From a virus, in the IMG/VR virus record IMGVR_UViG_3300010034_000001, positions 1 through 40,859 of that record: a stretch of DNA of 40,859 bases. One strand, given 5' to 3'. The position numbers and the translations under genes were made by a program. Below the pieces are notes generated by a model. The model saw nothing but the letters and a program-made list of their open reading frames with translations. It searched no databases and was not told the DNA's origin. Positions 1-40,859 of the stretch are shown here, one piece after another. How positions within the stretch are numbered: position 1 is the stretch's first letter; each line of letters starts with the position of its first letter.

Positions 1-123
1 CACATTCATACGTTATTTTGTCTTCGTATTTTAAAGGACTGATGCCAATTACGGTTTTTAGTCCAATTAATTCGGCTGTTCGCTTAATGCTATGCTCTAA
101 CAGTTTTTTAATTGATTGTAAAG
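1..123. repeat. Terminal direct repeat / circular-assembly overlap, identical to 40737..40859
   Basis: Base-by-base comparison gives 123/123 identity with the last 123 nt of the window. A minus-strand ORF crosses the junction in frame. Confidence 0.95.
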
Positions 124-379
124 ATTCCAATCTTTGCTCTTCAGTTTGATTCAACAGAAACATTTGATTAAAAGGATAAAAATTATTCTTGCTGGGAATG
201 ACTTCGAATTTTATCTGAATGGGATCTTCAGCACTTTCAGTATCGCGCCAATTGTCAAATAAATGCGCTATGGCTTGCCAGGTTCCTAGTATTAATTTAG
301 CATCTAGTTGTTTTGTATTGGCTACACTAAAATAAAATTCTCCATATTTGTCTATTTCAAATATTGCTAATTTAGACAT
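1..379 (-). CDS. Membrane protein, long paralog: N-terminal part of a wrap-around gene that continues at 40228..40736
   Basis: ATG at 379-377 is preceded by AGGTGGAGATGACA. Manual translation MSKLAIFEIDKYGEFYF... stays open to position 1, and the frame matches the ORF ending at 40228 (888 nt, about 295 aa in total). The N-terminal domain is paralogous to 448..1098. Confidence 0.8.
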   Translation of the reverse strand, partial: MSKLAIFEIDKYGEFYFSVANTKQLDAKLILGTWQAIAHLFDNWRDTESAEDPIQIKFEVIPSKNNFYPFNQMFLLNQTEEQRLESLQSIKKLLEHSIKRTAELIGLKTVIGISPLKYEDKITYEC

Positions 380-447
380 TGTCATCTCCACCTAATATTG
401 TCCAATTCATATCATATCATATCAAAAAACAAGCAACGGATCAAAAT

Positions 448-1098
448 TTATCCAATTGTTGGAGGTTTAATTATATCTTGAAGGTTTGTTGGCATTGTCT
501 CAATTTTTGATGTATTTAATGATGACAATTCATATATTAAAAATGCACTTAGAAACAGCATTGGTGCCATGCATGAAGCAAGCACAATGGGGCTTAGTGT
601 TAAGATGGTAGTAGCAAGAAAACCAAATGTGGCAAGTACAGCGATAGGAGTTAAAGTACCAAAGCAGATGCCAATCAATTTTTTTACGTCAAGTTTAGCT
701 TGTTTTAAATCTTTCTTTGATAATTCAATAACGCATTCACATGAAAATGTGGATTGATATATATCTTGTATAAAATTGACCTCAATCTTGGGGTTTATCT
801 TAAATGAGTCAGTTGTTAACTTGATTGACTCTTGCACTTTGTCCTTAATTGACTGCAATTCTTGTAAATCTTTAGATGCAAAAAACGACTGATTAAAGGG
901 GTCTGAAATATCATTAGTAGGAAGAATTATAAATTTTATTTGAATAGGGTCTTGAGTATTTTCAACTTTGTGCCAATTGTCAAATAAATGCGCTATGGTC
1001 TTCCAAGTTTTTAGAATTAGTGTTTGATGTAGCTTATCTTGCTTGCCTGATTCAAAATAAAATTCCAAATCATCGTTTGTTTCTGTTAACTTAGACAT
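448..1098 (-). CDS. Membrane protein, short paralog of the wrap-around gene (soluble N-domain plus two TM helices)
   Basis: ATG at 1098 follows GGTGGAGATAACA, so the track start at 1110 (GTG) is probably too far upstream. It shares motifs with the neighbour: ILxTWxxIAHLFDNW, DPIQIKF, PFNQ, ECVI..SKKDL.QAK. The C-terminus has two TM segments. Confidence 0.8.
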   Translation of the reverse strand: MSKLTETNDDLEFYFESGKQDKLHQTLILKTWKTIAHLFDNWHKVENTQDPIQIKFIILPTNDISDPFNQSFFASKDLQELQSIKDKVQESIKLTTDSFKINPKIEVNFIQDIYQSTFSCECVIELSKKDLKQAKLDVKKLIGICFGTLTPIAVLATFGFLATTILTLSPIVLASCMAPMLFLSAFLIYELSSLNTSKIETMPTNLQDIIKPPTIG

Positions 1099-1188
1099 TG
1101 TTATCTCCACCTAATATTGTCTAAATCGTATCTTATCAAAAAATGTACAATAGGTCAAGAAATATACTATTTATGGTGATATTTTAAC

Positions 1189-1476
1189 TTACGAGGAATT
1201 CTTTTTTGCGTCATACCAATGAAGTTTAAAATTATTATCTACTATAGCAATTCTGTTGCATTTTGGACATTTATAAGCTTCGGTAGAATTATCTACAATT
1301 TGAATTTCTAATTCAATTAGAAAGTCATCTGGATCAACTATACCCTCACTTTCAATTTTAATCATTTTATCTACAGCTAATTGTAGTGACCTATCAGTTA
1401 TAAAAAAATATTTGTCCGGACATGGATCCAGAATAGTCGAAATTATCCATCCGCAAGGACAGTAAACTTTACCCAT
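1189..1476 (-). CDS. Small zinc-ribbon-like protein
   Basis: 95-aa ORF with CPCG near the N-terminus and CPKC near the C-terminus. Its start lies 5 nt after the stop of the upstream gene. Confidence 0.6.
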   Translation of the reverse strand: MGKVYCPCGWIISTILDPCPDKYFFITDRSLQLAVDKMIKIESEGIVDPDDFLIELEIQIVDNSTEAYKCPKCNRIAIVDNNFKLHWYDAKKNSS

Positions 1477-1480
1477 TTAG

Positions 1481-1645
1481 TTACTTTTTAAATCGTTGTT
1501 CAGTGTTTTTTGGATTTAATTTAGTTGTTCCATGCTCAATCATTAACAATTTTACAAAAGTTTTAGTCATTGGAAATGCTTCTTGAGCTTCTGGATTATT
1601 GATTAAAGCTGACACTACATCTACGATTTCATCGTCAATCTTCAT
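1481..1645 (-). CDS. Hypothetical small protein (54 aa, below the ORF-track cutoff)
   Basis: Manual translation gives MKIDDEIVDVVSALINNPEAQEAF...KK*. GTGGAG lies 5-6 nt upstream of the ATG at 1645. Confidence 0.5.
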   Translation of the reverse strand: MKIDDEIVDVVSALINNPEAQEAFPMTKTFVKLLMIEHGTTKLNPKNTEQRFKK

Positions 1646-1658
1646 ATTTGCTCCACTT

Positions 1659-1686
1659 AATGGTGATTACTCTGATAATCACCATT
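1659..1686. promoter_or_regulatory. Perfect 11-bp inverted repeat (AATGGTGATTA-N6-TAATCACCATT) between two early genes
   Basis: Read directly from the sequence. It sits immediately upstream of the RBS of the 1481..1645 gene. Confidence 0.5.
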
Positions 1687-1751
1687 ATTTGTTTTGTAAT
1701 ATTTCTATAAGATGGTTAATTGCGTTAAATGTGTTTTTGTTTAATTCGTGC

Positions 1752-2138
1752 TCAGCCTTCCAAAGTTCTAGTAAATTTCGCTGTCCTAAATTTTGGATGA
1801 AGTTCTAAATTTGCGCTTATCTTTTGCAATATTGATTGCTTAATTTTGTAAAAGTTTTCATATACCAATAAGTGTTCATCTTCTGCAGTATACGAATAAA
1901 AAGGTTGTTTTAGGGCAAGCAAACAACTTATAAACTCTAGCTCTTCCTTTGTAAATTTTATGTCATCACTTTTTTGACCTTCTTGTATAATTTCTTCACT
2001 AGTTTTTTTGCAAACTTTTATAAGACTATCAAGCTGTTTTTCATGGAATGCTTGTCGTTCTTCCCAGGAATCTCCAATGCCTGCGTCTTTATACATTTGT
2101 TCAATTATTGTAATTTTAGTATCGTTATCACTGCTCAT
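1752..2138 (-). CDS. Hypothetical early protein (128 aa, starts MSSDN)
   Basis: ORF in the minus-strand operon. Its start is embedded in the conserved junction AATGAGCAGTGAT. Confidence 0.65.
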   Translation of the reverse strand: MSSDNDTKITIIEQMYKDAGIGDSWEERQAFHEKQLDSLIKVCKKTSEEIIQEGQKSDDIKFTKEELEFISCLLALKQPFYSYTAEDEHLLVYENFYKIKQSILQKISANLELHPKFRTAKFTRTLEG

Positions 2139-2316
2139 TGTTCATATATTCCTTAACACGCTGTTCTAACATATTAATTTTATCAATTATTTTAAATCTT
2201 TCTGCCTGTTCATGCTCAAGTCTACCCTGAATAATAGTTACACTTTGCGCTAGAAAATTAACTCTTTGATTAATGAGACTTAATTTCTGCTCTATTGATA
2301 AATCATCACTGCTCAT
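2128..2316 (-). CDS. Hypothetical early protein (62 aa, coiled-coil-like)
   Basis: ORF starts MSSDD and ends NEQ*. Both ends lie in copies of the conserved junction motif. Confidence 0.6.
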   Translation of the reverse strand: MSSDDLSIEQKLSLINQRVNFLAQSVTIIQGRLEHEQAERFKIIDKINMLEQRVKEYMNNEQ

Positions 2317-2680
2317 TGCTTGCAGTCTCTTGTGCGTATTTAAGGGAATCTTGTAATGAATTGATTATTGCAGATTTTTCATCATCAAACTCTACCTGTG
2401 GTATATTTGAAAAAAAATCTTGGTATAACTTTAATTTAATTAGTTCATATATTTGTATTATTTTATAAAAATATTTTGATTTTTCATCTTCATCATTCAT
2501 TTTTGCATCAATGGCTTCTATTCTAATATCAAAAATCGCACTATTAAAGCTGTCAATTATTGCACCAAGCAATTCTCCAGATTTATGATTAGGATCTTTA
2601 TCAACTGTCTCGGTTTCATTTAAAAAACCATTAATACAATCGATTACTGCTTTAAATATTATTTTGTCATCACTGCTCAT
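2306..2680 (-). CDS. Hypothetical acidic early protein (124 aa)
   Basis: I place the start at the internal ATG (2680, MSSDDKIIF) because it sits in the same junction motif as its neighbours. The track start at 2716 overlaps the upstream gene. Confidence 0.6.
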   Translation of the reverse strand: MSSDDKIIFKAVIDCINGFLNETETVDKDPNHKSGELLGAIIDSFNSAIFDIRIEAIDAKMNDEDEKSKYFYKIIQIYELIKLKLYQDFFSNIPQVEFDDEKSAIINSLQDSLKYAQETASNEQ

Positions 2681-2981
2681 TTTTATACCATTTTGTAAGA
2701 ACATCATTTGGGTCATCTTTTGTGATTTTTATCATGATTTCTCTGTCAATACTATTTGGTTTACTTGTGGTTGTAATAGTTCCATATAATTTACTGATTC
2801 CACCAGTAAGCTCAGCAAGTTCGGTAATTTCTGAATGTATTAGTTTATTAATTAGACCTTCTAGTCCTTCAGGAAATGATTCAAAAAGCGTTAAATTGTC
2901 AAATTTATCATCGTCATCTTGTTCTACATTATGTGCACTTTGTAAATATGCTTGCAATCCATCAATCTTATTGATGCTCAT
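2670..2981 (-). CDS. Hypothetical acidic early protein (103 aa)
   Basis: ORF MSINKIDGLQ... contains a DDDD run and ends NEQ* in the junction motif. Confidence 0.6.
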   Translation of the reverse strand: MSINKIDGLQAYLQSAHNVEQDDDDKFDNLTLFESFPEGLEGLINKLIHSEITELAELTGGISKLYGTITTTSKPNSIDREIMIKITKDDPNDVLTKWYKNEQ

Positions 2982-3138
2982 TGTTTTTTAAATCCTTTAT
3001 TTTATTTTCTAAAAGTGTGACACGCTCGTCTAATAACTCAAAACATTTAATTGCACGCTGCTCAAATGAGGGGAAAGCATCTTCTAGTGCCTCATCAAGA
3101 AATTTTTCAATATCATCTAATTCTTTGTCATTGTTCAC
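2968..3138 (-). CDS. Hypothetical small protein (56 aa, GTG start, below the track cutoff)
   Basis: Manual translation gives (V/M)NNDKELDDIEKFLDEALEDAFPSFEQRAIKCFELLDERVTLLENKIKDLKNNEHQ*. The GTG overlaps the upstream stop as GTGA, with GGAGCAAACA upstream. The 3' end overlaps the next start in an AATGAGCA-type junction. Confidence 0.5.
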   Translation of the reverse strand: MNNDKELDDIEKFLDEALEDAFPSFEQRAIKCFELLDERVTLLENKIKDLKNNEHQ

Positions 3139-3404
3139 TGTTTGCTCCTTGTTTGCGCATGATGCCTCAATGTCTTCACTAAATCATCTGCCATATATTG
3201 ATGAAATTTTTCAACAATTTGTCGATGCTTGGGGTTGTTCATGATAGCGTGCTTTGACTCCCTATGTATTAGCAAGCGATGCAAATTCTCAATAATAAAC
3301 TGTAGCCTTCTATCATTCAAAAATTTTTCAGGATGTTTAGTTGCAAGTACTGCCGCAAGTGCATCAAATATGAACTCGTAGGATTCTAAGTTGTGATTAT
3401 TCAT
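3135..3404 (-). CDS. Hypothetical early protein (89 aa)
   Basis: The ORF start overlaps the bet stop (ATGAATAA). Confidence 0.6.
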   Translation of the reverse strand: MNNHNLESYEFIFDALAAVLATKHPEKFLNDRRLQFIIENLHRLLIHRESKHAIMNNPKHRQIVEKFHQYMADDLVKTLRHHAQTRSKQ

Positions 3405-4065
3405 TAGCTATCTCCCCTGTGTCTTCATCAAATACAACGCCATCTAATGCGTCACTTAATGCATCGGCCTTGGTTTCGTAAACTTTAGTGCCGTTTGACT
3501 GTGGTTTTGCAGTTGCCTCAATAATGTTGCGTCCTTCATCTGGGTCATAAATGCCTGAGAAACCAAATGCTACACGCGCGCATTGAATAAGCGCTCTGTG
3601 TCGAAGCATACGCATTGGTTGTTGTTTCCAATTATTCTTGTTTCTAAAAACCTCCTTGAAATATTCACGGACAATGATTGGATGCGTTAAATCCTTACGG
3701 TAGATAACAGCTTCCATCCACTCACAACAGGTAACACCTCCTACTTCAACTGTTGTATCTGACGTCCTAAACTCAACGCCATCAAACTGTGCCTGTCTGT
3801 TTATCATCGTAATCCAGCCATCGACACCGACAATTGGTACAATCCCTTCCCCATTAGAAAAAGCATAAATTTCTTTAGTAAAAGGATTAAGGTTGTATTC
3901 ATTGGCAACGGCAAGCAAACTAATCATTTGCTCATTTGTAATATCACGAACAGTACTAAATGCTGTTTTTTTCAGCACTGACATGACATTGGCTGGCTCA
4001 ATCTCATAGCGTTCGCCAAATGTCTTAAGCAGCGAGGGCTTATCTCTTGTGGCTATCTGGTTCAT
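3397..4065 (-). CDS. bet: Single-strand annealing protein, lambda Bet (Red-beta) family
   Basis: Matches my recollection of lambda Bet blocks: NLNPFTKEIYAF, GIVPIVGVDGW, FDG, MRMLRHRALIQCARVAFGFSGIYDPDE. I place the start at ATG 4065, behind GAAAGGAGGAAACC. Confidence 0.9.
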   Translation of the reverse strand: MNQIATRDKPSLLKTFGERYEIEPANVMSVLKKTAFSTVRDITNEQMISLLAVANEYNLNPFTKEIYAFSNGEGIVPIVGVDGWITMINRQAQFDGVEFRTSDTTVEVGGVTCCEWMEAVIYRKDLTHPIIVREYFKEVFRNKNNWKQQPMRMLRHRALIQCARVAFGFSGIYDPDEGRNIIEATAKPQSNGTKVYETKADALSDALDGVVFDEDTGEIANE

Positions 4066-4339
4066 GGTTTCCTCCTTTCGCACGTTTTACTATTTCTGTA
4101 GACCGACTACTCAACTTGGTTTTCGTGCGAAAGAGGACTTTCTTTAGCCAAGCAATCGGTCTACAGTAACAGTAGATTAGTGCATAAATGAATGAACCTA
4201 TTAAATTAGCATTAAATATGGTTAAAAATGGGTATTTTATATCAACACTTGTATAAGCCAAGCAGACAAATATTATAGCGTTTATAGTGCCCACAATAAG
4301 CACACTCTCAAAAAACGCATCTATAAAATTTTTACTCAT
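4040..4339 (-). CDS. Small membrane protein (99 aa)
   Basis: Two to three hydrophobic segments and a basic tail. ATGA overlap with the upstream gene. Its 3' end overlaps the bet start. Confidence 0.55.
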   Translation of the reverse strand: MSKNFIDAFFESVLIVGTINAIIFVCLAYTSVDIKYPFLTIFNANLIGSFIYALIYCYCRPIAWLKKVLFRTKTKLSSRSTEIVKRAKGGNHEPDSHKR

Positions 4340-4539
4340 CTGTATATCCGCCTGAACAAACTGCTTATTAATGTGATAAATACAAACAAATTAAAATTAA
4401 AGAGCAATATTACCCATGCAACCGCCAAAGGTGATAAATCAGCTAACAGCTCTTTACCACCCAATAGCGCTATGATAATGTTGATAAGCAGGACAGTGAT
4501 TAAATTGGTAAATTCCTTGATCTGAACAAAGCTGTTCAC
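4336..4539 (-). CDS. Small membrane protein (67 aa, GTG start)
   Basis: Two hydrophobic helices. GGGAGGG lies 7 nt upstream of the GTG. Confidence 0.55.
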   Translation of the reverse strand: MNSFVQIKEFTNLITVLLINIIIALLGGKELLADLSPLAVAWVILLFNFNLFVFITLISSLFRRIYR

Positions 4540-4553
4540 TGTCCTGCCCTCCC

Positions 4554-5456
4554 CTATTTCACCCTAAAATATCTAGATTGTGATTTTTTAAGATATTGTT
4601 TATATAAATCCGGATGTTCTTTGCGAAAATGCTTTGTATCAAAACGGTTTGTTGTTACAGGCTTCCAAGTTACAAGCTCGTTGTAGTCCTCGTCCACCAA
4701 AACTGTATGGTCTTTTAATGTCATACAAAGCAAGTTTTTCATTTGTTCTTTGCGGTGCTCAAGATTTTTTATGTCTTTTTCTATCTTTTTTAATGCATCG
4801 ATAATTTCTAAATCAAACTCAATTTCAGTGCTTACAAGCGGCTTACTGTCACGTCCCGTATAGATTTTACTGATATCACCATTGGTCTGTATTTTGGGCG
4901 GTTTATTCTTTAAGATGTGGGTTTCCCAAAAATATTGTTCTTTTTCAATAATTTTGGCTTCAAGTGAGGTATCACGTTCATAAACATAAAGCTTAGGAAA
5001 AGCACCACCTATGCTGACATAGATATAAACAATGCTTGCATCCATTACAGCACAGTAATGCGCACACTGTAACAAATATTCAGTTGGTATATTATCGCTA
5101 CCTTCGTCACCCCATTCGCTACCTCTGGAGGCAGTCTTTATTTCTATAACTGCTTTTTCTGATTCTATCCAGCCATCAAGGTTGGCAATCATCCATGAGT
5201 TTTCTGGGTGTCTGTAGGTGTCTGTTGGTTGTATAACCTCTTTGTCATATTCTTTAGCAAAGATATTACAGATAACAGGTTCTACCTCAATGCCCCACTT
5301 CATTTGTTTGGTGGGTTCAACAAAACTAACCGTATCTGATGTCTTATCAAGATAGACATCTATGGGCGTTTTGTATTTGCTCATGCCGAATATGGCGGCA
5401 ACGTCACTGCCGCCTATACCTGTTTTGCGTTCACGTAATTGTTTTTCAGTTAACAT
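4554..5456 (-). CDS. exo: YqaJ / lambda-Exo-type alkaline exonuclease (PD-(D/E)XK)
   Basis: N-terminal RERKTGIGGSDVAAIFGMSKYKTPIDVY is typical of YqaJ recombinase exonucleases, and an EIKT motif is present. The start at ATG 5456 is preceded by AAGGAGGT. The gene is paired with bet. Confidence 0.85.
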   Translation of the reverse strand: MLTEKQLRERKTGIGGSDVAAIFGMSKYKTPIDVYLDKTSDTVSFVEPTKQMKWGIEVEPVICNIFAKEYDKEVIQPTDTYRHPENSWMIANLDGWIESEKAVIEIKTASRGSEWGDEGSDNIPTEYLLQCAHYCAVMDASIVYIYVSIGGAFPKLYVYERDTSLEAKIIEKEQYFWETHILKNKPPKIQTNGDISKIYTGRDSKPLVSTEIEFDLEIIDALKKIEKDIKNLEHRKEQMKNLLCMTLKDHTVLVDEDYNELVTWKPVTTNRFDTKHFRKEHPDLYKQYLKKSQSRYFRVK

Positions 5457-5469
5457 TGTAACCTCCTTG

Positions 5470-5826
5470 TTACTGTAATGGGTTTGAGATATATTGCCGT
5501 TCATACAACTGTTTGTATGTCCGAAAGTCTTCATTAATTAATTTAATGATGTACCATATAAATTCATCAAATAACTCCTCGGCAATGAGCTTAGGATTAT
5601 GGTCTGTTTTAACAGCTATTTTAAGCAGTCGTAGCAATTCTTTTTTGTCATAAGCTTTGCCCGTTGAAAACGCAGTTTCATACTCTTCTATCATATCAGC
5701 GCGCAAAAATAGCAATACTTCTTTTTGGTCTGATGTAAGTTGCTGCCAGTCACTGCGTCCATTAAAAATAATTTGTGATATTAAATTAAAATATAACGGT
5801 TGATTAAATAGTTGGCTAATTTGCAT
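5470..5826 (-). CDS. First gene of the leftward operon, hypothetical (118 aa)
   Basis: The internal ATG at 5826 (MQISQLF...) has AGGAGG 5 nt upstream. The track ATG at 5850 has no SD. Confidence 0.6.
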   Translation of the reverse strand: MQISQLFNQPLYFNLISQIIFNGRSDWQQLTSDQKEVLLFLRADMIEEYETAFSTGKAYDKKELLRLLKIAVKTDHNPKLIAEELFDEFIWYIIKLINEDFRTYKQLYERQYISNPLQ

Positions 5827-5850
5827 AAAGTCCTCCTGAGAAACACTCAT

Positions 5851-5928
5851 GAATCATAGTAGTTCATATAAGCTACCATTGCAAGAAAATGATAGTATTT
5901 TGTCCATAAGTTTTGTACAATCTGTGAC
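5851..5928. promoter_or_regulatory. Divergent early control region between the leftward and rightward operons
   Basis: The strand switch occurs here. On the minus strand, TATGAT lies at 5858-5853. On the plus strand, TACAAT lies at 5916-5921, 7 nt before ATG 5929, and there is no SD, so the mRNA may be leaderless. An imperfect palindrome TAGTAGTTCAT/ATAAGCTACCA lies around 5858-5879. No -35 box is convincing. Confidence 0.45.
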
Positions 5929-6537
5929 ATGGACGAGAATAAAAAAAGCAATAAAATACAATCAACTAAATCAAATGAGCTGGTAACAGTTGCAGAAAGT
6001 CCTGTTGCAGCAGAAGCTCTTCAAAGAGCAATTGATTATTTTGGAAACGTTTTTAGACTTTCAAATAGTGTTGGTTTTAAAAGAAATGGAAATTTTTATG
6101 ACATATTGAGCAGTAAGAAAAGAATTGGGCCGTTGATTGCATTAAAAGTTGAAGCAGCAACAAAAGGTTATGTCAAACGACATGAGTTATGCCCAAACTA
6201 TGACTGGTCGTTGGTACCACCAACGGATTGGTCAAGTATTAACGAAAAGGGAGAACAAACACATATGTATTACACAACACTTGAACATGATGGCGTTAAA
6301 AAAGCGTTTAACAGAGCTGTTGAATATTTTGGCAGTGTGACTGGATTATCACGGGCACTTCAATATGAATCCTGTAGTAGAGTTAGTCAAGTTATCCATG
6401 GCAAAACCAAAGTTGGTCCACTTCTTGCTCTAAAAATTGAAGCACTTACCAAGGGTCATGTGACGCGCCAAGAACTATGCCCCGATTATGATTGGTTAAT
6501 ATTCCCACCGTTTGATTGGTCAAAAAGTGAGTGCTAA
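5929..6537 (+). CDS. Tandem-duplicated Cro/YdaS-like helix-turn-helix DNA-binding protein (two HTH units in one chain)
   Basis: Two roughly 75-aa units align: A..A(I/V)(D/E)YFG.V..LS......(S)......K.(I/V)GPL(I/L)ALK(V/I)EA.TKG(Y/H)V.R.ELCP(N/D)YDW...PP.DWS. The G..V.R.EL.PD ending is typical of the Cro/YdaS family as I recall it. Confidence 0.65.
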   Translation: MDENKKSNKIQSTKSNELVTVAESPVAAEALQRAIDYFGNVFRLSNSVGFKRNGNFYDILSSKKRIGPLIALKVEAATKGYVKRHELCPNYDWSLVPPTDWSSINEKGEQTHMYYTTLEHDGVKKAFNRAVEYFGSVTGLSRALQYESCSRVSQVIHGKTKVGPLLALKIEALTKGHVTRQELCPDYDWLIFPPFDWSKSEC

Positions 6538-6540
6538 CTA

Positions 6541-6795
6541 ATGGAAAATGACGAATTAAAAAAATATATTGATGAAAAATTTAAAACCATGGAAGTTGCA
6601 ATTGGGCATGATTTGCGTGCAATTGAAAAAATAGCCGACTCTCGAATTGGTGAAATATTGAGAATCCAAATTGAAATGCAGGTTAAAATTTTCGCAATAA
6701 GTCAACGGGTATTCTTTTTATTAAAGAAATTCGAGGTTAATGACGAGTTTGTAGATTACTTGTATGAAAAGGGAATGACCGATGATTCCCTCTGA
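6541..6795 (+). CDS. Hypothetical protein (84 aa, helical)
   Basis: ORF begins 4 nt after the preceding stop. Confidence 0.55.
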   Translation: MENDELKKYIDEKFKTMEVAIGHDLRAIEKIADSRIGEILRIQIEMQVKIFAISQRVFFLLKKFEVNDEFVDYLYEKGMTDDSL

Positions 6796-7030
6796 GAGCC
6801 AAATAAACGGCCGCTGAGCGGTTTTTAGGCTATGGCATATCAAACCATTACCCTACCCTAAATATGCCCGTCATCGGTTTCATTTTAAACATGCTTTGTA
6901 AGGCATTTTAAAATACCATGGCGGGCTTAATTTTTCCTTAATGTGATTTATCGGCTTCAAGATAAAAATTAACTGATGATTAAATTTGGACGGTTTAAAG
7001 CGATGTTTGAGAATGAGTGAAGTTGCTTGG

Positions 7031-7130
7031 CCTCAAACGTCCTTTTCAAGGCCAAGCAGCCAGGTTTGAACATCCTGTCTAGAACTAAGCAACTAGATTT
7101 TAACATCCTGTTCAAAATCAAGCCGCTCAG
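7031..7130. repeat. Three tandem degenerate 33-34-nt direct repeats
   Basis: The units are 7031-7063, 7064-7096 and 7097-7130, with core AAC(A/G)TCCT(G/T)T...AAGC..C(T/C).AG recurring at an exact 33-nt period (7036, 7069, 7102). R1 and R2 match at about 26 of 34 positions by eye. Confidence 0.8.
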
Positions 7131-7258
7131 ATGATCAATCCGTATACCCTGAGCGACTAGAATATTACCAAACAAAAAATGTACAGTCAAGCTTTTATAC
7201 ATGATTTCGTATAATTTTTTTCTTGCATCGTTCTTTTAATTTTGTTAGATCTTAAATT

Positions 7259-7553
7259 GCTTGTTAAACAAGCCGCCGTAATGTTTTCGGGTAACCTCCG
7301 GGTCGGCATTACACAAGGCGAAGAAGTTAGATTGGGAAAGCTAGGAAAGCTTCAGTGTTGGGACTTGCTTTAGTATGAAGTTGCCAGTTAACACCCTAGC
7401 TTGTAGAACTTGAATTCATGTTACCAAGATTCTGCATAAACTGGCCCTACTCATGAGTGGACTCAGATGCTGACTGACATTAGCATCCCAGACTAAATCT
7501 GGAAATGACGATGGCCTGAAACCGGCGTTAATAGCCAACTAAGCCAAGAAATT
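7259..7553 (+). ncRNA. Candidate structured RNA or long structured 5' leader (family not recognised)
   Basis: At least 8 local hairpins in about 290 non-coding nt: 7259-7273, 7274-7320, 7338-7352, 7355-7394, 7406-7432, 7446-7460, 7466-7487 and 7488-7502. The tract looks more GC-rich than its surroundings, and no ORF longer than 18 codons is present. Confidence 0.4.
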
Positions 7554-7895
7554 ATGAGTAAAAGTAAAGAGTTTTTAAAAGCTCTTAGGGTGACTTCTAC
7601 TCAAAATTTCCTCCAACCTTCACCCAGCATTAATGCAGTAATAAATATGGATATGACTCATAGAGATGTAGTAAATGTGCTATCAAACAAGAATTTAACA
7701 CTTGATGATCTTTTTAATAAATTTAGAGAATATTTAAAAAAATATAAAGAAAATGGTATGCCAAAAGGTTTACAAATTGTTTCTGCAAGAAGAAGTTTAA
7801 CAAGCGATTTAGTTAAAAAGCATCAACTTACTCGATTGCAAGCTATTGCTTGTAGTGTTTATGCTTCGCTGGAAATAGAAAAGTCAATAGTTTAA
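7554..7895 (+). CDS. Hypothetical protein (113 aa)
   Basis: ORF with only a weak SD (AAGAAATT) before the ATG. Confidence 0.55.
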   Translation: MSKSKEFLKALRVTSTQNFLQPSPSINAVINMDMTHRDVVNVLSNKNLTLDDLFNKFREYLKKYKENGMPKGLQIVSARRSLTSDLVKKHQLTRLQAIACSVYASLEIEKSIV

Positions 7896-7916
7896 ACTTT
7901 ACTTGTTGTTGTTTCT

Positions 7917-8047
7917 CCTGTGGTTCTGTGAATAATAGTAAAGCTAATGTGTGCAAGTTGTGGGTAACCTAAAAGGTTATCCATGACTTGTGCACATGAT
8001 CCGAAGGAAGCTTTACGATCCGAAGGAATTATTCACAAATCCACAGG
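7917..8047 (+). ncRNA. Extended 48-bp imperfect hairpin with two identical 11-nt bulges (candidate ncRNA, RNase III-type processing site, or DNA-level origin element)
   Basis: Paired segments are 7917-23/8041-47, 7927-36/8028-37, 7938-45/8009-16 and 7947-69/7975-97, with loop TAAAA. The bulges GATCCGAAGGA at 7998-8008 and 8017-8027 each sit opposite a single A. Five G-T wobble pairs work only on the plus-strand RNA. Confidence 0.55.
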
Positions 8048-8076
8048 TTTGATAGAAAAAATAAGGTAATTATATA

Positions 8077-8385
8077 ATGAAACGATCTATGCTAGATGTT
8101 ATGGATGAATTTTTAGCAAATTGTGCTAATATTTGTGAAAAACAAGAAAAAATAAATGGTTATAGAAGTGGGGATTTTGTTCTTAGTTTTGCAAATGAAA
8201 TAACAACAGAAATTGCTGAGATAATTAAGGTGTCACAATCTTATAATAATGTAATGGCTGCTGTACTTTCTAAATTTATGCAAAAACTATCTTTAGATTT
8301 TGAAGTAGAAAAAAACGCATTAATTGAAGCGATATGTGAACTAAAATCAGATCTTAGTGGAGAATTTGATAAAAAGAAAAAGTAG
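8077..8385 (+). CDS. Hypothetical protein (102 aa)
   Basis: ORF with AAGGT about 10 nt upstream. Confidence 0.55.
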   Translation: MKRSMLDVMDEFLANCANICEKQEKINGYRSGDFVLSFANEITTEIAEIIKVSQSYNNVMAAVLSKFMQKLSLDFEVEKNALIEAICELKSDLSGEFDKKKK

Positions 8386-8441
8386 CTCAAAAGGTACACA
8401 TTACACGCGCGAAAGATTTTTAATTTTTTTTCAGAAAAGAC

Positions 8442-8470
8442 TTGACCAATGTGTAAAAAATGGTTAGTAT
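8442..8470 (+). promoter_or_regulatory. Sigma70-like promoter: TTGACC-17-TAGTAT
   Basis: The hexamers and 17-nt spacer were counted directly. A T-rich tract lies upstream. Confidence 0.5.
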
Positions 8471-8492
8471 AAAAACTTGTCAGTCAGCGTCT

Positions 8493-8519
8493 GGGTTTGC
8501 TCCCTTCGGGGGTAAGCCC
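8493..8519 (+). promoter_or_regulatory. Leader hairpin with a UUCG tetraloop abutting the rusA start codon
   Basis: GGGTTTGCTCCC-TTCG-GGGGTAAGCCC forms 11 bp with one bulged T and two G-T pairs. The 3' arm ends 1 nt before ATG 8520 and contains the only purine-rich, SD-like run. Confidence 0.55.
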
Positions 8520-8933
8520 ATGGCACTTTTAAAACCGCCTCGCTATCAATTAAACAATCCTGACCTAATCTTCACCATCCCAACGCCTCCTTCTGTTAAC
8601 CAAGCTTACACCAATGTGCCCAAAGTTGGTCGTGTTAAGACCAAACGGTATCGTGATTGGGAAAAAGACGCTTCGAATTATTTGTTAATAAACAAAGATA
8701 TACAAACAATTGTATTAAACCCGCCGTATGGTGTTGTATATTCTATCAATAAGTTAGATAATCGTGTTAGAGATTGCGCTAATTATGAGAAATGTTTGAC
8801 CGATTATTTGGTTCACATAAAAATAATTAGCAAAGACGAACTCATTGACGTTAACACGCAACAATGGATAACCCAAAAGGATTTGGGGGCTATAACTATC
8901 TGTGAATTATTTTCAGAGGTAAAGACTTTATGA
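8520..8933 (+). CDS. rusA: RusA-family Holliday junction resolvase
   Basis: PTPPSVNQAY matches the RusA PPSxNxxY block. RDCANYEKCLTDYL matches the catalytic D..N..K...D..L block. The start at 8520 was chosen because the predicted promoter would start transcription downstream of the track ATG at 8460. Confidence 0.75.
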   Translation: MALLKPPRYQLNNPDLIFTIPTPPSVNQAYTNVPKVGRVKTKRYRDWEKDASNYLLINKDIQTIVLNPPYGVVYSINKLDNRVRDCANYEKCLTDYLVHIKIISKDELIDVNTQQWITQKDLGAITICELFSEVKTL

Positions 8934-8948
8934 AATGGATTTCATTAG

Positions 8949-10769
8949 ATGAGCCAAGTAGGCGCTGCATACAAGAAAAAACCTGAATTACAACGGATTG
9001 TTTCAGTTAATGAAATTGGTGATAGTTTTCTATTACCATTGACTAATCCAAACAGCACTGAAGAATTTGCTGTTGAATTCTCGCGTGTCAGTACCAGAAT
9101 TGGCGATTCGTTTAGTGGCGCAACCATTATTGCATTCGATGACGTTGTGTATGTCAGCGGCTTGGGTGATGATGGAAATGCAGGCGATAGAATTACTGAG
9201 CCTAAACAAACGCTTGCATCAGCAATCACAGCAGCACAAACCAAATCGCCTTCACAAACCAATATTATAGCAATTATCTGTAACGATGGGACTGCATTTA
9301 GTGCAAACGTATCACTGCCATCGTTTGTCAGTCTTTCAATGCCTAACGCGACATTGACTGCAACATCAGGTACAGTGCTGACTTTAGCTGACTTTTGTTT
9401 TGCTAACATTGGTCAAATTATCCCAGATGGTGCATCAACCATTGGTGTTGCAAAAACAAGTGGGGCAATTGGTAGTCGTTTAATTTGTCAAAATATTCAA
9501 TGCCTTAATGGTGCAACAGGTGTTTCTCATGCGGGTAATTCAGAGCGTTTGGTGGTTGAAGCAAGTGGTATTCAAGGTAGTGGCACGCTTGTTTCCAACA
9601 CGTCTAGTGGTAGTGGTCGCGTTATTATCCGCGCTGATGCTCTTAATATTAATGGCGCCAACGGTGTGGGCATCTTTCAAAATTCAGCCACCAATGACAC
9701 CTTTATCTCAGGCGGATTAATTGGTCATTTAGAAGGTGCACAAACGGGCACAACCTGTATTGATTGTAATGCAGGGACTGTCGTTGCCCAAGTCGGTGAG
9801 CTCAATGGCATTACTGACATCGATGTCGCTAATAACGCCAAAGTTATTATCTTTGATGCAATTTCAGAAGGCGCTATCACGGTTGCATCCGGTGGCACAC
9901 TTGAATCTCGTATTATTGAACACAACGGTACACTCACTAACAACGGTACAATACTTGGTGAAGTAGGTGAGACAACCTTTGGCGCACAACGTCTTGAAAC
10001 ATCACTTAAATTCGGTGCAGCAGGACAAGTGGTTAGCTCAATTAGTAATGACACGAGTCTTACCAATTCATCGCAAAGCGCACTGGTAACAGAACACGCC
10101 GTTAAATCATATGTCGATGCACAAAGTCAAACGTTTCAAGCACCCGCATTTACGGCATTTACAGTTGATATTCCACAAAATCCACTGGCTGGCTCTACTT
10201 TTTCTGGCACTCGTACCTTTACTTGGACTGTGACCAATGAAAACAATTTAAGTGGTAATTTGACAATTAGTGAACCTGGTAATGATTTAAGTACTTCTGT
10301 CAACCCAGCATTAGGCACAATTGATTTAGCTATCACTTCATTTTCACTCAATGCTGGTGAAACTAGAACATTTACTATTTCAGGAACTGACACTCAATCC
10401 AATACACCGAGTCGCACGTATGTCATAACAGGCCAAGCGCCTGATGAGCATTTATTTTATGGATTATCTGATTCTAATAATCCAGCAAGTATTGACACAT
10501 CTACATTAACCGAGGCATTAATCACAAGTAGTGGACAACAAATAACAGCATCAATTGGTCCTACGACAGCAGGACAATTTATTATTGTCTTAGCGCCAAG
10601 CGACAATGACTTGTCAGAAATTGTTAATACGGCAATAAACGTAAATGTTATCAACACGTTTACAAAAACAAATACTGTACGCTCGATTAATGGTCAAACC
10701 TATAATTCTTATGTATTTGGTCCTACCAATTCAGGATTTACTCAAAATTATAGGTTTGTAATTGCATAA
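8949..10769 (+). CDS. Tail spike/fibre-like protein with a probable right-handed beta-helix region
   Basis: 606 aa, rich in G, T, S and N. VYVSGLGDDGNAGDRITEPKQTLASAI resembles the N-terminal cap of pectate-lyase-like beta-helices. The C-terminal half is T/S-rich and probably beta. Confidence 0.55.
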   Translation: MSQVGAAYKKKPELQRIVSVNEIGDSFLLPLTNPNSTEEFAVEFSRVSTRIGDSFSGATIIAFDDVVYVSGLGDDGNAGDRITEPKQTLASAITAAQTKSPSQTNIIAIICNDGTAFSANVSLPSFVSLSMPNATLTATSGTVLTLADFCFANIGQIIPDGASTIGVAKTSGAIGSRLICQNIQCLNGATGVSHAGNSERLVVEASGIQGSGTLVSNTSSGSGRVIIRADALNINGANGVGIFQNSATNDTFISGGLIGHLEGAQTGTTCIDCNAGTVVAQVGELNGITDIDVANNAKVIIFDAISEGAITVASGGTLESRIIEHNGTLTNNGTILGEVGETTFGAQRLETSLKFGAAGQVVSSISNDTSLTNSSQSALVTEHAVKSYVDAQSQTFQAPAFTAFTVDIPQNPLAGSTFSGTRTFTWTVTNENNLSGNLTISEPGNDLSTSVNPALGTIDLAITSFSLNAGETRTFTISGTDTQSNTPSRTYVITGQAPDEHLFYGLSDSNNPASIDTSTLTEALITSSGQQITASIGPTTAGQFIIVLAPSDNDLSEIVNTAINVNVINTFTKTNTVRSINGQTYNSYVFGPTNSGFTQNYRFVIA

Positions 10770-10773
10770 AGAT

Positions 10774-10935
10774 ATGGAAGCACTAGAAACACTTAAAAGC
10801 GTGTTAAATGATTTAGACGAAAATGAAGCACTTTGGGTTGAACCAAATCTTGATGCGCTAACAAATGCAATAGGACGATTATTTGAGGCAGCATCCAACC
10901 TAGTATTTGACTTAGAGAATCAATACGATGACTGA
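10774..10935 (+). CDS. Possible small protein (53 aa, below the track cutoff)
   Basis: The open frame MEALETLKSVLNDLDENEALW... fills the gap and overlaps the next start by 8 nt. No clear SD is present. Confidence 0.35.
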   Translation: MEALETLKSVLNDLDENEALWVEPNLDALTNAIGRLFEAASNLVFDLENQYDD

Positions 10936-13441
10936 TATTGGAATTGAAGGAAAACTAAAACCACTATTGCAAAATGGCCGAATCGCTGATGCAATCGATG
11001 TGGAAACAACCGGTAGTAGCACGGCTCAAACAGATTTAGATAATATTAATCAATCTATTCTTAACTGGAAATTCAATAAACCAGCCATCAGTGAAACTAA
11101 TCCAGGCGCTACTTTTTTAGCTATTAACAACGCTAACAAAGCTGATGCGACACTTATAAGTATTAACGGTTTTACTAATGTTACAAATTCAGTAGCAGTC
11201 CATGAAATGCTAGAAGACTTGAGCATTAACGATCGTATTTATATACAAGAACGAACAGTAACTGGCAATACTGCCCTTTATCGGGTAACCGGAGCTATTG
11301 TACGACAGGGCGATAATTTTAATGTTCCTGTTGCCAATGAAAGGGTCACAGGGGGCGAGTGGGCAAATGAAGCACTTTTAAACGTCAAATTCTTCTTTAC
11401 TGCGACCGCTGCGGGATTACCTGATAGTGTGGTTGAAATACAATCACCAACTATTGATGCCTCAAATGCTACAACGTTTGCCTCATCATTATCCGGTGAA
11501 ACACCTGGACTTGGTGATGGTTATCGTATTACGACAGGCGGAGAACCTTTTACTGGTAGCACTGTTAGTGCTGAAGTAGGAGATGTTATTCTTTCAGCTG
11601 TTTCAAGTCCTTCACTGACAACCGTCACAGATTGGGTTATTTTAAGAAAAGCAGATAGTCTATCAGTTAATGCACTTGAAACTTTATTTTTAGATGAGGT
11701 AAGGCAAAACGGTCTTAATTTTGGATTCAGCAATCTTGTTAAAATCGGCAGGGACAATCTTGATGATGCGCTGACACAAGATTTAAACCGTGCGCATAAT
11801 AGTGACTTAAATGAGCAATTACAGGATTTTCAACAACATTTAACTGTTACACACATTGCTGATACTGCCTGGACAGTACCGCCTAATCCCACACAAATCA
11901 ATTCAACTATTACACGCTTGTTTGCCTCTCATTGGGATGAAAACCGCATAGGTTCAACACCGTTTACGGGTAATTATTTTGAGGATTTGGCCGACCCAAC
12001 AATCACACTGACTGGCGGTAACCATTTTTATTTTGCAGATGCCAATGATATTAATAATGTTAACTTTCCCGGTAAACAATCTTATTTTACAGGCCAACTA
12101 ACGGTATCTGGTTTGCCGCTTACTAATACAGAAAACAAGCTTATTGGATTTTCACATTATATTCGTGATGAAACGTTCGCCACCGATGTGACCTTGCTCC
12201 AGTTTGGTAGTCGTATTATGTTGGGTGTGGATAGTGAGGGCCTTTATGCGCTTCAAGGTAATCAAGATGGCAATCCCGCTGAAGCGACTTTTGCACAACG
12301 CTTATCACCGCCAGGTAGTGGTAATACCATTCAATATTTACGTGGTGTAGGTGCAAATTCAGTATCTTGGTTCGTTCCTGCATCGCTTCCTGGTCCTACA
12401 ACATTTACTGCAAGGCTAAGAGTTGTAGAAGGTGGTAATACCAGTATCACCAAAACTGTTGAATACACAGTAACTGACAGAACTGTTTCACAATCACAGA
12501 CATCTGAGGTGGTGGCGACCAACTTGCCGAATCCTCCTGGTGGCACAAGAGATGAAACAATTACTTTTGCCTATGATGCAGGCACAACCATCCTCACCAT
12601 TGGAACAACAGGGCTATCACAAAATACAACCAATGATGTCACGCAAATTGGCATGGAAGTCACTTATAACGACACACAATCACTAAATACAAGCTCCACA
12701 AGTTCTAAAATAAGATTTGGTCAACAAGATGAGCATAGAGCTAATACTGTCGATATTTTGTTGGAGATTCGAGCAGATAACCCCAATGAGACAACAGCCG
12801 ATAAACGATTGGAAATATTAGCTATTATTGATGGATACCAAGAAAATACTTTGTCGCTGAATTTTAGGGCATCTGATTATGACTTTTCCGATATCGTTTT
12901 TGGTCCAGATTCAGGCGATGCAATCTCTATTGCTAACATTCAAGTGTATGAATGGGACGATGCAGGTAATCCATTTAATGCACCAACACATGCTCAATTA
13001 TACAACATGTGGGTTGCACGTAATAGATGGCTAGGATTATTTCTACATCCTAGTGAAGATTATCGCGAATACACCATAGCAGGCGGTATGATATTAACTG
13101 ACAAAGATGACAATACATTTAATGTCATTAATGGGCTTGCAAATAGAGTAAGAGAAATATTTCAAGCTGCAAATACGAGTAGCCTATCAAATTCAGTAGT
13201 GCTTCCATCTGATTTTGCAGATTTCAACCTATTGCATGTAACTGAATTTATCTCAGGCTCACCAAATGAATGGAGAACAGTAACAATTGTAACCCCGTTG
13301 TTAACAGAAGGTGATGTAAGTGGTAGTGATAGTATTCGTGTACAAGGTAATACTGATATTAGCTGGACATCAGGTACTCGTACTATTGCAACCGTTGGCG
13401 GGGCTTCAACAATCTACAGGATTCAGTTAATGAAACTATAA
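10928..13441 (+). CDS. Large virion-associated or fibre-like protein (837 aa), function unknown
   Basis: Long ORF with T/S/N/G-rich, beta-type composition, flanked by fibre-like genes. Confidence 0.5.
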   Translation: MTDIGIEGKLKPLLQNGRIADAIDVETTGSSTAQTDLDNINQSILNWKFNKPAISETNPGATFLAINNANKADATLISINGFTNVTNSVAVHEMLEDLSINDRIYIQERTVTGNTALYRVTGAIVRQGDNFNVPVANERVTGGEWANEALLNVKFFFTATAAGLPDSVVEIQSPTIDASNATTFASSLSGETPGLGDGYRITTGGEPFTGSTVSAEVGDVILSAVSSPSLTTVTDWVILRKADSLSVNALETLFLDEVRQNGLNFGFSNLVKIGRDNLDDALTQDLNRAHNSDLNEQLQDFQQHLTVTHIADTAWTVPPNPTQINSTITRLFASHWDENRIGSTPFTGNYFEDLADPTITLTGGNHFYFADANDINNVNFPGKQSYFTGQLTVSGLPLTNTENKLIGFSHYIRDETFATDVTLLQFGSRIMLGVDSEGLYALQGNQDGNPAEATFAQRLSPPGSGNTIQYLRGVGANSVSWFVPASLPGPTTFTARLRVVEGGNTSITKTVEYTVTDRTVSQSQTSEVVATNLPNPPGGTRDETITFAYDAGTTILTIGTTGLSQNTTNDVTQIGMEVTYNDTQSLNTSSTSSKIRFGQQDEHRANTVDILLEIRADNPNETTADKRLEILAIIDGYQENTLSLNFRASDYDFSDIVFGPDSGDAISIANIQVYEWDDAGNPFNAPTHAQLYNMWVARNRWLGLFLHPSEDYREYTIAGGMILTDKDDNTFNVINGLANRVREIFQAANTSSLSNSVVLPSDFADFNLLHVTEFISGSPNEWRTVTIVTPLLTEGDVSGSDSIRVQGNTDISWTSGTRTIATVGGASTIYRIQLMKL

Positions 13442-13456
13442 TAAAAGGAGAATCAC

Positions 13457-14428
13457 ATGGGACGTGAATTAAGTTATAAAGGGATTAATGAATTAGATCC
13501 ATATACTGGAACACCAACATCATTAGATATGGTGCCTATTTTAGATGCATCGGATGATGTAATAAAACGTATTGAGGCAACAAAATTAAGTCTGCAAGGT
13601 GGTGCTGCATTTTCTGGAGTCCCTGCAACAGGAGATACATTTCCTATCTGGGATAATTCAGATACAGCATTTAAAGAGCTCGATGGAACTAAAGTGCCTG
13701 TCCAAGGTGCGAGTGCGTTTTCCGGTGTTCCTGCAACTAATGATACAATTCCTATTTATGATAATAGTGGCACTGCCTGGACGGAACTCGATGCAACCAA
13801 AGTCTTTGTACAAGGTGCTACGGCATTTAGTGGCGTGCCTGCCACAAGTGATGTCATTCCTATTTGGGATAACAGCGGTACTGTATTTACATCGCTTGAT
13901 GCAACTAAGGTACCTGTACAAGGAGCCGCAGCATTTAGCGGTGCACCAGCGTCTGCTGATGAATTATTAGTTTATGATGCAAGCGCATCTGCTTTTGCCA
14001 CTCTTGCACTAGAAGATGTTCCTGTTAATGGCACATTCGGCACTGATTTAAATGCCAATGCCAATTTAAAACATCATGTGGTGACCGCAACGCTTGCAGA
14101 GATTAATGCAGACCATGAGCTTTTAACAGGTGTAGCAGGTAAAAAAATTCACATCTTTAATGTTATTGCCAGTGTCTCAGGTACCTTCCTAACAGGTACT
14201 GATGTCAGACTTCAGGATGAACAAGGCTCACCTGTTGAGGTGTTGCGTTTGGAGACTGCAGGTCTTACTGACCAAGCAATTATTAGGGCAGGGGACAGTA
14301 ATACTTTAATTCAAATTGGTATGGTAACAGGGCTTACCACCGGTGATGGATTAATTGTTTCTAAAACCGGTTCTAATTTCACAGGGGGTACTAGTATTAC
14401 CTTTAGTATTTTGTATAGTATTCAATAA
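13457..14428 (+). CDS. Fibre-like protein with five tandem 36-aa repeats
   Basis: Strong RBS AAAGGAGAATCAC. The repeat unit is QGxxAFSGVPATxDxIPIWDNSGTxxxxLDATKVPV. Confidence 0.6.
   Translation: MGRELSYKGINELDPYTGTPTSLDMVPILDASDDVIKRIEATKLSLQGGAAFSGVPATGDTFPIWDNSDTAFKELDGTKVPVQGASAFSGVPATNDTIPIYDNSGTAWTELDATKVFVQGATAFSGVPATSDVIPIWDNSGTVFTSLDATKVPVQGAAAFSGAPASADELLVYDASASAFATLALEDVPVNGTFGTDLNANANLKHHVVTATLAEINADHELLTGVAGKKIHIFNVIASVSGTFLTGTDVRLQDEQGSPVEVLRLETAGLTDQAIIRAGDSNTLIQIGMVTGLTTGDGLIVSKTGSNFTGGTSITFSILYSIQ
13487..14026 (+). repeat. Five in-frame tandem repeats of 108 nt (36 aa) within the CDS
   Basis: The repeats cover aa 11-46, 47-82, 83-118, 119-154 and 155-190. The three central copies are best conserved. 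Confidence 0.85.
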
Positions 14429-14445
14429 TAAACAGGAGTATACTG

Positions 14446-14517
14446 ATGTTTGGCCTAAACATAGGACGTGGTCGCAAGCCTGCAAGGATGCCAAAGCGTA
14501 AAATTTATATAAAATGA
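14446..14517 (+). CDS. 23-aa highly basic peptide (MFGLNIGRGRKPARMPKRKIYIK)
   Basis: ACAGGAG lies 7-8 nt upstream of the ATG. The stop overlaps the next start as ATGA. Confidence 0.45.
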   Translation: MFGLNIGRGRKPARMPKRKIYIK

Positions 14518-15077
14518 CAGATAAAAAAGAACAAGAAAAGGAACACGGCATTTATATCACTGTTGAAGGCACTTATTTTTCAAAAGTAGGCACAAGCCGT
14601 GTTCCAGCTGATTACAAACTTAGAATACAATTAACTGACGATCCAAATTATGAGCTGCCAAGTGAATTAAGATTAAGAAAGCTTGCGCATTATACTTTAT
14701 TACCCCAATTTTTTTTAAAAAATAAAGATAAATATCCTGATTATTATAATGGTGATAAAGGTGTTAGAGAATGTTATCTAAGAGAAACTGAAATTATTGA
14801 TTCGGGTATTAAAAAGAAACCCAAAAAAGATCCAGAAATTAACGAAATGTCAATTGACCAGCTTGTTAAATTTGCAGCCATGCAAGAACTTAATGTACAA
14901 CCTAAACGTTTTTCAACGATTGGTGTAGCAAGACGTGCAGTGTTAGATGAGCTTGAAAACAGAACTATTGCAAAAGCAGAACTTATTGAAGAAAGACAAA
15001 AAGTTTCTCGTGAAAAAGCAGCAGAATTTGATGATGTTAAAGACATCTTAGAATTCAATAAGATTACCTTAACTTAA
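14514..15077 (+). CDS. Hypothetical protein (187 aa)
   Basis: ORF translationally coupled to the upstream mini-ORF. Confidence 0.6.
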   Translation: MTDKKEQEKEHGIYITVEGTYFSKVGTSRVPADYKLRIQLTDDPNYELPSELRLRKLAHYTLLPQFFLKNKDKYPDYYNGDKGVRECYLRETEIIDSGIKKKPKKDPEINEMSIDQLVKFAAMQELNVQPKRFSTIGVARRAVLDELENRTIAKAELIEERQKVSREKAAEFDDVKDILEFNKITLT

Positions 15078-15123
15078 CCATTAATTATTTGATTATTAAC
15101 AAATAAAAATATTTCCTGTTCGC

Positions 15124-15152
15124 TTGAAGTAGCCCATATGGTCTACTATAGT
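15124..15152 (+). promoter_or_regulatory. Sigma70-like promoter: TTGAAG-17-TATAGT
   Basis: Hexamers and spacer were counted directly. Confidence 0.55.
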
Positions 15153-15188
15153 TATTGTGTAACTTTTAGACACTTAGGGGATATTCTT

Positions 15189-15596
15189 ATGTTAGACACA
15201 ATACTTGCAACCGCGGCACTTGCCGCAGCTTTGTTTACTCCAGCAGAAAGTCGTGCAGCTGATATGCCAGCTCAAGATTTTCAAGTCGGTAAACGCTACA
15301 TTGTTAACTGTAAATCTGCCTCTTTTCAAGCAGTCACAATTAAAGCAGTGGGTGAATACACCATTACTTATGGTGATAGGGTCATGCTTAAATCCAGTGA
15401 TGAAGCACTTGAAAAAAGCGCTAAGGACACGTCAAATGCAGCTGTTAGAACCGATGTTGTAATGTTACACAACAATGATGTGATGAATTATGTTAATGGT
15501 TCTAAAGCTTATCGTGCCTCACAAGAAATTGAGCTGCCTGATGTTAATATGATTTGTCCTAAAGCAATACTTAGTGGGGTTCCTATAAGTAACTAA
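15189..15596 (+). CDS. Putative exported protein (135 aa)
   Basis: Start follows AGGGGA. The N-terminus MLDTILATAALAAALFTPAESRAAD looks like a signal peptide with an AxA-like cleavage site, although its n-region has no positive charge. Confidence 0.55.
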   Translation: MLDTILATAALAAALFTPAESRAADMPAQDFQVGKRYIVNCKSASFQAVTIKAVGEYTITYGDRVMLKSSDEALEKSAKDTSNAAVRTDVVMLHNNDVMNYVNGSKAYRASQEIELPDVNMICPKAILSGVPISN

Positions 15597-15605
15597 GGTG
15601 ATATT

Positions 15606-15671
15606 ATGGAATATCTGATAATTGGGACAATGATTATAATCATTTCTATTTATTTTCTTTGGAAAGACTAA
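15606..15671 (+). CDS. 21-aa hydrophobic peptide (MEYLIIGTMIIIISIYFLWKD)
   Basis: AAGGTG lies 5 nt upstream of the ATG. The peptide is long enough for a single TM span. Confidence 0.4.
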   Translation: MEYLIIGTMIIIISIYFLWKD

Positions 15672-15676
15672 TTATT

Positions 15677-15720
15677 GGCAAGAGTAATTGTTAATTGAAC
15701 GTTTACTTTTGCCTCTTTTT
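15677..15720 (+). terminator. Rho-independent-type terminator
   Basis: 11-bp stem GGCAAGAGTAA/TTACTTTTGCC (one G-T pair), a 15-nt loop, then TCTTTTT. Confidence 0.6.
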
Positions 15721-15730
15721 GTCTGTATAA

Positions 15731-16228
15731 TTGGTGATCTTAAGCTTAAAAAGGAATTTAATCTTGAGGGAGCCAGAACAAAGGCTAGCTTTTGAGCCTA
15801 TTAAAAATCCAACAAAAAGACAAAAGCCTGACACAAATCGTGATCGAAAAAAATATAAGAGTAGTAAGTTTTCTGAGAAAAAATTAGCCAGAGGACTTGA
15901 AATTATTGCATCAGGTGGTACGCTCAGAGAATGTGCAGCAGAATTAGACATTAGTGCTAAAACTGCTTGTGATTGGTTTATTAAGTACGCTTATGACGAT
16001 TACATGAAAGCACGAGAAATACGATCATTAATTTATGTTGACGATATGCGTCATTATGTTCAAGATATGATAGCAGGCAGAATGAAAACAGAGGTTTTTC
16101 GTGAAATTAAAGATTTAAATAAATGGCAAGCATCACATGAAAATTCTAAGCTCTTTTCAGAACGTAAACATATAGATGTCAAAGTAAGTAAGATAACTGA
16201 TTTTTTGGATGGAATACCTGATGAGTAA
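15731..16228 (+). CDS. HTH DNA-binding protein, possible terminase small subunit (non-ATG start, exact start uncertain)
   Basis: The basic N-terminus is followed by LEIIASGGTLRECAAELDISAKTACDWF, which looks like an HTH. The gene lies upstream of terL. No in-frame ATG occurs near the 5' end, so a TTG or GTG start is likely. Confidence 0.4.
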   Translation: MVILSLKRNLILREPEQRLAFEPIKNPTKRQKPDTNRDRKKYKSSKFSEKKLARGLEIIASGGTLRECAAELDISAKTACDWFIKYAYDDYMKAREIRSLIYVDDMRHYVQDMIAGRMKTEVFREIKDLNKWQASHENSKLFSERKHIDVKVSKITDFLDGIPDE

Positions 16229-16487
16229 AAAATCAAAAGCTAGTAAAAATAAATCTATAAAATTTCATTTAGATAATTTTAAACATGTTTTAGATGAAAT
16301 ATTTACATTTGACCACAAAAAAGAAACTTTAAGAATAAATTTTTCTGGTGATTTTCTTCTTGAGGCTATAGGTTCTTTGTATATAGCTTCAATTAAATTA
16401 ATTGAAGCTTTTGAACGTGACGTTGTTATTGTGCATGAAGATTCTAAAATTGAGGATAGTGTGCCTGATGAAGAAAATTTATCTTAG
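16221..16487 (+). CDS. Hypothetical protein (88 aa)
   Basis: ATG overlaps the upstream stop (ATGAGTAA). Confidence 0.55.
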   Translation: MSKKSKASKNKSIKFHLDNFKHVLDEIFTFDHKKETLRINFSGDFLLEAIGSLYIASIKLIEAFERDVVIVHEDSKIEDSVPDEENLS

Positions 16488-16668
16488 ATTTTATGAAAAT
16501 AATAATGTAACTGACGAGACACAAACTTTACTCAATGAGTATCAAACCAAATTGCAACAAGCATTAGATGTGGGTGATTATAGGCCAATTATTAATTTAA
16601 TTTTATTTGGTAATCCAAAAATTGAATTGCCAATTAATTATAAGCTAATAACTAACTGGGAGGGATAA
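16468..16668 (+). CDS. Hypothetical protein (66 aa)
   Basis: The internal ATG at 16468 was chosen. GAGGA lies about 13 nt upstream. Confidence 0.45.
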   Translation: MKKIYLRFYENNNVTDETQTLLNEYQTKLQQALDVGDYRPIINLILFGNPKIELPINYKLITNWEG

Positions 16669-16989
16669 ATGTCCGAAGAAAAAAATTTTGCATTTGATAT
16701 TAAAAGGATATTAAAAGAAGAAAAATTTATTAGAAACTATTCTGAGGAAATGGCCAAACTTTCAGAATTATTAGATAACTACAAGAAAAATAGTGGTAAC
16801 GACATTGACGTTATAAAAAACTTTTTTTCTATGGTAGATGAATTAAAATCCATGTTAATATCAACAGTTGAAATCCAAGGCTTGATTTGCTCACAATTGA
16901 CTCGATATGAGGTGTTTTTGCAAATGGCAACAGAAGGCATAGATATAACCCAAAAAGTTAAAGAAGGTGAAATAAAGCTAGAAGATTGA
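16669..16989 (+). CDS. Helical protein, member A of a three-paralog array
   Basis: RBS GGGAGGG. The N-terminal FAFDIKRILKEEKF and later QLTRYEVFLQM blocks are shared with the next two ORFs. Confidence 0.65.
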   Translation: MSEEKNFAFDIKRILKEEKFIRNYSEEMAKLSELLDNYKKNSGNDIDVIKNFFSMVDELKSMLISTVEIQGLICSQLTRYEVFLQMATEGIDITQKVKEGEIKLED

Positions 16990-17012
16990 TTAATTTTAAA
17001 CTGGGAGGAATA

Positions 17013-17321
17013 ATGTTTAATATAGCAAAATTATTAGAAGAAAACGAATTTGTAGAGCAAACATTTAAATTAATGCGCGAATCTGTTAAAACTTTTGACA
17101 AATATTCAGACCATCCAGCAAAATTTGGCAGTAAAAAAGACATCATTAAAGACATGTTTTATAGAATTGATTTATTAAATGACATAGAACGTGACTTGCG
17201 TGAAACATATATAAGGATAGTGTCACAAATCACCAAATACGGCATGGTGATTACCATGTTAGAGGGTGAGACTCAAGTCATAATGGAAAATGAAGATGAA
17301 AGTGAGACAAAGTTAAATTAG
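17013..17321 (+). CDS. Helical protein, member B of a three-paralog array
   Basis: RBS GGGAGG. MFNIAKLLEENEF and QITKYGMVITML blocks are present. The internal ATG of the track ORF was chosen as the start. Confidence 0.65.
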   Translation: MFNIAKLLEENEFVEQTFKLMRESVKTFDKYSDHPAKFGSKKDIIKDMFYRIDLLNDIERDLRETYIRIVSQITKYGMVITMLEGETQVIMENEDESETKLN

Positions 17322-17381
17322 TCATGACATTATCACCACTTGTTGTGCCTGATAAATAAAAATTATGAATAAGGAGATTAT

Positions 17382-17693
17382 ATGCACGCTTTTGATATAT
17401 CAAAATTAATAAGCATGAAAAATTTTTCAATACAATGTCAAAAATTTTATGATAAAATGTGTGATGCGATAGAAGCGCACTCGAAATTCAAAATATCGCA
17501 AGATACTATTGAAGAATTGACTGCATCCCTGCAAGAAGATGCAAGATTGATGGGTGAAATTATTAAAATTATGGATGAGTACCTAAAATATTATTATGAA
17601 CATAAAGTTAGATTTGAAATTATTCTCCAAATAATTCAATCATCAGAAGATTTGGAAAGTATAAAAAAAGGAAAAAATAGGATTATTAATTAA
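17382..17693 (+). CDS. Helical protein, member C of a three-paralog array
   Basis: RBS AAGGAG. HAFDISKLISMKNF and HKVRFEIILQI blocks are present. Confidence 0.65.
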   Translation: MHAFDISKLISMKNFSIQCQKFYDKMCDAIEAHSKFKISQDTIEELTASLQEDARLMGEIIKIMDEYLKYYYEHKVRFEIILQIIQSSEDLESIKKGKNRIIN

Positions 17694-17750
17694 ATTTTTA
17701 TTTACTTATAAATAAAGGTTAAATAAATATTATTCAAAAGGATTTGAATA

Positions 17751-19322
17751 GTGTCACAATTTGCTCAGGAAGAGCTAAACATACAACATCGTAAAAAACT
17801 TAAGCGTTTTGAAACCGATTTTCCTTATTTCGCCAAACATTTACTTAAAATAAAAAGCGAACAAGGGAATTCTTTGCCATTTGTGATGAATCAATCACAA
17901 TGTATCCTACATGAAAAAATAGAGCAACAATTAGTCGAAACAGGCAAGGTTAGAGCCTTAATTTTAAAAGGCCGAAAAATGGGTATTTCTACCTATATTG
18001 CTGGCAGGCTTTATCACAAATGTACAATGCAACATGGCAAATCTGTATTTGTTATGGCGCACAAAGCTGATAGTACAAGTATATTATTTGATATGGCCAA
18101 ATATTTCTATGATAACATTGAAGAGCCATGCATGAAGCCGGATATTAAATATTCCAATGTTAAAAAATTCTCATTTGAAGAAATTGATGGTCAGTATTAC
18201 GTAGGTACAGCCGGCAGTGGTAATGTTGGACGTGGTAGTACACCACAATATTTGCATTGTTCAGAAGTTGCGTTTTTTGAAAACACCGAAGAAGTTAAAA
18301 CAGGCATTATGCAAGCAGTTCCAAAAATCAGAGGAACTGAAATTTATCTAGAAAGTACAGCTAATGGCATTAATAACATGTTTTATGACATGTGTATGGC
18401 TGCATTAGACGGTAAGAGCAATTATCAACTTATTTTTCTCCCATGGTACTGGATGGATAACTACGAATTTAATAAGCCATTTGATAACAATCTTAGTTTA
18501 AATCATGAAGAAGAGGAATATATAGAACTTTTTCTTAAAAAATATTCTAGAGAAAAGCAACTTAGAAAAATTTATTGGCGGCGTGACACAATAGCTGAGC
18601 TTGGACAATGGAAGTTTAAACAAGAGTTTCCAGCAACTATACAAGAAGCATTTGTAACCAGTGGTGATAGCCTTATTAAACCAAAACATATCATTAAAGC
18701 GCGTAACTGTACTAAAAAAGACAGAAATGCCCCAATGGTTATTGGCGTTGATCCAGCTCGTGAAGGTGATAGAACGGTTATTGTATTTAGAAGAGGGCGC
18801 GAAATACCGGCTTATTATGTATTTGATGAAATGGATGAAATGCAACTCTCAGGTATTCTTGCCAATTTTATTGATAAACATAATCCTGTGCTTGTTAATA
18901 TTGATGTAGGGCTTGGCTATGGTACAGTTGATAGGCTTCTTGAACTTAATTACCGAATGGTTAGAGGTGTTCATTTTGGCCAACAAGCCGATGAATCAGA
19001 TATTTATCGCAATAAAAGGGCAGAGATGGCACTAGCACTTGCCAGATGGATGGAAGAAGATGACATTAATATTCCAGATGATGATGCAATGCATAAAGAT
19101 TTAACCAGTGTTCCTGATATTAAATATGCAAGTGATGGCACTATTAAACTTGAAAGTAAAGAAAAAATTAAACAAACATTTGGCAAATCACCGGACATTT
19201 TCGATGCATGTATGTTAACCTTTGCTTTTCCTGTTAAGCGTCTTGAGGATAGAAATACACCAAAGATTACAGGCAAGGGGCCAAGTAAAGCGAGTTGGAA
19301 GCAAATTCAAAAGGTTGGTTAA
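17751..19322 (+). CDS. terL: Terminase large subunit
   Basis: 523 aa, GTG start behind AAGGA. LKGRKMGIST resembles the K(A/G)RQxGxS ATPase block of T7/P22-type terminases. The C-terminal half has acidic nuclease-type blocks (VIGVDPAREGDRTV, DIFDAC). Confidence 0.8.
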   Translation: MSQFAQEELNIQHRKKLKRFETDFPYFAKHLLKIKSEQGNSLPFVMNQSQCILHEKIEQQLVETGKVRALILKGRKMGISTYIAGRLYHKCTMQHGKSVFVMAHKADSTSILFDMAKYFYDNIEEPCMKPDIKYSNVKKFSFEEIDGQYYVGTAGSGNVGRGSTPQYLHCSEVAFFENTEEVKTGIMQAVPKIRGTEIYLESTANGINNMFYDMCMAALDGKSNYQLIFLPWYWMDNYEFNKPFDNNLSLNHEEEEYIELFLKKYSREKQLRKIYWRRDTIAELGQWKFKQEFPATIQEAFVTSGDSLIKPKHIIKARNCTKKDRNAPMVIGVDPAREGDRTVIVFRRGREIPAYYVFDEMDEMQLSGILANFIDKHNPVLVNIDVGLGYGTVDRLLELNYRMVRGVHFGQQADESDIYRNKRAEMALALARWMEEDDINIPDDDAMHKDLTSVPDIKYASDGTIKLESKEKIKQTFGKSPDIFDACMLTFAFPVKRLEDRNTPKITGKGPSKASWKQIQKVG

Positions 19323-19324
19323 TC

Positions 19325-19552
19325 ATGTGCAATATTTTATTCATTTCAAACCTAATTTTTGCTTTGTTGATAGTTTGTTTATTAATTCGCATTTGCATAT
19401 TAAGTGAAAAACTATCAACACAGAAACGTGACACCGAATATATAAAACACGAGACAAATAAAAGTATTCTTGAAGCTAAAAGAATAGCAGACCTTCATAA
19501 AAATTTGATAAGAATGTTGAAACAAGATGAGGACAACCATGGCATTAAATAG
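19325..19552 (+). CDS. Small membrane protein (75 aa; N-terminal TM plus charged helical tail)
   Basis: ATG at 19325 lies 2 nt after the terL stop. The hydrophobic stretch is ILFISNLIFALLIVCLLIRICIL. Confidence 0.55.
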   Translation: MCNILFISNLIFALLIVCLLIRICILSEKLSTQKRDTEYIKHETNKSILEAKRIADLHKNLIRMLKQDEDNHGIK

Positions 19553-19820
19553 TAACTGTAAAATATATTTAACATCGGCTGCACAAATTTTTCCGGCAAT
19601 ATCTTATATGATATTGTTTTTTTGGGCTATGTATATAGATAATAGAGCTCTAGCGGTTGCTGTGCTTATCATGCAGTTAATCAATACCGTCTTTGGGTTT
19701 ATTTGTTACCGTATTTATAAAACTATTTTTGCAGAACACCTTGAAACAAGAATCAAGCTAGTTGATTTAAGGAAAGATTTTCAAACACTAGAATCAAAAT
19801 TTAAAACAAAAAATGATTAA
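19539..19820 (+). CDS. Small membrane protein (93 aa; two TM helices plus helical tail)
   Basis: GAGGA lies 5 nt upstream of ATG 19539. Confidence 0.55.
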   Translation: MALNSNCKIYLTSAAQIFPAISYMILFFWAMYIDNRALAVAVLIMQLINTVFGFICYRIYKTIFAEHLETRIKLVDLRKDFQTLESKFKTKND

Positions 19821-20211
19821 AGTTAGTTTTTATATCTTATTTCAATTGCTTACTGTTGCGGGATTGTTCGCATGGGGAATACATGAGAATCATTGGTCTA
19901 TAACAATATTATTTATTGTTCTATTTATTATCCAGGCTTTTTATACAAGCAGACATGTTTTTTACGAATTAACTAAAAAATTAAAACGCATGAAGCAACA
20001 GATTTTAATCATACAAAATGAACTTGAAGTACAAAAAAATTGTAATGATGAAATAACGAATTCGCCAATTTATAAATATTATACAAATCATGTCCAAAAT
20101 CTGGAGCGTATGGGTTGCACAGAACGCGAAATAAGCCATTTCCGCAATTCAACACTTCGTTTTATGCTAAATTACTATAAAAAAATAAGTCGTCAAAAAT
20201 TGTATACATAA
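19813..20211 (+). CDS. Small membrane protein (132 aa; two TM helices plus a soluble C-terminal region)
   Basis: The start overlaps the upstream stop. Confidence 0.55.
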   Translation: MIKVSFYILFQLLTVAGLFAWGIHENHWSITILFIVLFIIQAFYTSRHVFYELTKKLKRMKQQILIIQNELEVQKNCNDEITNSPIYKYYTNHVQNLERMGCTEREISHFRNSTLRFMLNYYKKISRQKLYT

Positions 20212-20217
20212 TAGCTG

Positions 20218-20246
20218 TTGACTATTAATACAACTCGTTATAAAAT
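20218..20246 (+). promoter_or_regulatory. Sigma70-like promoter: TTGACT-17-TAAAAT
   Basis: Counted directly. It lies in front of the head-gene block. Confidence 0.6.
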
Positions 20247-20280
20247 CTCATTTTTCCTATTGAAACAAGGAGTGTTGAGA

Positions 20281-20499
20281 ATGGGATTGACCAGTATATT
20301 CAGACCCAGAACCCCTGATATTGCACCCGCGCCCGCACCAGCACCAGCTCCCGCGCCAACAACGGTTGGTACCGCAGATGATGAAGATAGTGTAGAAAAT
20401 TTACGTCGCAGACGTGCTTTATTGCAGGGCATTCAAGGCGGTGGACTGGGTGCTGGAACACCTGCAACAACGGGTCGTACTCGCCTATTGGGTACCTAA
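20281..20499 (+). CDS. Small virion-type protein with an (AP)6 linker, in the position of T7 gp6.7/7.3
   Basis: ATG follows CAAGGAG. The sequence MGLTSIF...APAPAPAPAPAP...RRRRALLQG...GRTRLLGT sits immediately upstream of the portal gene. The track TTG start at 20218 coincides with the -35 box. Confidence 0.55.
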   Translation: MGLTSIFRPRTPDIAPAPAPAPAPAPTTVGTADDEDSVENLRRRRALLQGIQGGGLGAGTPATTGRTRLLGT

Positions 20500-20522
20500 T
20501 AACCATTTATCAAGGACGATAA

Positions 20523-22223
20523 ATGCCAATACAAAATGATTTAGGCTCTGCCATCATTCAAGAATTTGAAGAATTATTTGAGCGTCGTGCTGTTTGGGAC
20601 GATCATTACCAAATAGTCGGTGATTTTGTTCATGGCTCTAAACAAGAATTTACCGAACTTAATACGCCTGGCGAAAGACTAAACGAAGAACGACACACAA
20701 GTATCGCTGTGTTTGCCTCCCGTTCGCTTGCATCAGCACTGATTGGCATGTTGTGGCCAAACGGCGCGCAATCCATGAAGTTGGTGCCATCACGTAATAT
20801 TACCGATAACCGAGAAAATAAAGAATATTTTGAACGTGTAACGGAAATCATGGTTCAAGCCATGAATGACCCATTGGCAGGACTTACCGTTGCACTTGAT
20901 GAGTATATGCTTGACCAAACTGCATTTGGCACCAGTGGCATTGGTGTATTTAAAGGTCGCGAAAGTGATTTACATTTTGAGGCTTGGGGCACGGCACAAC
21001 TTTTTATTGATGAAGGTGATGAAGGTCGTGTTGAAAAAGAATATCGACATTTTCGTTGGCATCTTAATCGTGTTGCTGAAACTTATGGACTTGAGAATTT
21101 AAGCCCAAGACTTCAAGAAAGATTTAAATCTCGCAAAAACACTACCGAACAAATACAACTGATTCACGCGATTAAACGTCGGAATAATCGAGACACACTT
21201 AAACGTGATGCCTTCAACATGCCTTATATGTCAGTTGTTGTTGAACGTGAAACCAAACATGTTATACGCGAAAGTGGCTTTACCGAAAATCCCGTTAAAG
21301 TCACCCGTTTTAGAAAATTGCCTTATGAAGTTTATGGTCGCTCACCTGGTATTGATGCATTAAGTGATGTATTAGAGCTTGATTATTTAACCGAACGGTT
21401 TACCGTTAATGTTGACAAAACAGGCGATCCCCCTTTAATTGTATTAGATGATGGCCGTTTTGGCGGTGGTATTATTGATACCTCACCTGCAGCCATTAAT
21501 GTGATGGATGTTAGTGGCCGTGTATCTAATAACATCGATCCCATCAAACCACTTTTTACCGTAGGTGAGTTAAATACAACACTCACCCGCATGGAGCAGT
21601 TAAGAGAAGCAATTGGACAACATTTCTTTTTGGACAAGTTGCTGGATTTCAATAATGAAACGCAAATGACTGCTTCAGAAGCGTTAATACGGGACAGAAT
21701 ACGAGCAGCAGCGCTTGGCTCCATATTTAATCGACAAGTGGCAGAACTTTTTGACCCTCTGATCTCCCGGTCATTTAATATGTTGTTATTGGAGAATAAG
21801 TTAGGCGTAACGAATAATTCACCTGAACAACGTTTGCTTGCAAACAGCAGTGATGATGTTTTAATCATTCCTGATGAAATTGCAAGAAAAATGGCACAAG
21901 GTCAAGATGTTTTTGAGATTAAATACTTTACACCTGCTGCTCGTATGCTACAACTTCAACGCTCTGAAGCGCTTAATCAGTTAACACTGTATGTACAAAC
22001 ACTACAAGCGGCCGACCCACAAGCAGGCGACATCTTTAACAATGATGAAGCCATTAAAATTGCAGCAGAGGTGGCAGGGCTCTCTAACATCCTGCGCTCT
22101 GATGAAGAAGTTCAAGGAATAAGAATTCAGCGTGCTGAACAGCAACAAGCAGCACAACAGGCAGAGCAAGCAAAATTAGAAAGTGAATCAGCTAGAAATC
22201 TTAATCAAGCCGGTGTTTTATAG
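20523..22223 (+). CDS. Portal (head-to-tail connector), T7 gp8 type
   Basis: Blocks align with my memory of T7 gp8: SRSLASALIGMLWP vs ARGLNNLASKLMLALFP, YEVYGRSPGIDALSDVLELDYL vs GESYGRSYIEEYLGDLRSLENL, and TQMTASEALIRDRI vs ERVTAEEIRYVASEL. The C-terminus is Q/A-rich. Confidence 0.88.
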   Translation: MPIQNDLGSAIIQEFEELFERRAVWDDHYQIVGDFVHGSKQEFTELNTPGERLNEERHTSIAVFASRSLASALIGMLWPNGAQSMKLVPSRNITDNRENKEYFERVTEIMVQAMNDPLAGLTVALDEYMLDQTAFGTSGIGVFKGRESDLHFEAWGTAQLFIDEGDEGRVEKEYRHFRWHLNRVAETYGLENLSPRLQERFKSRKNTTEQIQLIHAIKRRNNRDTLKRDAFNMPYMSVVVERETKHVIRESGFTENPVKVTRFRKLPYEVYGRSPGIDALSDVLELDYLTERFTVNVDKTGDPPLIVLDDGRFGGGIIDTSPAAINVMDVSGRVSNNIDPIKPLFTVGELNTTLTRMEQLREAIGQHFFLDKLLDFNNETQMTASEALIRDRIRAAALGSIFNRQVAELFDPLISRSFNMLLLENKLGVTNNSPEQRLLANSSDDVLIIPDEIARKMAQGQDVFEIKYFTPAARMLQLQRSEALNQLTLYVQTLQAADPQAGDIFNNDEAIKIAAEVAGLSNILRSDEEVQGIRIQRAEQQQAAQQAEQAKLESESARNLNQAGVL

Positions 22224-22553
22224 ATGACAGAAAAAGATTTTTTGAAATTAAAGACGTTATTTATTCAAGTTTTTAATAATGAACCTGGTTATAAAGTTTT
22301 GCATTTTATCATGAATGATTTGTGTGGCTATCAATCACCTATAACCACAATCAATGATAAAACCGGTGATTTAATGCCAAATGCGATGTTTCACAATGAC
22401 GGCAGACGCGGCGTTTACCTGGATATTCGAAAATTGTTATCTAAAGAAATTTTGCAAAAAGTAGAAACGATGGAATACCAAATAAAAAAACCAGAGCCAT
22501 CGGATGATAAAGAACATCCATTTATAACGTATCACAAGAAGAAAAAAGAATAG
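22224..22553 (+). CDS. Small conserved head-module protein (109 aa), function unknown
   Basis: ORF between portal and scaffold. Its ATG directly follows the portal stop. Confidence 0.55.
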   Translation: MTEKDFLKLKTLFIQVFNNEPGYKVLHFIMNDLCGYQSPITTINDKTGDLMPNAMFHNDGRRGVYLDIRKLLSKEILQKVETMEYQIKKPEPSDDKEHPFITYHKKKKE

Positions 22554-22561
22554 AGATTAAT

Positions 22562-23437
22562 ATGACAGAAACACCAGTTCAGCAACCTATATCAGAAACC
22601 GGCAATCAAACATTTTCAGTACCTAATACTGTTGGTGATATGTCAAAACCAACAGATACACCCGTTAATCTATCGGATATTGTGCCTGCCGATTATCGTG
22701 ATAGACCTTATTTATCTAAAATTCAAGATATTGATGGTCTGTTTAAAGCCTTTGATAACGCACAAAGTTTAATAGGAAAACGTGGTATTCATATTCCAAC
22801 AGAAACAGCAGGTGAGGCAGATTGGAATGAATTTTATAAACAACTTGGTAGACCAGATGAGGCAAGTGGCTATGAACTTAATATGCCTGATAATTTACCA
22901 AAAGAGTTATCAATTGATGACAAACAAATGGGTGAATTTAAAGAAATAGCCCATCAATTGGGTTTAACGCCTAAACAAGCTCAATCATTGGTTGATTTTC
23001 AAGTCAAACGCGAACAATCATTGTTTGAATCATCACAAAAGCAAATTCAACAATCACAAAAGCAAGTTGATGCTGAATTCGATAAATTAGCAGCCAATAC
23101 ATTTGGCGATAGGGCTGATGCAGCTATCGGTAATGCTAAGCAATTGTTAAGTAAATACGCGCCTAATGATTTTGTAGGCGATATTAATCAATTAGATAAC
23201 AAAACGTTGATTGCTTTAACATCCGTATTAGACGGGATTTCAAAAGATTACATTTCAGAAGATTCACCTGTCAGAGGCCAAAGTGTTGCGGCAAAAACAC
23301 AAGAAGAAATGTTAAGTGAGGCAAGGCTATTAATGCAGTCTGAGGCTTTCCGTAATCCAATTCATGTTGAACATGAAACGACCAATAAAAGGGTTCAATC
23401 CATCTACCAACACCTTTATGGTAATAACAAACGATAA
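22562..23437 (+). CDS. Probable scaffolding protein
   Basis: The call rests on position (after portal, before capsid), size (291 aa) and Q/E/K/D-rich helical composition. Confidence 0.5.
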   Translation: MTETPVQQPISETGNQTFSVPNTVGDMSKPTDTPVNLSDIVPADYRDRPYLSKIQDIDGLFKAFDNAQSLIGKRGIHIPTETAGEADWNEFYKQLGRPDEASGYELNMPDNLPKELSIDDKQMGEFKEIAHQLGLTPKQAQSLVDFQVKREQSLFESSQKQIQQSQKQVDAEFDKLAANTFGDRADAAIGNAKQLLSKYAPNDFVGDINQLDNKTLIALTSVLDGISKDYISEDSPVRGQSVAAKTQEEMLSEARLLMQSEAFRNPIHVEHETTNKRVQSIYQHLYGNNKR

Positions 23438-23503
23438 GTATTTTAATTTATCTTAAAGCTAGTATATGATTAGTGTTTCCAACATAGCTAAAGGGAGACA
23501 ATT

Positions 23504-23752
23504 ATGCTGGATTTATCTCAATCTGATAAAGAATTAATGTTAAAAGTTAAACAATTTCCAAAATTAAAGCAATTGATTGAATCAATGATTGAAAAGCTAG
23601 AACTAGGTTATCAATTTTATAATGCACTTGAAATCGTCAGCCATGAAATGATTGTTAAAGTTCCAACTTCGGGGTCAACTTCAACTTTAGTATCTGAAAA
23701 AAAATTAGATAACAATACTGTTATCAAACTACTTAAACAAAGCCTTTTCTAA
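23504..23752 (+). CDS. Hypothetical protein (82 aa) in the scaffold-capsid insertion
   Basis: RBS AAAGGGAGACAATT. Confidence 0.55.
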   Translation: MLDLSQSDKELMLKVKQFPKLKQLIESMIEKLELGYQFYNALEIVSHEMIVKVPTSGSTSTLVSEKKLDNNTVIKLLKQSLF

Positions 23753-23771
23753 CAATGCTATCCCTCATTAG

Positions 23772-23800
23772 TTGATTTTTAAGCAGAAATTGCTTATAAT
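23772..23800 (+). promoter_or_regulatory. Strong sigma70-like promoter: TTGATT-17-TATAAT
   Basis: The -10 box is perfect, the spacer is 17 nt, and the -35 box matches 4/6. Confidence 0.7.
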
Positions 23801-23830
23801 AAGTGCAATACTATTGGGGGGGCAGCAATC

Positions 23831-24406
23831 ATGGCTAAATCACTTCAATATTGGTCTGCCAAATGGCGTGAATCACCACAAAAAACAAATCAATGGAAAG
23901 CACTAGATTTGTTAGCAGCGTATGTTGGGTATAACGCAATACACATTAATCTGTTTGGCATCCAGTTAAAATTTTACGGTTGGTTTATAAGATTTATAAA
24001 AGGTATATGGAGACATAACCATATTAATGAAGTATGGTCAGTCATTAAAGACTTTTATATTACCAATAAATATCTTTTTTTACAAAATCATTACGTTATT
24101 GAATTTGTTTTAGCGATGATTAAGCAGAAAATAGGCAATAAATACTTAAATCCTTTTGGTGATTTGTATCAAATTATGCGTGTTATAGACCAAGAAGCCA
24201 ATATTTGCTATGAACTCATTGATGCCGAAAAAACGCTTCAAAAGTATCAAAACGTTATGACGCCGCGTTCTAATACGTTAGAAAGAAAAAATTCTATTAT
24301 TGCTGTTAGAATAACGCCTGAGCAAAGTAAATATTATAAACAAACCGGTTTTTTTGTTGAAGAAGCGGAAAAATTAGGTTTAATGAAAAGGTTTGACCAT
24401 TATTAA
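23831..24406 (+). CDS. Hypothetical protein (191 aa) with one hydrophobic segment; moron-like cargo
   Basis: The gene has its own promoter, a G7 SD-like tract and a downstream hairpin. The hydrophobic stretch is ALDLLAAYVGYNAIHINLFGI. Confidence 0.6.
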   Translation: MAKSLQYWSAKWRESPQKTNQWKALDLLAAYVGYNAIHINLFGIQLKFYGWFIRFIKGIWRHNHINEVWSVIKDFYITNKYLFLQNHYVIEFVLAMIKQKIGNKYLNPFGDLYQIMRVIDQEANICYELIDAEKTLQKYQNVMTPRSNTLERKNSIIAVRITPEQSKYYKQTGFFVEEAEKLGLMKRFDHY

Positions 24407-24426
24407 AACTAACTATATACTGAGAT

Positions 24427-24496
24427 AGGTTCTATACACAGATTAAAACTATTGGCTAGTTTGTACAAATCCACCGTGTATAGAACCTTGATTTTC
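24427..24496. terminator. 13-bp inverted repeat hairpin with a T-rich tail; probable terminator shared by convergent genes
   Basis: AGGTTCTATACAC (24427-39) pairs with GTGTATAGAACCT (24476-88). The loop is 36 nt and contains the palindrome TTTGTACAAA. The hairpin is followed by TGATTTTCTC. Confidence 0.45.
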
Positions 24497-24607
24497 TCTC
24501 ATTTCTTTTGCGTGATATTCTTCATAATACTTATGTGCTTGTTCATGAAATACGTAAAACAATAGCATAGTCATTACCACAATCATTAGCATAAAAGATT
24601 TATTCAT
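24449..24607 (-). CDS. Small membrane protein (52 aa) on the opposite strand, below the track cutoff
   Basis: Manual translation gives MNKSFMLMIVVMTMLLFYVFHEQAHKYYEEYHAKEMRENQGSIHGGFVQTSQ*. GGAG lies 7 nt upstream, and its own promoter lies at 24657-24630. Confidence 0.5.
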   Translation of the reverse strand: MNKSFMLMIVVMTMLLFYVFHEQAHKYYEEYHAKEMRENQGSIHGGFVQTSQ

Positions 24608-24629
24608 TACCGTCTCCGCTATATAAAAT

Positions 24630-24668
24630 ATTGTATTTGTTGACTTTAAGTAATCAAAATGATAACTT
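24630..24668. promoter_or_regulatory. Interlocked divergent promoters
   Basis: Plus strand: TTGACT (24640-45), 17-nt spacer, TAACTT (24663-68). Minus strand: TTGATT (24657-52), 16-nt spacer, TACAAT (24635-30). Each -35 box lies inside the spacer of the other promoter. Confidence 0.5.
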
Positions 24669-24818
24669 ATTTAGCGTTGGATACCAAATAGATTATTATT
24701 TGCCCATTTCCGGCAACGGCGACCGGCTGACGTAATCAGCAAGTAACGCCCATCCTTGAATGATGGATACCGTGTACGAAGGAAAACACAGTAAGTCATT
24801 CATTCAAGGAGGAAGGCA
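24669..24818 (+). promoter_or_regulatory. Structured 5' leader of the capsid gene with an anti-SD pairing
   Basis: TCCTTGAATGA (24753-63) is complementary to TCATTCAAGGA (24800-10), which covers the SD AAGGAGG. A competing local hairpin CCATC/GATGG lies at 24750-66. A further hairpin GTGT-ACGAAGGAAA-ACAC lies at 24772-89. Confidence 0.5.
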
Positions 24819-25718
24819 ATGGCCGTTCAATCTATTGATAATGTATTGGTACGTCAGTTCCAAGACAGTCTTCATATTGAAGCACAACAAATGATGGCTA
24901 AAACAATGCCATTTGTTATGTTTAAAACCATGGAAGGCGATGATTTAGCCTATGATGGTTTTGGTAAAGTTCGTTCACAACAAGTTCAATCCCGTAATCA
25001 AAAAATTGAGTTCTCTGATGCAGAGTTTACCCGTCGTAAACTAGCCCGTGAGCGTCATATTGTCGCAGTCCCGATCGATGCATCCGATGTCAGAGGTATG
25101 TTACTCGACCCAACAGGTCCTATTACCAAAGCGTGTATGGCAGAGCTTAATCGTGTTAAAGACAGGATTGTGGTACGTGAGGCACTCGCTGATGTGCTAA
25201 CAGGCCGCAATTTTGGCACGACAGTGACTTTTGCCAGTGATGGGGGTGCAACTGTTGATGCGACCGCGGGTTTTACTTATGAAAAATTACTTGAGATTAG
25301 ACGTAATTTTAAAAAGCGTAATATTGATATTTCGCAAATTGCACTTTTAATTACGGATCAAGAAGAAGAAGCTTTGTTTAGAGAAACAGAACTAACCAGT
25401 GGTGACTTCACCCGTATTATGCCAATTGACAGAGGCGATATGATGCAAGCACTTGGCATGCAGCTTGTTACATTTGGTTCTGACCCACTTGAAGACGACC
25501 CTATTTTAAATGTGGTCAGTACAACCAGAGATAACATCGCAATTGCAATGACGCCGGAACGCAGTGGTATTTGCATGGGTATGAGCAAAGACATCACTGT
25601 TCGTATACAAGAAAGAACTGATTTAATTGAAACAACACAAGTCGTTGTGACGATGGAAGTCGGTGCTGTACGAACAGAAGGTGTATTGGTTCAGCGTGTT
25701 CAAACAACCACTACTTAA
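24819..25718 (+). CDS. Major capsid protein
   Basis: It has the strongest SD in the window (CAAGGAGGAAGGCA). The call also rests on its position after the scaffold, its 299-aa size, and the terminator after the following gene. No rigorous family assignment is possible by eye. Confidence 0.7.
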   Translation: MAVQSIDNVLVRQFQDSLHIEAQQMMAKTMPFVMFKTMEGDDLAYDGFGKVRSQQVQSRNQKIEFSDAEFTRRKLARERHIVAVPIDASDVRGMLLDPTGPITKACMAELNRVKDRIVVREALADVLTGRNFGTTVTFASDGGATVDATAGFTYEKLLEIRRNFKKRNIDISQIALLITDQEEEALFRETELTSGDFTRIMPIDRGDMMQALGMQLVTFGSDPLEDDPILNVVSTTRDNIAIAMTPERSGICMGMSKDITVRIQERTDLIETTQVVVTMEVGAVRTEGVLVQRVQTTTT

Positions 25719-25730
25719 TAGGAGAAAATC

Positions 25731-26234
25731 ATGGCTGTTGAAAATAAGTACGTTAATAGTGATGTTGCTGTTGATAAAAAAGCAATTCCAGCGTTTCAAA
25801 ATGGTGGTGAAGTTGTTGAAGTTGTATCAATAGTGACAGTTGCCGCTGCTGATGACGATGCTTCTGTTTATCGTGTAGCACGTGTTAATGCCAAAATGGT
25901 GCCAGTTGAAATTAGGATAACCAATACGGCAGTTACTGGTGGTACTGATTATGAACTTGGTATTTACAACACACTGGATGGTCCACTTGCAGGTGCTGTA
26001 AAAGACTTAGATGCGTTGTTAGGGACTACAACGATGGCATCTGCGCGTGCTGAAGGCAGTGGTATTTCTGGTCTTTCTGCAGTTTCACAAGCAAACTCAC
26101 AACAACGTTTGTTTGAATTGGCAGGTGATACAGAATCCGATCATCCCAGTGAGTATGACATTGCACTGACTGCAAATACTGTGGGTACTGCTGCGGGAAC
26201 CATCGTTGTGAAAGCGCGTTTCGTACAAGGGTAA
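25731..26234 (+). CDS. Capsid-associated protein (possible decoration or cement protein)
   Basis: 167 aa, RBS TAGGAGAAAATC, co-transcribed with the capsid gene upstream of the terminator. The call is by position only. Confidence 0.4.
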   Translation: MAVENKYVNSDVAVDKKAIPAFQNGGEVVEVVSIVTVAAADDDASVYRVARVNAKMVPVEIRITNTAVTGGTDYELGIYNTLDGPLAGAVKDLDALLGTTTMASARAEGSGISGLSAVSQANSQQRLFELAGDTESDHPSEYDIALTANTVGTAAGTIVVKARFVQG

Positions 26235-26256
26235 TATCCGTCCTCCCAGTCGGATA

Positions 26257-26285
26257 GGGGTAGGTGTATGCCTACCCCAATTTTT
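26257..26285 (+). terminator. Rho-independent terminator after the capsid genes
   Basis: GGGGTAGG-TGTATG-CCTACCCC (8-bp GC-rich stem) followed by AATTTTT. Confidence 0.75.
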
Positions 26286-26299
26286 AAGGAGATCCAAGG

Positions 26300-26947
26300 A
26301 TGGGCGCTCCACAATCTAAGGCGGCAATTTGTAATTTAGCACTCGATTATTTATTACAAACCAATGAAGAAGTTGTAACAAATATTGACAGCCCCAATAC
26401 AGCTACTGAGGTGATTTGTGCTAGGTGGTACGATACAACCAGACGTTCAGTCTTGCGTAAACATCCATGGAATTTTGCACTTAAACGGGTTGTTTTAACA
26501 ACTGCATCCAATACGCCAGTTTTTGGGTTTTCACTAGCCTATAACTTGCCGGTTGATTTTATACGCCTTGCAACCCTTCAAGATCCCAATTCATTCGATC
26601 CATTTTTTGAACTTAATTATCAATTTGAAAACAATCAGATACTAACTAACGGTGATGCGGGTGCAACGCTTAATCTGCGTTATGTCTTTGATTTTACCAA
26701 TGTCGTTGGTATGGATCCAATTTTTATTGATTTATTGGCTATCGAACTTGCCCTTCGCATGGCTTATAAATTCACAAGCAGCAACACCAATGTAGAACGC
26801 TTACAGGCACTACGTGTCGATAGATTAAGTGAAGCCGCTGCAATTGATGGGCAAGAAAGACCACCACTTAGAATAGAGCGAAGTCGGGCACTGACCAATC
26901 GAAGACTGTTGGGTAGTAATCAAAGAACTAGTCTGAGATTTGAATAA
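26300..26947 (+). CDS. Head-tail adaptor / tail tubular protein A-like (T7 gp11 position)
   Basis: 215 aa, immediately before the 841-aa nozzle-like protein. The N-terminal AICNLALDYL...RWYD..RR.VLRKHPWNFA motif is one I associate with podovirus adaptor proteins. Confidence 0.55.
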   Translation: MGAPQSKAAICNLALDYLLQTNEEVVTNIDSPNTATEVICARWYDTTRRSVLRKHPWNFALKRVVLTTASNTPVFGFSLAYNLPVDFIRLATLQDPNSFDPFFELNYQFENNQILTNGDAGATLNLRYVFDFTNVVGMDPIFIDLLAIELALRMAYKFTSSNTNVERLQALRVDRLSEAAAIDGQERPPLRIERSRALTNRRLLGSNQRTSLRFE

Positions 26948-29472
26948 TGGTTAATGCAAGTACTGCTCAAGTCTCATTTACCCAAGGTGAGCTTTCCAAA
27001 AATATGCGCGGTCGTTTTGATGTACCGCAGTATTTTGCAGGCGCTGAGCGCATCGAAAACTTTATTACACAAACACAAGGGCCTGCCAAATATAGAACAG
27101 GGTTTAGGTTTGTTAAACAAACTAAAAACAATGCACCTGGGGTTTTGCTTCGATTTGAATTTAACGATGAGCAGGCTTATGGTTTAGAGTTTACAGCACT
27201 GAAACTACGCTTTTATGTTAATGAAGGCATTTTAATTGAAGCGACACAAAATATTACAAATGTCACACAAGCAAACCCTGCAGTTGTAACCATAAACTCA
27301 CATGGCTACGCTAATGGTGATGAAGTCATTATTAATGATGTTGTTGGTATGACTGAACTTAATGGTGAGACATTTACAGTTGCAAATGTCACAGCAAATA
27401 CATTTGAATTATCAGGTATTGATAGCACGGGATTTGCTGCTTATACATCCGGTGGGACAGCAGCAAAAATTGTTGAAGTGGATACACCTTATACTGCAGC
27501 ACAAATTGATGAATTACAAACCGCGCAAAATCAAGACACCTTATACATTGCCAACAGTAACCATGAACCTAGACTTTTAACAAGGACAACGGCAACGAGT
27601 TTTACGTTAACAGAGCACGTATTTGATGATCCGCCGTTTGATGCTGAAAACACGACATCAACAACAATAACACCCAGTGCGACAACCGGTAGTGGTATTA
27701 CATTAACTGCCAGTGCCGCAACGTTTGTATCAACGGATGTGGGGCGTTATGTACGTGTTGATGAGGGTAGTGATTTTGGCTATGCGCGGATCACTGCGTT
27801 TACGTCCACTACGGTAGTTACAGCTGACGTTGAAGATGATTTTGTAAGTAACACAGCACAAAGTACTTGGCGCTTAGGCTCATTTTCAGATACGACTGGT
27901 TTCCCACGGGCAGTTACATTTTACGAGCAACGTCTTATTTATGGCGGTACAACCAGTAGACCGCAAACTCTGTTTTTTAGCGAAGCAGGCAATTTCAATA
28001 ATTACAATACTGGCACAGAGGCAAGTGATGCGCTTCAATATACCATTGGTTCGCGCGACGTTAACTTAATTCGTTTCTTAGTGGGTATGCAAGACCAGTT
28101 ACTCATTGGTACATTTGGCAGTAACTTTATAGCTAAATCCGGTCAAAATAACGAACCCATAACACCGACTGACATATCAGTTCGACCTGCAGATGGTATT
28201 GGCAGTGAAAATCAAATACCCATTTTGCATAACAATGAAGTCATTTTTACTGAAAGAGGCCAAAGAACATTAAGATCGTTTCGTTTCTCAGTTCTCAAAG
28301 ATTCATTTGAATCAGATGATTTAAACTTATTTTCACAAGACATAACCATTGGTAATGTTAAACAAATTGCTTTTCAAACCGGCAGACCTGAGATTGTATG
28401 GTGTGTTAAAAATGATGGTGAATTGATTGGTTTGACCTATAAACCAGAGCAAGAAGTCAGAGGCTGGCATCGTCACAATACGCGCACGGGCGATGAATTT
28501 ATATCAATTACAACACTGCCTCGCTCAGGTAATTTTGACCAACTTTGGGCAATTGTAAAACGAACTGTTAATGGCTCAACGAATTACTATGTCGAGTTTC
28601 AAGAAGATTTTGTTGACCATAGCGAGCTGCTAGACTTCTTTACCAGTATTCCTGAGCGTAATACGAATGTCACCAATTTTACCAATAAGATTTTAGAAGA
28701 ACAAAAAGAGTATATGTATCTTGATAGCATTTTAACGTTTGATGGTAGCCTATTAGGACTTAATGCAAGTGCAACACTGACACCCAGTGCCACAACCGGT
28801 AATGATATTGTATTTACGGCAAGTAGCGCTGTGTTTTCATCAACTGATGTCGGACGGCAACTGTGGAATAAATCGGTGACAGGGGTTGAGACAGGGCGTG
28901 CGCAAATTATAACTTTTACAAGTTCGACAGTCGTCCGATGTAATATTCTAGTGGATTTTAATACGACCTCTGCTATTGCTGCAGGTAACTGGTATTTAAC
29001 CGCTAATACAGTCACAGGCATTGATCATTTAAATGGAGAGACCGTACAGATCATAACTGATGGATCAGTCCATCCTAACAAGACAGTCACCAGTGATGCA
29101 ATCACATTGGATTATCAATCAAGCGTTGTCCATGTGGGGCTTTCTTATACAGGTATTATAAAAACGATGAATTTAGAAGTAGGGGGCGTTGCAGGACCTT
29201 CACAAAACAAATACAAAAATATCTATAGAGCAGGTGTTAAATTTATTGACACTTTAAGTGGAAGATTTGGTAGTAGCGTTTACAATACGGAAGGCTTTTT
29301 ATTTAGAAATACAAATAGTTTACTAAATAATCCACCATTACTTTTTACCGGCACAAAAGATATTGCCTTTAACGATTCATGGCAAAATGAAAAAAATGCA
29401 ATTGTTGTGCAAGATTTACCACTACCTTGTAACGTTGAACAGATTGTAACTTTTGCAAACACGGCGAATTAA
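26947..29472 (+). CDS. Tail tubular protein B / nozzle-like protein (T7 gp12 position)
   Basis: 841 aa, with an ATGA-type overlap with the adaptor gene. It contains a roughly 70-aa insertion domain (VVTINSHGYANGDEVIINDVVGMTELNGETFTVANVT.NTFEL) and an internal roughly 65-aa duplication. Confidence 0.6.
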   Translation: MVNASTAQVSFTQGELSKNMRGRFDVPQYFAGAERIENFITQTQGPAKYRTGFRFVKQTKNNAPGVLLRFEFNDEQAYGLEFTALKLRFYVNEGILIEATQNITNVTQANPAVVTINSHGYANGDEVIINDVVGMTELNGETFTVANVTANTFELSGIDSTGFAAYTSGGTAAKIVEVDTPYTAAQIDELQTAQNQDTLYIANSNHEPRLLTRTTATSFTLTEHVFDDPPFDAENTTSTTITPSATTGSGITLTASAATFVSTDVGRYVRVDEGSDFGYARITAFTSTTVVTADVEDDFVSNTAQSTWRLGSFSDTTGFPRAVTFYEQRLIYGGTTSRPQTLFFSEAGNFNNYNTGTEASDALQYTIGSRDVNLIRFLVGMQDQLLIGTFGSNFIAKSGQNNEPITPTDISVRPADGIGSENQIPILHNNEVIFTERGQRTLRSFRFSVLKDSFESDDLNLFSQDITIGNVKQIAFQTGRPEIVWCVKNDGELIGLTYKPEQEVRGWHRHNTRTGDEFISITTLPRSGNFDQLWAIVKRTVNGSTNYYVEFQEDFVDHSELLDFFTSIPERNTNVTNFTNKILEEQKEYMYLDSILTFDGSLLGLNASATLTPSATTGNDIVFTASSAVFSSTDVGRQLWNKSVTGVETGRAQIITFTSSTVVRCNILVDFNTTSAIAAGNWYLTANTVTGIDHLNGETVQIITDGSVHPNKTVTSDAITLDYQSSVVHVGLSYTGIIKTMNLEVGGVAGPSQNKYKNIYRAGVKFIDTLSGRFGSSVYNTEGFLFRNTNSLLNNPPLLFTGTKDIAFNDSWQNEKNAIVVQDLPLPCNVEQIVTFANTAN

Positions 29473-29473
29473 T

Positions 29474-29875
29474 ATGGACATTGTATTCTTTAAACCCGAA
29501 CATTTTGATATTGCAGACATCTCTGGTTTTGATATTGGCGATTTTACCAAAGAAGAAAACAGGGAGTTTTTAGCCAAGCACATTGCTGGCACTTTTATAA
29601 GTGATGGTAGAATTATTGCGTTTGCAGGCGTTGTTGTTAATGTTTGTGACGAAATAGGCCATGCATGGCTCGTTCCAACCATATACCTAAAAGACAATTA
29701 TAAAGAATTTATTGTTGAAATGAAAAGCTATGTTGAAGCCATTAAAGATACTTTTGATTTAAAACAATTGATCACAAACGCACATGATAATGAGCAAATT
29801 ATTCGCTGGTTAACTTGGCTTGGTTTTAAAAAAGATTTAAAATCAAATGATAACATCTATGTAAAGGATTTATGA
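29474..29875 (+). CDS. Small protein (133 aa), possibly a GNAT-like fold; T7 gp13 position
   Basis: ATG lies 1 nt after the upstream stop. The fold suggestion is weak. Confidence 0.45.
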   Translation: MDIVFFKPEHFDIADISGFDIGDFTKEENREFLAKHIAGTFISDGRIIAFAGVVVNVCDEIGHAWLVPTIYLKDNYKEFIVEMKSYVEAIKDTFDLKQLITNAHDNEQIIRWLTWLGFKKDLKSNDNIYVKDL

Positions 29876-29876
29876 G

Positions 29877-30311
29877 ATGGGAGTGGCAACAGCACTGACT
29901 GCAGCAATATCAGCAGGCTCAAGTATTATTGGTGGTATTCAAGCAAGACGTGAGGCAGGAGTACAAGCTGATATTGCCAACAGAGCTGCACGTCAGGCAG
30001 AAATCGAAGCAGGAGAGCGTGCACAAGCAGCTGAGCGGGAAACTAGAAAGCTGCGTTCAAAGCAATTAGTAGGGTTTTTAAAAAGTGGAGTTGCACTTGA
30101 AGGTACAGCCCTTGATGTATTAGAAGAAACAGAACTTTTAGGCCGTCAAGATATTGAAGCTATCCAAAGGCAAGGCCAAGCACAAGCTTTTCAATTTAGA
30201 AGCCAAGCACAAGCAGCACAATTAACTGGGCGTGAGCGTTTACTAGGAGGGGTAGGTACAGGAGCGAGTAGTGCATTTCGTGCGTTTCAACGTGATCAGG
30301 AATTATTTTAA
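29877..30311 (+). CDS. Internal virion protein (gp14-like position)
   Basis: The N-terminus is hydrophobic and glycine-rich (ATALTAAISAGSSIIGGI), followed by a Q/A/R-rich helical region. Confidence 0.5.
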   Translation: MGVATALTAAISAGSSIIGGIQARREAGVQADIANRAARQAEIEAGERAQAAERETRKLRSKQLVGFLKSGVALEGTALDVLEETELLGRQDIEAIQRQGQAQAFQFRSQAQAAQLTGRERLLGGVGTGASSAFRAFQRDQELF

Positions 30312-31996
30312 TGGCAAGAATACCTGAGGCACAAAGACGCACGTTTGCAAGTGGCATTATTCGTCCTGATTTGCAAGCAATTGGCAGGGCTCAAGCGCCC
30401 TTCCAACAAACTGCAAGAACAGCGGATGCAATTGGCAATATCCTTGCACAAAAACGTGAACAGCAACTCGTTGCAGAAAGTGCAGAGTTCAACAGTCGTC
30501 TTAATATTCAAATGGCTGAGCAATTTAACAGTGCAACAAGAAGTCAAAGATTACAGCAAAATCCAACGCTTGCAAGAGGTGAAGTCAATCGTATCATTAA
30601 TGATTTAAAACAATCGCCTGAATTTACCCAAAAGCCACAACTGGTACAAGCAGCCGCTAATAGAAGCTTAAGTCGACTGCGTGAAAGCTTTATCAATAAA
30701 GCCATTAACTTTGAAAACCGCCAAACCTTTCAAAATGTGGCAATTGCACTTGATAAAACCCAATCGAATTTTGAAGTGCAAGCACTCGATACTGACACAA
30801 ACATTAATGATTTACTTAGACGCTACACAGCGACTGTGACCGCAAGCACTAAGTCAGGGGCCTTGACACTGAATCAAGCAGAAAGACAGGTCACAGAAGG
30901 TGCTAAATCGATAGTGCTTAATCGTGCACAACGCTTGATTAATGAAAACGATTTAGAAGGTGCAAAAGCATTTATTGCAGATGACTCCATTAAAGAACAT
31001 TTAGGCGCTGATGGTTTACAGCGTGTAACAGATACCATTGAAAGAAAAGAGCGCTTAGCTGCCAATCAAGTAGCAAAGCTTAATAGTCTGCGGCGCACTA
31101 ATCCTTGGAAGTTTATTGCAAACGTTGATAGTGAAGAAATACCACCCATTGATATTTCAAGTCCTGAGACATTGGCAACACGTATTGATGACAGAATTGC
31201 TTTTGTGGGTCGCAAAAACCAGGAATTTGGGATTAATCTACCTGTTTTAACTGAATTAGAAGAAACTCAGTTTGTCGATATAACCAACAGACTGGGTAGT
31301 GAACAAGGCGCCAATCTTCTAAATCAAATAACAGCGGATTTACCCGACAACCAGCAAGATTTAATAGCCGCACAACTCTTTGAAAAAGATAATTCACTGG
31401 GTGTGGCTGTTGCTGTGGCTGATGAAGATGTGGCGTTGGCCGAATCGCTTTTAAATGGCAGGCGTGTGCTTGATAAAAAGTTAGTTGATATGCCAGCCAG
31501 TGATAGGTTTGTGCGTACTGTAAATTCAGTCATTGGCGAGGCAATTCAAATTCCATCGCTTAGACAAGCAGCGCTTAAAGCAACTGAAACCCTTTATGCA
31601 GATAATATTTTTAAAAATAATATAAATAGAATTGGCGTTAGTAGAAATATAGTTAACGATTCTATTCAAAGATTATTTGGGCCTGTTATTGAAATAAACG
31701 GTGGCGAAGTCTTTGGCTTTCGAAAAGCAGACGGTCAATTTATCGATGATGATGATTTTGAGGATTTTTTTGAAGATTTAACTGAAGCACAATTGGTTAA
31801 TGGGTTAGGCGATGTTCCACGTGTTGCTGATGGTAGGCCCCTTGATTTGGTAGATATTAAAGATGATGCTGTTTTAATTATGATAGGCAATGGTCAATAT
31901 GCCATACAACTTTTTGATGAATTTGCCGTTAACCAAGATGGCAGTGTTTATAATTTAAACATGAAAAAGCTTTTTGATGAATCAAGGATGAATTGA
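30311..31996 (+). CDS. Internal virion / ejection protein (561 aa)
   Basis: Large ORF overlapping its neighbours by 1-4 nt in the core-protein block. Confidence 0.5.
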   Translation: MARIPEAQRRTFASGIIRPDLQAIGRAQAPFQQTARTADAIGNILAQKREQQLVAESAEFNSRLNIQMAEQFNSATRSQRLQQNPTLARGEVNRIINDLKQSPEFTQKPQLVQAAANRSLSRLRESFINKAINFENRQTFQNVAIALDKTQSNFEVQALDTDTNINDLLRRYTATVTASTKSGALTLNQAERQVTEGAKSIVLNRAQRLINENDLEGAKAFIADDSIKEHLGADGLQRVTDTIERKERLAANQVAKLNSLRRTNPWKFIANVDSEEIPPIDISSPETLATRIDDRIAFVGRKNQEFGINLPVLTELEETQFVDITNRLGSEQGANLLNQITADLPDNQQDLIAAQLFEKDNSLGVAVAVADEDVALAESLLNGRRVLDKKLVDMPASDRFVRTVNSVIGEAIQIPSLRQAALKATETLYADNIFKNNINRIGVSRNIVNDSIQRLFGPVIEINGGEVFGFRKADGQFIDDDDFEDFFEDLTEAQLVNGLGDVPRVADGRPLDLVDIKDDAVLIMIGNGQYAIQLFDEFAVNQDGSVYNLNMKKLFDESRMN

Positions 31997-33744
31997 TGGT
32001 AGTTAGTGCTTTTATCAAGCCTGAAGAAATTGACGCTGGAACACAGCCCATACAAAGACCACCTGGTGAAATTGGAGAGCTTTATACATTAGGTTTAAAG
32101 GCATTTCGCACAAATAATAGCAGCACAGCAAGAGAATTACTTATTCTTGAGGAAGAGCAAAAAAATCGCAAACTTATTAATGGAATTTTAGGGCGCGATA
32201 TTAAGCCAGAAGATGCCAGTGATTTTGAACCATTTGAATCAATTCCAACACCAGATAGAATAGGGCCAATTGGTATATCAAAGCGTCAAATAAGAAGTGA
32301 AATCGAAAAAATTGAACACGATCAATTTTTTTTACAACAAGCCATCGATGAATTAAAAGCAAGCGATCCCGAAAAATTTGCTGATGTTAAAACACGTGAA
32401 CAAATTATTGAAGCAGCACGTGAGCGCGCGAACATAAGTAGCCGTGAATTTGCAGAAGCTAGTAAACGTTCAACTTTTTTACCAAAGCTTGCAGGTTTAG
32501 TTGGTGGTTTTGCAGGTGCTGCAACGGATCCAATGAATCTTCTTGGTGCATTTGGTACGGGAATAGGTAGCACAACGCTTGCAGCCGGTAAGTTTTTGTC
32601 AACTTCTTTACTGAAAACTGCATTAAGAGAAGCTGGTGCTAATGTGGCTGTAGAGGCAATACAACAGCCAGATATTGCTAGATGGCAAAGAGAATTAGGC
32701 AATGAGTACGGTTTTCGTGAAATTAGCGAAAATTTGGGGTTTGCGGCATTGTTTGGCGCTGCATTTCCAATTGCAGGACGAGCAATCCGTGGTATTGGTC
32801 GAAATGCAAGACCAGCCGCTTCTTGGATTTTTTCACAGATTGCTGAAGCGCCAGGATTGCCATCACGTGTCAAAACGGCAGCGAATTATTTATCACGTTC
32901 TGCTTTTTTTAAAGAAAATAACCCGCATATAAGACGGCCTAACGTTGATAATTTGCGTGCCCATTATGAAAGTATTCAAATTACAGCAGATGCATTCGCA
33001 AGAGGCGAAAAAGTTGATAGCGCAGCACTCAAAGTTAGCGAAGCCGATATACTAAATATTGATACGAAGCCACGCCGTGGGGATACCCAAATAATTAAAT
33101 CACAATTGAGTGAACTGGAAAGGTTTCAACGTGACTCAACTATCGGGGGCGCTCTTCCTAAGCAAGCCCAAGGCGCAGCACCTCAGTTTAACTTAGATAC
33201 TTTGCCGCAACAAATATTAGACAAGGCAGCACGCAAACGCGGTAATTTAACCACGCGGGATTTTTTGCCAGAAGAACAGCAAATGCTTAAATCTGCGGGT
33301 ATAACACCAAATGCTAAGTCGCAAATTAAAAAAGAATCACTTATTAATCAAAGGCAACAACGTGAAAATGCGGGACAACTGCGTGATTTAAGCGGTAAAG
33401 AAATTGACCATATTAGAGATTATCGAAGCCGTATTAATGATTCAACGATTGCAAATCAGGATTTAGATAAACAAGTTAGTAACATTGAATCATCCATTCG
33501 TGAAAATCAAAGGACGCTAGAAAATAAAATAGATAGTCCAGATGTTGCTGAACAGTTAACGCGTGATGCCGATACACCTGAACGCATACAAGCAGAACAA
33601 GAAGCCTTTGACGCACTTTTAAGAGAAAACCCAAATCTTCAAATTGTGCTTGATGATAGAACGGTAACACTTAGACAATTAGTAGAAGAATTTGCAAATG
33701 ATGAGCGCGCTTTAAATGAAATACGCTCTTGTGGGTTAGGATAA
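31993..33744 (+). CDS. Internal virion / ejection protein (583 aa)
   Basis: Contains the glycine-zipper-like segment LAGLVGGFAGAATDPMNLLGAFGTGIGS. Confidence 0.5.
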   Translation: MMVVSAFIKPEEIDAGTQPIQRPPGEIGELYTLGLKAFRTNNSSTARELLILEEEQKNRKLINGILGRDIKPEDASDFEPFESIPTPDRIGPIGISKRQIRSEIEKIEHDQFFLQQAIDELKASDPEKFADVKTREQIIEAARERANISSREFAEASKRSTFLPKLAGLVGGFAGAATDPMNLLGAFGTGIGSTTLAAGKFLSTSLLKTALREAGANVAVEAIQQPDIARWQRELGNEYGFREISENLGFAALFGAAFPIAGRAIRGIGRNARPAASWIFSQIAEAPGLPSRVKTAANYLSRSAFFKENNPHIRRPNVDNLRAHYESIQITADAFARGEKVDSAALKVSEADILNIDTKPRRGDTQIIKSQLSELERFQRDSTIGGALPKQAQGAAPQFNLDTLPQQILDKAARKRGNLTTRDFLPEEQQMLKSAGITPNAKSQIKKESLINQRQQRENAGQLRDLSGKEIDHIRDYRSRINDSTIANQDLDKQVSNIESSIRENQRTLENKIDSPDVAEQLTRDADTPERIQAEQEAFDALLRENPNLQIVLDDRTVTLRQLVEEFANDERALNEIRSCGLG

Positions 33745-33745
33745 C

Positions 33746-36238
33746 ATGGCATTTATTGATTGTATTAAAGGAAAAGTTAAAGCGGGTCTTTTAACTAAAA
33801 AACAAGTAGAAACGCTTGAAAACAGATTTAACGGATTGCTCGAGCGCTACCGTAATAGCATGGGTAGTGAATCAGCAGCGTCACAAGCTGCAACTGATAT
33901 TATTGAAGCTGAGGCAAACATCATTGCTACTAAAAAACGCAATGAAATTAATGGCGCACTTGCACAAGTTCGTATAACTAAACAACTCGATGATGAGGTC
34001 AGTCGCACGGGTGTATCGTATGATAGCGCTGTACGAAATTTATTAGAACAGGGACTTGTTCGCAAACAAAGTATATTAAAACAATATCTTACCAATCTTG
34101 ATGATTTTGTTGACCAGTTTAAAAGTAAACTTGCAGGTCTTAAGCGTCGTACAGACGGCATGGCAGATGTGGTTGCTGAAATGTTGGGCAAAGGCACTGG
34201 AAATGCTGAAGCAAAGCAATTTGCTGGCGCACTAAGACGTGTCTTCGATCAAGCGCATAAACGTTATAAAAATGCAGGTGGAATTATTGGCATACTTGAA
34301 AATTATTTCCCCCAAATTCATAAATTTGAATTAATTAAACAGGTAGCGTTTGAAGAGTGGTATCAGTTTATAAGACCCCGCCTAGACATTGACAAAATGA
34401 TAGATTTTGAAACAGGACTGCCTTTTAAAGATGATAAATTACTTCGAATAATGCGTGATGATTACAACGCTATTGTCACTAAAGGTAAATCAGATTTGAT
34501 AAAACGTGCTGAAGAGGGCAAACAAACTTTTGGTTTTGGTGGTGAGGTATCAGCCAGACGGCAATCCGGACGCTTTTATCATTTTAGAGATGCGGATGCT
34601 TTTTTAGAGTACAACGAACGTTTTGGTGTCGGTGATGTTGGCTTATTTGACAGCGTTATTAACCATCTTGAATCATTTGCCCGTGATACAGGACTTTTAG
34701 AAATATTAGGGCCTAAACCCAATGCCTTGATGCGTCATTTAGATTTACAGATGAGTGCACGTGGTGTCGGTATAGCCGGACAAAAATGGACACGCGGTAT
34801 GTATGATGTGTTAACCGGCTTTGTGGATACTGAAGTTGGCGAGCCAACTTGGTTTAGAGCATCTGCCAGTCTTAGAAATATATTTGTTGCTGCATACCTT
34901 GGGCGTGCTGTGATATCAGCCATTGCCGATACTGCTTTTATGGCAGCAACCGCTAAATTAAATGGCCTTCCAGCAACAAAAGTTCTTAGACGTTACTTAA
35001 AGTTATTAAATCCATTAAGTTCAAAAGATAGAAAATTAGCAAGACAAGCAGGTTACATCGCTGGTGTTGCAAGGGGTAGTGCACTTGCTGATGCGCGTTT
35101 TTCAGGTGAAACGATGGGAGGTAAAGCAACATCATGGATTGCACAATTCACACTACGTGCTCAAGGACTTCGTGCAGTAACTAATGCTGCCGCCGATGCG
35201 ATGTCACTTGAAATGGAAGGAAATTTAGCCAGACTTTTAGATGACAATGTATCTTGGTCAAATCTTGATAGAGCATTTAGAGATAATCTTGAAGCACATG
35301 GTATGACTGAAGCTGACTGGCAAATTTTAGGTAAAGCAGAACGTTTTGAACCAGAACAAGGTGTACGTTTTATTCGATCCGAGCAAGTAGCAACTGCAAG
35401 TGGCGTTGATAGGGATGCCGCACTTAATGCTGCAACCAAACTAGATGATGTTATTAATAGTATGCGCAACTTAGCAGTTAACGAGCCAACATTAAGAACA
35501 CGCGCAATAACCACAGGCGCAGCGCTCGGGGATGCAAGGCGCGGAACTTTATTGCGCAGTATTGCGGCATCCGTTGTTCAATTTAAAAGCTTTCCAATTA
35601 CTGTGATGTTTAATCATGTTTTAAGAGCCATGGAGACAGTAGTTGATACATTTAAAGGTGATTTTAATAAATCAAGATTACAACATGCAGGCTTTACATT
35701 TATTGGTGCAACCATTATGGGGGCTGTTTCATTGCAAATAACACAAATTATTATTGGTAAGGATATTCGTGATTTTGATGATTGGCGATTTTGGGCTGCA
35801 GCGGCACTTCAAGGGGGTGGGTTAGGTCTTTTTGGTGATTTTTTATTTCAAGATTATTCAAGATTTGGAAGAAGTTTTGCAGAGGAGCTTGTTGGTCCAA
35901 CTGCTGGATTCGTCAGTGATTTTATAAGAACACTGCAAGGTGATTTAAACCGTATTCTTGACGAGGATGAGGATAGAGCTGCTGCTTGGGATGAGTTAAA
36001 AGCAGATTTATTTAGATTTGCCAAACGAAATACACCGTTGAATAATTTATGGTATAGCAGACTGGTTGTTGAACGAACGATATTAGATCAACTTGAACGT
36101 CTTATTGATCCAGAATTTGATAGAAAAAATGAATTACTTGAAGATCGCATGTTAAGAGATACAGGACAGGAATTTTTTTGGAGAAAAGGTGAGTTAACAC
36201 CTGAAAGATTACCCCAAGAAGCAGAAACGGATTTTTGA
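33746..36238 (+). CDS. Internal virion / DNA-ejection protein (830 aa, gp15/16-like position)
   Basis: The C-terminal part has hydrophobic, glycine-rich segments (FIGATIMGAVSLQITQIIIG, AAALQGGGLGLFGDFLF). Confidence 0.5.
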   Translation: MAFIDCIKGKVKAGLLTKKQVETLENRFNGLLERYRNSMGSESAASQAATDIIEAEANIIATKKRNEINGALAQVRITKQLDDEVSRTGVSYDSAVRNLLEQGLVRKQSILKQYLTNLDDFVDQFKSKLAGLKRRTDGMADVVAEMLGKGTGNAEAKQFAGALRRVFDQAHKRYKNAGGIIGILENYFPQIHKFELIKQVAFEEWYQFIRPRLDIDKMIDFETGLPFKDDKLLRIMRDDYNAIVTKGKSDLIKRAEEGKQTFGFGGEVSARRQSGRFYHFRDADAFLEYNERFGVGDVGLFDSVINHLESFARDTGLLEILGPKPNALMRHLDLQMSARGVGIAGQKWTRGMYDVLTGFVDTEVGEPTWFRASASLRNIFVAAYLGRAVISAIADTAFMAATAKLNGLPATKVLRRYLKLLNPLSSKDRKLARQAGYIAGVARGSALADARFSGETMGGKATSWIAQFTLRAQGLRAVTNAAADAMSLEMEGNLARLLDDNVSWSNLDRAFRDNLEAHGMTEADWQILGKAERFEPEQGVRFIRSEQVATASGVDRDAALNAATKLDDVINSMRNLAVNEPTLRTRAITTGAALGDARRGTLLRSIAASVVQFKSFPITVMFNHVLRAMETVVDTFKGDFNKSRLQHAGFTFIGATIMGAVSLQITQIIIGKDIRDFDDWRFWAAAALQGGGLGLFGDFLFQDYSRFGRSFAEELVGPTAGFVSDFIRTLQGDLNRILDEDEDRAAAWDELKADLFRFAKRNTPLNNLWYSRLVVERTILDQLERLIDPEFDRKNELLEDRMLRDTGQEFFWRKGELTPERLPQEAETDF

Positions 36239-36264
36239 TACATTTCGGTGCATAATTAGATAAT
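36235..36264 (+). promoter_or_regulatory. Possible sigma70-like promoter: TTGATA-18-GATAAT
   Basis: Counted directly. It overlaps a 6-bp hairpin GCATAA/TTATGC. Confidence 0.35.
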
Positions 36265-36303
36265 TTATGCTATATTTTAATTGCTTTAAAAGGATTTTGA
36301 GCA

Positions 36304-37602
36304 ATGACAGTCGCAACAGCAACGACCAATCGCGCGCAGGAAGCAGGCAATGGGTCAAAAACCGCATTTGATTTTTCATTTCGTATATTCCTGTCATCAG
36401 AATTAGAAGTTTTTAAAGTCACAACCTCAACCAATGCGCAAAGTTTGCAAACGTTAGGGGTTGATTACACGGTTGCCATCAACGGCGTTGACAATACATT
36501 GACTACACCGGGTGGAACGGTTACTTACACAGTTGCACCAACTGCATCAGAGCAATCGCTTATCATTTCTGATTTTACACTTGACCAGCAAACTGACATC
36601 CCAACGGCCAGTAATTTTCCAGAAGTAGCTATTGAAGATGCACTGGATAAGTTAACTTTGATTGCCATTCAATTAAATGAAGAAGTAGGGCGAAGTGCTA
36701 AGGTGCCTTCTGCCGTATCTTTGCCTGATTTAGAGCTGCCCGTACCCACAGCTAATAAGGCACTTCTTTGGAATGCAACGGCTGATGCTTTAATTAATTC
36801 AACAGATGACTTTGAAAATTCAGCCAGTGCTGCTGCTGCCAGTGCTGCAGCCGCTGCAACGAGTGCGTCAAACGCTTCGACCTCAGAGACTAATGCAGCA
36901 GCAAGTGCTAGTGCCGCTGCAACGAGTGCCAGTGAAGCACAAGCGGCTGTTGGTGGTGTTCGTATATCGGCTGATGACACAACGCCTGCCAATTTAGAAG
37001 CAAAACTTTTAGTCGGTACAGGTCTTGATTTATCAACCCAAAATCCAGGTGCTAATGAAACACGCACGATTGATTTAGACCACAGTGAGTTTACCGATAC
37101 AACAATTGCTGCAACCGATGAAATTGCCTACGTTGATGTATCTGATAGTAACAATATGAAAAAAGACACTGTGCAAGGTATTTTAGACTTAGTAAATATT
37201 CAAAATGCCAGTGATACAACAGCTGGTATTATCGAAATTGCAACTGTTGCAGAAATAGAAACAGGTACCAGCACTACATTGGCAGTCACACCTGGCAGAC
37301 AACAAAAACATTTAAGTGCTGTTAAATTTTGGTTGAGGTGGACTTATACAGCTGGAACGCCTAGTGCTGTTAATAGTTTTAATGTTAGTAGTTTAACCGA
37401 TACAGCCGCAGGGCAAATAGGTATAAACGTCGATGTTGACTTTACAGAAGTCATGAGTGTCGTTGGAACTTCTGATGTAACGGACAGAATTGTCACCATT
37501 GTGCCTACATCATTAGGTGTTGCCGATGTAAAAATAACAATTCGGGAAAATGGTCTTTTTAACGATGCCAATGGCAGCGCACTTGCTTGTGGAGATCAAT
37601 AA
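36304..37602 (+). CDS. Tail fibre protein
   Basis: The gene sits at the end of the tail block. It has an A/S-rich low-complexity coil (SAAAASAAAAATSASNASTSETNAAASASAAATSASEAQAA), a D.I.YVD.SD...KK motif like the repeats in 13457..14428, and a beta-rich C-terminus. Confidence 0.65.
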   Translation: MTVATATTNRAQEAGNGSKTAFDFSFRIFLSSELEVFKVTTSTNAQSLQTLGVDYTVAINGVDNTLTTPGGTVTYTVAPTASEQSLIISDFTLDQQTDIPTASNFPEVAIEDALDKLTLIAIQLNEEVGRSAKVPSAVSLPDLELPVPTANKALLWNATADALINSTDDFENSASAAAASAAAAATSASNASTSETNAAASASAAATSASEAQAAVGGVRISADDTTPANLEAKLLVGTGLDLSTQNPGANETRTIDLDHSEFTDTTIAATDEIAYVDVSDSNNMKKDTVQGILDLVNIQNASDTTAGIIEIATVAEIETGTSTTLAVTPGRQQKHLSAVKFWLRWTYTAGTPSAVNSFNVSSLTDTAAGQIGINVDVDFTEVMSVVGTSDVTDRIVTIVPTSLGVADVKITIRENGLFNDANGSALACGDQ

Positions 37603-38120
37603 TGACGTTAAAAATTTTAGGGATTAGACCTGATAAATCTGTCTTTATAACAACGGCAATTTCTAAAGAAAAGCTTGAAAAATCAAGGGGCCGCGAGATT
37701 TCAGACAAAGAATATGAAGAAAAAATTTGGAGTGATGTCAAAAAATCACACTTTGGTGGTGTTGAGTTTAGACAGCTGAATGATAATGATATTCCAAGTG
37801 ACAGAGAATTCAGAGATGCTTGGGAAGACAGCCAAAAAGGCCCACAAATTGATGTTTGTTGTACTAAAGCAAAAGCTATTGCACTTAGTAAATTAAGAGC
37901 TGAGCGTAACGAAGAATTGACAAAAACCGACCCTGACTACATGAAAGCATTAGAGCTAGATAAGGATGTAACAACGATTAAAGCCAAACGCCAAAAGCTT
38001 AGAGACGCAACAGAGCCCTTAAAAGCAATTGATACTGACGGTCAATTTAGTAATACTTCAGTGCTTGAGACATTAAGTAGTTTAAGTAAGCTTGATAATG
38101 TGTTAAAAAACACGGAATAG
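37602..38120 (+). CDS. Possible tail fibre assembly / chaperone-like protein
   Basis: TAATG overlap with the fibre gene. KLRAERNEELTKTD resembles the R..RN.LL..(S/T)D block I associate with tail fibre assembly proteins. Confidence 0.4.
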   Translation: MTLKILGIRPDKSVFITTAISKEKLEKSRGREISDKEYEEKIWSDVKKSHFGGVEFRQLNDNDIPSDREFRDAWEDSQKGPQIDVCCTKAKAIALSKLRAERNEELTKTDPDYMKALELDKDVTTIKAKRQKLRDATEPLKAIDTDGQFSNTSVLETLSSLSKLDNVLKNTE

Positions 38121-38123
38121 CTA

Positions 38124-38549
38124 ATGCCAAAATTTAGTTTAAAATCGCAACTGGCACTCGATAGCTGCCATCCTGATTTAAGAATGCTATTTAATACCGT
38201 TATTAACAGTTTTGATTGTACTGTTATTTGTGGTCACAGAACTGAACAACAGCAACGAAAAGCGTTTGAAGAGAAAAGAAGTCAACTTGAGTGGCCCTCA
38301 AGTAATCACAATGTCTACCCGTCGTTGGCTGTCGATGTTATTCCATACCCGATTGATTGGAAAGACATTCCAAGAATTAATTATTTTGCAGGTTATGTTT
38401 TGGGTACTGCAGCGTCACTTAAAGCACAAGGCATTATTAGTCATAAAATTAGGTGGGGTGGGGATTGGGACCGAGATACACAATTAAAGGATAATCAATT
38501 TAATGATTTAGTGCACTTTGAACTAGTTCATCTTCATGATTTAACTTGA
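38124..38549 (+). CDS. Endolysin, peptidase M15 (VanY / L-Ala-D-Glu peptidase type)
   Basis: Zinc-ligand pattern: GHRTEQQQ, SNHNVYPSLAVDV and DLVHFEL. Confidence 0.8.
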   Translation: MPKFSLKSQLALDSCHPDLRMLFNTVINSFDCTVICGHRTEQQQRKAFEEKRSQLEWPSSNHNVYPSLAVDVIPYPIDWKDIPRINYFAGYVLGTAASLKAQGIISHKIRWGGDWDRDTQLKDNQFNDLVHFELVHLHDLT

Positions 38550-38750
38550 TTCTTCTTCGTGCTGCTCATGCCGAATCAAAATATGCAGTATTGACAAATA
38601 ACCAAGAACGAATGTTAGTCCAAATAAGCTAAAGGCCATGCCAAAATCAGCAGATGCAACATAACCGATACCTAGTACAAAACTAACCGTTAACATTAAT
38701 GGAAACATGATTGTCAGTAAAGGGGCTAATAACTTAACAAAATTGCTCAT
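38541..38750 (-). CDS. Small membrane protein (69 aa) on the opposite strand inside the lysis cassette
   Basis: ATG at 38750 follows AAGGA (8-nt spacing). Two TM helices and an acidic tail (HEQHEEESS). On the minus strand, TTGACA-17-TAATGT lies upstream. Confidence 0.55.
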   Translation of the reverse strand: MSNFVKLLAPLLTIMFPLMLTVSFVLGIGYVASADFGMAFSLFGLTFVLGYLSILHILIRHEQHEEESS

Positions 38751-38823
38751 TGTGTACATCCTTGTATGAGACAAGTTATAATAACACATTAATATTCATA
38801 ATAAAATATGTCAAGGACGACGT

Positions 38824-39210
38824 ATGTTATCGAATTTACTTACAACAGCAGCCGCCTCACCAATCAAAGCGGTAGGTAATATTCTTGATAAGCTTTTTAC
38901 AAGCGATGAAGAACGTCTTGATAAACAGCTTTTATTACAACGTTTGTTGCAAGAACCCAACATTGCACAGATTGAGTTAAACAAGGTAGAGGCACAGCAC
39001 CGTTCACTCTTTGTTGCTGGCTGGCGACCATTTATAGGTTGGGTTTGTGGGCTAGGGTTAATGTACGAATTTCTCGTACAACCGATTTTAACAAGTCTTG
39101 GTTATACGATGGCATCAGTCAATATTGGTGCGTTGTATCCATTAGTGATGGCTTTGTTAGGATTAGGTACAATGAGAACAGCAGAGAAGTTTGGGGGGAG
39201 GGCAAAATGA
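38824..39210 (+). CDS. Holin, 3-TM GTA-type (DUF3154-like)
   Basis: NKVEAQHRSLFVAGWRPFIGWVCGLGLMYEFLVQPIL and the C-terminal LLGLGTMRTAEK match my recollection of the GTA_holin_3TM family. RBS AAGGA. Confidence 0.7.
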   Translation: MLSNLLTTAAASPIKAVGNILDKLFTSDEERLDKQLLLQRLLQEPNIAQIELNKVEAQHRSLFVAGWRPFIGWVCGLGLMYEFLVQPILTSLGYTMASVNIGALYPLVMALLGLGTMRTAEKFGGRAK

Positions 39211-39389
39211 AAAAATCAGTTATTTTTGAAATAGTTGTCGGATATTTCGTGGCATTTGCTATGCTTTATGAATATTTATTTATACCTATTGCACACATAC
39301 TCCAATACGAATTTATTAAAATCGGTGGTTCTAATATTTTTGGTTTATTTTTAGCATATTTGTTTTTAAAAATCATGAATGACGTTTAA
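39207..39389 (+). CDS. Small membrane protein (60 aa, two TM helices)
   Basis: ATGA overlap with the holin gene. The internal ATG of the track ORF was chosen as the start. Confidence 0.5.
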   Translation: MKKSVIFEIVVGYFVAFAMLYEYLFIPIAHILQYEFIKIGGSNIFGLFLAYLFLKIMNDV

Positions 39390-39390
39390 A

Positions 39391-39672
39391 ATGGACAGTA
39401 GTAAAGAAAAGCTTGACAACTTACAAGATTTAATATACGAAATAAGCAAAAAGCTTGAGGTATTAAATCATAGTGTTGATATAATAAATCAAGAAGTGAG
39501 CAAAATTAGGCAAATGACTGATAGTCATCATGATATATTGATGTTGCAGCAGGGCATGCAGCAGTCAAAAACTACATTTATCAATTGGTTATCTAGGCAT
39601 GGAATTGCTATAATAGGCACAATAATGGCGCTGGGAGCAATCATGTGGGAACTGAAGAAGATGACGCCTTGA
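39391..39672 (+). CDS. Coiled-coil protein with a C-terminal TM anchor (93 aa); lysis accessory candidate
   Basis: ATG lies 1 nt after the upstream stop. The TM stretch is IAIIGTIMALGAIMW. Confidence 0.5.
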   Translation: MDSSKEKLDNLQDLIYEISKKLEVLNHSVDIINQEVSKIRQMTDSHHDILMLQQGMQQSKTTFINWLSRHGIAIIGTIMALGAIMWELKKMTP

Positions 39673-39929
39673 TTGATGAATTTAATGTTGATGAATTTAA
39701 TGTTTTTGTTGGTAGTTTAATCTATCTGCTTAATAAGAAACAAAAATATTTAGAAATGGCAGAAAAATTTGAAACATTTGAAGGATTATCAGAAGAAGAT
39801 GATGATCTTATTAATGTAAAATTAGATAGGTTAATTTCATTAAAAGCATATAAACTTTTACAGTCATGTGTAGCTGAAGTTAAAGCCTCAATCATTTTAG
39901 AAAACAAGGAAGTTAAAAATGACAATTGA
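39645..39929 (+). CDS. Acidic hypothetical protein (94 aa)
   Basis: GGAG lies 5 nt upstream of the ATG. The ORF contains an exact in-frame 15-nt tandem duplication (DEFNV twice). Confidence 0.5.
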   Translation: MGTEEDDALIDEFNVDEFNVFVGSLIYLLNKKQKYLEMAEKFETFEGLSEEDDDLINVKLDRLISLKAYKLLQSCVAEVKASIILENKEVKNDN

Positions 39930-40227
39930 AACTTATCATAGAGCAACTTACCCAGCAGGGACAACTGGCGAGCAAGAAATGCTGCAAGTTAACGCTAATC
40001 ATGTTTGTAGCGCTGTAGTTACTGTAGGGGCTGGCACCACAGCTAACTTTGATATACAAACACAGCTAGTGCTTGGTGGTGATAGACATACCACAACCGC
40101 TGGCGCTACGGCAACAACCATATCAAACTTTACAAATCCAGTAACTGGTATCGGTCCTAATATCACAACCAATACCGGCGGTACAGGACTTGTATTAGAA
40201 GTTAGGACCGCTTCAAGGGGCGCTTAA
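39919..40227 (+). CDS. T/G-rich hypothetical protein (102 aa)
   Basis: Last plus-strand ORF. Its stop abuts the stop of the convergent minus-strand gene. Confidence 0.5.
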   Translation: MTIETYHRATYPAGTTGEQEMLQVNANHVCSAVVTVGAGTTANFDIQTQLVLGGDRHTTTAGATATTISNFTNPVTGIGPNITTNTGGTGLVLEVRTASRGA

Positions 40228-40859
40228 CTAAACAGCATTGTAAAACGAAGCTGTTTGTCGCCACATTAAACCGATGTCTTCACGATTATTTTGATGGGTA
40301 TCATCTTGTAGTGTATTATCACAACAACATTCCATTGTATCAAAACAACTACAATGTCCTAATGACATTTTAAAAAATGAAGGACAATTTTCTAGTGGAC
40401 GACTTTTATTATACTCAAAATGTAATTCTTCGCCTGTAAAGGTTTCAACCATCTTGCGAACATCTTTTGGCATATTCTCAATTTCTAATAGATTTAAAGA
40501 TAAGTTTTCTTCGTATCGTAAAAATTGATAACTTAGAAATAAACACAAGCCCAACATTGCAGCCACACTTAAGATAAGTGTTACTGGTTGAATGAGTAAA
40601 ATGCCAGCAGCGAGTAGGGCGATTGCGCCAGATACAGTTGCAGGAATTGAAATAGCAAGGCCAATGGCAAGCCATTTCTTTATATCAAAGTTATAAAATT
40701 TAGCTTGTCTTAAATCTTTCTTCGAAAAGTGAATAACACATTCATACGTTATTTTGTCTTCGTATTTTAAAGGACTGATGCCAATTACGGTTTTTAGTCC
40801 AATTAATTCGGCTGTTCGCTTAATGCTATGCTCTAACAGTTTTTTAATTGATTGTAAAG
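40228..40859 (-). CDS. Membrane protein, long paralog: C-terminal part with two TM helices and a Cys-rich tail
   Basis: The frame upstream of the track ORF (GTG at 40566) stays open to the window end (...TYECVIHFSKKDLRQAKF...). It has two hydrophobic helices, then a roughly 110-aa tail containing CPSFFKMSLGHCSCFDTMECCCD. Confidence 0.8.
   Translation of the reverse strand, partial: LQSIKKLLEHSIKRTAELIGLKTVIGISPLKYEDKITYECVIHFSKKDLRQAKFYNFDIKKWLAIGLAISIPATVSGAIALLAAGILLIQPVTLILSVAAMLGLCLFLSYQFLRYEENLSLNLLEIENMPKDVRKMVETFTGEELHFEYNKSRPLENCPSFFKMSLGHCSCFDTMECCCDNTLQDDTHQNNREDIGLMWRQTASFYNAV
40737..40859. repeat. Terminal direct repeat / circular-assembly overlap, identical to 1..123
   Basis: Same 123-nt sequence as 1..123. 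Confidence 0.95.

Follow-up and report, generated by a model that had tools for sequence, protein, structure and literature searches.

A conserved one-strand hairpin with DnaA-box-like stems in a dsDNA phage: a candidate site for host replication-start proteins

What is the function of a long hairpin that lies between two co-oriented ORFs of a phage? The window analyzed here is the whole 40,859-nucleotide stretch of the viral record IMGVR_UViG_3300010034_000001, a 40.9-kb dsDNA phage with podovirus-like head genes and a largest ORF of 841 aa. The hairpin lies in the 181-nt gap (7896–8076) between ORF113 and ORF102. An earlier note on this DNA had read it as a plus-sense RNA and had offered as roles an RNase III site, a protein-binding or sponge RNA and, least favored, a DNA-level element tied to DnaA boxes. 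We favor, with a probability of just under one half (about 0.48), the reading that the plus strand acts as single-stranded DNA, forming a strand-specific hairpin that would present duplex DnaA boxes in the manner of an A site and serve as an origin or priming module.

Results

Structure of the hairpin

Folded as RNA, the plus strand of 7900–8060 forms a long rod with a minimum free energy of −68.2 kcal/mol (z = −9.0; none of 200 shuffles was as good), compared with −53.7 kcal/mol (z = −8.4) for the minus strand. DNA parameters yield −39.0 (plus) and −32.7 (minus) for the hairpin region. There is no second hairpin of comparable size in the 40.9-kb window. Refolding bore out the helices of 7, 10, 8, and 23 bp described earlier, and the two identical GATCCGAAGGA bulges lie exactly where they had been placed, at 7998–8008 and 8017–8027, each opposite a single unpaired A (7946 and 7937). 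The 11-mer does occur twice, as the earlier note had it, but the true length of the repeat is 12 nt, GATCCGAAGGAA. The parts of the element and its flanks are as follows.

7904–7915, plus strand: T-rich run TTGTTGTTGTTT on the 5' side of the hairpin; same strand as the one in which TGTGGATAA-type boxes are read
7917–8047, plus strand: whole hairpin element, 131 nt; this strand folds and is the predicted stable, functional one; covariance model score 97.9 bits (plus) versus 19.7 bits (minus)
7917–7923, plus strand: 5' half of the basal helix, CCTGTGG; pairs with CCACAGG at 8041–8047
7927–7936, plus strand: 5' half of helix 2, TGTGAATAAT; perfect DnaA box TTATTCACA on the minus strand at 7927–7935
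7938–7945, plus strand: 5' half of helix 3, GTAAAGCT; pairs with AGCTTTAC at 8009–8016; spacer helix between the side modules
7947–7997, plus strand: upper 23-bp helix with TAAAA loop (7970–7974); holds all five G·T pairs
7998–8008, plus strand: side module 1, GATCCGAAGGA; predicted mini-hairpin TCC[GAA]GGA opposite unpaired A7946
8017–8027, plus strand: side module 2, GATCCGAAGGA; predicted mini-hairpin TCC[GAA]GGA opposite unpaired A7937
8028–8037, plus strand: 3' half of helix 2, ATTATTCACA; perfect DnaA box at 8029–8037, then weak box AAATCCACA at 8037–8045
8048–8082, plus strand: AT-rich stretch, 80–83 % A+T, adjoining the hairpin on its 3' side; holds the best sigma-70-like site of the region

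The five G·T pairs are found at the sites claimed for them (7952/7992, 7953/7991, 7959/7985, 7960/7984, and 7964/7980). However, a 3 × 3 internal loop (TTC/AAT) conceals one T·T and one C·A opposition, so that G·T accounts for five of the seven non-Watson–Crick oppositions. For the phage copy alone, the excess of G·T has p of about 0.05 by our own binomial estimate, and the strand asymmetry, judged from sequence, becomes convincing only once homologues are added.

The AT-rich stretch 3' of the hairpin may serve for unwinding or loading, as a promoter, or in both ways. Its sigma-70-like site is TTGATA-18-TATAAT at 8049–8078, the −10 hexamer of which overlaps the ATG of ORF102. The A+T content of 8050–8080 is 80–83 %, but the genome is AT-rich overall and the same stretch is the ribosome-binding and start region of ORF102. 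The T-rich run on the other side resembles the ssDNA DnaA-binding motifs TT[A/G]T(T) (PMC9198467), a matter of resemblance only, and it is not conserved among the family members described below.

Several other identities for the element were considered and dropped. A GATC (Dam/SeqA) cluster was no denser than other clusters, an intrinsic terminator lacks its U-tract, and a retron msd lacks a reverse transcriptase. A CsrA-type GGA display, IHF, CtrA, LexA, and KorA sites, a protelomerase site, and an attC site had no supporting features.

A family of one-strand hairpins

Homologues, matching in structure and sequence, were found in Variovorax megaplasmids, pMOL28, a Paraburkholderia plasmid, pIPO2, pBBR1, and an IS26-bounded fragment. 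The fragment with its hairpin is carried by 506 PLSDB plasmids, and the family is present in 59 of 5,426 complete E. coli genomes. Seven divergent members were aligned and share a common architecture. The termini CCTGTGG...AAATCCACAGG are kept across the family, and the apical core GTGGGYAACC-loop-GGTTRTCCA is conserved both in the family and in viral contigs. Sequences flanking the hairpin differ between members.

Covariation and conservation of the bulges had been proposed as a check, and the homologues keep the fold, with compensatory changes, and the bulge modules. Over 32 pairs in the seven members, 90.9 % of cells are paired, compared with 82.4 % in shuffles (0/500 as high), and slid controls give 34–46 %. 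Double changes occur at 11 pairs, compared with 5.2 in shuffles (0/500). The spacer helices and the basal helix covary among the members. A RepA_C plasmid contig, L066, has exchanged helix 3 for GGTTCAA/TTGAACC, replacing the whole helix and keeping the pairing. The conserved fold and the compensatory changes speak in favor of a functional structure.

The plus strand folds better than the minus strand by 3.6–13 kcal/mol in all seven aligned members, and the family covariance model scores 72–135 bits on the plus strand and 20–29 bits on the minus strand where the latter scored at all. G·T is fixed at alignment columns 51/68 (six of seven members) and 19/137 (five of seven). One strand always folds better than its complement because these wobbles are conserved. 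The G·T pairs had been taken as favoring a plus-sense RNA over a cruciform. The selection of one strand stands, given the seven members and their conserved G·T, but the step to RNA fails because a single DNA strand tolerates G·T equally.

That no known RNA family describes the element held up: Rfam gave no match in the window at the gathering threshold, none that was meaningful locally at E values up to 10, and none in six homologous loci. RefSeq likewise has no feature over any family member. By sequence comparison, then, the hairpin is a member of a conserved, unannotated family of one-strand DNA hairpins that occur on hundreds of plasmids and in some cases at a plasmid origin of replication. 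Phage sequences gave no BLAST match to the hairpin region, to the non-coding DNA upstream of it, or to the Variovorax element. The phage, pIPO2, and pBBR1 have one copy of the hairpin each; a further BLAST 'place' in pIPO2 was the palindrome matching itself. A search of viral contigs for the exact double-bulge motif matched only coding tandem repeats, and most matches in a metagenome scan were RadC coding sequence (HNHPSG motif, reverse strand).

Side mini-hairpins

The 3' arm of the family members bears small side hairpins capped by C(GNA)G triloops, with GAA or GCA as the loop. Their stems covary across homologues (TCC/GGA, CCC/GGG, TCTCC/GGAGA, TCCTCC/GGAGGA, and AACCGC/GCGGTT), and the pBBR1 copy, at 993–1162 of NC_025015, has the classical GCGAAGC mini-hairpin. 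Only ten C(GNA)G mini-hairpins occur in the window, two of which are the side modules of the hairpin. The DNA forms of such triloop mini-hairpins are far more stable than the RNA forms, and GNA mini-hairpins are found at ssDNA priming sites, including the G4 origin and RSF1010 ssiA, the latter with the same CCGAAGG (PMC13037366).

DnaA boxes in the stems

The stems of family members consist of DnaA-box-like repeats, TGTGGGYAA pairing with TTRTCCAYA; in the phage, the upper helix is composed of TGTGTGCAA and TGTGGGTAA on one side and TTATCCATG and TTGTGCACA on the other. The single folded strand places a DnaA box in a duplex stem, as an A site does, with TTATTCACA in helix 2 and box-like repeats in the upper helix. 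Perfect TTATNCACA sites occur only twice in the 40.9-kb window, both times in the arms of the hairpin, and its four boxes with at most one mismatch are the densest cluster of the phage genome. The probability that an arm of this length has at least two such boxes, one of them perfect, is about 2–5e-4; a genome-wide test of the maximum cluster gives p of about 0.09 only. At up to two mismatches, the density is not above the window background (8 in the hairpin versus 9 elsewhere). Most boxes in the family are TTGTCCAY, not the high-affinity TTATCCACA, and those of the 5' arm are systematically 'spoiled' by a G that preserves G·T pairing.

The outer-arm 20-mer of the phage (3' arm, helix 2) is identical to a box pair in a Pyrinomonadaceae dnaA–dnaN intergenic region, and it recurs in the dnaA–dnaN intergenic region of five Acidobacteriota MAGs, for two of which (L046 and L049) the flanking dnaA and dnaN were confirmed by Pfam. 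On direct reading, DnaA-trio repeats (3'-GAT-5')n are absent beside the boxes in either flank of the hairpin (compare TAGTAGCAGTAGTAG in the acidobacterial origin).

Genomic contexts of the homologues

In L066, the hairpin is followed by an AT-rich stretch, then by at least five iterons, and then by the RepA_C gene; the AT-rich stretch has the same position as that of the phage, before the iterons, and the hairpin sits in the DnaA-box slot of the iteron origin. A second, weaker copy with the same 3' terminus lies about 60 nt away on the opposite strand, both copies being in the untranslated origin region. A reduced hairpin is found 64 nt from a RepA_C gene in another contig (L078), and this short form recurs in three related viral contigs.

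Other contexts are diverse, and the hairpin is found in many that are unrelated. Of seven family contexts, six show it in the orientation of the upstream gene. The pIPO2 copy runs antisense to the genes on either side and lies about 30 kb from repA, outside the reported position of the PromA oriV. Enterobacterial copies lie within the IS26-bounded fragment and have no evident replication role there. In pMOL28 and the P. sabiae plasmid, tandem genes for tyrosine recombinases, of which pMOL28 has three, lie about 130 nt downstream of the hairpin. BLAST gave three places in the Variovorax megaplasmids, which may include self-palindromic reverse hits.

The phage locus and its replication genes

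Searches with PHROGs and Pfam of 50 phage ORFs, a set that leaves aside about eight structural-module ORFs of ≥90 aa (roughly 23.8–36.2 kb) and most shorter ORFs, detected no replication initiator, helicase, primase, polymerase, integrase, or transposase. The phage has no iterons and no Rep gene. The hairpin occupies the cro-to-rusA slot, where related phages carry replication genes. In one relative (L052), the slot holds an uncharacterized 271-aa ORF and a DnaC/IstB-like loader; in another (L010), it holds large ORFs of 480 and 814 aa, the sizes of which resemble those of an RM-like and VirE pair in the annotation of MW202485.1. The RusA relatives L010, L011, and L052 do not have the hairpin, and MW202485.1, the closest annotated phage, has no related non-coding region. 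A decayed replication gene was also considered, and tblastn with the replication proteins of the relatives found none in 6.8–8.5 kb.

Compared with 5.8 billion proteins and with IMG/VR, both ORF113 and ORF102 are ORFans, and a comparison of synteny through them is therefore impossible. The predicted structure of ORF102 (pLDDT 57) is not usable, and that of ORF113 (pLDDT 76) has no significant fold match in the PDB. ORF84, which matched nothing in Pfam or PHROGs, is likewise an ORFan. The phage may encode an unrecognizable initiator, for which ORF84, ORF113, and ORF102 are candidates. A cUUCGg-capped hairpin is present in the same operon at about 8491–8517.

Discussion

Proposed mechanism

Since a plasmid-family hairpin is found here in a phage without recognizable replication genes, its most likely role is that of a landing pad for host replication-start proteins, and not that of an RNA element. 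We infer the mode of strand exposure, DnaA binding, helicase loading, and priming, which might proceed as follows. Rightward transcription or an R-loop could expose the plus strand, as could breathing of the origin, strand displacement, or recombination-dependent replication through the phage RecT and exonuclease. Once exposed, it would snap into the 131-nt hairpin, the stems of which would rebuild duplex DnaA boxes, TTATTCACA and weaker ones of the TTRTCCAY type. The two C(GAA)G mini-hairpins would stay folded and probably resist SSB, keeping the scaffold open. Host DnaA could then bind the stem and bring DnaB–DnaC, and then primase, onto the adjoining single-stranded AT-rich DNA, as at an A-site (ABC primosome) hairpin. 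The conserved G·T pairs would be C·A mismatches on the complement, so that only one strand would be active and the polarity of helicase loading would be fixed. In a phage with no recognizable initiator, helicase, loader, or primase, the hairpin could be the origin or an essential module of it.

A bolder extension of this proposal, which we consider unlikely, is that the phage provides the first phage case of widespread, unnamed, strand-specific ssDNA 'landing pads', DnaA-box hairpins with side arms of GNA mini-hairpins, that recruit host DnaA, DnaB, and primase. The pads would also be those of pBBR1, PromA plasmids, pMOL28, and many clinical IncF plasmids, and in the phage, which would itself bring no initiator, helicase, loader, or primase, the pad would be the whole origin. 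It would perhaps be triggered, as in ColE1, by transcription through the 750-nt structured untranslated region upstream.

Alternative explanations

Could the hairpin act in the rightward early mRNA from ORF113 to ORF102, as an RNase III site, a 3' stabilizer, or a protein platform that shows two identical single-stranded or mini-hairpin motifs? We think this rather unlikely, though it is a serious rival. The fold of the plus-strand RNA is very stable (−68.2 kcal/mol, z −9.0), the phage copy lies in the 181-nt gap between co-oriented ORFs within an operon and will certainly be transcribed, and G·U-compatible changes are conserved. Such wobbles are more familiar from RNA than from DNA, which counts against the DNA reading. 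The 23-bp helix, with some two helical turns or more and a location between genes of a polycistronic mRNA, is the kind of stem used by RNase III, and on general biochemical grounds an uninterrupted helix of this length should be a substrate. Co-orientation with the upstream gene in six of seven contexts also fits, and the cUUCGg-capped hairpin at about 8491–8517 suggests that RNA structure is used elsewhere in the operon. However, no member matches Rfam, neither a U-tract nor a promoter signature marks it as a separate RNA gene, and the flanks vary between members. Nor is the element always in a sense transcript: the pIPO2 copy is antisense to both neighbors, and the L066 copies are in an untranslated origin, the second on the opposite strand. 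An RNA role would also leave stems made of DnaA-box-like repeats unexplained, and C–G-closed GNA triloops are a motif of DNA stability, much weaker in RNA (PMC13037366). The stem boxes, the C(GNA)G mini-hairpins, the homologue in an iteron origin, and the antisense pIPO2 copy are thus the evidence for DNA over RNA, and they bring the DnaA-box element that the earlier note had ranked last closest to the data. The RNase III and sponge roles are conceivable, with nothing specific in support of either.

If DNA is the active form, it need not be single-stranded. Two converging box arrays might bind DnaA as duplex, either as a small oriC-like oligomerization region with an AT-rich element for unwinding beside it or as an operator by which DnaA would control the promoter-like site at 8049–8078 and couple phage gene expression to the replication state of the host. 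The perfect boxes are inverted, as in the left and right halves of E. coli oriC, an AT-rich stretch adjoins them, the last box is followed at once by the best sigma-70-like site, and the T-rich run TTGTTGTTGTTT is on the appropriate strand (PMC9198467). But duplex binding does not need complementary arms, yet the spacer and basal helices covary; it gives no role to the side mini-hairpins; and it does not fit 5'-arm boxes spoiled by a G that keeps G·T pairing, the absence of DnaA-trios, or a −10 hexamer that overlaps the ATG of ORF102. We regard it as quite improbable. The same holds for a recombination function, in which the hairpin would serve tyrosine recombinases as folded DNA, as attC of integrons and attP of CTX phage do, would be favored as a target of insertions, or would be a small palindrome that itself moves among plasmids and phages. 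Strand-specific folded sites are the rule for attC, and the location about 130 nt upstream of tandem tyrosine recombinases in pMOL28 and the P. sabiae plasmid, the many unrelated contexts, and the three places in the Variovorax megaplasmids (possibly self-palindromic reverse hits) point in this direction. The phage copy, however, has no target-site duplications or terminal repeats around it and lacks the attC core sites R''/R' (RYYYAAC ... GTTRRRY), no integrase or transposase was detected among the phage ORFs scanned, and the phage, pIPO2, and pBBR1 each have only one hairpin of this kind. What defines RIT elements is the 34-bp terminal repeats on either side of three recombinases, and not this hairpin (PMC10214605).

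Implications

If the single-stranded DnaA-box hairpin is what we propose, it would be a new conserved origin or priming module, present in 506 PLSDB plasmids, 59 of 5,426 E. coli genomes, pBBR1, and a phage, and annotated in no database. Naming and testing the family would improve origin prediction in plasmids and phages. Its rule of strand choice, G·T on one strand being C·A on the other, may explain how single-strand signals select a strand. The phage would have a minimal replication strategy that uses host initiation proteins only, which bears on host range and on the exchange of modules between phages and plasmids, and a sequence that may matter for the broad host range of pBBR1 vectors would have been identified.

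Comparison with known systems

T7-type RNase III hairpins, lambda sib, and the N-leader are likewise long intergenic hairpins in a polycistronic phage transcript, and the head genes of this phage are podovirus-like. T7 RNase III sites are about 50–60 nt long with a characteristic internal loop. These T7-type and lambda sites have no likeness to DnaA boxes or GNA side hairpins, whereas some members of the present family lie outside mRNAs.

The G4, St-1, and alpha3 origins and the N4 hairpin promoters are folded ssDNA with GNA or GNNA mini-hairpins where a polymerase or primase starts (PMC13037366). The first three belong to ssDNA phage genomes, however, and those of N4 serve a virion RNA polymerase; the phage studied here is a podovirus-like dsDNA phage without such a polymerase.

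The DnaA-box clusters of iteron-plasmid origins and of chromosomal oriC also share features with the hairpin. The boxes of L066 adjoin an AT-rich stretch and iterons, and the outer-arm 20-mer is shared with the Pyrinomonadaceae dnaA–dnaN spacer. Classical clusters act as duplex, without complementarity between arms, and the phage has no trios, iterons, or Rep gene.

In RSF1010 (IncQ), the ssiA and ssiB hairpins of oriV act as single strands and are recognized by the RepB' primase. They share the identical CCGAAGG mini-hairpin with the phage hairpin, but the heptamer is the tip of a 40-nt hairpin in RSF1010 and occurs twice, as side arms, in the 131-nt phage hairpin (PMC13037366). As described in PMC8567376, ssiA and ssiB form an oppositely oriented pair, like the L066 copies. 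They are 40 nt long, have no DnaA boxes, and need the plasmid-encoded primase, whereas the RepB'-type primase family had no match among the 50 phage ORFs scanned.

The A site of the ABC primosome is likewise an ssDNA hairpin, the stem of which rebuilds a duplex DnaA box, according to the account in PMC6127211. As cited there (Masai 1990/1995; Carr & Kaguni 2002), a DnaA-box hairpin in ssDNA suffices for loading by DnaA, DnaB, DnaC, and DnaG. Compared by its description, the A site is a simple hairpin with a single box, whereas members of the present family have about 130 nt, 3–4 box-like repeats per arm, G·T wobbles, and two side mini-hairpins. The A site uses host proteins only (DnaA, DnaB, DnaC, and DnaG) and acts on one strand, and we predict the same of the phage hairpin.

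The phage hairpin

Reading the sequence and folding both strands reproduced exactly the rod that the earlier note had described at 7917-8047, together with its five G·T pairs and two lone A residues at the positions claimed. The 11-mers said to be identical, GATCCGAAGGA, lie at 7998 and 8017, match each other exactly and are absent from the rest of the window. In RNA folding, 7900-8060 forms one rod of -68.2 kcal/mol on the + strand (z -9.0; 0 of 200 shuffles were as good) and reaches -53.7 kcal/mol on the - strand; DNA parameters give this rod too, at -39.0 kcal/mol on the + strand versus -32.7 kcal/mol on the - strand. The 3x3 internal loop conceals one T·T and one C·A opposition, and the G·T bias in the phage copy alone is 5/7 (p ~0.05 by our own binomial estimate). 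Within each bulge a mini-hairpin, TCC[GAA]GGA, is predicted. C(GNA)G triloop hairpins with a stem of at least 3 bp are rare, with ten in the window on both strands, two of which are the bulges. No comparable hairpin was found elsewhere in the window. Two imperfect inverted repeats, at 4088-4174 near the RecT end (24-nt arms, 83 % complementarity) and at 19359-19426 after the terminase gene (33-nt arms, 76 % complementarity), are unlike the hairpin family.

Homologues on plasmids and viral contigs

Searching metagenome sequence for a pair of CCGAAGG motifs with a DnaA box after them yielded, amid coding false positives, the plasmid contig L066 (identical to L058), in which 7207-7335 folds into the architecture of the phage hairpin.

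Parts of the L066 hairpin
7207-7335, + strand: hairpin, with a 7-bp base and a small internal loop
Lower helix: 9 bp, TGTGGGTAA/TTATCCACA, with one G·T pair
First bulge: 11 nt, GTCCCGAAGGG, opposite a lone A
Second bulge: identical to the first, opposite a second lone A, after a 7-bp helix
Upper part: long helix above the second bulge

Immediately 3' of this hairpin, an AT-rich stretch leads into at least five iterons (GGGGTACCATTTCATC), beyond which lies the gene of a RepA_C initiator; ParA and a toxin-antitoxin pair are encoded close by, and the region is a plasmid oriV. The covariance model built from the family finds a second, weaker copy at 7023-7148 on the - strand, about 60 nt from the first, with its own CCCGAAGGG side hairpin and a terminus, AAATCCACAGG, identical to that of the phage. 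The two diverged copies thus lie back to back on opposite strands, resembling the ssiA/ssiB pair of RSF1010.

Used as a BLAST query against plasmids, the phage hairpin matched Variovorax megaplasmids (72.8 % over ~100 nt), where the covariance model also detects a degenerate copy. Iterating from the Variovorax match led to pMOL28 and related Cupriavidus plasmids, a Paraburkholderia sabiae plasmid, the PromA plasmid pIPO2 and pBBR1. In pMOL28 (L071, 4001-4128) and the P. sabiae plasmid (L084, 2501-2630), tandem genes for tyrosine recombinases begin ~130 nt downstream of the hairpin; pMOL28 has three (~381, 552 and 637 aa), and at least two can be seen in the P. sabiae locus. The hairpin may serve these recombinases as an insertion target or belong to the end of the element. 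A copy 84 % identical to that of pIPO2 is present in 506 PLSDB plasmids (371 from Klebsiella, 45 from E. coli, 31 from Enterobacter) and in 59 of 5,426 complete E. coli genomes, at up to 14 places per genome, with no RefSeq feature over it among the matches listed. At the three Klebsiella/E. coli plasmid loci inspected (L086, L087 and L089), it is part of a fragment bounded by IS26 that also has genes for a cupin and a thermonuclease and, at one of these loci, a chlorite dismutase gene.

The broad-host-range vector replicon pBBR1 carries a 170-nt member (L073, 993-1162, - strand; 34 bits and E 1.6e-6 with the covariance model, whose E-values are rough) ~620 nt upstream of rep, with a classical GCGAAGC mini-hairpin and the terminus CGTCCACATATCCACGGGCT. 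This copy probably lies inside the vector feature called 'pBBR1 oriV'. Among viral contigs, L078 has a reduced form, GTGGGCAACC-GAA-GGTTGTCCAC, 64 nt from a RepA_C gene, and three related viral contigs carry this short hairpin too; in L077 the hairpin is long and shares the apical core of the family.

Selection on one strand

The strand equivalent to the phage + strand folds better in every member, by 3.6-13 kcal/mol, and each member has 2-8 G·T pairs. In a seq­uence alignment of seven members, with 32 reliably aligned pairs only, 90.9 % of cells pair versus 82.4 % in shuffles (0/500), double changes occur at eleven pairs versus 5.2 in shuffles (0/500), and pairing falls to 34-46 % when the partner is slid. 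Covariation in homologues, which had been proposed as a check, supports the fold. G·T is fixed at two alignment positions, in 6/7 and 5/7 members. With the covariance model, members reach 72-135 bits on the + strand; on the - strand, where the model yields a score at all, they reach 20-29 bits. The hairpin fold is under selection in one strand.

DnaA boxes and mini-hairpins

The window has just two perfect TTATNCACA sites, one in each half of helix 2. At no more than one mismatch the hairpin holds four DnaA boxes, the densest cluster in the genome, and a single arm with at least two such boxes, including one perfect, has p ~2-5e-4 under a first-order Markov model. Almost no arm-length windows outside the hairpin have two boxes. 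Two cautions apply: at two mismatches the box density of the hairpin is ordinary, and its two arms are not independent of each other. Across the family, the boxes are mostly TTGTCCAY and not the consensus.

The outer-arm 20-mer has 8 matches in 185,579 genomes, versus ~4 expected by chance, and five of these are one and the same site in MAGs of Pyrinomonadaceae and other Acidobacteriota (L044, L046, L047, L049 and L050). The order at all five is TAGTAGCAGTAGTAG (DnaA-trio-like), GGTGCC, and the box pair TGTGGATCTGTGAATAAT, which is identical over 20 nt to the phage outer arm. The site adjoins TAG-repeat trios in 5/5 loci and lies between dnaA and dnaN in L046 and L049, the two scanned with Pfam; the 20-mer is therefore a box pair of a real chromosomal origin region, and the locus looks like a textbook basal unwinding system. 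DnaA-trios are absent at the hairpin.

In the side hairpins of the family, a GAA or GCA loop closed by C-G is kept and the stems vary with compensation (TCC/GGA, CCC/GGG, TCTCC/GGAGA, TCCTCC/GGAGGA, AACCGC/GCGGTT); the second side arm of the pIPO2 and Klebsiella copies has other loops. A 2026 review (PMC13037366) describes mini-hairpins of this kind as having extraordinary stability in DNA but far less in RNA; they are poorly bound by SSB, and occur at the single-strand priming sites of the G4, St-1 and alpha3 origins and in N4 hairpin promoters. The same review places one with the heptamer CCGAAGG in the single-strand priming site ssiA of RSF1010, and this heptamer is the very one in the phage bulges. 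Three metagenome Ga0123353 contigs (L055, L063 and L069) carry tandem repeats with a unit of ~67 nt, comprising the hairpin CGGGATAG-CC[GAA]GG-CGTATCCCG and then a perfect or near-perfect DnaA box, TTATCCACA; they look like arrays of box-plus-mini-hairpin units.

Genomic context in the phage

Circularly permuted and ~40.8 kb long, the phage genome in the window is complete; it is present in two metagenome assemblies and very distant from every deposited phage. Its head and packaging genes are podovirus-like, and its early region looks lambdoid in layout.

Early region of the phage
Leftward: RecT and YqaJ exonuclease
Rightward: double YdaS/Cro-like protein, then ORF84
After ORF84: weak hairpin resembling a terminator, picked out of the sequence by eye
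Rightward past it: ~750-nt non-coding stretch, ORF113, the hairpin, ORF102, RusA

No initiator, helicase, loader, primase, polymerase or integrase was found with PHROGs or Pfam among 50 ORFs, a scan that leaves outside ~8 structural-module ORFs of at least 90 aa and most shorter ORFs. In relatives found via RusA, replication genes or large ORFs occupy the cro-rusA slot: an uncharacterised 271-aa ORF and a DnaC/IstB-like loader in L052, and in L010 two large ORFs, outside the domain scan, whose sizes resemble the RM-like and VirE pair annotated in MW202485.1. No remnant of these genes was found in this phage, and a set of 5.8 billion proteins contains no homologue of ORF113 or ORF102.

The 758 nt at 6796-7553, from the terminator-like hairpin to ORF113, have no credible ORF, no Rfam match and no BLAST match in phages; RNA folding strongly favours their + strand (z -5.0, versus -1.7 for the - strand), and they could be a large structured leader, a non-coding RNA or an origin part, e.g. 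a ColE1-like pre-primer. Two bases past the hairpin end begins the best sigma-70-like site within 5.7-9.0 kb (8049-8078, TTGATA-18-TATAAT, 11/12 matches). Its -10 hexamer overlaps the ORF102 ATG, and a transcript from it would therefore be leaderless or start inside ORF102. Farther on, a hairpin with a cUUCGg-type tetraloop (8491-8519, GGGTTTGCTCCC-TTCG-GGGGTAAGCCC; its bases on the - strand read CCCGAAGGG) lies immediately 5' of ATG 8520. Because the 137-aa JGI protein P0003 starts at this ATG, the 157-aa RusA ORF probably begins with 20 codons of 5' leader. GATC is the rarest same-composition 4-bp palindrome genome-wide (50 sites versus 141 for AGCT, 119 for CATG and 260 for TGCA), which suggests that a GATC-specific restriction system is being avoided; the sites at 7998, 8017 and 8084 are among the 50.

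What is the function of the hairpin?

The earlier note took the G·T pairs to favour a plus-sense RNA. Selection in one strand stands; RNA specifically does not follow, since single-stranded DNA fits equally. We tentatively favour, at a probability of about 0.48, a strand-specific single-stranded-DNA origin or priming module that would recruit host DnaA. This estimate reflects stems built from DnaA-box-like repeats, mini-hairpins of the DNA type, an L066 copy that occupies the canonical DnaA-box position of an iteron origin and has an oppositely oriented partner, a pIPO2 copy antisense to both neighbouring genes, and the lack of an RNA-gene signature. It also draws on an established precedent of the A-site type, described in PMC6127211, where a DnaA box within the stem of a single-stranded-DNA hairpin recruits DnaA, leading to DnaB loading and then primase, and on the asymmetry of the wobbles: G·T on one strand and C·A on the other would be a simple way to make one strand alone active. 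Against a replication role, the pIPO2 copy lies, on the pIPO2 map, away from the PromA oriV, which is reported ~5 kb downstream of repA (PMC4290620), and the enterobacterial copies are without an obvious replication role.

That the element acts as RNA, formed in the transcript, seems to us less likely but is a real rival: the phage copy is certainly transcribed, the element is co-oriented with the upstream gene in 6/7 contexts, G·U wobbles are typical of RNA and the 23-bp helix would be an RNase III substrate. The remaining probability is shared by a purely duplex role, as a DnaA cluster or as an operator of the promoter-like site 8049-8078, and by a recombination target or selfish palindrome, to which the recombinase-associated copies of pMOL28 and P. 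sabiae are relevant.

Single-strand initiation signals and DnaA-box hairpins, on which the single-stranded-DNA reading draws, are already known. The family itself has no Rfam entry, in line with the statement that no known RNA family fits, and its architecture was not found in the RefSeq features checked or in the literature searched. This conserved architecture, with box-repeat stems, fixed G·T wobbles and, along the 3' arm, two side hairpins of GNA type that each face a lone A, thus appears to be unannotated. The phage copy is a new member of the family in an unusual host, a phage without replication genes among the 50 ORFs scanned.
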